Shown: in pieces, positions 1 through 64,000 of the stretch | How positions within the stretch are numbered: the first letter of the stretch is position 1 | Layout of the letters: each line of letters starts with the position of its first letter | Assembly: GCA_965113315.1 (NCBI GenBank) | Contig: OZ220368.1 | DNA from: Podarcis vaucheri | Lineage: Eukaryota | Strand: one strand, 5' to 3' | DNA length: 64,000 bases | Notes under the pieces: generated by a model | The model's database searches: none | Told to the model about the DNA's origin: nothing | The model's input: only the letters and a program-made list of their open reading frames with translations | Translations under genes and position numbers: made by a program

Positions 1-2023
1 AACAGAGTGGGAAGGTGAATGGGGCAATAATAAAGAAAACTTGAATAGTTTAACTGTTGGCAATTAAGCTGGCTCCAATCAAGAAAAAAGGTGATGAGTG
101 TTGCTCTGAAAGAATAACGCTTGCCCATAAAATTAATCCCAAGTGTTATTATTTTAAAAGATATTTGTGGCATATATCTTCCCTGCACCTTCTATATATA
201 GACTAAGTTCATATTCTTCCCATTTCCAAAGTGTTGGCTGCAAACTCCATAGTGGTATCAAACTTCCTTTAGTAGCTTCCCCAAGGTGAGAAAAATGTCT
301 AAGCCCTCACAGACCAAGCTAGACAGAAACATCAGCTCCAGAAGTACTTATTCTTGTGCTGGAATTTAGAAAGGATAGATGCATGTGATGCATCGTATGT
401 TCCTAATCTCATGGTGAGATAGAAACCAAGGAAGGAAGCGATAGAAAACGTGGGGATTTTTCAGTGTCTTGTTGACTGTCCATGCAGCTGCTCCTGATGG
501 CCTGGTGGAGAAGGACCACATAAATCACTATTCCATATGAACATGTTGTGGGAGGGGGGCAGTCAAGGTAGAGTCTGTAGTTTAGGACTCAGTAACTGGA
601 GAGTCTGCCATTTCCGCTTGACTTTCTATAAAGGAGTTGCAACACTTCCAATATCACTTGGGTTGCATGTGGTACATTCCTTGGTATTAGATGTCAGGGG
701 AAAGTGGACTGAATATTTTCAGTGGATGACTATCTACATGGGATAGTATTTCCTTTACAAATAAGACAGCTCTCTCTCTCCCCCCTCCTCTCTCTCACAC
801 ATACAATTTCTCTCACACATCCCTTAATTGAAATCTGCAGCAACCCCAGCCCCTCAATTATTTGGAAGGTTTGGAAGAAAGAGAACATCTCCATTTTGAA
901 TTTAGATGTTGTACTATAAGGAAATATCTGGTATAATTTAAAACTCAAGATAAACTGCTTGCAGGTTTTCGTTTTACCCCAAATTTCAGAATTAAATTAT
1001 TTAAATCTTAACCAAAACAATTAATCATACCAAGGTTATCTAGTCAATAGAAATATGCACTATTGATTACTATCATGATCATAATTGTGTTAATTCTGCG
1101 TCAGTTTGTTTACAATTGCAGCCATTAGTGCTCAAACACTTAGTGTCTTGCTCTTTGAAGGCAAATTTACAATGAGTTGTTAAAATCGGACCAATGGAAA
1201 TACGGTTTGTCTTGTCTACCCCTAAACAGTAAGAACAAATATGAAAATTATAGCATCCTAAGCAGTCTGATCTGGAAGCCCCATATAATCAAAGGGACTT
1301 ACGTCTGTTTAAACAGAATCAAATTCAATGGGGCTTATTTCAAAGTAAGTGCGCACAGGGCTGCTGAAGTATTGAATAACTGAGCACAGGACTGTAGGTT
1401 CAAACAGCTTGCTTTAAAATACCTCTCTGCTTAAAGTTATGAGGCCACAAAATAAACATTACAATTTAAATGTAAAAGCATGTGAAAACTTTTCTTGTAC
1501 ATCTGTTAAATAGGAGGTACTTGAAGGGAGGCTGCGCGGGGGAAAAGCAGACAGCCAAGCGGCTTTCTACTGCCTAACCAATAAAAACAGACCCTGAAGA
1601 GTTAAAATATTCTCCGAGTTGCTGGTGTACTTTCTGTGACCTTGTTCAATGCGGAGAAGGCTTGAAATCCAACACAGTTTAACCACTTCTATCCATGTAG
1701 CTATAAAGGAGAGCCCTTACCAAACAGTGCAAATGGAGAAGTCAGCAAGAAAGCAGACAGTGCTCTCACAGTCTGAGTCCTGGAATATATCGATTTCATT
1801 ACTGAGGGTAAGTTCACATGCTTTGTGAACATGATACAACTTGCAGTTTTCTGTGTGATGAACTGCAGCTACTGTTTGCTTGCTTGTGAAAAGCCATTTC
1901 TCAAACAGACCATCTTTAACCTCTTGTATCAACTCACCTCAAGCTGGGGGAACGATAAGGTCCACTCATCCATGAGAGCAGTCCCGTTATGACACCTTCC
2001 ACACCAGCAAGTTATACCCCAAT

Positions 2024-2485
2024 AGAGGGGTGGCAAACCTGGGGCCCTCTAGACATTGTTGAACTGCTACAGGCCCTTTTTAAATTTTATTTAACGAAGT
2101 CTGTATACTGCTTACTCAATTAAAACAAACCTCTAAGGGGACTACAAAGGGAAATTTAAAATATTCATTGAAAGTACCAATAAAAACAAACCAAGTCAAT
2201 ATATATACATTTTTCAAAAATGAATTAAAATCAGTAATCCTAAAACCATTATCTTTAATAAAATTACATGCTTGGGGCAGCTTGCGGAAACAAAAAGGTT
2301 TCTAGCAGGTGCCAAAACCAACACAGCAAAGGGGCCAGCCTAGCATTGGGAAGGGAGCCCCCCAAAGTAGGGTGCTATCACATTGAAGTATTGTATCACC
2401 TCTGACTTTTGGCTCTGTTGGCTGAGGCTGATGGGAGATTAAGTCCAACAACATATGGAAGACTCAGATTAGCCACCACTGCTCT
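2024..2485. mobile_element. hAT-type MITE interrupted by a decayed LINE 3' fragment (about 2075-2400)
   Basis: The two ends resemble the two halves of the intact MITE at 41212-41338. The insert begins with a T-rich tail, consistent with a minus-strand LINE 3' end. Confidence 0.5.
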
Positions 2486-5144
2486 AATAGCTATAGTTTG
2501 TAACATGAGATGTGGTAGGCTCAGAGTGCAGTAAGCTTATGGTGGTGAATTTGTTGCAAGGGCCACAATTAAGGTTAGTTTCTGCAGGCTACTCTCCATA
2601 CAAGTATGTTGCTACATGTCACAATTTGCTATTGTGGTTTTGGTAATTGTCACCAGACCTGCAAACCGGGAAAGGGAGGGGGTGTTTCGCAGTGAAATGG
2701 TGAATATCGGCACAACTCAGTGGTAAGCTGCTTCCCACAAACTACTTTCCACACTAAGCTAAGCAACAGTTGAACTGTCATCTTACCAGAAAATGGTATT
2801 TAAGACCATTGGACACAGGCTGTATTCCATGTGTGAAAATGGCAACAGAATAAAAACATTGTAGTAGGTGCTATTAGGTCCATGTTGTATGTTTCAATTT
2901 TATGGAGGAAGAACAGAATTGCCGTTTGTCATAGGTCTTCATGCTAAATGATTATATTTGAAATTTCAATTGTCAAATGAAACCAAATGCTTCTTGCTCT
3001 TGACCTTTAAAACATTGTACGGTAACCATTACAACATTCTAAATAAAAGCTATGGTTGTCCTAAACACAAATTCCTCTTGTTAATTCTTCCCTTCCTCAT
3101 GATTATGGGATATTAAGTACAGCCTTAATATTTTTCAACATCTGGCTCAAATTAGTCGCTAACAAAACTGCCAACAACTATTTTCGTAATTGACAATTGG
3201 GAATTTGAAATGGCCCAGAAAAAGCACATTCAGTGTCCTTGTCTAAGATTAGTCTTTAAAAAATGGTCAAGCTTCTGATTCAGCTATAAAAAATGCCTTC
3301 GTAGGGTAGGGTTATTCCAACTTCACTGGGGTCAAACTAGTGTTGGCTGAATTCTTGATGCTCTTGGTGGTTTTTCACTTTTATGTTCCACTTGACATTG
3401 GAAACAAAATCTTTAAAGACATTTCTTTGACCTCCACAGTATCTTTGAGGTAACTTTGTGTTCTGTTAGCCACTCCTATGATCCCAGTCTCATAAATAAT
3501 TTTTCTCCCACCTGTAGAAATCAGATGTATTCCAAAATTCTTTCCTCAGTTCCTTTGTTAAAGTTCTGAATATACTCCGTATGCATCAATATGTTACACT
3601 GAGCAGCACTGAGGTTTTTGTGAAACTTTTTACTCCCTAAATACATATACTGAATATCAGTATAGCAAACCAGTTGGGTAAAAATATCCAGGGAATCTTG
3701 GGTCAAGTTATCTCCTGTAAAACACACACATACACACACGAGAGTATGTAGGTATTTTATAACGGGGCTTCTCTAATTTGATGAAGTAGCCAAACCTTCC
3801 TCTTCTTTGGGTGAAATTAGAAAATACCAGAAATGACTCTTTGGGAGGGATGTGTGTGTGTATAAGGAACTGCTTGTGGAATTTTTATTGCTGTGCAAGT
3901 GCCACAGCAGCTGCAATGAAGATGCTTGGTCTGATAATTTATGGGTTTTCTGTGCAGTCGAGAAATCATGAATCTTGGCGAAAGCACCAGAACGCAGAAT
4001 CATTATCTTCCATCTCAACCTAGATTCTGTGCTCTGTTTCCTCTAATGAATTCCTGATCCACTGGGTCAGGACTGTCAAAGGCAACATCACTTCCATATG
4101 TAATAAAGCCTTTAGAAACTGCTCTGAGTATCACCTGGCCTAACTGACGAGGTGCTGGAACAAGCTCAAACTCCCAAGTACATTTAAGTATATTTAATCA
4201 GACGTATGTTTCAATTATCTGGACATATTTCCAAAGTACGTATGCTTATAGCTAGCCTTAGGCTAGTTTTTAGAAATGTTAATAATGTTGTTTTGGGCAC
4301 TATCCATCACTCCTATTCCACTGGAGCAAGAGGTTTGAACCTCTTCTCCTTGGCAGCCCCAAACATGTCTTCAAAACCAGCTCCAGAGCAGAAGGAGACA
4401 AAACTGAAGTAGGGCTGTAACAGTGGAACTCCATTCACACTACTTTGGATACAACCATATATGTCTCAGTTTGAGGGCTTTAAAAACAATTTAAAAAATA
4501 ATCTGTAAATTTGGGTTAACACAGCATATGATGCATGAAGCAGCTGCTTTTAAAATATGGCTATTAATTTAAATGATCTAATAAATTCAGCTGCTGACTG
4601 TCATGTTTATCAAAGAGAAAAAATGGCCCTGGGGTTCTTCTCTTGAAGATACAAAGTCCCTCTTGCACAAGAAAACAGTGGGCATGGTATAGCTCAGAAA
4701 GAGGGGAAAGATTAGTGTTTGAACACGTATAATGGCATGTGATGTACCGGTAAGTGTAGAAAACGGGGCATTCTATACATTTTGATTTCCCTTATGGAAA
4801 TGACCACAAGTGACCAGTGTCTTGGCTTGCCATAAAAGACCCTGAAAAAGTTGGCTGCAGGAGAAAAAAAACAATTCTGTGTGTCAGAAAGAAAATTGTG
4901 AGTGTCAGAAAGACAGAATTAAAGTTTATAAGATTGAATTTGATTATAGCATTGTTGCCACAAGATTTTTTTGGAAAAACAAAACATACAAACAAATACT
5001 GGCAATGACATTTCACTGTTACTCAGACCATGAAGATGAACTGACTGGTGGAGAGACACACGTCACTTTCCGTAGCAACACCAAAGTGCACCAAAGAGTT
5101 AACAAGCAGCACAGCAAACAAAGCAGAAGTCGAAAGCTTCCCAC

Positions 5145-5236
5145 CTGTGTCTGTTGAGGGATATTTACAAAGCTTGGATCCCGTGGTCCAACAGTGACGA
5201 ATCGGTTTGCAGGGGAGGTGCTGGGTGTCGAGTAGG
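5145..5236 (-). CDS. NFIA: NFIA coding exon (exon 10), 92 nt, likely cassette exon
   Basis: Encodes TYSTPSTSPANRFVTVGPRDPSFVNIPQQTQ. Acceptor CCCTTCCCTTCACAG|, weak donor CAG|GTGGGA, phase 1 to 0. The terminal SWYLG* exon was not found in 1-5144. Confidence 0.95.
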
Positions 5237-5651
5237 CTGTGAAGGGAAGGGACACATGCGTTCAGGAAGCAGCACTAGATCACAGACAGACAACACCAAA
5301 AACAACACCGGTCTTGGAGCCACCTAAACAAATGCTGAACACAGAAATGAGCTCATGTTGGAGGGGTCAAGAATCTGACTTGGGGAAACTGGGTTTTGAA
5401 TGATGGCAATATAAATATGGACATAATTGGGCAATAAGAAACAGTATTTCTTATCAACACAAAATGGCATGGTAAAAAAAAATCTGGAGTAAGACACACA
5501 AACTTTAGTGAAATAATTATGAAAAACAAACAATTTAAAAGAAGGGAAACCATTCATTCTATGGAGACCAAGCCCTTAGTTACATCACTTTCTTCTAATA
5601 TAATTGTTGATATTAACAAGATGGTGCCCATAGCTTTCAAAGTAACAGGCA

Positions 5652-5742
5652 CAGGGTGCAATCCTGTGTTCTCACTTGAGAGAAAGCCCCATTGTGCATA
5701 ACGGCACTTACGTCTGAGTAAACACACCAAGGATTGTGCTGT
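5652..5742. mobile_element. Short palindromic MITE (gcaatcct...aggattgtgc family)
   Basis: Imperfect fold-back of about 90 bp. Related decayed copies lie near 1320, 31390-31490, 34050-34090, 34437-34530, 34677-34765 and 63668-63730. Confidence 0.6.
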
Positions 5743-8700
5743 AAGCCTTACAGAAGGTTAGTTAAGTCATCCAAAGATGCAGTGTGATTAAGCAGCCAAT
5801 ATACAGTCGTTGGAGAACTGCCATGATTTTGTGTGAGCTTTTCATCAGAGTACTATTGGACAGATGGCCAACTGTTCATATCCCATTAAACAATAAATTT
5901 CAATGGAACTACTTTTTTTTTTTAAAAAAAAGCATTAGCACAAGAATTAGACACACATGATGTCTGATAACGCACATAGTATGTTGTGTGTACAGTATCA
6001 ATCTAGCTTCCTTATGCAATGTGAAAGTTCTGCTTAAAATCAGAGAACCACTGCCAACCAGAGTAGACTTCCCGTCCCAAGGTCAGGAGGACTGTGAATC
6101 TGGCCAGCATCAGGAAAAACAACAACAATGGGACATGGTAGAACGGAAGGCACTATGATCTACCAGCAGAATGCTGTACTATGGTATATTCTACACTGTT
6201 CTATTAAGGTACATTATCCCACCTCAATCAACTGCAAAGCATCCCCTTGCAATGGAACAGAAGAGCTGGTTGAGAACAGGGCAAAATCTTATTTGCAGTG
6301 CTCAAATGCTCTTCAGGAGTCAATGTTTAGAAGGGGCTTTATTGTCTCCTGACCACAGGTGCTGTAAGTCACATTTTTATATAAGTTTCCAAATATTTAT
6401 TGCATCTATAACAATAAGTTTATAGCAAATTTTGAAGTCAAATCTTAATTATTTCTTTTTAGAAACTCTTTTTCTATTTCTGAATGTGTTTAGCAGCCAT
6501 ACTGTAAACATCGTCTATCGCATTAGGCTCTTTGTAAAGAAAAAGTAAATGTAGAGCAAATGGTCTCAGACCATTTACACAGCAGCAATTCATTTTGGCC
6601 CATCTGAAGAAAGCTTCTGAAATGAAGATATTTTTAACATTACACTTGGAGATCAAAGTCACAAACTTTTTTCACCCTCAGGATCATGCTTCAAAAGGCA
6701 TGATTATTAGAAAAACAGGAATAAAAAGACACAAGACAAAAGGAAATGTAATTTACAGGCTTTACCATTTCCAAACCTTCCCATCGCCAAAGTGTCTCCT
6801 ACACCATTCAGGTAACAAAGGAATTACTGACTTCAGACTTCAGGTAATTACCGACCTCACAAGTCAATGAAGTCAACAATACTGATCTGCACTAAGTCTT
6901 TGAAGGTTAAGTATATTTTGCCTTCTAAGCTGTGTGAGATGATCGATAGACACATAGCTCTAGTGCTGCTGTGATGCAATAGAAATACCTGTTTTTTCTG
7001 TTTTTATTAGGAGTATATGACCCATATTTCCTTTTGCTATGCAATAGGGAGAAGCCATAGCTCAGTGGAACAGCATCTGTTTTATGCATATAATATCAAG
7101 TGCAACGGATGACATTCCTAGCTGAATTATCCCACGTAGCAGAACTAGGAAGGATCTTTGCCTCAGGCCTTCTAGAGTTATTACCTATCAGAGTCTGCAA
7201 TATCAAACTTGAAGTCTGAACTCAGTATATAGAAAGGTGCAAGTCACAAGCAACTTCTTCAGTATGAATTACTTTTAATTTTCTGTGGTGTGAAGGGTAG
7301 TCTTCAAATTCCTTACTTTTCTGGGAGAATGATTACTGTCAAAGAACTGGAGAGTCAACAAGGATAAATGCTGGCAAAGCAGAATTCCAGGCAGCAGTAA
7401 TCTAATACAGCGTGCAGCTTCTTCCTCACAAGAAGGAAGGTATGTATGATATGAATAGCTACACTATTCTGATATGACTGGTGCTAACACTTAACTCCCT
7501 TCAAACACTTTTTTTTACTAAGATGCAAACAACAGAACTTGACAGGACACATCTGAAAGACCACAATTTTGCACTAGATCAACACCTTCTACCATAAAGC
7601 ATGCTGCAAACATAAGAAAATGGGCTTGTGCCAGGAACGTGCTTTAAGTACCAAGGCCCCTGCATAAAGGAAATGAAAGATCAGCAGCATTTTACAGTTG
7701 TGGAAGAAGACCATATTCTTCTAAGAGACAAAGGGCAAGTGTCTGGTAAACAGATCTGCTGGCCTTGGGGGCAGATTCTATCCGCTCACCTGATTTTAAT
7801 TTTCCTCTTCTGCATGATACATCTACTATGTCCAATGTTAATTTATTACTGGTTTGTGATTATGGGAAATTCCCACCTGCAGCTCGCAGGAAGATTCTCA
7901 GGAGGTAAATGTGGAGCAGCCTGTATCCTTGCATCAGACTCTACAGCTGTTCAACTATGGAAATTGGTCTGGACTATAGAATTCAGCATCCTGGGAATCA
8001 TTTATTTATTTATTTAAAACCTGAGTTTCTTGCTCATAACGGCAATGAAGACACGTCTGGAAATTTGCATGGTGAAATTCAAGAAGCTCAAAGGGAACTA
8101 ATAAGGACTACAAAGAGTGGGATTTCAGGTCTTGCATAGCTTCATGCCTAAACAACTAGCAGAAGCTGAAATAAATTATGGACAATGTGAAAACAGGCTG
8201 AATTTATGCAGGTCACAAAACTGTGCTATTAGGTATTTTGTAAATTGGGTCTATTTTACATACGCACATGTGAAAACCCACTTCTCCAGGCCTATGCATA
8301 AAACAGAGCAAAATAAAACTCTTGTATCAAGAAAACCCAAGCTATGCATAAAGAAAAGATATATTCTGATGGTTTTGCAAGTGGCTGCTTCACACAAATG
8401 TTTCACCACAGGCAGGCACAATAATATTTCAAGCAGATTATTATGTACCCAGGATTCACCCACATTAGCCCAGTATGGAAAAACCCTTCAGCTAGATAAA
8501 CTTTTACTAGATAGCCCTAGGAAGACATGATCCTCATCTTCCTGCCTGCCAAAGTAGGTGCTTATCTCAGTTTAAATAGTGTTTTTTAAATCTTCCTGTT
8601 GTTAGTATACGATTAACAGTTTACACCCACTTGGAGAGGAAAATAAAAATAAAGCCAACATGCGGGAATTCTTTATTTACTCATATGGACCTAGACACTT

Positions 8701-8896
8701 TTGAGAGCCAATGTGTTACACTGCAAAGAACATTGGGCTTCAATGAAGAGGCTGTGGTTTATCCTTTCTTTGCTCAGCTAACAACTTGACTGTTAGACCT
8801 GGATGACACATAGTTTCTTATGCTGATTCCAGACTGCAGCTATATAAGAGATATCGCTCAGTTGGTAGAGAATGAGAGTGTTAATCTCAGGGTTGG

Positions 8897-9372
8897 ATAC
8901 TGAGATTCAGCTATGAGGCTCTTCTGGCAGTTCCCTCATTGTGAGAAGTGAGGTTACAGGGAAGCAGGCAGAGGGCTTTCTCGGTAGTGGCACCCACCCT
9001 GTGGAATGCCCTCAGATGTCAAGGAAAGAAACAACTATCTGACTTTTAGAAGACATCTGAAGGCAGCCCTGTTTAGGGAAGTTTTTAATGTGCTACAATT
9101 TTTTATAGAGGCTGTAAGCTGCCCAGAGTGGCTGGGGAAACCTAGCCAGATGGGTGGGGCATAAATACTGTATTTACTTGAGTCTAGTGCTCCATTGAAT
9201 CTAATGCACACCTTAATTTTCAGAACCTTGAAACCAAAAAAAGTATTTGCTGGTGAATGCAAATGTGCCATTGAATCTAATGCACACCTTAATTTTCACA
9301 ACGTAATTTGGCCCAAAAAAGGTGAGCATTAGATTCAAGTAAATACGGTAATAAAATAATAATAAAAATAAT
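8897..9372 (+). mobile_element. L2-type LINE 3' fragment
   Basis: Translates QRAFSVVAPTLWNAL...TFRRHLKAALF, typical of an L2 ORF2 C-terminus, and ends in a (TAA)-rich tail. Confidence 0.7.
9168..9348. mobile_element. Tc1/mariner (Tc2-like) MITE
   Basis: TIRs ctgtatttacttgagtcta / tagattcaagtaaatacgg, TA on both sides, internal duplication of ccattgaatctaatgcacaccttaattttca. Confidence 0.8.
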
Positions 9373-10364
9373 TAGGGGTTTGGGCTAAAAGATTCCTGCA
9401 TTGCACGAGTTTGGACTAGATGTCCCTTGTGGTACCTTCCGACTCTACAATTCTATGATTCTTTAGTGCTGCAGTAATGTTACTTTTGCTCAATAGGGTG
9501 AAAACAGAATTCCATCTGTGGGTCCACACATCCCCTAAGAAGTGTGCAACTTCACAGCAGTCTCATAATTTTGCAGCACCATGGCAAGGCTAAAGTTGCT
9601 GCTCCCTTACTGAGTAGCAAAGGGAGATTTTAAACTTCTTTACACAGAAGTGAGTCCTATTCTGTTTTCTAAGGACCATTCAGAATTGCAGCCTTCACTC
9701 AGTGAAGAGTTTTCCTTTGTGGATTAAAGCAGCTCCTGCTTTTCTGCAACAGAATATCCTTGGAATTAAATAGTGAACATGTGTAATGCATCAAAGCTGC
9801 TTCTAGAAGCAAATATTACTCTACTGTATTGACCACTGCTGTAGAACAGAAGAGCCCACTATCACTGCTACCTGTATGAATGATTTAGATCATGCTTAGA
9901 TCTCTGCTGCAAGGTAACTAAAACCAATGATAATGGTGATGGAGGTGGTGGTGCTGATGGTGGTGCTGATGATGATAAAGAATTTTACATAAAGAATACT
10001 GTCAAAAAGTTTTTTAAATCAACATAACCAAAAATCCACAAATTATCAAACAAAATCCCCAAAACCCAGGTTAACCATGTCTCAAGATTCTTGACTATAT
10101 CATGTTTCTGTGTGACAATTAATATAATAAAGAATTAATAGCAAGGGGAAAAGAAACACAGAAAACAAGGCATTAAATTCATCTGCTGTTATTTTTAAAC
10201 ACACTCCAAAGCCGTGCTGTATCTTCGTGAGGCACAGGATATTATAAAACATTTACCAAAGCAAAAAAACCGTTTTGGGAATCTATCTTACTTCTGTCCA
10301 GAAGGAATTAATGTTTGCTTTTTGTTGCTGTTGTGGCCTTAATGTGTGCTCTTAGTGTGCACTA

Positions 10365-10862
<498 letters not shown>

Positions 10863-13800
10863 CTATTCCCAAGATTTGGGTGGCCCTTGGGAACAGCATT
10901 GGATATGGTGCAGGGAACTGCAGATGGACAATCAAGTTTATGGAAGCCACTTCTTTGTTAACTGAAAAAAGGAGAAACTTATCAACTCCCCCACCCCCTT
11001 TTCCTTATATGAAAACTGAAGGCATCAGGCAGATTTGGACATATGAGCCTCAGAAAGGCTTGGGCTTGTGTGCTCCCCTCTCCTCCTATGCTGTGGCTTC
11101 AAGAGCAGTAAGGAAACTTTTGCTTCCATTTTAGGCTGACCTTAGTTTAGTATGTTGTCCAAACCCTATACTTGGGGTGATTTCAATTATGGCAACTCGA
11201 AACAATACAGTTTCATAAACTATGGTTTGAAACTGGTTTGTTTTAGCTAACCACAGTTAACTTTAACCACCATTTTCTAGATTTGGACAACAGACAAATG
11301 GCAGTTATTCTAAAATAGAAGTTTGAGTTTCCAAAATAGCAGTGGGAGTTTCTATTCTTCTCCTCACTCCCATGCCAGAGGAGAAAGAGGTGCATGAACC
11401 GAAAATGTGTTGCAGCTCAAACCTCCTTGGTTTGGCATTACTTGCAAACAAGGTCATTGCCTTCTATTATTTTCCTGGAAGTTTGTATCTTATGCACAAG
11501 AGCAGATCCCTGAACCGATTATAATAAAAAACCTTAAGCTGCATCATCTTTGCAGTGACAATATTCTTATAGCTCTACTGTTGTTAATCTTCACTAGGAC
11601 CTTGGATTTGCCTCTAAGAGCTGGGGCAACCTCCATACCAAGGTTTCAAATGGACTTAGGCCGCAATCTTCCAAATTACTGAAATCAATTCTGGGTTTAA
11701 GACTGCAACCTTACATTATACATTATTTTTACTAAGAAAATAAAACTGACATCACATTTTGAAATAATCCCAACTATTCTTTTAATAATTAGCCATCGTT
11801 GATCCTCATAAGAGCTGTACAGCTCAGAGTTTCAATTTTTTAATATCATTCTGTTAGAAAACACAATCTGCTTTGTTTTAAATATTTAATATCATATGAT
11901 GGTACAAATATGCACCATGACACAGCTGAATGAGAACAAACTGTGAATGAATCAGGTGGTTTGATTTTGTGAAAAATGCTGACAATATTCTTTAGTATTC
12001 TGTAACTGGATGAAGATTAAAAACTCTTTCTTTAAATGTAGAGAATATGCATAGTGGAAATGTTTAGTTCCAGGATGCTGCAGAATGCATATTTCACATG
12101 GGATCTGAAGCTTAAAACATGCTAAATCCATTTAATTCCTTTGAGAGGCTTTGTTGACTTCAAGGAATGCTATTACTCACAAGTTTGCAAGGCTATGATA
12201 CTGTTCCGAAGTGACTCATAAGAAATAATAAGTCATAAGTTCAGCCAATTTTTGTGGCGTTAGGTGCTTAAAGAAGTGGTGTAGCCAGCATCATACCAGA
12301 CCACTTTGACTTCCTGTATCCAGTGAATGAAATCTCCTGAGTAGAGTGAAGTCAATCATCTGATTAATAATGACTTAAAGAATATAGCTCTACTGCTTAT
12401 AAGCAATGGGTGGTATCCAATTGATTCTCCTTGTGCTACTCCTGGAAGAGTCATCTGGTGGAAGAGGAGAACAATTTTTTTGAGGATTACCCTTCTCTAC
12501 TGCAGTCCTTAGTATCTCCCACTCTGATCTGGGCAACCAGAAGTCCCTCAAAGTAGATTGTGGGAAGAGAAAGCAGTAGAAGTTCCTCTAAATTGGGTTT
12601 TACTTTCTAGTAAATGTGTAGTCCAAACTTCAATATGTTTTTCCACTTTTGCCATATCTTGTGTAATCTCCTGCCCAAGCAGAGACATGAAAACTGCTAC
12701 AGAAGAACCTACTTATTATAACACTGCATGCACTCTTAAATATTTGCAGAACTGCTTTAGTGGATATTGTTTTTCTGCTTATGGCTTTTAGATCCAGCAT
12801 TATAGTTTGGATCCAAAGCAATGCTGTTGTTGTTTTATCAGGTTCAGGTAACAAACTGGGTGCTAAAAGCAACTGTTTACACTGTATTATACATATTGGA
12901 AATGTAAAGGATAAAAACAACTGGGGAAATCATTACTCTTCAGTTGTGCCCTACTGTTCGCAAGAAAGCCAAGAATTATTTTAGATAAGGTTGTACACAG
13001 AGTTAATCATTTCTGCATACAAATGGAGTGTTATTCCAATAACCTGAAGATAATTACTAAGTTTGACAAAAAACAACAACCTGAGATTGCTCAACCAAAA
13101 ATCTTGGAGCACTATTTAATTTTTCAGAGAGATAAGGAGAAAAGATAACAATTCTCAGGAATAACAAACTATAAGAATCTGTACTTTTATCTTCTTGAGT
13201 TCAAGTACTGGTCAGCTTAATCTAAAGTGCTATAAGAAAGTCATTTTTTAAAAGAAAGTGAATGTGGCTGATCTGAAACAGCTGTTCCTTACTCTCCTGT
13301 CTAAAGAAATAATTAATAAAAATTACAAGGTATTTTGTTAACCTTGGAAGTGCTGAAGTCAGAAAGCATGAAGCTGAATCTTTGGGACCACGGCAGGTGA
13401 AAGTCTTCCTAAAGGATGAATTAGAAGTTCAGTTCACACAAAATGCTGTTATACTGGATGTTGGGTTGGGATGCCACCAATTACTGTCATTTTATTCTCA
13501 ATTACGGTAATGCACTCGAAAATGTGGCTGCCTGTAGACTTGATCCAGAAGCTAGTCCAGAACATGACTGCTTGGCTGCCAACTGGAAGAACCTATTGCC
13601 TGTACTGAGGGCACTACATAGCTGCCAATATACTACTAGGTCAGATTTAAGTATTGGTCTAAACGGTCCTTAATAAATTGGGGTTCGGGTTCCTGAGGAC
13701 TACCTTACTTTCTCTATATTGGTATGGTCACTGTGCTCATGAGGGTAGGTTCTTTTTGAAGTGCTACATGCCACTGAGGTCACCTATGTGGTGACATAGG

Positions 13801-14627
13801 TGCAGAGCTTTAGTATAGCAGCCCCTATATTTTTATTTTACCAGACCTTCCTAGAAGGACAATCCAGGTCATTGCTAATTTTGAAATAGGTTTTTATCAG
13901 ATTACCAATAAATTGTATTATATTGCTTTCTCTTTTTGTACATCACTTTAAGATTCAATATAAAGCAATTGAGAAAATTTCTAAATAAGTGAAATATGGC
14001 CTAGCTTTATGTGACCAAATCTCAGAGCTAATGTGATTTCCCCTCTCTTCTTTTCTGAAGTGGATGCTAAGAGATTAGAAGCTTTTGCATACATTATCAA
14101 TTAATTGCAATTTAGAATTATATCCAGGCCCTAAATTGTTGTTCATCTTAATCATGGTTTATTGAAACAATGGTTTCATAAACAATGGTTTGCGTAAACC
14201 ATGGTTAAGTCTAACCTCAATTTGCCTTGATTAGGACATAACACCAAGCTGCTGTTAGTCAAAAGAAGCAGCAGCAATACCTTCTCTGAGCAATCCCATT
14301 ATAAAAAGGTAGTGGCTGCTGCCAGCATTATATCCTGGGTTAACACACAATATTCTATGATATGATATTTTGCCTGGAAAGCTACAGTTGCACTAACGAC
14401 CAACATGGCAACGATCTGCTAATACATCTGGCTACAAGTCAGAAAGTTTAGCATGTAAAAATAAAGCAGTTTAAAAACACATTAACTGAACTTCAGTCAC
14501 ATTCAGTGGGACCTGAACATGCATATCTTTGGCTGGATCACTCTTCATAGTCAGTTTGTAGCAGTGAAAAATTAAGGCCCTGTTTTTATGTATGTAAAAA
14601 ACACTTGTTAGCATAATTTCATGGTTA

Positions 14628-14876
<249 letters not shown>

Positions 14877-15695
14877 TTATAAGTGATTGGTTTTTGGACT
14901 TAGATAAACACAGTTAAAATTTATAAATTTATTTATATATAAACTTCAATTATTTTAATATAGCTCTTTATTTTTAAAAAGAAAAAAATCCTCCCCACTC
15001 AAAAAAAAAAAAGTCTTCCCAAAATCTATACATCCCAGAGTATGTGCCTGATGTTCTAGGTACTGATTTTTATAATACATCAAGTCATATTGAGTTCTGT
15101 AGCACTTCAAATATAAAGGCAGAGCTTAAATGCAGCCAGATTTTAAAATGTCTTTTCTGCATTTTTAGTGGTCATCATTTATAAAGGAGCCAGAAGTCCT
15201 TGGTAAAAGTGACGACTATTCATTACCTTAAGAGCCTTTCTAATGAATCGAGCAATAAAAAATGTATTTGGGAGATTACAGTTGATTTAATTGACATTCT
15301 GCATAATTCTGGTTTCCACATAGGGACCAGTTTTATTTTGGGCTATAAATGGGCAATAATATAATGATGATGCTCTTGCAGCCCTTGTGCATGTCACTTT
15401 TTCGGCTCAATGGAGAAATATGATTTCTAAGTCATTTGCTTTCATGTAAACTAACATTTTCATTTTGTCCTTTCTAAGTGAAACTGGTCATTCAAATATG
15501 ACTCCAGGGCAATTTTAGGAATCTAAGATAGTGAATTCACATGCAATGGATTAAAATTATGTATAGACTGGCTCTCAGTAACCCCTACAACAATACTACA
15601 AGCAGAATTTTTGTATTAGGGAAGGTAAAGGAGGCTGAAACTAAGATACAGTGGTTTGACTACTACCTTTCCGTGAGTAACACGATATTCCTGTA

Positions 15696-16021
15696 CAGTG
15701 GTGCCCCGCAAGACGAATGCCTTGCAAGACGGAAAACTCGCTAGACGAAAGAGTTTTCCGTTTTGGAGGTGCTTCGCAAAACGAATTTCCTATGGGCTTG
15801 CTTCGCAAGACGACAATGTCTTGCGAGTTCCTGCTGGGTTTTCCCCCTCCCCCCCTTTTTCTAAGCCGCTAAGCCGCTTATAAGCTGATCCGATCAGCAG
15901 ATAAGCCGCTAAAAGCCGCTAATAGCGCTAATCCGTCAATGGGCTTGCTTCGCAAGATGAAAAAACCGCTAGACGAAGAGAATCACAGAACGGATTCTTT
16001 TCGTCTTGCGAGGCAGCACTG
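15696..16021. mobile_element. Tc1/mariner (Tigger/pogo-like) MITE
   Basis: TIRs cagtggtgccccgcaagacgaa / ttcgtcttgcgaggcagcactg, TA target duplication, internal cttcgcaagacg and aagccgct repeats, CpG-rich. Confidence 0.85.
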
Positions 16022-16492
16022 TATGCCTCTCGTATGCATCTCATATTTCTCCACACTGAACAGGAATCAACCCCTGCACACCAATTCCTCCAAAATGGGC
16101 AAGTTTATTCACTCCTCCATAATTAATGGCAGGAGACATGGGCGGCACACGGAACAATGAAATATGCATGGATACTCAAGTGACAATGATAGTAATTATA
16201 GAAGAAAATGTGGCAAAGACTCAGATATTTTCTTCTATGGTACCATGCAGTTAAATAGCCCTATGGTACAGATAACAGTTTTAAATTTTATTTGCTGTGT
16301 CTACCGAGTAGATCTATACTCTGTTACCTTCTTCATGAATAGGGCACTATCCAGGTGGTTTTCCAAGTAACTCACACAAACCTATTGAAGACAGCACTCC
16401 AAAATGCATCTGCTGGGAGTGGGATGTACATTTACCCAGCAACAATAATATTGGAATTAGAATACTGGGGAAATGTCATATGTTCACATTTA

Positions 16493-16661
16493 CCGTATTT
16501 TTTGCACCATAACACTCACTTTTTTCCTCCTAGAAAGTAAGGGGAAATGTCTGTGCGTGTTATGGAGGAAATGCCTACGGGTGGCATACCTACGGATTTT
16601 CCTCCTCTAAAAACTACGTGTGTGTTATGGTCGGGTGCGTGTTCTAGAGCGAAAAATACGG
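16493..16661. mobile_element. Tc1/mariner (Tc2-like) MITE
   Basis: TIRs ccgtatttt / aaaatacgg with TA on both sides. Confidence 0.8.
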
Positions 16662-19600
16662 TATTCCTCTATAAGCCAATGTATCTGGCATTTTTTTGAA
16701 TTTTGCTGATTTTCTTCCACTTCACCACACTGCATCACAGAAGTCCATTGGGGTTGTATGCTATCGCTCCTCTCACATTAGGGTTTATTTCTGACCAAGT
16801 ATATAGACATCCTCTCTCAACCAGCACTATTAAACTTTTATGTCTTTCTATGCCTATGCACTGCATTTGTAAACCACAAAGAACTGCTTCAATAAAAGTT
16901 TTGAAAGTCACTACGTGAACAGGAGAATAGACTGCATTAGTCTGGAAGAATGCTTAATACGTTGGGTGTATATACAACTTGGCAGTACAAAGCAATAGTT
17001 GAATGAAGATTAAACCAAAATAAAGTAGCAGCATTTTGCATTGGTGTTTCACTGACATTAGACAGATTGTAACAAAGATTTCTCTTTTTAGCAAAATGAA
17101 ACAAATCATTTCATACTAGTTGGGCTACAGGCGGGGGTGACTTGAATAAAATATTGAGGGGGGGGCAGGTAAGTAAGCCCTGCCCCGCATAATCGATCAT
17201 GTAACACGGTGCACACACAGCATTTGAATGACAATGCCCATCAATTTGGGGGGTGGCCCTATCAAATATTTTTATGGGGGGCCCAAATGGTCCTCAGCCC
17301 CTAGGAGTTGGCTCCTATGTTGCGCTATGAGTGGTATTCAACTAAGTTTTACTCATGGCAGATCTATTGAAATTAATGGACTTATCTTAGTTGTGTATAC
17401 ATTCACTTTAATTTTAATTAAGTAAAACTTATATACTCCCCTATATTTATTTTCCCCATGAAGAAATAGCTCATAATATCTGCTACAACACACCCAGTAG
17501 TGACAGAAATCCAGCTACGTATTTGGAGCCCAGATTATCATAGAAGTAGATAACTAAACCTGCATGGTCACTGAGGGTACATACCTTTTCCACCTCCAGA
17601 AAAGAGCTGTCAAGTTGCTAAACATGACTTTGTCCCAAAATACATTCACTTTGTATTTTGTCAGCCAGTAGTAGCTATTCTGTTTATATAAGTATCTTAC
17701 AGTCATCCTAAAACATCACTTCTGAATAGCTAGAACAAAAGGAAGGTGCCTTCTGCATATCTCATCTACCACATTGAGCATCTAGCTGCTCAGACATGTT
17801 CCCGTGTTAAAATCTTACCCTACTATTATTTCAGACTACATAACTGCTTCATTTCCAGACTCCGTACAACTCTCCAAACTCACCTGGGCACCATCTATTC
17901 TTTAGTTTCAAGCTGTGCTAAACCCTGCTTCTTGCTCTGATTCTGACAAGCCCATCCAACTATATCAGTTTCCTTTTCCACTCCACTTTCCTTCTGTTTC
18001 TATAAATCCAGCTCAACTACAAATTGGAACACCAGTTGCAAACTAAAGGGACTGGGCCATGACTTTGGCTAGGCCCTTTCATTTGGTAATTGTGCAGACT
18101 GTTAATTGTGACTATAAGAACTGTCTTGATCATAGGCTTCATAGCCAAGTGCAACATATCCAAGCCACATCCTGAGAATAGTTTGGTTTCTATTTGTATG
18201 TGTTCAAACAGCAAATGCTAAAACAACACTTCCTCTACCCACACTGTTGAATGGTAATAAGCCTTGCAGTATTTCTTCTTTTTTCCTTTTCCTTTTCCTG
18301 GAACTGAATTGAGTATGTTCTACAGTCCTCATCATATGTTACCAAATAATAATTTCTTCTACTGAGAAACTGTAATTTTCATTACTAGATGAAATGTTTA
18401 TCACTGCCACACTCAGAACTCAGAGTTGTAGTCATCTAAGTTCTACTTAGAGTACAATTGCTGAAATTAATGGACACAAGTTAGTCGTGCTTATTAAATT
18501 CACTATGTCTACTTCAAGTTGGACTAGCACTCGCTACAACCCTAAAATCCCACAAATTATCACCCCATGTTTGCATGTTGCAGCTTAAAGATCTGTCAGA
18601 AGAATATTGATACACATGAAACGATGTGTCCAAAGATGTTGCATTAATCAGGAGAAAAATCATAAAATTGTAATGCCTTTAAGCCATTGTGTAACATGTG
18701 CCGTTCTCACTTTAACCACCCCCCCCCCCGCTTTCCTAGTTTTTCACTACCTCTATATACAAGTATGGTGAGAAAGACAGGGTGGGTGCAGTTAATATAT
18801 TTTTGTGATTTGTCAATTGTTCCACAACAGAAGAATCCTATGATTTATTGCACAATTTTTTATCATCATAAAAAATAATTCACAGTAAGTGGCTTACGGT
18901 ACCAGGGTATGCTGGTCATAAGTCATTAAAAATAATTACCAAGGATACCCTAACAATAAAGCTCAATATTGTAAGAAGGGGGTAGTGATGTCAAATAATA
19001 AAATATGTGTTGGAATGTATCTAAATTAAAATGTAAAGATTTGTAAACGGTAAAACTGGAGCATTATCATTACAAAGTAACCTTAAAAGGTTGCTCTGAA
19101 TCTGTTTCTCTCTAAATAAAGAATTAACTTTCACTCTGATATACTTAACATAAACAGTTCTATACTAACATTTTGTCGACTTCTCTGATTTCCTACTGTA
19201 ACTCTGCATAACACAGTGTAAGAATTCTATTAATATGAATTCCTTGAACTGGCCTAATATGCTCAGACTCCAGGGCTGACTAATTTGGTGCCAAGTTTGC
19301 TTTGCAACAATGCTGCAGGATGATGTCTGTTTAGTCAAGTACTGTTTACACTCACTGACAGCCGCTCTGCAGGGTTTCAGGTAGGGGACATTCCCGGCCC
19401 TACCTGGGACCTTCGGCATGTGAAGCAGATGCTCTGCTACTGCTGGTCAATTTCCAGGCTTCTGTAATATTACACAGTGCACCTCCCTTTACTGAGACCC
19501 TCCCACCATAAAGACTAGGAAGGATTTGATGCTCTCTCTCACACACATGCACAGACATTTTTGGTCTATGTAAGCTGCAAGCCACCTAGCACAAGAAGAA

Positions 19601-19957
19601 GATAGCACAGTGTAGCCTATATTTTACAAAATATTGCAGTATGTCAGAAATGATGCAGCAGCAACAGCTGGAATTCCCAACAGCTATATTTGTGCTACTA
19701 ACAAAAAGTGACAATCGCTTGTCCTTGGTATCCTGTTAAACGGGACATGAAGTGAACAGCTGCATATGAACTTTCAGGAAGTGACATTTACAAGGAAAGC
19801 TATTACCAGTTCAAACATTTATGAAACCTCTCCACCTGCTAAAGGCATCATTATTGACTAGAGATGCTGAAGCACTGGAGAACATGCAGGGCACTATAGC
19901 TCTAGATGTACCTGCAGCATGCACCTGTAACGTGTGACTGAGGATAATAGGCTAAGT

Positions 19958-20319
19958 AAAAGGTAAAAAGGTAAAGGAACCCTGGATGGTTAAGTCTAGT
20001 CAAAGGCGACTATGGGGTGTGGCACTCATGTTCGCTTTTCAGGCCAGGAGAGCTGGCGTTTGTCCACAGACAGCTTTCTGGGTCACGTGGCCAGCATGAC
20101 TAAACTGCTTCTGGTGCAACAGGACACCGTGTTGAGTGCCAGAGTGCAGGGAAACACCGTTTACCATCCTGCCGCAGTGGTACCTATTTATCTACTCGCA
20201 TTGGTATGCTTTCAAACTGCTAGGTTGGCAGAAGCTGGGACAGAGCAACGGGAGCTCACCCCGTCACACTGATTCGAACCACCGACCTTCCGATTGGCAA
20301 GCCCAAGAGGCTCAGTGGT
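19958..20319 (-). mobile_element. Sauria-type SINE, 5' end eroded
   Basis: (ACCTTT)n-like tail, body similar to 36063-36426, B box remnant gattcgaacc near 20271. Confidence 0.85.
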
Positions 20320-21840
20320 AAAACATTTCAGTTCAATCTTATGCTTCCTCTTTGGTAACCAGTGTAACCATAATACTGACATTTATGGAAACATTAATAA
20401 ATTTTATTGTTTAAATATTGCAGCATGTTTTTATTCAGTAATTTTGCATCATAGGAAACAGGGATGTTTGTCCCTCCAACCTAACTTCCACCCAGCAAAT
20501 GCTCAGAAAGCCACACCCATAATTTTAAACCAGTTTTGATGAAAGAGGGAGAGAAAGTAACAGAAGCAGCATTTTCTGGAAATACCCCTCACTATTTGAC
20601 TCCAGTGTACCAACCCTCTGCCTTTTGCCTTCACTGGAACTGTATCTGCCATCACAACCAGTCATAGAAAATGCCACCCTGCCTCTTCCTCTGCAGCCTA
20701 ATCTCCTCCTCTACTGTACATCTGCTTGGTGGAAGATGGGGAGATTAAAGGAAGCTGGACAGGAGTGGCTGCCAGGAAGCAGAGGTAGGGGCAAGCAATG
20801 TGTTCTGGAGACATCTTCATGGTTTCAGTCCATTTCTGATACCCAAACCCCTGAATCATGACTCCTGAACTCCATATCTGCTGCTGAGCCTGTACTGTCA
20901 CTTGCCCTGAACAAATATCCCTTTCTGACTTACACCTAAGAGCCTCTTTCTGCATGTGTTAGGTGGGAATCAGGACACCTTCCCCACATGGCAGTGCTTG
21001 TCTTTCAAAACCTCCTAACATACCAAAACAAGTGAGGTTTCCTCAATCTCTGTTTCCCCAACTTCTCAACCAGAACACTCCTTTCAGCTGTCTTCTTTTC
21101 TACTATTCAAAGGTGGTTCCCCTTGGTTCCAAAAAGCTGGAAACTGCAAATTTCAGTCTATACACACTTTGGCAACAGTGCTCTTTATTTAAATTGGTTG
21201 GGAAGGAGGTGATAGGGCAAGAGAATGGCCTACCAAGGACTCCTATGTAATATCCCAGTCCTTAAGATTATTTAGTCATTGTGTGGAGTGTGGTGGTGAT
21301 GAGGGCCAGAGACTGCCTTTGGGGCTTTCAAACGTCAGATCAGGTCCCTGTTTAACACTATGGTTACTTCATACACATTTGTAATCCTTATAAGTACTCT
21401 GTACGGAAGGCCAGTATTTTACCTTTCCAATACTGCAGACAGAGCTTCAAACTGACAGCCAAAGTTGATGTGACAGATGGATGCAGTGTGTTTAAACCCA
21501 AATCTATCCTGGTTACATAGAAAGAAAATGATGGAGGGATCTAATGCCAACAGGAATATGGATGCACAGGTGAGGAGTACATGCACACCTCCATTTGCCC
21601 CCTCTCATGAAGCATCTTTTATCCAAGGTCAGTTCTACAGTCAGAACCTCAATGAGGACAGGTGTGCAGATGATATAAAATATTCAGTGTTGTTGGTTCC
21701 CCCCTCCCAAAAAGAGATATTGTGAGGAGCTCCACAATGATCTCTCCAAAGTGAGTGAATGAGCAATAAAATGGCAAATGCGATGCAACGTAACCAAGTG
21801 CATAAAATTATACATGGCATGAAGAAAGTGGATACAGAAA

Positions 21841-21845
<5 letters not shown>

Positions 21846-21887
<42 letters not shown>
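21846..21887. repeat. (CT)n microsatellite
   Basis: Pure TC run of about 21 units. Confidence 0.95.
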
Positions 21888-21892
<5 letters not shown>

Positions 21893-21959
21893 AGCCAAAG
21901 AACCTGAATGCTGGAAGATTCAGGACAGACTGAAAAAAGTACTGAGCGGTGAATAGCTA

Positions 21960-22180
21960 AACTATGCGACCCGCTCACATGGGAGGCAGTGATGGTCACC
22001 AACTTGGATGGCTTTAAATGTGTTAGGCAAATGAATGGAGGACAAGGCCATCAACGGCTACTAGCCATTATGACTATTGTCCTACCTCCACTGTCAGAAG
22101 CAGTGTTCCTGCGAATGCTAATTGCTGGTGGGCAGAGTGCTGTTGTGCTCATGTCTTGCTTGCAGGTTTCCACAGGCACA
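21960..22180 (+). mobile_element. Decayed CR1-like LINE 3' fragment
   Basis: gtgatggtcaccaacttggatggctttaaa...atggaggacaaggccatcaacggctactag resembles a CR1 3' end; identified from recall only. Confidence 0.5.
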
Positions 22181-25100
22181 TGAAGATATACAGGTCAAAT
22201 TTCAGACCCCCATTGGAAATAACCCTGTTGTCAGGCCTTCCTTCTATTGTATTATATTCCAGTATTCAATAACTATGGGAGCTGCATGGGATAGAATGGA
22301 AGCATGAGCAATTCCCATGTTATGATGACAGAATAATTCCCTGGGATGCTTTGTTTTATTGGTTTTAGAGGTACAAGATAAAAGCAATGCAGAGAAATAT
22401 ATCTAAGTTTATTAACAAATTCATTAAAACATGAATTCCTCTTTCTAAAAATAGCAACAGCTAAGTCACAATGAAGCATGAGAATGTACCATCAGCTCCT
22501 TTTTTTATAAAAAAGACCTAATTAGCCTCATTACAATTGAAAAGTATTTGTTAAAAGGCATTAAAGTGGAAACATTGTTGTAGTTCGTTTCCTTAGATAC
22601 TTCCTTTTCAATCTTTTTGAGATGCTTTAGCTCACTGTGATCTGCAACCTCTCTCATAACATTAAAGCAAAGCAAGTGCCAGTTCAAATTATGTAAGATG
22701 TATCCCACCCTTTCTACCCTGAAAGTACTTGTTTTCAAAAATGACCGTATTAGAGTACTAATTGGCTAAGCCACCATGCTGGCTGATGTGAAATGCTTTG
22801 AAACGCTCTGCAACAGCTGTGTTGATCAGAAATAAGAAGAGTGACTTTTTAATAAGGAAAGCTGGCAAAAGGCCAGGAGTTTTGAAGGGAACTTGAACTT
22901 CCATATATATAATGCAATTCAAGAGGTGCAGAACAGAAGTATGAACCAACAGCTTGAAAAAATCAAAGCTTTTGGGCACAATCCAGCTCCATTAATCAAT
23001 GGTAGTTTTGCCACCGACTGATATGGGAGGTGGATCACAACTGGCTTCCCGACTCTTCCTACATTCTACCAATCTAAGATTAAAAGAAGCACCAAGTAAC
23101 AACAAGGCACCTCTGAAGAACTGAGGTTTTAAAGATTGTTCTAGCTTATTCTTATTCAAATGTGCTTAAATAAAATGTTTACATCTAACTCTTTCAGCAG
23201 TCCTAAAAAGCCCTGCAGCCTTACACTTTCTGTTCATTGAATGTAACTTTATATACACATAATTCAGATGAGCAACTAGCGGTAAATAAAAGGCATAGGG
23301 TATGCTACTATTTTCTGATTTATGTGGAAACCGACCTAAATGAAGACTGTGCACAGAATGATGTTAGGATCTTATTCATTTATTTATTTCATTACATTTC
23401 TATCCCACTTTCCTCAGGAGCTCTCAGTGTGGCATACCCGTATTTCCTCCACCCCATTTTATACTCACAACAACCTTGTGAAAAGGGTTAGGCTGAAAGA
23501 GAAGGACTAGCTGGTTAACTCACGTTTTCTGAGGGTGTGTGCTTTGGGGATAAGCATCTCTCTCTCTGCCAGGACTTCCTCAGTCAGTCCATTTCTCCTC
23601 TACATGTCTATCTCTGTCATAACCTTGCTAAACTGCTCTCTTAACCCTAAACGACATGCAAATGAGGATGGCCTAATTCTCCCCACAGAGGCAGAAGCTT
23701 GTGCAAACAGTCTGTCTCTCCAGACTTTTAACTCTCCTCCCATTCCCAGGTTTTTCTCCATGCAACCATGTTTAAATGAGGGAGGAGGCCTGTGTGGGCT
23801 AGGATTTGGAGGCTGGTGCCCTCTTGTGCCTAGCATGCACTCCTTTAGATAGAAGGGGCAGCAGGGAACAGCAGAGGTTGACTTCTAAAGGGAAGCCGAA
23901 GATCTAACTAAGGAGCTGGTATTACTGAAGCAAAGAGGTCTGCTAAGATGAGAGCAAAGTTCTATGGTAGCCTTCAACAAAGAACTTTTGCCAAGTGATA
24001 ATTGTTTCTTCAGCTTTAAAGAAACCAGCTACTTTGGGCCCAGGTTGAAGATGATCAGACAATTTTCACTCAGTGGGGCACTCACTGGGCAACCTTTGAC
24101 TATCTGTCAGCCAAATCCAACCCACAGAGGCTAGAGTAGTTGTGTAGGCAAGAACCATTAATGCCACCCAGAGCTTCTGGAGGAAGGATGGGATAAAAAT
24201 GTAACAAACTCTGCTGAAAAGATGGAAACTGCTATGCATTGCCAAATGAATTGTTCAGATATTTGGGTGAGCTCAATGGACTCCTGACTACCTCTTGAAT
24301 AAAGAACATGATAGATTAAGGCCTGCTGCTGCTGCAATTGTTTGTTTAGCAAAATTCTACTCTTTCTACTTATAGCTGTCACGAGGAACCTGTGGCTTCC
24401 CATATGTTCCTGGTCTCCAACTCCCATTAGCCCTAACCAGCATGACTAATGTTCAGGGACGACGGGTGTCACCATCAAAAAGATCAGGTTCGTTATGCCT
24501 GATGTACTGAATACAGAAATATTTGTGTAGACCCCCAGAATTCAATGGGACCTAAGTTAGTCATGGCTTGTTTTCAATGAGTCTGCACTAAGCATGACTA
24601 AGTCTAAATCCAACCAAATATCTTATGTACTGTAGGCTCGTATTCAGACTGTCTGTACTGGGTTTCATTAGTCGCTTCAACGAAAAAAATTCAAAAAATA
24701 ATTTCTTTCACACTTGAATGCAGTGTATTAAATAAAAACTTGTAAAATAATGTCATATTTTGTTTGTGCAATGATAGAATTCTGCTTTGATACTAAAATG
24801 GGTATATTAGTGGAACCAATGAATCCAGAGTGATAGATTGCTGCTAAGTTATTAGGACTCCTAGTCCCATTTTGAGTATCAGTGTTTCTCCTCACTTCCA
24901 TTCTGCAGATGGTAAGCTGATACTACATAAACATTGTTAAAGCTATAGTTGCATGGTACAGTAATTCACTTAACTTTAATGTGATTTATGGTTCTGTCAA
25001 TACGAGAGGTTGGAAATCCTGAGCTCTGGTGCTTAAACATGGGTTCTGGATTTAAATATAATAATGGACTTTGGTGTGTGAATGTCTGAGCAGGATGGAA

Positions 25101-28100
25101 AATTTAGCATAAAAGGAAATTTAGCATAAAATACTACAGTTCAATACTCTGTTCAAAGCATACAGTTTAACTCCATGGACAGATCAAAGAAAAGCAACGA
25201 AACTGAATATGTAATCAGCAAAAGAGCAGGCTAAATACTGTGGTCTAAGAGTATTCAATTTTTATGTTATTATTTTAGATATGCATGAAATCCTATTACT
25301 GTGTTCAAAAAAAAATGCCTCCCCGCTCTTCCTGCCCTCCCCACTTCCCTTATATAGGCGGAATCGAGTCTCTTTTGTCAGGGTAACTTTAAATCTAGGT
25401 CCAATTTGTTAATCACCCCCATTCTTCTCCCTGCCACTTTCCTCTCAGGGCATTTTTGCCTCTTTAAAAGATTAAGGGACCAAGTCATCTTGTTGCTCTA
25501 ACATGTCCTCAGTGGAACAACATATTAACACAATTCCTCACTAAAAAGGCCATCTCTAGAAGTTTGCTGCAGGGATGACAAATTAACCCAGCATGGTGTC
25601 CCACACATCTATCTTTGCGCAAATTATTAGTGTAATAGAGCTTTTAGTTATGCATTTATCTAGCATTTTATTGAATGGTTGCATATAATGAAGCTAAGCA
25701 ATCAGGATCCTTTACGAGGCAATCTCAGTGGGTGGCCTTATAGTTAATTTAGGGTAGTAGTCCTCTAAGCTGTTCACTCACATACAAATCAGTTAAATAA
25801 GCTACTCATCTAAATATTTCCTATGTCACAGGGCAACTCTTTAAAATCCAATAAAGGTAGAGTTTTAATTACACGGTTCTTGACTTTTATTTAGGTCTAG
25901 GTTTAACTATTTGCCAGCGTCTTGCTTGCAGAGTGGAATCTAAGAGCACAAATACTGTAAGTCAGAACAGGGAAGAGTTTCTAATCAAATCCTATAGCAA
26001 TATCTTCCCCAGCAGCTGTCATAATATTTAATTCAGTAGTCTTCAAACTTTTCACATCTGAGACACAGTTAAACATAAGTTATGTCCTGGGAACTCCAGG
26101 TTTGAGGGGGGACACTAGAAAAGTGGGTCCCCTCCTACGTTGGTGGAACTCCTGTCCCTATCCCATGAGCAGGTAGCAGTTACATCCCACAAGGCACTGG
26201 GGTAATGCTTCTTCAGGCATTCTGGGGAATTGTGGGAAATTTAAGATAGGGAGCTGACAGAGGGGGCACCTGTACTGAGGTTGCCCAGCAGCTACTTGAG
26301 TGTGGGTGCTGGTGGTGAGCTCAATACCCATTTATATCAGGGGCTTTGCACAGTGTTTTTCTTTGTCAGTTTCTCACCCTCTCTCCCTACAATTGCCTCT
26401 TATCTTCAAAAAACAAGCGAAGAGAAGAAAAAATAATGTTGATGGCTCAATTTAGGTTGAGCCTCAGGGCGCCACCAGTCGAAGACAATAGTAGATGGAG
26501 CAACCACATATGGTAACCATGCACTGTTTACTCTCCAATGACATTTTATTTGTTGATGGTTCTGAAAGTGGTAGGCACAGTTTCAGCTGGGCATGTGCTG
26601 ATGATACACTATGGATATGGATGACAATTTAGGAGAACAGCATCAACTGTAGCTCATCAATTTTTAAAAAGTCAACAATATACTGCAAATTCATTTAGTC
26701 CTTCAGCTTCCCACAGTCCAACTGAAGGCAACTTATTTTTTGCCACCTGAAAGCACAAGATGCCAACAGGTCTATGACAGCAGATTCTGCAACAAGCTGC
26801 TTCCTAGAGCTCTGACAAGATAACCACACGTTTACTAAGGTGGCCACATGCAATGCCAAAAAAGAGGAAAGGCATCTCCCCAAAAAACTGTTTACCATTC
26901 ACAGCAAGATTTTTGTGCTCATCTGAGAGTCCACAGAGTGGCAAGGCAAAGCCCAAACAAGATGTAAGACAAGGCAAGGTGGGACAAGGTTCAGATATGA
27001 ATACAAGGCAGAGTTCAGGATGTGCTGTGGGTAATATAATGCTCAGAAGTTCCTCCAGCAAGAAACAGGGCTTAAACGGAATCCTTATATAGCAGTAGCA
27101 GCAGGAAGTGCAGCCCAATTGTCAGCCCCACTTGTGCTGCAAGATGCTGCTTTCCTTAAGGGAACCAGGCTTCTCCGGTAATCTCCTACAGCAATGGAGA
27201 AGGGAATCTTCAAGTTTTCCTGGGTCTTCTGCAGTGGAGTCCTTCTCAGAGGAGAGCAGTGTCACATCTTCACACCAGGCGCAACTGGCCCTACAGGTTC
27301 ATCTGAGAGCTCTGCCTGTAGTTGAGGAATCTGACTCCAGGGCCATGATACTGAATATGATTAGAAACCCACTTCATATTTTGGTGCAATGTGCACAAAG
27401 ACTCAAAGGATGACCTTCATATTGGGAAATGTTTTTTGGGGGGTGATTTTGGTTTGTGCCCCCAAGCCCATCTTCCTTTTAACATCTCAGATATTCAGAG
27501 CCAGTGAGAATTCAGATCTCAATACCCAGGCAGGAGAAAGTGGCCTGGCCCCAGCTCACAGACATCAGGGATCAAAGAGAATGCAATTCTGGTTCCTGAT
27601 GTCAGTGATTTCAACCAGCTAAAGTTATTAGTGGAAGAAGTCAGCAGGACAGAATAAGATTTTTCAGGGCACTGGATGTTACATCCAGGAATGTTTCAAA
27701 TCAGCACCTTTCTCTTTAAAGATTTATTATTGGGAGGAAAATGGCATCTGGTGGAATTTGGTGCAGCTAAGCTATTGCTGCTGGTATCTCTGAGTTCCCT
27801 GAATGAACCCTGTGAGTTAGAATAAGCTGAAAGATAGTGACTGCCTCGCAATGATACAGTAAGCTTCATAGTTGAGTGAAGAAGGCACAAGACTAAATGC
27901 GCCCCCCTCAAGAGGAACATAAAAGGGTTAAAATGCATGAGAAGAGCTTTAGTCAATGAAAGGCTCCAGCTCTGTTGGACTAGTGCTTATATTTCTGCTG
28001 GAAATTAGAGATTCACACAAGCTAGAAGTACAGAGGTCTGTTTGAAACTATCTACCTCCTGCATGTGTGAAAGGATTGACATTTTGCTGTTGGAGCAGAA

Positions 28101-31100
28101 AATCGTGGCTATCCATTCCATTCCTAAATCGAACGCTATTATGATGCCTCATCTGCCTGGGATAAGTACAGACAAAGCAGGCAATAAAACACCAGGACTA
28201 GTGCATACTGCTCAGCTGATACTTTTGATAGCCAAACCCACACTCTCTTTCAGATGGCTACATCACAGCTGCGATGAATAATCGAGAGGAGCACTGCCAT
28301 GGGGCTCAGCTTCCCACATGCAGCTCTCTATAGCACAGGTGTTTGCTGGAGTCTCTGCCTTGCTCCTTTCTGTATGAGAGCCATGGCTTTCCTGCTGTTT
28401 CATTCAGCAACCCTTTGTAGCAGCAAGATCGTATTGTGGAGCCATGTTCATGCATCTGGTGCTTTGCAAATAAAAGTGTTTTAGAATTTAAGAAAACTGG
28501 ACTGCCAGGTAATTTTGTCCAGGCTTAAGAAATGTTCACAGAAAGTGTTCGCATATATGCATCAAATGAAGTCCCATATGTAATGTTTTAGGCTAAATCC
28601 ACAGGCTAATTCAGGCTGGATTCTACATTATTATTAAGATGCCTTCAGTACACAAGTGCTTTAGGGAGTAACAAAAACAAAAAGAATACAGGTCTCTGCC
28701 CCAAGAGGATTACAAGCTATATTTCAACATTTGGTAAGGAAAGAAAATATGAAAAGTCTAGAAAAAGGTGGACAGTGAAAAGGTCACACAAAAAGGGATA
28801 CATGAGATAATAGGGAAAGGGGACAAATGCAAGTAGGAATTAAAGTTACAAGTGCTTAGGCTTTGTTTCAGTTGTTGAAAATATCCATACACCCTCTTTC
28901 TCTTATCTAATAATATATGAAACATTCACACACATACTTTATGAGAATATCCACAGTACAGGATGAATCTAAGTAATGATACATGGAGATATTAATTTCT
29001 AGGAAGTCTCCATCCGACATGGAACAACAAACCCAAATAGCTTCATGTTTGGGCAGAAGGTGTTGGTCTATGACCGATCTTCAGTCACATACATGTTGAC
29101 ATACACTAGGTTCTCAGTGTAGATATGCCATGTCTTGCCAAGAGATGTAGCTTCGATAACTCTATTTACATCTATACACTTCTATAACTTTTATGGCCAT
29201 TACATGTTCTCCAGTTTGTCAGCTCTACCTTTGGCTGAGATTTTTATCTCCACATGCCTGGGGCTATTATCTTGTAGGGAACAGGGTTCCTTTGAGAGGA
29301 AGGAGGGGAGAATTAATAAATAACAAACATTAAAAGTGTACTGTATTGAGCAAATGCAAAACTAGTCCAGAAAGTTGCATGATTATTGGCAGCGAGCAAT
29401 TTAATGGAGCCTCTTGAAATCTGAACAGGTGAGCATGAAATCCAGGGATAAGAATGCATAAATCCTCCTTAGGCTGAAATTGCTGTTGAAGGTTCCAAGA
29501 TGGTTTGAGCCCATTGATGTTGAACAATGACACTTACTTGCTAAATCAGGGTCAAACTACATGTTATGCTTAATGTGTAGCATGCATTTATGTCTCAAAT
29601 TTTTCTTTTACCTTATCAGTAGGGGTGGTGAAGGGATGTGGTGTGGTGAAGGGCTGTTATCTCTTCCCTACCCAGCTGTGACCCCTGCTGATAATTACCA
29701 CCCCAGGTTAAGAGAGTTGGTGCCTATGGAATCATTTTCTCTTTCTTTCTGATCCATGTTGCTGCAGGGGGAAGTGGAGTGTCTGATCCTACCCCCACTT
29801 CTAATTAAGTTTAAAAGAACACCCAGAAACCTCGCTAGATGCCACCAGATTTTTCTGACGGAAGCAACAGACAGCGAATACGTGAGAATATGCAGTGGGA
29901 ACCTCCATTTCAGGGGCAGAAAACAGTAGATGCCCCTTCTGACCAATACACCTTCAAAATATAGAACTTTTTCAGAGAAAATGCTCTCTGAAGAAATACA
30001 GAAAGATTTTCTAGATTTCTTCTATAGCTGTTCAAGATTTTTATTGAAAATACCTTGATAAGGGGTTTATAATTGAGAAATCCATAAAATAGGTGGGCGT
30101 GATACATATTTGCTTTCTTTCCCCCCCACTCTGCAGGAGTTTATTTTTTGGTTTACTTTTTGATATAACCTTGGTACTTTCTATTATTTGCACACATAAG
30201 AATTAGAACTCTGGGGTTGCTGCCAATTACCAGGATGCTGTCAATTACGGGCTGAGGTTGTGCAGACACACTGGTGGGAGTGCAGTATTGATTCCAGTGG
30301 TGCATCTACACAACACTGGCCTGGCCACCTCGATTAAGTGGCAATGAGACCACCCCAAGGCTATTGGCGAGGTTCTGCCCCACTGAGTAATCAGTTGGTT
30401 TAACTAAGAACTTGCCACTGTGCATCTGAAAGACAAAATGTCTACAAAAGCCCTAAGTTATGCCTTGCTGCAGATGATCAAGGACTAGACTCTAGGGGGC
30501 ATCTTGCCCCTTACTTCTGTTCAGGAAATTCCAGGGCAGGATGAAACGTCTAAAAGTTGTAAGAAAGTATAAAGTGTGGCACCTATACCCACTTAGCACT
30601 GGATCCTAAGGTCCCTAGAAGTGGCTCTATCCTTTAGCCTGGACAAATGTTTGCAAAGCCAAAACACTGTAACTGCTTGAAAGCTTTTTCTGGACCAGCA
30701 GCACTCAGACGGACCATCGCCACCATCTTAAGCCTGCCTATGCCACTTTAGCTATGGCACTGCAATACTCTGGTGCAGCCGGGACTAGGCTGCCCTTGAG
30801 TTTCAGAGTCAGCTGGTGTACAGCTGAATACGCTGTTAATGTAACTTTGATCCTACGAATACCTTTCTATTTTCACCAATTATCAGGAGCATTTTTAAAA
30901 TGCATGCTTGCCTCCCAGCAACCTCCTACCTAATTAACTGCAAATAATTCCATTCTGCTCTGTCTGAATAATTTTGAAAGCCATGCAAAGTTTCAGAGTG
31001 GTGGCATCTTGCACACCAGTGCTATTTGGTGGGCTCTGAGTTTATACTAAAGGTCTTGGAGACACCTGATATCTGTGTAGCACCTTAAAAGCCTTCTTTG

Positions 31101-32314
31101 AAAGCAGGGGTGGTTCACCTGGTTGCATGGAGGCACAGCAATAACCTTTCAGCAGTGAAGTCACTGCTACTTATCAGGAGAAAGTGAAGAGGAAGCAAGG
31201 GCAGGGCAGGGCAGATACATTGGCGGACAGACCTGACCTCACTGCTGCTTCAGCCCTCATATTGGCTGTGATTCTGCAGCCTTCAGCTTCCCCTTTTATT
31301 TACAAATTTTTCCAAGTTCTGAAGAACTCTAAAGCTTACACACTATTTTATGATGCTTTGGTTGGCCTACATATAGATTTATACTAGTGCAATTTACAGG
31401 ACAATAAGGCTGTACTCTTATACCTACCTATCTGGAAGTAAGCTCTATTGAACCCAGTGGGGCTTACTTCTGAGTAGACATGTCTAATATGAACATATTG
31501 TTTATCAAAAACATACCAAGAAGCGTTATATGTGTAACAGGTTAGTATGTCCAATAAACCAAAATGCTGCAGGAAGAAGCATAATTCTATCACAACTGGC
31601 CATTTTATTTTGTGATCGTCTGGGATAAAAGCTATTAAGAGCAAAAGTTTATTTATGAATGCCACTAAGCAGGGAATAAGGTATTTTTTTAAGTTCCTAG
31701 GTGCAAGTTCCTCAAATTTTGGATGACTCAGAAACCAAGTGATTTTCCTCACCTTGTTACTAAGCACAGACGTGGTCTTTGTGAATTAACTATGCAGCAT
31801 TCCTCATTTTCTGTTTCAATCTGAAGATCTATTTCTAACCAATTATTCACCCCTTGGAAACTGAGTGGTCAAGTGCTTTATTTTAAGTCACCCACAAATA
31901 CACTGGTGAAAACTAACTAAGCTGCTAAAAGTCATCTAAAACCTTAAAAGACGATGGTGATGAGGGCCTGTGGACTGGAACAATGACTCCTACAAACTAA
32001 ATACAAAATGTCACACAATGCAAAACCAGGATTGTTGAAAGATTAAAATGATGAAGCAATAGAATGCATAGCTCCGTGCTGAATGAGACACAGTGAACAC
32101 TTAAGACTTATACCCCAAACTATTAAAATATAATTCACTCTGAATCAAAACACAGCCACACTCCTTCTTCAGATTGACTCCTAGGCAATCAAAACCACTT
32201 TAGATCAGACTAAGGTAGCTAATCTTCGTTTACTCTCTATCCAAAACCTTCAGGCACTTGAAACAGCAACTCTATCCATATAGCACACCCTGATGGCTAG
32301 GGGCACCATGGTTA

Positions 32315-32578
<264 letters not shown>

Positions 32579-35500
32579 TTAAAGGACAAATTAAATTGCA
32601 TACAACAGCAAGCTTGAAGGTTCACTTTTATTTATGATTGTCTTTGGGGGCAAAGGGTGGCCATCACTGGCGTGAAAAAATATATATTAAGATGCATCCA
32701 AATATATATATTTTTAAATCTCTGAGGGAAACTTGCTGACATGTTATTAATTAGCATTCTTATTAGGCCCTATTCTTTACATTTTTTCAAACTACAGTAG
32801 CTGCAATGCTTAGATTTTATATATACATTTTTTATATACATTTTAAATAGATTGTTATGGCTTATGGACAGGTGTTGAATATGTCTCATAAACTGCCCAG
32901 AGTTTTGAAACCACAGAGGCTGAACACCAAGAGTAGATCTGCCTCCTGCCCACAGGTTCCTGCTTCTGTTAAACACTTGAGTGAGAGTGAGGTGAAATGT
33001 ACATGTATCCTGGCGGCAAGGGCAGGAAAGTTCTGGGGATATGCGCAAAACTGAGACAGTGTTTTGGGAACTGGGTGGGTGGACTGGATGAATGCCTTGA
33101 AGAGTTCCAGATGTTTCTGAGTTACAAACAGCATCCATTTCCCATTGTGTGGGAGATTTTTTATTTATAAAATTTAAAGAGCCTTTTAGTGTTGCACAAC
33201 CTGAATGGTATTTTATAATATTGAAATTGTTCGTTTGTTTTATAACTAACCACTAATAGAGGCTTTCACTGGAAAAAAGATCTTTCACAGAAGTGAAGAT
33301 CTTCTTCTGACATTGTATCATCAGGTTCGATGCTAATAGGAGAATAGGAAACTACACTATGCCAGGACAGATTATTTGTCCATTCATCTCAGAATTGCCT
33401 CCTTTTAACTGGAGAGGTGAGGGGCTGAACCTTAGACTTCCTGCATGCAAAATATGTGCTCTGCTCATATAAATGATATGACTGATGGGGTTCTAGTCAA
33501 TGCTGATGTCCTGCTACTTGCACAATGGAAGCTCTCTCTTCCAGCCCCATCCCATACACCCTCAAAATCTGCTCCAGAGGGTTTGGGGACCATCCCCCGA
33601 GCAGATTTTAGGTGTGCATGGGGAAAGGAGAGGAAGGGAAGTTCCACTCACCGAGTGTTGGATACAAAACATTAATTTTTATGTTGGTTTAATATCAAGT
33701 CTGTAGTCTGTACTTCGTGCATACAATTTATCCATAATAAATGAATGTTCCGTTTAAAAGATCTTTGATAAACAGAGGCTACAGACAATGCACTTTTCTC
33801 ATCTTTGGTGTCTGTATGCACAAGCATGTAGATATGCAAAAAGAGAGAGGCAGCATTATTAGAACAGAAAATCAGTGAGGTAATTTAAAAAGTAGACTCC
33901 TTCGAAGCAATGAGAATCCTGTATTATTACTGTATTCTTTATAATACACATGCTGCTGGGATGAACTGGGATTAAGTCCCAGATAAACAGGATTGCAGCA
34001 TGTATATTATAACAAATACATTAAAAGGACAGGATTCTCATTGCTTCAAGGGACTTTACTTCTGAGTAGACATGAATAGGATTGTGTCGTTAATACCTTT
34101 TATGGTTTTCCTTTCAAACTGTTGGCATTTCCTAACTCTACTACTATATTAACTGATGTGTTGGATTTTATTGCTTTAAATTACTAAGCAATACAAATCT
34201 GATTGTTATAGTTTAGATAACAGCATTTTTACAATGGGCAGCTACAGAGATCTGTACAAACAGTGTAAAGTTCATAGTCAAAATTTGACAGAACAGAAGC
34301 GCACTGGGTCAAAAGGTTATAAGGCCATAGTTGCTCTACCTCACACAAGGCAATTCTAATCACGACCTATGTAGTGACAGAAAATATCAACTGTTCTCCT
34401 TGTGGTTGCTAATTGGCCATATTAGCTACGTTTTAACAGTGTCATCCTATGCAGTGCATGTTTACTTGGAAGTAAGACACAGTGTTCAAAGAGGCTTGCT
34501 TTCTAGTAAGTGTGTTCAGGATTACAGTCTAAATGTGGTCAAGAAGAGCAATTCATATTGAGATTACTGAATTACAGAAACATGAGGTTGAGTGTTCATG
34601 GCCAAAAATTTCTGAGGGGCAGCAGACTGGGGAAAACTTCTTTGAATGATAGCTGGTATAGCACAGTGGCTAAAATATAATCCTATGCACATTTACCTGA
34701 GATTAAGCTCAAATGAACAGAGTGGGACTTCCTTTGGAGGAGGGGCATGCAGAGAATTGTGTTGCATGAATACTTATCAAGAAGTCGCTTTCAAATGCCA
34801 CCACAGTTCAGTAGGGGGTCTCAGCCCCTGGGTACTTTATTGGAGATGATGCTTTTTTTCTGAGTTGTAAGAGCTGCTAAGATAATGTATGTGACATGAT
34901 AAGTATTTAATACTGAATATTCCAAATTACACGCACATTGGTCCAAATCCAGAGGAAGCTAGTTTCATTGCAATGATGGACATAAATTAGTTGCCCAGTT
35001 GATTTCAATGACATTTAAGCACAACAAACTTATTCTGAATTTGAACTACTAATATAATTTAGTGCAGGATTTTAAAGTAAAGTATAAATGTGCAAACTGA
35101 AATCTCTTACAACCATCTCATAATAATATGTATTAAATGAGGTGGCTTTTTAAAAAAGTGTTTGACAGCTTGTATGACATACTTGACTTTAGGAATAATC
35201 TATTAATTAAATGTAAGTGGTGGCACCCATTAGATCCAAAAATATGACTGCTTCATCATTCAGAAGAACATGAAGAACATAAATTTTGAGAATTTAATTT
35301 AAATGTTTTGAGGGACTGAACAAGAACTGCTAATTTCTAAAAGCATATTTTAGGGCCTAGTGAATGGTCTTTAGCAGAATCTGATGCTGCTGTATTACTG
35401 CAGCTAAGGAATTGTGGAGCTAATAATTTCTCTGGATAAGAGATCACTGAAAGTACCAAGTGTGTACAGTATATAAACAACATCATTATTATCAATAATA

Positions 35501-36062
35501 ATAATAAATATTTTGTCCTTTAAGAGGGGAAAGGTATGGAAGACAAGTTAGATGTTGCAAAGCAAATAGCATCATTCACATTTTATGGTGCATGAGCATG
35601 GTGCTCTGTCTAAGCAGCAGAACTGAAACATTCTCTGAATGGGTTAATAAAAGCAGGAAAAGAGCTTGCATGCAAGTAGAAAAGTTCTAGGAACAAGCCA
35701 AAATAAACCTAGTTTTTTCTAAAATGATCACAGCCACATGACATTATTCTTAAGACAGCAAAGATTGTCAGTATTTGCAATTAAAAAATAAACTTAAAAC
35801 TAAAATGCTAGTTTAGCACATCTTATGCTAATGTTCCTGATATCATGTGGTATCTGACTAATACGCAGAGTAAACTGAATGGAATCAATGGACATAACTT
35901 AGTCTTGACTAACTTAAGTCCATTTTATCCAATGGACTCTGACTATGACTAAGTCAGGTAACTCCCACAGCCTGCATATTTCTGAGAATATCCTCTTTCA
36001 TTTAGTTATAGTGGCAATTTATAAATGTACTTGAGTTCCTGTACTAGTCTACATCAAATTAA

Positions 36063-36426
36063 AGGTAAAGGTAAAGGTACCCCTGCCCGAACGGGCCAGT
36101 CTTGACAGACTCTGGGGTTTGTGCGCCCATCTCACATCTATAGGCCGGGGGCCAGCGCTGTCCGGAGACACTTCCGGGTCACGTGGCCAGCGTGACAAAG
36201 CTGCATCTGGCGAGCCAGCGCAGCACACGGAACGCCGTTTACCTTCCCGCTGGTAAGCGGTACCTATTTATCTACTTGCACCCGGGGGTGCTTTCAAACT
36301 GCTAGGTTGGCAGGCACTGGGACCGAGCGACGGGAGCGCACCCCTCCGCGGGGATTCGAACCGCCGACCTTTCGATCGGCAAGCCCTAGGCGCTGAGGCT
36401 TTTACCCACAGCGCCACCCGCGTCCC
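36063..36426 (-). mobile_element. Full-length young Sauria-type SINE
   Basis: A box TGGCGCTGTGGG (36405-36416), B box GGTTCGAATCC (36352-36362), (ACCTTT)n tail, perfect 11-bp TSD catcaaattaa (36052-36062 and 36427-36437), CpGs retained. Confidence 0.93.
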
Positions 36427-37054
36427 CATCAAATTAAGCATCCATTATTCTTTGGGATGCATATTGCAGTGGCAACTACAGGGCATTGGATTCACAAATG
36501 GATTAGCATTGTTTGGAGGCGGCTACATGCCTTTGCAACTCATCTAGTCCTGAAGCATATGGGGGCACCAGAATATTAGCTCAATGGGCACCCAATGGTT
36601 TTCTTGTAAAGCAATCTAATGGTACAACCCATGCCTACAGTGCTTTAATGTAACAATTTAAGAAGAGTACATATGAATGTTAAAGCACTTTCAGCCACTT
36701 ACAGTGTTCTAACTGCCCTAGTGTGAAGGTACCTTAGGAGCATTTGGACTCCCATGGTTTTATCTTCTGTCAATATTTAGTGGTAGAAGTAATGGGAAAC
36801 ACACTTCACTAATGTAAAATGAAAGTTATGTGTTTTTAAAACAAATTCAACAGCTGGAACTTTGGGTTGCTGTGTTTTTTAATTCTGCTTTTTCATTGAA
36901 ATGCACAACAATTTGTCAATATCAGTTCTCACTTGATCTAAATTAAACTAGCTATGTTTCTCAGGCTCACAATGGCAATAAAAAGAACAAAATAATTTTA
37001 TTTCAAGAAAACAATGCGTTCCTTACTCTATTTTTAGTTAATAGTTTAAATATA

Positions 37055-37121
37055 AAAGGTAAGGTAAAGGTACCCCTGCCCGAACGGGCCAGTCTTGACA
37101 GACTGTGGGGTTTGTGCGCCC
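37055..37121 (-). mobile_element. 5'-truncated Sauria-type SINE (3' 67 bp only)
   Basis: Nearly identical to 36061-36128 (one substitution and one indel in the tail). Lies inside a 14-bp direct repeat. Confidence 0.9.
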
Positions 37122-37258
37122 AAATTGATATGTGTACACCCATCAAGATCAGTATTGTCTAAATTTTCTTTTTATTGTATACTATAGTTTAAATATAGTA
37201 TACAATAAAAAGAAAATTTAGACAATACTGATCTTGATGGGTGTACACATATCAATTT
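37122..37258. repeat. Perfect inverted repeat, 65-bp arms, 7-nt spacer
   Basis: 37122-37186 is the exact reverse complement of 37194-37258, read base by base. Confidence 0.95.
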
Positions 37259-38203
37259 TGTATTACTATAAGTTGGAGCAATTTTTCCAAATTAAAGCTG
37301 TCTAAATTTTCATTCATGTGTCATTTTCCTAAGTATAAAGCTATTTTGTTCATTCCAACTCATGCATGTCATGTCCATCCACCAAATGCACAAATGCAAG
37401 CAAAAATGGAATCATAGGTTAGTGGAGTCATGGAATAGATGATGAAGTCTCCCAGGAAGGCCTTTCAGAATTCTGCAGTTCGCAAACCTCCAACCCAACT
37501 TAGTAGTGTGGGTGCAGGAATATTTCATATTCATCGTCTTCTATGGATCAGTAGAGCAGCACAATAGTTTAAAATCCTGAACCTTCTTGTATTCGCTAGT
37601 CAGGAAATATCAATGCTTCCTATTACATAATAGGAAAAGATCCATGGGCATTCTCCAAATACGGTAAATGACAGAAAGCTGTATATTAATTCTGTTCACA
37701 ATATCTGTCTGCTCAGTGGATACCTTTACACATTTTCCCAAGCTGAAGAACAGTTCTGCTAAGGGTAAATCATCCATCACTACCAAAAATGACAACGTCA
37801 CAATTTCTATTCTCTTCCCAAAAGTAATACAAAGATTGGGGGTGGGGGGTGAAATTCAGTGTACTTCTAGATGCTAAATCCAGTGTCACTCTAGAACTAT
37901 TATTTTTATCATTTATTAAATTTCTATACCACCCTTTATCCAAAGATCACAGGGAAGTGTACAATATAAAAACACAAAAATGCATACCATAATAACAACC
38001 AAAAACAACACCTCTCCGGTTTAAAATGCCATAGATTGATTAATTAACCACCTCAGAATACCTTTCTAATCATGATACAGCACAGTTCCATGTTTGCTAT
38101 ATGAATGAAAGTTACTGACTACTCATGTCAACATAAATAAGGGTATTGATAGGTCTATCAACAGGAGAAATATATGCAAGAGATGAAGGCATGTAGCCTA
38201 AAC

Positions 38204-38492
38204 TAATGGTTCTCAACTTTCTTGAGTATGAAGAGCCCCTTTTTAACCCTTCGTCCAAATTTTGCTGAGCCCCTGCTCCTGTTTGACCCTCTAGAGACAC
38301 AACAGGAGTAGAGTGAGATGGGTCTCTCTTAAAGCTCTTTGAAAAAAGTGGTTCTTTAAACACATCTCATTTAAAGGAGGGGAGAAGCTACTCCAATGGG
38401 ACTTAAAGCGCCTGCCTTTTGAAGAAGCCTCCCCCCTCCCTTAAATGAGCGGACCCTCTAAGGGGCAGGTGCCCCCAGCTTGGGAACCATTG
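38204..38492. mobile_element. Probable hAT-type MITE
   Basis: Imperfect TIRs taatggttctcaa / ttgggaaccattg and a partially matching 8-bp flank (gcctaaac / gcctctat). Confidence 0.5.
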
Positions 38493-40407
38493 GCCTCTAT
38501 ACTATATCAATTATAGAGGGGCTCTCTAAACAAGAAAACCTATCTGCACGAGAAAAATGGAATGCCGTAAAAGAAAGAACAAAATAAAAATAAATTTCAA
38601 AAACAATGCCATATGCTAACATAAAGTTAATTTAATTATTAGTTAAGCAAAATCTATCAATTATGAGGTGGGCCTTACTGGCATAAGATAGGTGTGATTG
38701 TTAGAAAATTTTTAACAGATGTCTGTCCAGCTTCTGCTTGAATGTGCATATGAATCAGCAATAGAAAGTTGCGTGGAGGATTGTTTTGACCCATACATTC
38801 TTGGGCTCTTAACTTATTACTTTTATCTACCATATTAACATTACAATAACCATTGTGCAATGAAAGTTAAAAATAGTAACCAAACCTATTACACCATTTA
38901 TTCAACTATACACATCAACCAAAATGTTGAACCTTCTTTTTCTTTCTTAAAACACCTAATCTATTTACCGGGCTCTAACAGCGGTTAACAACTATCTCAG
39001 CACCCAACTGATGCCACTATGCATGATAACTGAATTCATCATAATCATTATTTTAAGAAACATAAAGTTGAATAATTAAAACATGCAAATGGCATATAAA
39101 AGAGAAATTAAATGGTTTTCTAGTTCTCTTAAAAAAACACCTGGGCATGTTAGCAGCTTCCTTTTGGAGCAGCTACTGAAACACCTTTTCAAGAAGCATC
39201 AGCATTCTTACTAGCCTTCTCCCCCACCGTTCCTGGGTATTACTACAAAACATGAAATGTCTTTCATTCATTCATTGAGAGCTTCTCCTCCTGCATTTAC
39301 AACCATTTTGCTTCATTTTTATTAAAGCTAAACAATCTAAGGTTGGTGGAACCTTCTGTACCCCTCCCCCTCACATACCCCCATCTAATTTTATGTCATT
39401 AACATTTTCTTCAGATGCTATAGTACCACAACACTTTGTGCCATTATATTTTACAGTTCCTTTTCCTCAGATGTCTTACTGTTAAATTTCTGGGTGTCTC
39501 CCAAAGCCATTTCTGCAACCATGATTGTACTCTACTGGATAGATTACATACAGCAGTAAGAACAAATCATGGCTATTCAGAATACACTGGTTTATGGAAG
39601 CCTTGCAGGTGGAAAATACAATGACAGGCAAATGATACAATCATAAATTCAAACACCAAGTCTTTGCCTATTATTGCAGCTGAGGCATGAAACTTTTGGA
39701 AATCAGTGATCAAAAATAGGCTTATGTTTCAGCCACATCCTCACAAGATGCAAATGGAGTGTAAACTGCAAGTGAATGAAAGGATTTGAATATGATTCTC
39801 TTCTCTATTATTTCAGATACTGAACTTTTAGAGGATTAAAAATGTTGCAACAATTTCTGCTATACTAATAAGGACAGATAACCTAAACAAATTCAAGTTT
39901 ATTTAGAACTACAGCTTTCATTATAGCAACATTTTAAACACATTTTACTTTAGCAAGGAGTCTAGGATAAAAACATCTGGAGAATTTGTTGTTATGTGAA
40001 GCTATTTAATATACATTTTGATTAATGAATGTGTTATATCTCAACAGGATTAAACATAAATCATAATTGTTCAAAATTAATCTTATCAGCACAGAGATGC
40101 ACTGTCGGTTGACATGATTTACCAATACTCTTGAGGAATGGAGAAAAGGGAACCAGAAAAAAGAGCAAGTTAGGAGAGAACTACCCAACTGAATCTGCAT
40201 TAATCCAGGAACCACAAACATGACTGAATTCCTTACTCCATTTGCATAGTTTTCGTATTGACTGACTACACAATCAATAGTTCTGTTATGATGCCAGATC
40301 ACAAATGGACACATAACTTCTAGTTGTCCCCTTCCTTTCACCATACTCTCTGAAACCACTTATTGGAAACAACTCTGTGTTGCCTTACTTTAATCCTTTC
40401 CCTAGTA

Positions 40408-40633
40408 CAGTGATACCTCGGGTTACATACACTTCAGGTTACAGACTCCGCTAACCCAGAAATAGTACCTTGCGTTAAGAACTTTGCTTCAGGATGAGAA
40501 CAGAAATCGTGCAGTGATGGTGCGGCAGCAGTGAGAGGCCCCATCAGCTAAAGTGGTGCTTCAGGTTAAGAACAGTTTCAGGTTAAGTACGGACCTCCGG
40601 AACAAATTAAGTACTTAACCCGAGGTACTACTG
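40408..40633 (+). mobile_element. Tigger-like Tc1/mariner MITE, copy 1 (226 bp)
   Basis: TIRs cagtgatacctcgggtta / taacccgaggtactactg, TA TSD, same family as 52126 and 61975. Strand is relative. Confidence 0.9.
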
Positions 40634-41211
40634 TACCATTTTTTCAAATGAAAGTAGCACTGCCCCCTCCATTAAATCCTTCCCTTTTCAGCACTGTGAT
40701 TCTGATCTGAACCTTACCTAGGTGGCCATAAGACAACAAGATTCTAAGTTAGTATAAAAGGGGTTGGGAAGTTTCTCTATTTTCAGATAGCGCCTGAAAA
40801 TAGTGCTTAGGCGATCGTGTTTCCTAGGTTCCCAACTGCAAGGACTACTGTACCCAAGACCTTCTGAAGTATTGCTCCTTGATCTACCACTTCCCCCTTT
40901 CGAACAGTGTGCGTTAAGCCACATCAGGTACAGTAACTTCATCCCAAAAGGTGCACTCCTCCATTGTCTCCTAAGACAGATGGACGGCAACAAGTGTGCC
41001 TTCTAGCTTGCAAAATTCTTGCCTTGCACACCTCTCTGACTGCTCATGGTTCTGTCCCTATATAGTTTGAGTAGTTTGCTCTTCCTGCTTGCAGCCTTGA
41101 TCTATTACTTCTGCTCATTCTTGCATCCCCCCAGATAATTTTGCCGTGGCTTGTCCTGAGCCACCTGTCCTGTTCATTTGGAATGGTTTTGACTCCCGTC
41201 TCTCCCTAGAA

Positions 41212-41338
41212 CAGGAATGGGGAACCTGTGGCCCTCCAGATGTTTGGGGGCACAACTGCCATCAGCCTCAACTAGCATAGTCAGGGATGATGGGAGCTGT
41301 TTTCCAACATCTGGAAGGCCACAGGTTTCTCATCCCTG
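41212..41338. mobile_element. hAT-type MITE
   Basis: Long imperfect TIRs caggaatggggaacctgtggccctccagatgtt / aacatctggaaggccacaggtttctcatccctg and a degenerate 8-bp TSD. Confidence 0.8.
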
Positions 41339-44300
41339 CTCTACAACAATGCTTCCCAAACTTCAGAAGGTTTGCATTTATCACAGCACAGTAGCAATAT
41401 TATTGTAGCACATTTTTGTGTACTGATGAGTTATTTCAGTTTCCCTATCCTACATAGGTAAAATGTTGCATGGGTTGGTGACTTTGTCTGTTGCATCCCT
41501 TCTTAGAGGACCACTTTTGTATGTATACTTCTATCAGGTGCCCAAAAAGTGTAGAGAGGGGCCCAGCCAGAATGTGATTTTTTTTTTTTTTTTACAGAAC
41601 ATTAACTGGTATTACTGCATAGAGGTATGGAGGAATTTTCAAATGAATCACTAAGAGTAACATAAACTGTCACAGGAAGAAAAGAAACAACACAACTTTC
41701 TAACAGCTCACCTCAGTTTCTTGTACAGTGATTATATATTGACTTTACGGAAACTTAAAAAGTGGAACTGTGTTTGATAGTGGACCCCAATAACTTTATT
41801 TAAAGCAAAAATTAGAAAGCGATCAAAACGTTTTATAGAGGAGACCAAGAATATAATGCTAAGCCTCTTAAAATTGCCTGAACTGTGAAATCAAGTAATG
41901 AACACTAGAAAAGGTTCTGTCAGCTGGAATCAAAACTTAGGCCAGTCAGCATTTTCACCTAAACTCTTATTACAGAAGGGCATTTGATTTTTCATCTCTA
42001 CATTCTGTTCTGCCCAACAAATAAACCAACTTGACCTCTACCTGTTACTTTGAGAAGTCTGCCTATCATCTTTTAACTCGATCCTTTCCCCTCAAAGCCT
42101 TCTGAGCTACTCAGAATGAAAGGAGATGTCAAACCAGACGTGACTTTGATCATGTTTTTGGATCTGATGCTTGAGTCCTGTGTTTCCTTTACAAAAAGCA
42201 GCTGTTGGGGGCCCTGATCTGGTTGGAGAGTGGAACAAGGGAAATTTAGCTCTTTCCCCCATGCCATTTTCCATCTGAGAAGCACCGCACCTAAAGCAAC
42301 TATTTGCTGCAATTTTTAAAATTAAGGTTTGAACAAAGAGTATCTATTCCCCCTTACCCATGCCACTTCCACATTGTTCTGGAAGGAAAGCAGATTTTTT
42401 CCCACAGTGTGTGAAAAGGGTTGCAGGGAGGAGAGGGAATCAGCAAAAGCTGCCTTCCTTCCCTTCCATGAGAATAACTCAACTCACTGGATCTCTGCAT
42501 CCGATCCAATGCCATTTAAAATAAGAAAATCAGGGCAAATGAAAGCCCCAGGTGTGTGTGTGGGGGGGGGTAGGGAAAACAAAGATTAACCCCTCATGGC
42601 CCCAAATCTACCTGGAGACCCCCCCACTGCCATTGCCCCCACTTGTAACTAACAGAACGATAAATATATAAACAACCTGATGTAATACAGTGATTTTTTT
42701 AACCTAATATATCACGCAGCCACACAAATAAGTGACAATATGAAAAAATAAGAATGCTTTTCTCATATTAAATGGTCCATCATACAAACCCAAAGAACTG
42801 TAGCTGTCATTACTACAAGTACGGTGTCCTGACAAAAGAAGTGTAAGCAGCTTTCTAACACAAAGGCATATCAGGAAAAGCTCTTTTCTGTAAAGTTGGA
42901 GTTTTCCTTCTGATTAATGCTACATTCAACAAAAGAGACACTGTCTGCCTAATTACGTTAAATACTTATCTTCAGGGGATTAGCAAGGTGTTTCTGCTCA
43001 ATGTCACTCTTCCTGACAACCTAATGATAGATCTGTTTACTTAAGAGAGCAATTAGTAATTTTTTTTACTGTTTTCTTAACTGCCTTCATATCATGAAAA
43101 TATTTGATTAACACACTCCAGCTTATCTTACACTGAGAGCAACATATTCCACATACTTCTTGCTCTTTCTTCAAAAGGAGCATGACTGCAGCTTACAGTT
43201 ATCTTCCAACACCCTCACATTCCACTTCACAAAGCCTAATGAAACCAATGCTGTATTTGTGTTTTAATCATTTTACTCTACGTCACAAAAAACTATTAAG
43301 TAAAGTAAGAAACTAAAACACAAAAACAAGGAGAAATTCAGACTTCTTAAATAGCTCTAAAAAGACAATTGATGCCCCTGTTATTCAACAGGGTTAGCAG
43401 GATGTGTCCCAAACATGCAAACTACATCTTTTAAAAGGCACAGAATAAAAAAGAAGAGGTGCTTTATATTTTAAAAAGTGATTTATTTATCAAAACAAGA
43501 CCTGCCCTGTAAATCTTGAGTGTGTATGACGAAGTCAATCTATGGGTAGAGTTCTTTTTATTGTGAGATTGTATTTTATAATACTGACGTGGTGCTTAAA
43601 TTTTATTTTCATGATTGTTGGCTGCCTTTGAGGGCCTGTTGGGCTAGAAAAGTCAGCTAAAAACATTTTGACAATTGTACAAATAAATAGTGTAACTATG
43701 AGAAGTCTTACAATAAAAAAGAAATTTAAATATAGGAGAATTCTGCTGCCAACACAGCTGATCTGAAAAGACAAGTCATTGGGGTTCTATTGTACACTGT
43801 TTCTTGCTAATTATGAGAGAACATTCTATATAAGCCCCAGGATGAAATTTGGGATTGTATTTAAAACCACTTGCCTCAGCAACAATCTAAGAAAAAATAG
43901 TGACTGTTTTTACTTTGGGATACTAAATTCAGCATTTTGAAGTGTAGCAAAGGGCAAACAAGAAAGTATTTCAGATATCAGAGGCAGTATTCTTCAGCAA
44001 TTTGCTGTCCTAAAATAAAGATGTACTTACATTCTGCTCTACCTATAAGTTTTTCAATTGGTTTTCAAGGGTACCTGCATTGCAGTATTCCAGTGTGGAG
44101 CCCACAAGGGCAGCAGTGATTGTGACACAAGAACTGCATCAGCAAAAAGGGTCATAGACATTCAGCTAAATTTGTACTTCCAGGGAGGAGGCATGAGTAA
44201 CTTTTTCCATCTCTTTCACAGCTGGCATTGAAATAGGTTACAAAAGCAGCATCTCTTTGGACCGGCCATATGGATAGTTGTATGTTAAAGGTTTGATGGA

Positions 44301-44423
44301 ACAAGGACACCTAGGCTATTACGCTCAGCTGAAACGTGGCAATAAATCACAACACCATAATGAGGTTTAATTATTTCAATGGATTATAATACATGCTGGA
44401 CTATCTTGAAATATATCTATACC

Positions 44424-44560
44424 TAGGGCTTTTTTTCAGGGGAAACTCACAGGTAGTCAGTTCTGGCACCTCTCAGGTGGGTGCCAGTGTCATTCTAAGA
44501 GAACGAGGGAGGCGTTCATGGGTAAGTTCCAGCACCTCTTTTTCTAGAAAAACAGCACTG
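44424..44560. mobile_element. hAT-type MITE
   Basis: TIRs tagggctttttttc / gaaaaacagcactg and 8-bp TSD tctatacc / tctataac. Confidence 0.75.
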
Positions 44561-44868
44561 TCTATAACTGTTTATTAAATTCATTACTTTTTTTAATGGT
44601 AAAGGAGTACGTAAGCAACTATGGAGCCAGGTGTGCAGGAAAATAAAAGTTAAAATGAAATGTTATTATGGAACATAGGTTGTTACGGGCACATTTAAAA
44701 ATATTGAAGACAAAAGAAAATACTTCTATGTTTTCTTATTGCAAATCTTGTACTACATTGAAGAGGTGGGAACTTTATTGCAATTGGTCACAAAACAGAA
44801 AATTTGTGCCAAGTTTCTTCCCAGCCCTACACTTCCTCCATTATTAAAACCCTTTTCTTTTTCTACTC

Positions 44869-45208
44869 TAGGGGTGTGGAACTTCAGGCCTGGAGCGGGG
44901 GGATTGCGACCCACCAGGCCTTGGCCTCTGTCCCTCGGACGTCTCCCTACACCCCACCCCACACTGGCCCTGCTTTTACCCCCAAGTGTTTACGCATGCC
45001 TGGAATGTGTCCCTGAACTCTGATAACGCCTCTTGCTCACCTGATAGAGAATAAAATTAAGCACTGTGTGAAATTAAGCTACTGTACAATTGTAGAGTTT
45101 ACATTTGTTGCTCCACCCACTTTTGCCCCTGGCCCCACCCACCACTCATGTGACCATCAGAAGGTTGTTCTGAAGGGAATGTGGTCTGAAAAAGGTTCCT
45201 CAGCCATG
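44869..45208. mobile_element. hAT-type non-autonomous element
   Basis: Ends taggggtgtggaact / aggttcctcagccatg and 8-bp TSD ttctactc / ttctactg. Confidence 0.65.
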
Positions 45209-45488
45209 TTCTACTGAACTGGAGCTGTTGCAAGTATGCTTCCATTTAATTTCTTTTCTAATGTCAGTTTCCTGGCTACTTAATCATCCTGGAACCCAGA
45301 TTCTTCCTGATCCCCTTCTGAGAAGACAAACTTTACAGCACATGATACGTAATACACTGGATTGTGCAAGGGACCAATTGTAGCATTATTATGGCTGCTA
45401 TCTTTGACTCCAAGCCCACAAATCTGCCCCAATCCAGCTGTAAAGAAATCTATGATTGGGGGGGGGATACATCTCTTTCTGGATCATG

Positions 45489-45840
45489 TAAAGGTAAAGG
45501 GATGCCTGACCATTAGGTCCAGTCGTGACCGACTCTGGGGCTCCGGTGCTCATCTCGCTTTATTGGCCGAGGGAGCCGGCATACAGCTTCCGGGTCATGT
45601 GGCCAGCATGACTAAGCCACTTCTGGCAAACCAGAGCAGTGCACGGAAACGCTGTTTACCTTCCCGCTGGAGTGGTACCTATTTATCTACATGAACTTTG
45701 ACGTGCTTTCAAACTGCTAGGTTGGCAGGAGCTGGGACCAAACAACAGGAGCTCACCCCGTTGCGGGGATTCGAACTGTCGACCTTCTGATCGGCAAGTC
45801 CTAGGCTCTGTGGTTTAACCCACAGCGCCACCCGCATCCC
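45489..45840 (-). mobile_element. Full-length Sauria-type SINE (different subfamily from 36063)
   Basis: A and B box remnants, ACCTTT tail, degenerate 12-bp TSD ttctggatcatg / ttctgaatcgtg. Confidence 0.9.
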
Positions 45841-45989
45841 TTCTGAATCGTGAACCTCACCCAAATGTGTATCTGCTTATTTGGGTGTGGATGCTATCTG
45901 TCTATACTGCATTGCACCCAATGGGATGAGTATTTTAATGTTCTGTTGCAACAGTTCATGTGTTGCATTTTACTAGAACTCAAACCAAT

Positions 45990-46213
45990 ACATTCAAGTT
46001 ACAGAAAAGGAGATTCTGACTAAACATCAGGAAGAAATTTCTGACAGTTAAAAGCTGTTTGGCAGTGGAACAGACGCTTTTGGAAGAAGGTAGACTCTCC
46101 TTCCTTGGAGGTTTTTAAGCAGAGGATGGAAAGCCATCTGTCATGGATGCTTTAGTTGCAGGGGGTTGGAGTAGATGATCCTCAGGATCCCTTCCAACTC
46201 TACAATTCTATGA
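45990..46213 (+). mobile_element. CR1 LINE 3' fragment
   Basis: ctaaacatcaggaagaaatttctgacag...cccttccaactctacaattctatga is a typical CR1 3' terminus. Confidence 0.8.
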
Positions 46214-46661
46214 ACATCTGGTAGGTTCTTTATTTGGGAATCACAAAAGGTCTCTCTGAGAGGCCAGTGTTGCCTCGGAGCCAACAGCAACCTAGCTTTG
46301 ACGATTAAAAGAAAATAGACAAATTTAAATAAGGTAGGGTGTTATCAATGGACAAATGTCCAATAACAGAGGTAGTATACCACTTTCCATTGTGGTATTT
46401 GTTCCAGGGTCAGGCCATAGGCCTTCTAGTCCTGTATTCAGTGTGCAACAACTGCATGCTATATAGCTTACAAGCATAGTCCCAAGCTGACAAGGAATCT
46501 ATGAGTGTCCTCTAATGCCCACGGCATTTTGTATTCAAATACCACAATGGAAAGAAAGTTTCTGCAGCACTGCTCTGATAAAGTGAGAAGCTGGCAATGC
46601 ATCTATCTTTACAACAGGTCCATACTGCCCTGGTAGTTTGGGCAATGCTAGCATGGGAAGG

Positions 46662-47090
46662 TGACGTATGGAAGTGAGAGCTGGACCATAAAGAAAGCTG
46701 ACTGCCAAAAAATTGATGCTTTTGAATTATGGTGCTGGAGGAGACTCTTCAGAGTCCCATGGACTGCAAGATGATCAAACCTATCCATTCTTAAGGAAAT
46801 CAGCCCTGAGTGCTCACTGGAAGGACAGATCCAGAAGCTGAGGCTCCAATACTTTGGACACCTCATGAGAAGAGAAGACTCCTTGGAAAAGACCCTGATG
46901 TTGGGAAAGATTGAAGGCACAAAGAGAAGGGGACGACAGAGGATGAGATGGTTGGACAGTGTTCTTGAAGCTACCAGCATGAGTTTGACCAAACTGCGGG
47001 AGGCAGTGCAAGACAGGAGTGCCTGGCATGCTCTGGTCCATGGAGTCATGAAGAGTCAGACATGCCTAAACAACTAAACAATGACAACAA
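46662..47090 (+). mobile_element. Bov-B (RTE) LINE, 5'-truncated
   Basis: Encodes YGSESWTIKK...IDAFELWCWRRL and HLMRREDSLEKTLMLGKIEG..RRGRQRMRWLD (RTE/Bov-B C-terminus). Short CAA tail, perfect 12-bp TSD agcatgggaagg (46650-46661 and 47091-47102). Confidence 0.93.
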
Positions 47091-49120
47091 AGCATGGGAA
47101 GGAGCCACTGCATGGACTCCTCCTACAGGACTAGGGACTTCCAATGTCACTGGGGTGGTATGGGAAGGACACATGCTAGAACGAGTGTCATACTACTAAG
47201 GTAATAATGGAAGAGACCCAAAGATTGAGGAAAGCCAAGAAGACACTGTCCAATATAATAATAAAAAAAGATGGATGCAATTTTCAGACAGTTCTTCCCT
47301 CTATAACTTTTGTGGTACTAAGGCAATAATGTCAATGAAACAGATTATTGTCACAGATAATGGTCACCAGCTCCTTCATAAATTGCAGAAGAAAGAGAGA
47401 CATATTGATCCAACGGTCACTTTCTGTCATCGTGTCTACGTCTATTACAGCAAATGAAGGGTATTTAATTATTTTACTTAATGGCTACAATGGAGAAAGA
47501 CTATGATTGTGTCTCAAGTACCTCTATTGACCTGCTGCATTTTTTGTAGCATCATATTCATTAATAGATTTTTGTTGGCTGCAGCCTGTTGGATATAACA
47601 GAAGTGAGGCTCTGTAAAAGTAGACAGTGTACAAAAAGAAATACATCATCATGGATTTCAGCAATGATTCTCTAAGCTCTGTATAATATATCTGACTAAA
47701 GTCAGCTCAACTAGTGCTTCTAGTAGCTACCAGTTGGACACAGAAAGAAACAGAAAAAAGTTAACACGGTAGTCAGGAATATATGGCGGAAGAACTCTGG
47801 GCTCCTCCTGTTCCTGTGCAGATACCAACACCCACTCCAGAGGGTGAAGAAAACAGTACAGCTCAGCAGAGTTTATTACATGTTAGTGTATATCCATTAT
47901 GCAAGCCCCTTCATCAGCCTACAATGGTTTTGTGAGGATGGTGTGGTGGTGGCTTGTTTTTTTCAAGATATGTACATTTTGGAGTGCCATGACTACCGTT
48001 TTATAAACTCTTTTCTACACAGCAATTGATATAGATCAGGGGTGTGCAATTGGTCAAGGGTGAAGGTCCACAGCTTTGGTAACCTCCCCCTAAAAGAAGC
48101 TCATCAACTTTGACCTGGACTCCTAAAAATACCTCAACAACTTAGATTATCTTCCTACGAAATTTTCTAACTGTTTTCAAAAACTAGCTATACTGATCGC
48201 AGTAAGCAAAGACCCTATGTTGGTGAGTTACACAGAGGAAATATAAGCATAGGGGGGAATTGTTGTTTTTCAACATGCTCTGTGCTTTTATCATTGCTTG
48301 CATCCCAATTCTTGCAAGTAAAAAACATTGGCTCTGATAACCGACCACTGGGTCCTCTCCCCATCAGCTGGCATTCCAGCAGGCTACTTTAGTGGGGGAG
48401 ATGGACAGCAGGGCTCATACAATCAGATCTGCTGCAAGATGAGGCTCCTCCTGTCACTAACTGTTTCCATTCCAGCTAACCATTACAGGAGCTACTATAT
48501 AACTGGTGTATGCTTGCCATTTTCCTCTTCCATTCCCACCCCCCTTTCCTTTTGTGTTGTGCCTTTTATATTGTAAGCTTGCAGACAAGGGACTATAGTA
48601 TTTCAGTTGGTTTGGCAGCCTTTTTTGGCTGAAGAATGGGGTAAAAATTATCTAGATAAATAAATAAATACATGTTTGTGCTGTATTGATGACAAATCCA
48701 ATAGCAGTGCAGCATTCTGAGATTGTAGATAAGAAACAAATCACTCAAGAGTGTGAAAAAGAGATCTTTAATGTGCTAACACAGCTATCCTCTTTCATGT
48801 AGTAGCAGTTGAGACTAATGCATTGTGATCTCAAGGTCCTAGTGAGCTTGCTCTTGAAAATGCATTAAATGTTTAGTAGCAAAGTATCCACGTTGCCTCC
48901 ACACTGGACATTTACTGTGGAATAGCTAGGCTTTCCACTCACTTTTTACATGCTCCTCCCATGTTTTCCCTGTTCAGCTTCTCTTCTCCTCCTTCCCTGC
49001 CACCAAGTGCAGAATATGTGATTATTACAGTGGTGTGAGAAATGTGTAAGGCAGTTTGAGGAAAAGAAAGGAGAAACAATCCAGAACAACACATTTGATA
49101 AAGCGTGTTCTCCTTCATGG

Positions 49121-49886
49121 TGTTGCAGTGGGGTCTAGCTGGGTGGGACCATTTAGATGGCCAAGCTTGTGATTGGGCTATGTTGGGTTGTTGGGGAAAT
49201 TTTGATGTTGCCAATTTGTGGGATGGACCAAGGGTTTTATATACTGAGCACACAGCATTGAGCGTTCTCTTTCGCTGTGTGCACCGGATCACCCGCCCAC
49301 CTTCCCTAATTTAGGGCTTTTGTATTTGACCTTACTATGCCTGTCATGGGGTCATCTGCTTTTGGGGCAGGAGCCTGGTAAGAATTTTGTCCATTTGGCT
49401 GATTGGCTGGTACCATTTGGTTTTTCCCTACTGCATAGCAAATTGTCACAAGTTGTAAGGTTGCGTTTGGCATTGGTTAAAAAATTGGTTGGTGGAGGGG
49501 TAAGGGTTGGCTGTGCCTGCCCTTCCAATGCTGCTGCTGCAAGGGAATTCCGTTAAAGGAATCCAGGGGCTCACCATGCTTTCGTCCGAATCCCTGGTGT
49601 GGGGCTTGGGCAGCGCAATCCCCTGGGAGCATGCGGGGAGAGGTGAGGGTCTGGTGCCCAGCTCCATTTTCTCCCCAAAATGTTTTCCCTTACAGGCTTT
49701 CGCAGGGTTGCGGAAGTCAGTTCTGTCCCTGGGCGGGGTCAGATAGTCGTAACCAGTGCCTAAGCAACCACTCACATTTATGTATATTAATAAAGTTGTG
49801 GCCAAAATTATGCCAAAAACTTTAAACAAAAATTCTGTGTGAATTGTGCTTTATTTTGGGGGATGGCTTGGGGACCTCGACACGCA
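49121..49886 (+). mobile_element. Solo LTR (Gypsy- or ERV-like), 766 bp
   Basis: TG...CA termini, 4-bp direct repeat ATGG on both sides (49117-49120 and 49887-49890), AATAAA at 49789-49794 about 90 bp from the end, GC- and CpG-richer than the flanks. Confidence 0.7.
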
Positions 49887-52125
49887 ATGGGTATCTATCA
49901 TGAATTCTTATTTCATCTTTGGAATTCCATCCCAGTTTCATGAGCCTTGTATCACAGTCTCTTTTATATCCACTGCTGCTCATCTGGGGACCAGAGCCTA
50001 ACAGAATTTAAAACAACTTTCTTCCCATCAGGTTCAAAGCTTGAAATTCAAAAATAAACTGGGGGGAAATGTTAAGAGAGTGGGAGGCCAGGTAACTCAA
50101 CCAGTTATACCCTTGTGCTGCTATCAAATAACAAAGGGTTTTAAATATATATATTATTATTTTTTAAAAAAACCATAATTTTAATCAGCACTGTCAGCTC
50201 ACTATTTTGTGGGCTTAAAGCCTCACAAAAATATTAATCTGTGGTGAGAAATAGTGAGAGAAGATTATTAATTCTAAAGTTAAATATCTAGCAGCCCGTT
50301 TGACCTATATATCAATTTAAAGATATCTAGAGAAGCCAGTACCTTACAGTATATGTCAGCCTTCAAAAGGGCCACATAAGTTAAAAAGGACATCACATCT
50401 GTGTTGGATTACAGAATGCAGTTGGAAAGAGAAAGCGAGAGAGAAAGAAAAGGAAAGGGGAAAGCAGAATGTTTTATATCATTCAGCTTCACGGAGTGCA
50501 TTTGATCATGGCAGATTAAAATAAAACAAAATCCCGAAGCCAAGAGCTTTTAGGTGTATTTATGGCTATATAACAGTTTATACTAGTTTAAAAATGGAGC
50601 CTATGCGGAATTGCACCATAGTACAAACTCAAGCCTGACGCCGCTTGATTTCCTTACCAAGTATCCTCATTATCTCCTCTTTCCTTCGTTCTCCGTTAGC
50701 AAGAGTTATGTGATGAAAGTGCTGAGATAAAGTAATGGTAAGGAGGATACCGCAAGTGGTATTTGAAAAGCAGGAATAATTTACTACGTGTCGGCTTTGT
50801 TTTACTTCCCTGTGTCTTCCTGTGGTGAAAGGAAATTCATCTTTTCTGGCAGACTCCAGCCTTTTTAGGCCTGAGAGCTCCCCAAGCACACTGGAGTGCA
50901 GGTAAATGGATGTGAGTCTCCATGAGTACAGTATTAGGAGCAAGGATTTAATGCTGTGTTTTGCTTGGTCTATCATGCCCAAACTACAAATAAGGCAACA
51001 CACACTTGTTTGCAAAAATTGCATCAGATGTAGCAGTAACCATAGGGCAGAACCCTTCCTTATGGGCATTTTGCCTGGAAGTTTACAGATGCATAATGCT
51101 TCAGCAGAGAAAAATGCAGTGATTGGAGTGTGAAACTTTGATTCTAACAGTGTTACTGCATGTGACATGGAGATAGGGGCTGAATGTGTAGATACATGAA
51201 CAGGAATTGCTGGTAGTCATGTTGATCTTCTCAGCATGGTGCCATCTACATAATTTCTCCAGTATTATGCATGTACCGTATTTGCTACAGGTTACAGCTC
51301 TGTGGTTTTGAGGTAGCCTTGAATATAAGTATGTTGGCCATTGGATCAGAGCCAAAACACTAGCTTCCTGGCAGTAGCATGTCTGCCATTTATAGGAAAG
51401 GAAACCAATGAGGCTAGGTGGTGGAAATCAGGGCTATGTGGGCAAACCAGTGGAAATGCGAGGTTGGGTCTGCCGGTGTGCCTGTACAGCCCCTAAGGTC
51501 CGGGCTACCTCCACCACCCATAAGCAACACCTGTGGGAGTTCCCCCTAGAATGCAGTTTCCATCATCCCAAACCATTGGTCATGTTGGCTGGGGAGTTCA
51601 ACAGTATCCAGAAGTTCCCCATTCCAGCCTAGAATATGAAACTGAAATAATCTTAAAACATATATGACTTGGTGAAAAGCAGGCTGCCTGAGAATGAATG
51701 GGATTTTTAACTTCCTTTCTAAGAGAAACTGGGAAAGCACTTTAGCTTATCCAATATTTTATATGGTTTTGTTAAAGTAAGTGGAAACTTTTTCATACCT
51801 GTGAACTCTGCCTGCCCAAGAAAACAGCTGTAAATGTCTTACGTTGCTTTTGCCAAAGTGAGGATGGGGGCTGGGTGACTTCTGCTAAATCATTTTTGCC
51901 AAACTGAGCAGTTAGTTTAGATTTCATCACTCTTCTAGAATGCATCCTACCATCTCTACATGCTAAAACTTCTGATACTCTTTTGTATCATTAGCTCTTC
52001 CCTTCTTTTACCCCTTTTTCAGCAACCCCACTTTCATGACTAGAAATTTGCCAAGTCACTTTATTCCGGCACCCCATTTCACCTTATTATTTTCTTTCCC
52101 CCTGAATTATGAAACAAAGGCACTA

Positions 52126-52367
52126 CAGTGGTACCTCAGGTTACATACGCTTCAGGTTACAGACGCTTCATGTTACAGACTCCGCTAACCCAGAAATAGT
52201 ACCTCGGGTTAAGAACTTTGCTTCAGGATGAGAACAGAAATTGAGCTCCGGCAGTGCGGCGGCAGCAGGAGGCCCCATTAGCTAAAGTGGTGCTTCAGGT
52301 TAAGAACAGTTTCAGGTTAAGAATGGACCTCCGGAACGAATTAAGTTCTTAACCCAAGGTACCACTG
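52126..52367 (+). mobile_element. Tigger-like MITE, copy 2 (242 bp, one extra 16-bp subterminal unit)
   Basis: TIRs cagtggtacctc / aggtaccactg with TA TSD. Confidence 0.9.
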
Positions 52368-53675
52368 TATAGTATTCCTTCCTATTCTTCTAAACAACAG
52401 TGCTCTTCCTTAAGCCCAACCACTCATCCTTACATTCCCTCCATCTTTTACTATTAACACATTATTATTATTTTTATTACTACTACTACTAGTAATACTT
52501 TGAATTACCCGCCCTTCACCCCATGTTTTCAGAGAGGGTAACAGCAATTTAAGAACTTAGACCTTGCCACAATACATGGCAAGATCTAAGTTCTTTAGTT
52601 CTCTCCGTATTGTTGGCCTAAGAGTTTGCAACTGCTTCATGAGAATGGAGCAGCACCAGAAGTGATAATGGGATCACCAATATTTGTGAGTCCATTGGCA
52701 CATTTACAAACAGCAGAAACTGTTGTGGACACCACATACACACACCACAATCAAGAACACAATGCTACCTAGCCTATTGGCTACAACAGAATACTTCTCC
52801 TGAGTCTAAATTCAGTTGGGGAGGGGACTCTGCGGGCACAAAGGAAGGCCTCTTTGGCTGCACATGCACCCATGGATACCATATTAGCAAGCCCTGGTTT
52901 AATACAATGGACTGCTTTGACAAGTATTTATTAGAATGACTGTCTTTTAGCTTGCTTGCTCACAAATTCAAAATCAACATATTTATTTCAGAATTGTGTG
53001 CAAATTAGAAATAACAATAACAAAAGAATCACTTAGATCAAAAATCAAGGGGCCTTTTGTCCATAAGCTGCAATTATACTTTAAAAAGTAATAATATAAT
53101 TTTCTTTAAGAGGCAAAAGATTTTGTGACAAGTGGTAAGATATTTATGTAGCAGGAGACACCAGAAAAGTTAAGCCAAAAGGATGACTTGAAAAGTAACT
53201 AACAAATCCAGAAGTGGAACAACAGTATCAATGGTATGTAGAAAGACTTCATTCAAACTTTCCAACATTTAAATCGACAAAACAACCTCTCCTGCAATGC
53301 CATTAAAAAGCCATTACAGAATAAAATCAATTCACGTTAACAATAGTTTGAAAGGGTCTCCCACCTGTCATTTTACAACATAATATAAATTGCAGGATGC
53401 CACTCTTTGGGGGCAAGCCAACCTAATTCTCAGTAATATTTTGGAATAAAGAAGCCTTGAGAGTCACGGAAACCATAATGCAACACTACAAATGCTTGCC
53501 TAAAATACTGGAATGAATATTATCAAAATATTTACAGCTGCAGAAGCACTCAACTTCTGTAATCTAACACACACTACCTCATACATTAAATCTGAAATGC
53601 AGTCTAATAATTTTTAAATAAATACATACATGGAAGATAGCTTTGAAATCCTAAAAAGCCACCTGAGTGACTCTA

Positions 53676-54023
<348 letters not shown>

Positions 54024-54469
54024 TCAACTCCTGCTTTCTAATAGCAAGATGTGTTCAGAGGCCTGTAGAGGCCTGGGAGAGAAGGTAAGGTATACTGGCT
54101 GAAGACTTGCTGGTGTTTTCAGTTCCGTTTGCCATTTGGTGGCATGCGGAAACTCCGGGCCAACAATCCCACTTCCTCTACAGTCTAGTCCATAATCCAT
54201 CATATTTATTTTGGAGACGGCCAACAAAGAAATGTAAGAGGATGAGAGCTTAAGCATGTGGGCGTATATGTGCAAGTGTGTTTCCCTATAGTTTGTCACA
54301 CCAGAGCCTAAGTGAACAGGGTTTCAGACATAGTATTCAATCTGTAAAGGCCAACAGTACAGATGCTCAGTGTGTGAAACGGGACACTATGCATGTACAT
54401 GCCTGTGGAGCTCATCCATGTAAGGTGGGGATCCTGATTGCCACAAGATCTCCTCTTGCATAGAGGAAC

Positions 54470-54507
54470 TGTATGTATGTATGTATGTATGTATGTATGT
54501 ATGTATG
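54470..54507. repeat. (TATG)n microsatellite
   Basis: About 9 tandem units. Confidence 0.95.
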
Positions 54508-55443
54508 TTGGTATGTACATAGAACTCCTCACGAGAGGATGGAGGATGTGGCCACAGGGTGCAGGAGGTGGGTTGCCTGAACTCTGCTTATGTGACTTCC
54601 AGCTGCAAAGGTAAAGTGTTTTAGAGCAGGTTGCATAGTCCAACCATTTCCATCCTTCTTAAGAATTCAGCTTTAGCAATAACTTGTTTGCACGGTGGCC
54701 CCATTTTCATTTTTACAAAGCTTCAGTGGTATGGGAGGAGGAGGATTGTTCTGACATTTATTCCATGAAGAAGTTTAATTTCATAGCAACTCTGTAAAAG
54801 CACCATGCACAAAGTGTTGCAGGTTGGAGTGTTCTCCTTTAGGGTTCCAGCCAGCCAACCAGCTATTTCCTCTTCACCCCATTTCATTTCTTTCCCACTC
54901 CTCTAGCCTCGTTTCCATTCCTGTCTGCCCCAAAGTCAGTTAAGCTGCCCATAGCAAGCTCAGTCCTCATTGAACTACCGGTATGTAGCCCCGGCCCCAA
55001 AATGCCTTGAGTCTGCAGGCACTTCCCTCTTGTCTGTTGCTGGTGTGAATTTCAGTACGTAAGGATCCACTTATGAGGTTACTGTTAGTCTATGCAACAA
55101 CTATAACTACAACAACTATAACAGCAGGAACTACTACAATTACAGCAGCAGCAGCAGCAGCTACAAGTAAGATGCTGCTACAAGTAAGATTTTCCATTCC
55201 ATTTTAACATGGACTGGTCTTTTACGTGGAACAAAGTCATTACGTGATCATTATGAGTAAGGTTTTATAGTTCTCCCCCTCTTTCACATTAACAAACCAT
55301 CACAGAATAGAACTGGATAAGCAAAGCAAATTCTGTGGGAAAGGAGGAAAAGATTGAGAGAACAAATTTGACATAAAGGCAGCTTCTTTGGGGAGCCAGA
55401 AAAGTGCTTTGAGGATTTTGCTAAATAGTGTGGCTAGGCAAGG

Positions 55444-55446
<3 letters not shown>

Positions 55447-55479
<33 letters not shown>
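55447..55479. repeat. (CT)n microsatellite
   Basis: Pure TC run. Confidence 0.95.
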
Positions 55480-55481
<2 letters not shown>

Positions 55482-58379
55482 GCAATTCCGAATTCACTTC
55501 ATAAGCCAAAAAGATTTTTAACTTGAGCGATGCAGAGGTGAAACGCAGAAAGACTGTTACTCATCACTTGCCACATACATTCCTCCCTCATGTAACATTC
55601 AAGCAAAGCCTGAAAGGAAAGATAACCCTTATGCTGAGCTCTGAAGGTCAGTCGACTCGGACTCTGGCAGAGTAATGTGGAGAATTGCAGAGCCAGGAGC
55701 CCTCGACTTCTTGAGCTATAGTATGAGGAACAGACTGCGGCTGGGAGGAAAAATGTCCTATTGAATTCACTTTCCAAGACAGGGTCAGCAGATATTACAT
55801 CTATTGTCAGCTTTATAGAGTCTATTGCACATTTCTATGTACAAAGGAAGCAGAAACTCCCAAGGGTAAGCTACCTGACTAAACGCCCTATTCAGTGAGC
55901 CAGAGAAGGCTGTTTTCTGTATCAGAGATCTATTGCATTTGGATGGTGGTGGTAATAAACTGCCATAATTCCTCTCAGGCGGAAGTCTTTATAGAGATAA
56001 TTCACACTGAGTCTTCTTGGATTTTGCCACAGTAAGGATTTTCTTATTTGACGTTTGAAGCAAGATCTCTGTGGTATCAGAAGATACTAGAACTTGTATC
56101 TGAGAATAAAGTTTGCCTCTTCATTGTGCCTCCTATTTTAGACCCTTTGTTTACTGATACCCATGGAAGTCTATCCATGTATGAAAAGTAGCTACAGTGT
56201 GTCTGGACAGGATCATAAACCATGGGTTATTGTGATGGGAATGAATTAATGCATGCCTCACGCTCACACATGCCCTGTCTCCATCCACTATGGATGAGCG
56301 GGGGCAATAAGACACTTTTCTATTAATTTTAGATTATCCAAACCTGAAAATGTGTGGTTGCTACCAATCTGTTCCTGGTCACCATGCCAGAGAAGGAGGG
56401 AAGAATAAGCCTTGCAAAGGGTTTGTTCACACTGTTATGAACAGCTGAGGTGCAGGAGAGTGGGGGAGGGGTCAATCCTGCTCAATTTGGGTACATGGGA
56501 GAGTTCCCAAACCCAGCCCTAAGCAGGTTGGAAACTGCTTCCTTGAGACTTCATAGCACTGAATCATCTGATGTCATTGTGATGCCAGGTGACTGACACG
56601 TAGGGGGCCCTACCCACTTGCTAAATTTGACTCATGATAAGGATCTGGCCCATGGAGCCAACAAGGTTCCCCACTGCTTTGGAACTAACAATTTATCATT
56701 ACTCCCAAATGCAATAAACTAAGCTCATGAGGGCCAGACACTTATTTTTCAAAACATTAAAATCAAGATTCTTAATATTCTGCCCATAATCCAGGAATGC
56801 AAAAAATAATTTAAAAAAATTGTCGGAACCTGATCAAGGCATTTTAAATGTCGACACAATTCATTTTTGCCTATAACACGGTCCTTGCCTTGATAATCTT
56901 CCCAGCACTATAGTCTTAAGCTTATGTACTTACAAGTAAATATTAGCAAAATCAATCAGAACATACTTTCATATAAAAATGTTTAGCTGTAAATAGCAAA
57001 GCTGTAAGTGGTAAGACATTTAAGGAGAAGTAACCTATGTGAGAGAAAAACCCAAATATATTGTGCAGTTATTAACTACTGGTGTTGTTTATAATTAGCT
57101 TCTTATCTGTGTAAGGTATTTGTAGAAGCATACAAGAGTGACAACTGAGTTTTACTTTTAAGTACCATTAATAACCTGTCTATTCCTGTAATGGAAATAA
57201 GTATAGCCTGATAAATGAATGATAATTGCCCAGTGCATTCACAAAAATGCCAAATTTGCAAATAAATATGCTGATTACTGCTATATAATAATTAGTTTAT
57301 TTGCCAACTTTCAGAATTTTGACTAAGTAAATAGTATATTCTCTTAGTCATCGCAAGTTATTAACCATACAGAGGTGTATTTGTAGAAAGTAAGCACAAA
57401 CTCTTCATATTAGCTTCAGGTGTCAATATATTTTTAAAAATCTGACTGCAGCTGAACAGAACCAAGGCTACTTCACACTACATTATTTTGCATATCAATT
57501 CCGTGTAGGAGCAACTGGGTGCTCTGTCATGTGTAAACAATCCACATGCTTATCTCTGCTGAGTGTAACACATAGTGGGAAGATGCAGTAAGCCAGAGTA
57601 ACCTATGTGAATAACTATATAAGCACATGTGTATTTAATATACTTTATCAGCTTGCACACATTACCTAACAGTGAAGTACTATCTTCGAAGGAAATGATC
57701 AAAAGTGGCAAGAACCATGGTAAAGAGAGGCATGTTTGCTAAGGTTCTGAAGGAAAGAGCTGGCCAAGGTCTAATGGAGAGCTGGCAATCACTTGACTAA
57801 GGCCCAGATCATGCAAGGTGCAGAATTTGCACTGGCATTGTTGAAATTACCAAAGTTGTACGGGAAATTGCCTCCAACAAAAAGCCAACTCCATGAAACT
57901 GCCTCTGCACTGTTGTGTTTCAAGCATCAGTCACACTGCTATTAGCACGTCTAAATTAAATTGGGTCTAATCCAGGAATACTCAGTTTGTGAACAACTGC
58001 TCAAGTGGCTGGTTGGGTGAGAACACGTCTAATGGAACTGAGAAGGCCATGCAAATGCATAGCAGACAGCCGTTTGGTTACAAACCTATTCAAGGGATCT
58101 GGTGGACTTTTATCATTCTTTTTTATGTACAAAAATGAGCCCAACAGAGTAGTCATGACTTTCATTGACAAACCATGTAACATTATCATGTGGAATGTCA
58201 CTCCACTATCTGAGCCCTGGAGAACTGTTATAAGTAATATCACAGCATAATGTTTGGTTATTGCAGCAAGCGGACCCTTCTGAAGTAAACTGGTACTAGA
58301 AAATATAATTAATGATCAGTCTGTGAGTGCTTAGAAAAAGATACTCTGATTATTAGGACACCAGATTGGGATAGGAAGC

Positions 58380-58745
58380 CAATGCTGCTGAAGATTTGGG
58401 ATTCAATAATACTTTAACAGATTGGAGAACTGGGCCAAGACTAACAAAATGAATTTCAACAGGGATAAATTTGAGGTTCTACACTTACGCAGGAAGAACT
58501 AGTTGCACCAATACAAGATGGGGGACATCTGGCTTACCAGTAGTACATGTGAAAAAGGTATATAGATGTCATGATAGACCACAAGCTTAACATGAGTCAA
58601 CAGTGTGATGCAACAACGACAACAAAAAGCAAATGCTATTCTAGACTGCATCAACAAAAGTATAGTGTCCCGCTGTATGTTGCCTTGATCAGACCACGCC
58701 TGTAATACTGTCCCCAGTTCTGGGCACCATAATTTAAAAAGGATA
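58380..58745 (+). mobile_element. Decayed CR1 LINE ORF2 fragment
   Basis: aacaaaatgaatttcaacagggataaa...catgagtcaacagtgtgatgca...ctgcatcaac resembles the CR1 post-RT region, with stops and frameshifts. Confidence 0.75.
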
Positions 58746-58780
58746 TTTGTTCTAACACTGTTTGGGGAAACTGACTGGAC

Positions 58781-58930
58781 CTGAGGGATAGCTCAGTTAG
58801 TAGAGCATAAGACTTCTAATTTTAGGACTGTGGGTTCGAGAGCCATATTGGGTGAAAGATTCCTGTATTGCAGGAGGTCGGACTAGATGACCCTAGTGGT
58901 ATCTTCCAACTCTACAAGTCTGTGATTCTA
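58781..58930 (+). mobile_element. tRNA(Lys-like)-derived SINE with CR1-like 3' tail
   Basis: A box tagctcagttagtag, B box-like gggttcgagagcc, tail ggactagatgaccc...ttccaactctacaagtctgtgattct. Confidence 0.75.
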
Positions 58931-59002
58931 CTTTTAATGAAAGGACTGGTGCTGAACTGTTTTTATTGTAACTATTTGTATGGTTTTAATTGATGTTTAG
59001 TA

Positions 59003-59150
59003 NNNNNNNNNNNNNNNNNNNNNNNNNNNNNNNNNNNNNNNNNNNNNNNNNNNNNNNNNNNNNNNNNNNNNNNNNNNNNNNNNNNNNNNNNNNNNNNNNN
59101 NNNNNNNNNNNNNNNNNNNNNNNNNNNNNNNNNNNNNNNNNNNNNNNNNN
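59003..59150. other. Assembly gap (148 N)
   Basis: Run of N. Confidence 1.
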
Positions 59151-59241
59151 TATCAATGTGTAATTATTTTTTTCTACATTTTTAGCTTTTAAAAAATCTG
59201 TAGGCCACCTTAAGTCCCTGTCAGGGATAAAGGCATGGTAT

Positions 59242-59312
59242 AACAAACAAACAAACAAACAAACAAACAAACAAACAAACAAACCAACCAACCAACCAAC
59301 AAACAAACAAAC
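59242..59312. repeat. Compound (AAAC)n/(AACC)n microsatellite, likely a retroposon tail
   Basis: Tandem units directly after a LINE/SINE-like 3' end (ggtataa). Confidence 0.9.
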
Positions 59313-59948
59313 TGTAAAGATATATTACTTCTTAGACAACAGGTTGCATTACGTTGCAAGAAAGGAGATTGAACAGCAGGATCCAGATAAATCTGTAAGG
59401 GCATTAACAGAGAGACCAATGCAAGTTTGAGGAATTGCCCTTTAGAAATCAACTTACAGACACAGCTTTAGGAATTTAGTGACTTAACCAAGCAGGTGAT
59501 TTTTTTAGTCTGGGTTCCTATAAGTCTTGATTTTGAGGCTTAGATGCTAATTTGCAGCAAGGATATTTTTTATTTCATACTGTGGTCCTTTTCTTAAGCA
59601 TCCATGAGATTGGATTTACAAGTACGCCCAAGCCTGTTGCCATTTTGAATGATATTAATGATCCAGATTGATTTTTTTCTTTCAGCTAAAGTGGATCAGT
59701 CATTTGCCAGGCATGATAAGAAATGGCTCCTTATTTACATCAACATTAAGCAGAAGAAAAATCTATTGTATAACTCTGCAAAGCGCCAGAGTGTATATGG
59801 GTGCCACTTTATTTTTACAAAGGATCAGTATCTCAGGCAGAATATGTCAGGCAACATAAGCACTAAATGACAGCATTACTCATTTTGAAATGTCCATGTA
59901 GTCAGGGGGATTGAACCATAACCCAATATCATGCACAGATCAAATTAC

Positions 59949-60066
59949 CTGGTAGAGGAAGTGCTTGGTAGGGATCTCCTCATTGCTCCTGGGCTCATGC
60001 TATAGTATGAGGAACTTTCCAAATCTGAGAGTGAGAAATTAGGCCCTGTTCCGGCAGCTATCGGTG
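59949..60066 (-). CDS. NFIA: NFIA coding exon (equivalent to mammalian exon 5), 118 nt
   Basis: Encodes [38 protein letters not shown], recognised as NFIA. Acceptor TTTTCCCAG|, donor AG|GTAATT, phase 1 to 2. Confidence 0.96.
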
Positions 60067-61974
60067 CTGGGAAAACAAAGGGAAGTAAGTAAGTAAGTGA
60101 TGTGGAAAAGGAAGAATTACATTTCAAACATTCACTTTCACCTTAATGACCTACCAGCATGTAGGTAGTAAGGTATGAGTTAATTGGCACTGTAATCAGC
60201 AAGATTAAAAGTTCATTATGCAACTTTATGATTAAGGTCTTCTTTGAAGGTCTTTTACTGATGGCAAAGTCTGATTTTGTACCATCATGTATTTCAATGG
60301 CTTCAGAAACTGTAGGAATGCTTCTTCTTCTTATATCTGTTTCCTCATGTCTGGCATTACTGAGCACCTTAGCAATGTTCTCCCAAGCATTTCTCAGTGT
60401 TTGCTGTCCTGTGCACATGATAAGGTCTTCCTTTGTTACATTTTTCTCTTGACTTTTACAAATGTGTGTAATGAGCTAGTTTTTCACAAAGATATTACGA
60501 AGTCCTTTCTCTGCAGTGTTAAAAACAGAAGGTCATGAATCTCTTGCCATCAATAATATGGATCTGGTATCATCCACATAAGAAGTTGCTAAAGGCCTTT
60601 CTAGAGATTTTTTTATTACGCAATAAATATGCAGCTGTTACTTGGTTGTTGAGGGGGATCCAAAGCCTTCTCTCACCTGTTGTAGAGAAACAGCATCCCC
60701 CCAACACTTAAACAACAATTATTATTTTTTTGCTGCCATTATATGAACAGCTAGTGCAATAGTGAAACTGTAGAATCCTGTAATCCTGAACTCAGACTAG
60801 AATGAAGGGGAAGACACACTTCAATCTTGACATGAGTTCGGGATAACAGGCAGAGAGGCAGCAGCTTCATCCTCTGCAATTCAGCAACTGCCTCCATTGC
60901 TAGGAGGAATCACCAGGCAATCCCCAGCCAGGCAATAAACAGACAAGGCCAGGATGCGCCAGCTGGTGTTACCACAGTTCACCCTCAACAGTAACTTTAT
61001 GTATATTTTCTGTGCCAGTTATGGATTGATCTGGGAGAAAAACAGACAGCTCCTCTCCTCCCTTTCCAGGGGCTCCAGGAGTCCGTTAACTGCTTCATGA
61101 CATCCTGTGGCATAAAATCAGAGCCATTCCCAAGAATTTATTACATGACAGCAGACCACATATCAGTTTTCAAAGTGTTATTTTATTTAAATCTCCATTT
61201 CCTCCAGGAGTTAAAAGCAATGTGTGCAATCTCCCCGTTTTTATCTTCGCTACCAGTGAGTTAGGTTAGGGTAAGATGCAATGATTGGCTCAAGCCCATC
61301 AAGTCACCAATGGGTGTGAGTGTGTGCCATATACTTGTTTACCCAGCGTGCAAAATGTCTTGGGCCACTGAACGGAGGCAAGTCATGTTGGGTGGAATAG
61401 CCAAACCATAGTTAGGGCATTAGATCTAAGCCAGATTCCCAATTCTGGTTTCAAGGGCAAGTGGAAACTATAGTTTGCTAATTTGGATCTAACAATGACC
61501 TAAGGTCTGCCAAACAAGGAAATCAGGGTTTGAATCAGGTGGAGGAAGCATGCAAGCCTAAGAATAGCCAAACCAATGGTTTGACACTGTGTATGAAGCA
61601 ACTCATTGCCTGCATAAATGATTTGCATATGTGAAATATCAATGTACTACAGTTCTCATACATCTAATACATTCAGCAAGTGGTAAGCAATCAAGGTTGA
61701 TTTACATGTTCCTTTAGCGTGTCCATGGCCAACAAGGGCCGTCTCTGTAGCTAATTGAGAAGAACTGGTTGGAGGACTGTCTTTAGCATATGCACCACTG
61801 GCGTGCAAAGATCCGCCTAGCGCCCCCAAATTTAGTTTAGTCGTTCCCAATTTTTTTAGGGGCGGTGAACTCAAAGTTGTTGAACTTTTTCTGGGAGTGG
61901 GAAAGCCAAAGTTGTTGACTTTTGGGGGGTGGGGAGGAAAATTGCTCACCTGTAACAATGACACAGCGGAAATA

Positions 61975-62200
61975 CAGTGGTACCTCGAGTTAAGTACTTA
62001 ATTCATTCTGGAGGTCCATTCTTAACCTGAAACTTTTCTTAACCTGAAGCACCACTTTAGCTAATGGGGCCTCCTGCTGCCGCTGCACCGCCGGAACACG
62101 ATTTCTGTTCTCATCCTGAAGCAAAGTTCTTAACCTGAGGCACTATTTTTGGGTTAGCAGAGTCTGTAACCTGAAGCGTATGTAACCCGAGGTACCACTG
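61975..62200 (-). mobile_element. Tigger-like MITE, copy 3 (226 bp), inverted relative to copies 1 and 2
   Basis: Internal sequence is the reverse complement of 40408-40633. TIRs and TA TSD present. Confidence 0.9.
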
Positions 62201-64000
62201 TAACTGCTTTTGTTTCCTTACTCATTGGGAATATTTGACACTACGGAGTAACAGAGCAAAGGGTGGGGGGACTTTCTCTCCATTGCTTTTCACTACCGCC
62301 GATCAAGAGGGACAGTAGGTATACACTTGGTGCCCCCCCAGAGTACATTTGGTGCCCCCCAGAATCCGGTGCCTGGGTGCCCCACACCTCTTGCACCCCT
62401 GGGTAAAGACGGCCCTGACGGGTTGCCTCCTGTACAACTGTGACCGGGGCAGGAAACCTGGTGTCCTGTCGATGTTCTGAACCTCAATTCCCATCATCCC
62501 TGCTGAATGGCCACATGGGCTGGGCTGATGGGAGTTACAGAACAGTATAGTTGGAGGACATCAGGTTGCCAACCACCGCCTCTGTGCAATGCCACTTTAG
62601 CTGCATATGCACAAATGTCTGTTTTCAGTGCTAGGATTAAAGTGGTGCTATAAACATAACATTGCCTTATAGCAAGTCCATCCAGCCCAGTTGACAGTGT
62701 TTACTGGCAGAGGCTTTCTGGGGTCTTGGGCAGAGGTGCTTTCCAGCATTTATCAACTGAGAGCTTTCCACATGTAGAGTATGCAATATGCTAAACTGCA
62801 ATCTTCAGCTGAGGAGCAACTATGTACTTAGTGTTTTACAGACTGCAGCTGAAGTACAAGAATAATGGGCAATACAAAGAACAAAATCCTCACACAGCTT
62901 ACTTATATAGTTCTCATGTAAACTATGGCGTACTCTCAGCCGTGGTTTAAGGACAGCCACTGAACTGAGATGCATTGATAGCAATGCATTTTTAAAAGCA
63001 CAGGATGGAAGGAGTGCAATGATATTAAAATGGGAGCCAGCCTTTAATGATCTTTGGAAGAAATTAACTTGGGAAATAATTTACAAGAATACTCTAGACT
63101 CATTTGCTGTCTTCCTTTAACTACAATATGCTTCCTGTGCAACGGGTGAATGAAACTTTAAAAAAAACCCAACCATTGTAAAATTAACTCATTTTATCAA
63201 TTTGTGCTGTCTGCTAGAGTTTCCTGACAGCAGAGACAAGAGGCTGTAAAACTGATGAATTTGCATGGAAAAAGAAACCAGTGTAAGTAATTTGTGTAAA
63301 AGGTAACACGGACATGGACTGCTATAATTCAGACACCCTGCGGATAGCAAACTGCTGCAGTGTGAGCAGTTATGGGTTAGAAAAATGACCACACTGCAGT
63401 CAGTCTGACTTGAATGGAAATCAATCATAAAGGTACACTCTGCAGCATCCACTCTACAGTTTTAGCAGTCTTGGCCAAACTTATTTCTGCTTTTAAAAGC
63501 CTTTGCTTGATAAATTTTCATTCACACAAGACCTATGGAAGTCCAAACTGAAAGGTTAATAATGTCCTTTCGAAGCAGGTACATAGAAATCTTGCTCCCA
63601 AGCCACTATAATATTTATTAAACAGGATTATTGAAGACAGAAAATGTGTGGAGGGGGGAATGATACACAGCCCAAGTCTATGCATGTGTACTCAGAAGTA
63701 AGTCCTACTATATTCCTATGGTATTACTTTATTAATTTACTCCAATCAGCATCTGTTTCTCTGTGTTCTCATTTTACTAGGCTTAGCTCTCTTAAATCTA
63801 ATTGTTCCTCATGAAGAAAATACTTTTGGAGATATGCAGATATCAAGGGAGGCAGGCGGAGAAATAGGTCTGCATGAACTTAGCCGAATACAATGTGAGA
63901 AAGAGTAAGGACATGATAGGGAATAGCAACTCATGCTATAGGTAGTATTTGTATTTGTTACTTTACTAAATTTATGACAATTATATTTGTATCCAACCTT

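Follow-up and report, generated by a model that had tools for sequence, protein, structure and literature searches.

Architecture of the palindrome and its surroundings

The window (the whole 64,000-nucleotide stretch of Podarcis vaucheri DNA analysed here) carries, in an intron of a CTF/NF-I gene, a short 3′ fragment of a Sauria-type SINE (the stub), which directly abuts an inverted copy of DNA flanking the insertion. The features on which the analysis depends are listed below, with the strand where one is assigned.

37041–37054, no strand assigned: TSD copy at the SINE 3′ end; exact 14-nt repeat
37055–37121, minus strand: last 67 nt (3′ end) of a Sauria/Squam1 SINE with an ACCTTT-type repeat end; 97% to 36061–36128
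37122–37183, no strand assigned: 62-nt templated insertion; exact reverse complement of 37197–37258
37184–37197, no strand assigned: TSD copy at the 5′ junction, supplying 3 stem base pairs and the 7-nt loop; exact repeat
37198–37258, no strand assigned: native 5′ flank, which forms the right arm and from which the inverted copy was templated; T run between −10 and −14
36063–36426, minus strand: full-length sister copy of the SINE, 364 nt, belonging to the same young subfamily and used to locate the truncation point
32482–53680, minus strand: 21.2-kb intron of the CTF/NF-I host gene, identified from Pfam and AG/GT borders

The two TSD copies are identical over 14 nt and the repeat stops there on both sides; a 129-nt insert (37055–37183) lies between them. 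Perfect arms of 65 bp (37122–37186 and 37194–37258; no mismatches) enclose a 7-nt loop (37187–37193). A preliminary description of the locus had given the same arms, loop, direct repeat and insert, and its figures are correct to the base. It had also described the insert as containing an exact inverted copy of the flank, which holds for 62 nt (62/62 identical to the reverse complement), whilst the final three base pairs of the stem, like the loop, belong to the second TSD copy itself; the newly inserted portion of the left arm is therefore only 62 nt (37122–37183). Its identification of the remaining 67 bp as a Sauria SINE 3′ end is borne out by the match to the full-length copy in the window and by the ACCTTT tail, and the stub length and the exact 14-nt repeat support its reading of a 5′-truncated copy with a true TSD.

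Since the SINE lies on the minus strand, as does the host gene, the copied DNA is the upstream (5′) flank of the element. In element-sense order, the locus reads flank, TSD, 62-nt inverted copy, SINE 3′ 67 nt, and TSD, with both the TSD and the 3′ tail of the element retained. The inverted copy, which comprises flank sequence plus one TSD base, has one end exactly at the SINE truncation point and the other exactly at the TSD edge; at the junction of the SINE and the arm, A37122 is common to both parents, i.e. a 1-nt microhomology. The arms contain 49 adenosines and have a GC content of 25%.

For perfect inverted repeats with loops of up to 30 nt, the runner-up in the 64-kb window has arms of 12 bp, and 200 shuffles of the region 36500–37800 gave a longest perfect inverted repeat of 14 bp. 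Exact 14-mer repeats within 500 bp occur at 82 of 63,239 window positions. The minus (transcribed) strand is predicted to fold at −125.9 kcal/mol (z −19.5; 0/200 shuffles as stable), as is trivially expected of any perfect inverted repeat. None of the 14 rows returned by Tandem Repeats Finder falls at the locus, and a composition check revealed nothing out of the ordinary. The native flank has a 16-nt imperfect inverted repeat (37209–37224 and 37299–37314; E 0.11) and a 22-nt imperfect palindrome (37234–37255; 118/921), each within chance.

Host gene and SINE family

The four minus-strand reading frames submitted to Pfam all score above cut-off for PF00859 (CTF_NFI). The host intron is flanked by AG/GT-bounded exons at 53808–53681 (128 nt; picked by eye from the splice-border output) and 32481–32353 (129 nt), and further AG/GT exons are present at 60066–59949 (118 nt), 14854–14676 (179 nt), 10655–10490 (166 nt) and 5236–5145 (92 nt). 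The palindrome lies approximately 4.6 kb from the intron acceptor, with the SINE in sense orientation to the gene. We take the exon sizes and peptides to fit NFIA exons 5–10, hence the labels NFIA and intron 6. Of the earlier assignment to ‘NFIA intron 6’, the placement in an NFI-family intron is supported by Pfam and the AG/GT borders, whereas the paralogue and the intron number are presumed.

The stub differs from the 3′ terminus of the full-length SINE, located approximately 0.6 kb away, by one substitution and one 1-nt indel in the tail (97% identity). The two copies are of the same subfamily and orientation, and share bases which differ from the Podarcis muralis copy used for comparison, a closely similar unlabelled sequence in the P. 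muralis flanks of the PMC13295347 supplement (compared by eye). The minus-strand end of the stub consists of three ACCTTT units, one of which lacks one base, and ACCTTT-type repeats are found at the minus-strand 3′ ends of all the Sauria-type copies in the window. An ACCTTT tail and a 3′ end shared with Bov-B LINEs are described for Sauria SINEs, together with TSDs that begin with T and a T run approximately 10 nt upstream (PMC13295347). The target site here fits the Sauria Tn-TA signature, with a TSD beginning TA and the T run at the position listed above. The sister copy has an exact 11-nt TSD (36052–36062 and 36427–36437) and lacks the upstream T run, so the T-run signature is not obligatory. 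Squam1 is the Sauria family under another name, represented in each lacertid genome by 65,094–130,894 copies (PMC10670947, Table 1), and many of its insertions are reported to be species-specific (PMC10670947).

Only the last 67 nt of the element are present in the stub; with the tRNA-derived 5′ head and its Pol III promoter missing, it is inactive and incapable of moving again. The tRNA-derived head of the sister copy was detected by neither ARAGORN, which returned 0 genes, nor Rfam. Older Sauria-type copies at 45488–45840 and 19959–20325 (minus strand) are 74–79% identical to the young copy, the one at approximately 45.5 kb having an apparent TSD with two mismatches (by eye). All four of the window's Sauria-type copies are on the minus strand, in sense to the host gene. 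The scar seen at the stub is found at none of the three others, whose longest stems within 150 nt of their 5′ ends are 7, 9 and 6 bp.

Other repeats in the window include three MITE-like copies (approximately 52126–52370, 61973–62231 and 40406–40635) of ~230–260 bp, which are 85–88% alike and have terminal inverted repeats flanked by TA; we presume a Tc1/mariner affinity for this element. At 58789–58929, a tRNA-like head (Rfam RF00005, 33.4 bits) is followed by a body that recurs as 3′ fragments at 9380–9462 and 46156–46213, indicating a second tRNA-derived SINE family, which we assume is possibly of Squam3/Ther1 type. An assembly gap of 148 N (59003–59150) lies near this tRNA-derived SINE and an AACA tandem array (59242–59312).

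Origin of the inverted copy

Because the inverted copy runs exactly from the truncation point to the TSD edge, it very probably arose during integration, whichever route was taken. Our preferred reading, to which we assign a probability of roughly 0.6, is a single germline retrotransposition that left a fold-back repair scar through self-priming of the target-site overhang. The Bov-B (RTE-clade) machinery, presumed to be the enzyme responsible, would nick the plus strand past the 14-nt target, and the plus-strand 3′ end of the TSD copy at 37041–37054 would, following the scheme of target-primed reverse transcription, act as the primer; to judge from the observed anatomy, only 67 nt of the SINE RNA would have been reverse-transcribed. 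Cleavage of the second strand 14 nt away, as the TSD implies, would leave a 14-nt minus-strand 3′ overhang on the upstream flank, corresponding to the TSD copy at 37184–37197, which we infer to be the sequence that folded back. The last three bases of this overhang could then pair with its bases 2–4 around a 7-nt loop, in the register that is observed, and a DNA polymerase (host or element-encoded) may have added 62 nt to it by copying its own strand; the end may instead have been closed into a hairpin and reopened at a distance of 62 nt, with an identical product. The extended end would unwind and join the cDNA 3′ end at the 1-nt microhomology, with the gaps subsequently filled, generating the order TSD, SINE stub, inverted flank copy, TSD, and flank.

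Of the ten registers in which the overhang 3′ end might pair with itself, register 2 alone reaches 3 bp, against 2 bp for the runner-up, and it is this register, with its 7-nt loop, that forms the observed turn. Extension from register 2 matches the insert at 62/62 positions, against 17–25/62 for the seven other registers tested; a perfect match is a consequence of the palindrome itself, and what is informative is that the best-pairing register and the one observed coincide. As background, equivalent near-nick pairing is available to 383/8,905 (4.3%) of the TA-starting 14-mers in the window and to 195/2,467 (7.9%) of the AT-rich ones; when any of registers 1–6 is allowed, the proportions are 11% and 18%, respectively. 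An isolated 3-bp stem is unstable (+2.1 kcal/mol) and would need a protein to hold the fold. The idea that synthesis was stopped by a small hairpin lying where the copied stretch ends found no support; the stability of this hairpin (−2.1 kcal/mol) is equalled by 118/921 GC-matched 30-mers.

The route proposed in the preliminary description, a template switch by the nascent cDNA about 60 nt past the nick, is the strongest alternative, though we consider it unlikely. On this view, the reverse transcriptase left the SINE RNA once 67 nt had been copied, resumed on the nicked plus strand at a point ~61 nt into the flank, and copied back to the nick, the product then being joined to the overhang. 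The turn lies within 1 nt of the first nick, the point this route predicts directly and at which run-off would end the copy; the position of the nick is itself ambiguous by 1 nt since the SINE tail ends in T. Related junctions have been read in this way: ‘snap-back’ junctions of R2 transgene insertions on nearby rDNA are interpreted as cDNA-primed (PMC11371274), a cDNA-switch model is cited for 22 L1 templated insertions of <250 bp at ≤15 bp from the site (10.1101/2024.08.27.596794), and extra nucleotides at ZfL2-2 5′ ends are often flank-derived (PMC4245944, PMC2666801). The switch nonetheless requires duplex DNA to be entered with 1 nt of homology, and a second, blunt join, and it makes the 3-bp pairing across the TSD a 4–8% coincidence. 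Overhang fold-back is favoured since it explains that pairing, involves one unprimed junction rather than two, and needs no entry into duplex DNA; with the mechanism judged from one locus, the likelihood ratio in its favour is, roughly, only 3–10. Of the preliminary proposal, the formation of an inverted copy at integration is supported, whereas the switch itself is less well supported, as it leaves the pairing to chance. The sequence which that description predicted for a putative empty allele is supported.

An origin in two steps, in which an ordinary SINE insertion later acquired the inverted copy, and possibly lost the 5′ part of the SINE, through template switching during replication, appears improbable. 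Short-range template switching is known to yield perfect hairpins (PMC10710096, PMC7954356), and the one substitution in the stub compared with none in the arms is compatible with younger arms, but the latter difference is not significant. Nor is there any reason for a later event to coincide, with single-base precision, with the SINE 5′ junction as well as with the TSD edge whilst leaving the TSD intact.

Slightly less probable again is a fold-back artefact of the library or assembly, which would account for the perfect identity of the arms in an assembly that has at least one gap. Against this, the only N run in the window is ~21–22 kb away, the 1-nt overlap at the junction of SINE and arm is too little for a graph mis-join, and beyond the palindrome normal flank resumes, with an intact TSD, the T-run signature, and a length within the known biological range. 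Two differences also separate the stub from the neighbouring SINE copy, so the stub is not a mis-assembled duplicate of it.

The least credible alternative, to which we attach very little weight, is that the SINE landed by chance beside a pre-existing palindrome or MITE; MITE-like elements do occur in the window and the flank contains weak internal inverted repeats, but the identity of the loop with a TSD copy would be a coincidence (of the order of the 82/63,239 positions given above), no other copy of the arm is found in the window above E 0.009, and in silico removal of the insert leaves a stem of ≤7 bp. The palindrome was rejected as a MITE in its own right, being single-copy in the window with no duplication outside the arms, and a twin-priming 5′ inversion was rejected because the inverted segment consists of host flank without any match to the SINE, rather than of sequence from the element RNA.

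Age, function and relation to known systems

No differences are present between the arms over 76 paired sites, giving a 95% upper bound on divergence of 3.9%, which corresponds to ~15 Myr at 0.0013 per site per Myr, the rate used in PMC13295347. If the substitution in the stub is counted as post-insertion, an age of 3.5 Myr (0.09–19.7) is obtained. Repair of one arm from the other could mask further age. Of the earlier view of the insertion as ‘very recent, possibly polymorphic’, the youth is accordingly retained, but great recency and polymorphism are no more than possible, given the age that 76 identical sites allow and a stub with one substitution.

The insertion is most likely a neutral intronic scar, with no evident effect on the host gene. 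A dsRNA stem of 65 bp and 25% GC should, from the folding model, form in the pre-mRNA; such a stem would be long enough for ADAR. The miRNA-like, ADAR-substrate and cruciform roles envisaged in the preliminary description are hypothetical. At gathering score, Rfam returned one hit in the window (58789–58846) and none at the palindrome. The inverted copy creates a new AATAAA on the transcript strand, to which we give no weight as a signal, since it is one of 24 in the intron and is buried in the stem. Within 37171–37185 (minus strand), this AATAAA is accompanied by a new TAG at the turn point, downstream of a pyrimidine run, both lying in the stem. The origin of de novo miRNA hairpins through template switching during replication has already been published (PMC10710096).

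The joining of the 5′ ends of non-LTR insertions is poorly resolved, and the few fold-back cases so far known are human L1 events in soma or culture. As a single locus, the present case is an anecdote; its value lies in the genome-wide question of whether the turn point is set by self-pairing of the overhang or by the nick. That fold-back scars are a regular outcome of Bov-B/Sauria retrotransposition in the squamate germline is a doubtful proposition. Were it true, an L1-like rate of 0.3–0.4% applied to 65,000–131,000 Squam1 copies would give a few hundred perfect hairpins per lacertid genome; these would form a fossil record from which overhang fold-back and cDNA switching could be told apart for an RTE-clade element, and would also supply intronic dsRNA in one step, part of which would be edited or diced, the locus here included.

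Relative to published accounts of Sauria/Squam1 (PMC13295347, PMC10670947), the locus has in common the ACCTTT tail, the TA-starting TSD, the upstream T run and a sister copy of ~360 nt; it differs in that only the last 67 nt are present, and in the fold-back of the flank, which is undescribed for the family in the portions of those two papers covered. In the passages covered of a study of Drosophila R1/R2 junctions (PMC2718515), no inverted case appears. The R2 snap-back junctions (PMC11371274) and the L1 templated insertions of a tumour long-read preprint (10.1101/2024.08.27.596794) share with our locus a short stretch of opposite-strand local sequence at the 5′ junction; those events, from engineered or tumour settings, are read as cDNA-primed, in R2 mostly on the cDNA itself.

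At double-strand breaks in yeast, fold-back, synthesis, unwinding and end-joining with 0–5 bp of microhomology are reported to yield inversions of 2 to ~150 bp (PMC11724301). The product is the same as here, as is the folding back of a 3′ end on inverted microhomology, but the yeast foldback inversions involve a 10-bp imperfect repeat, a 41-nt loop and resection, with no retroelement, in contrast to the 3 bp and 7-nt loop inside an unresected overhang proposed for our locus. Snap-back SD-MMEJ and Pol theta templated insertions likewise share the sequence of 3′ fold-back, extension, unwinding, and joining.

The closest parallel in architecture is somatic human L1, for which four cases (3 + 1; 0.3% and 0.1%) of 52–220 bp are described and the inverted flank duplicates are attributed to extra DNA synthesis (PMC10191854); in PMC11702581, inverted duplications are inferred from the processing of L1-made ends and from self-annealing of the reciprocal end, the latter step being set out in the legend to Fig. 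8. Common to those L1 cases and the present locus are a TSD-flanked non-LTR insertion and, at the 5′ junction, a duplication of the upstream flank in inverted orientation; the 62 nt found here fall within the L1 size range (PMC10191854). Here, by contrast, the element is a SINE moved by an RTE-clade LINE, in a lizard assembly and presumably in the germline. In the literature covered, which is incomplete, we found no report of a fold-back case for Bov-B/RTE-mobilised SINEs; the locus is a further case of a known, rare insertion scar, with no earlier report found in RTE-driven SINEs. This RTE-driven example suggests that an exposed 3′ overhang capable of priming on itself is an intermediate common across LINE clades.
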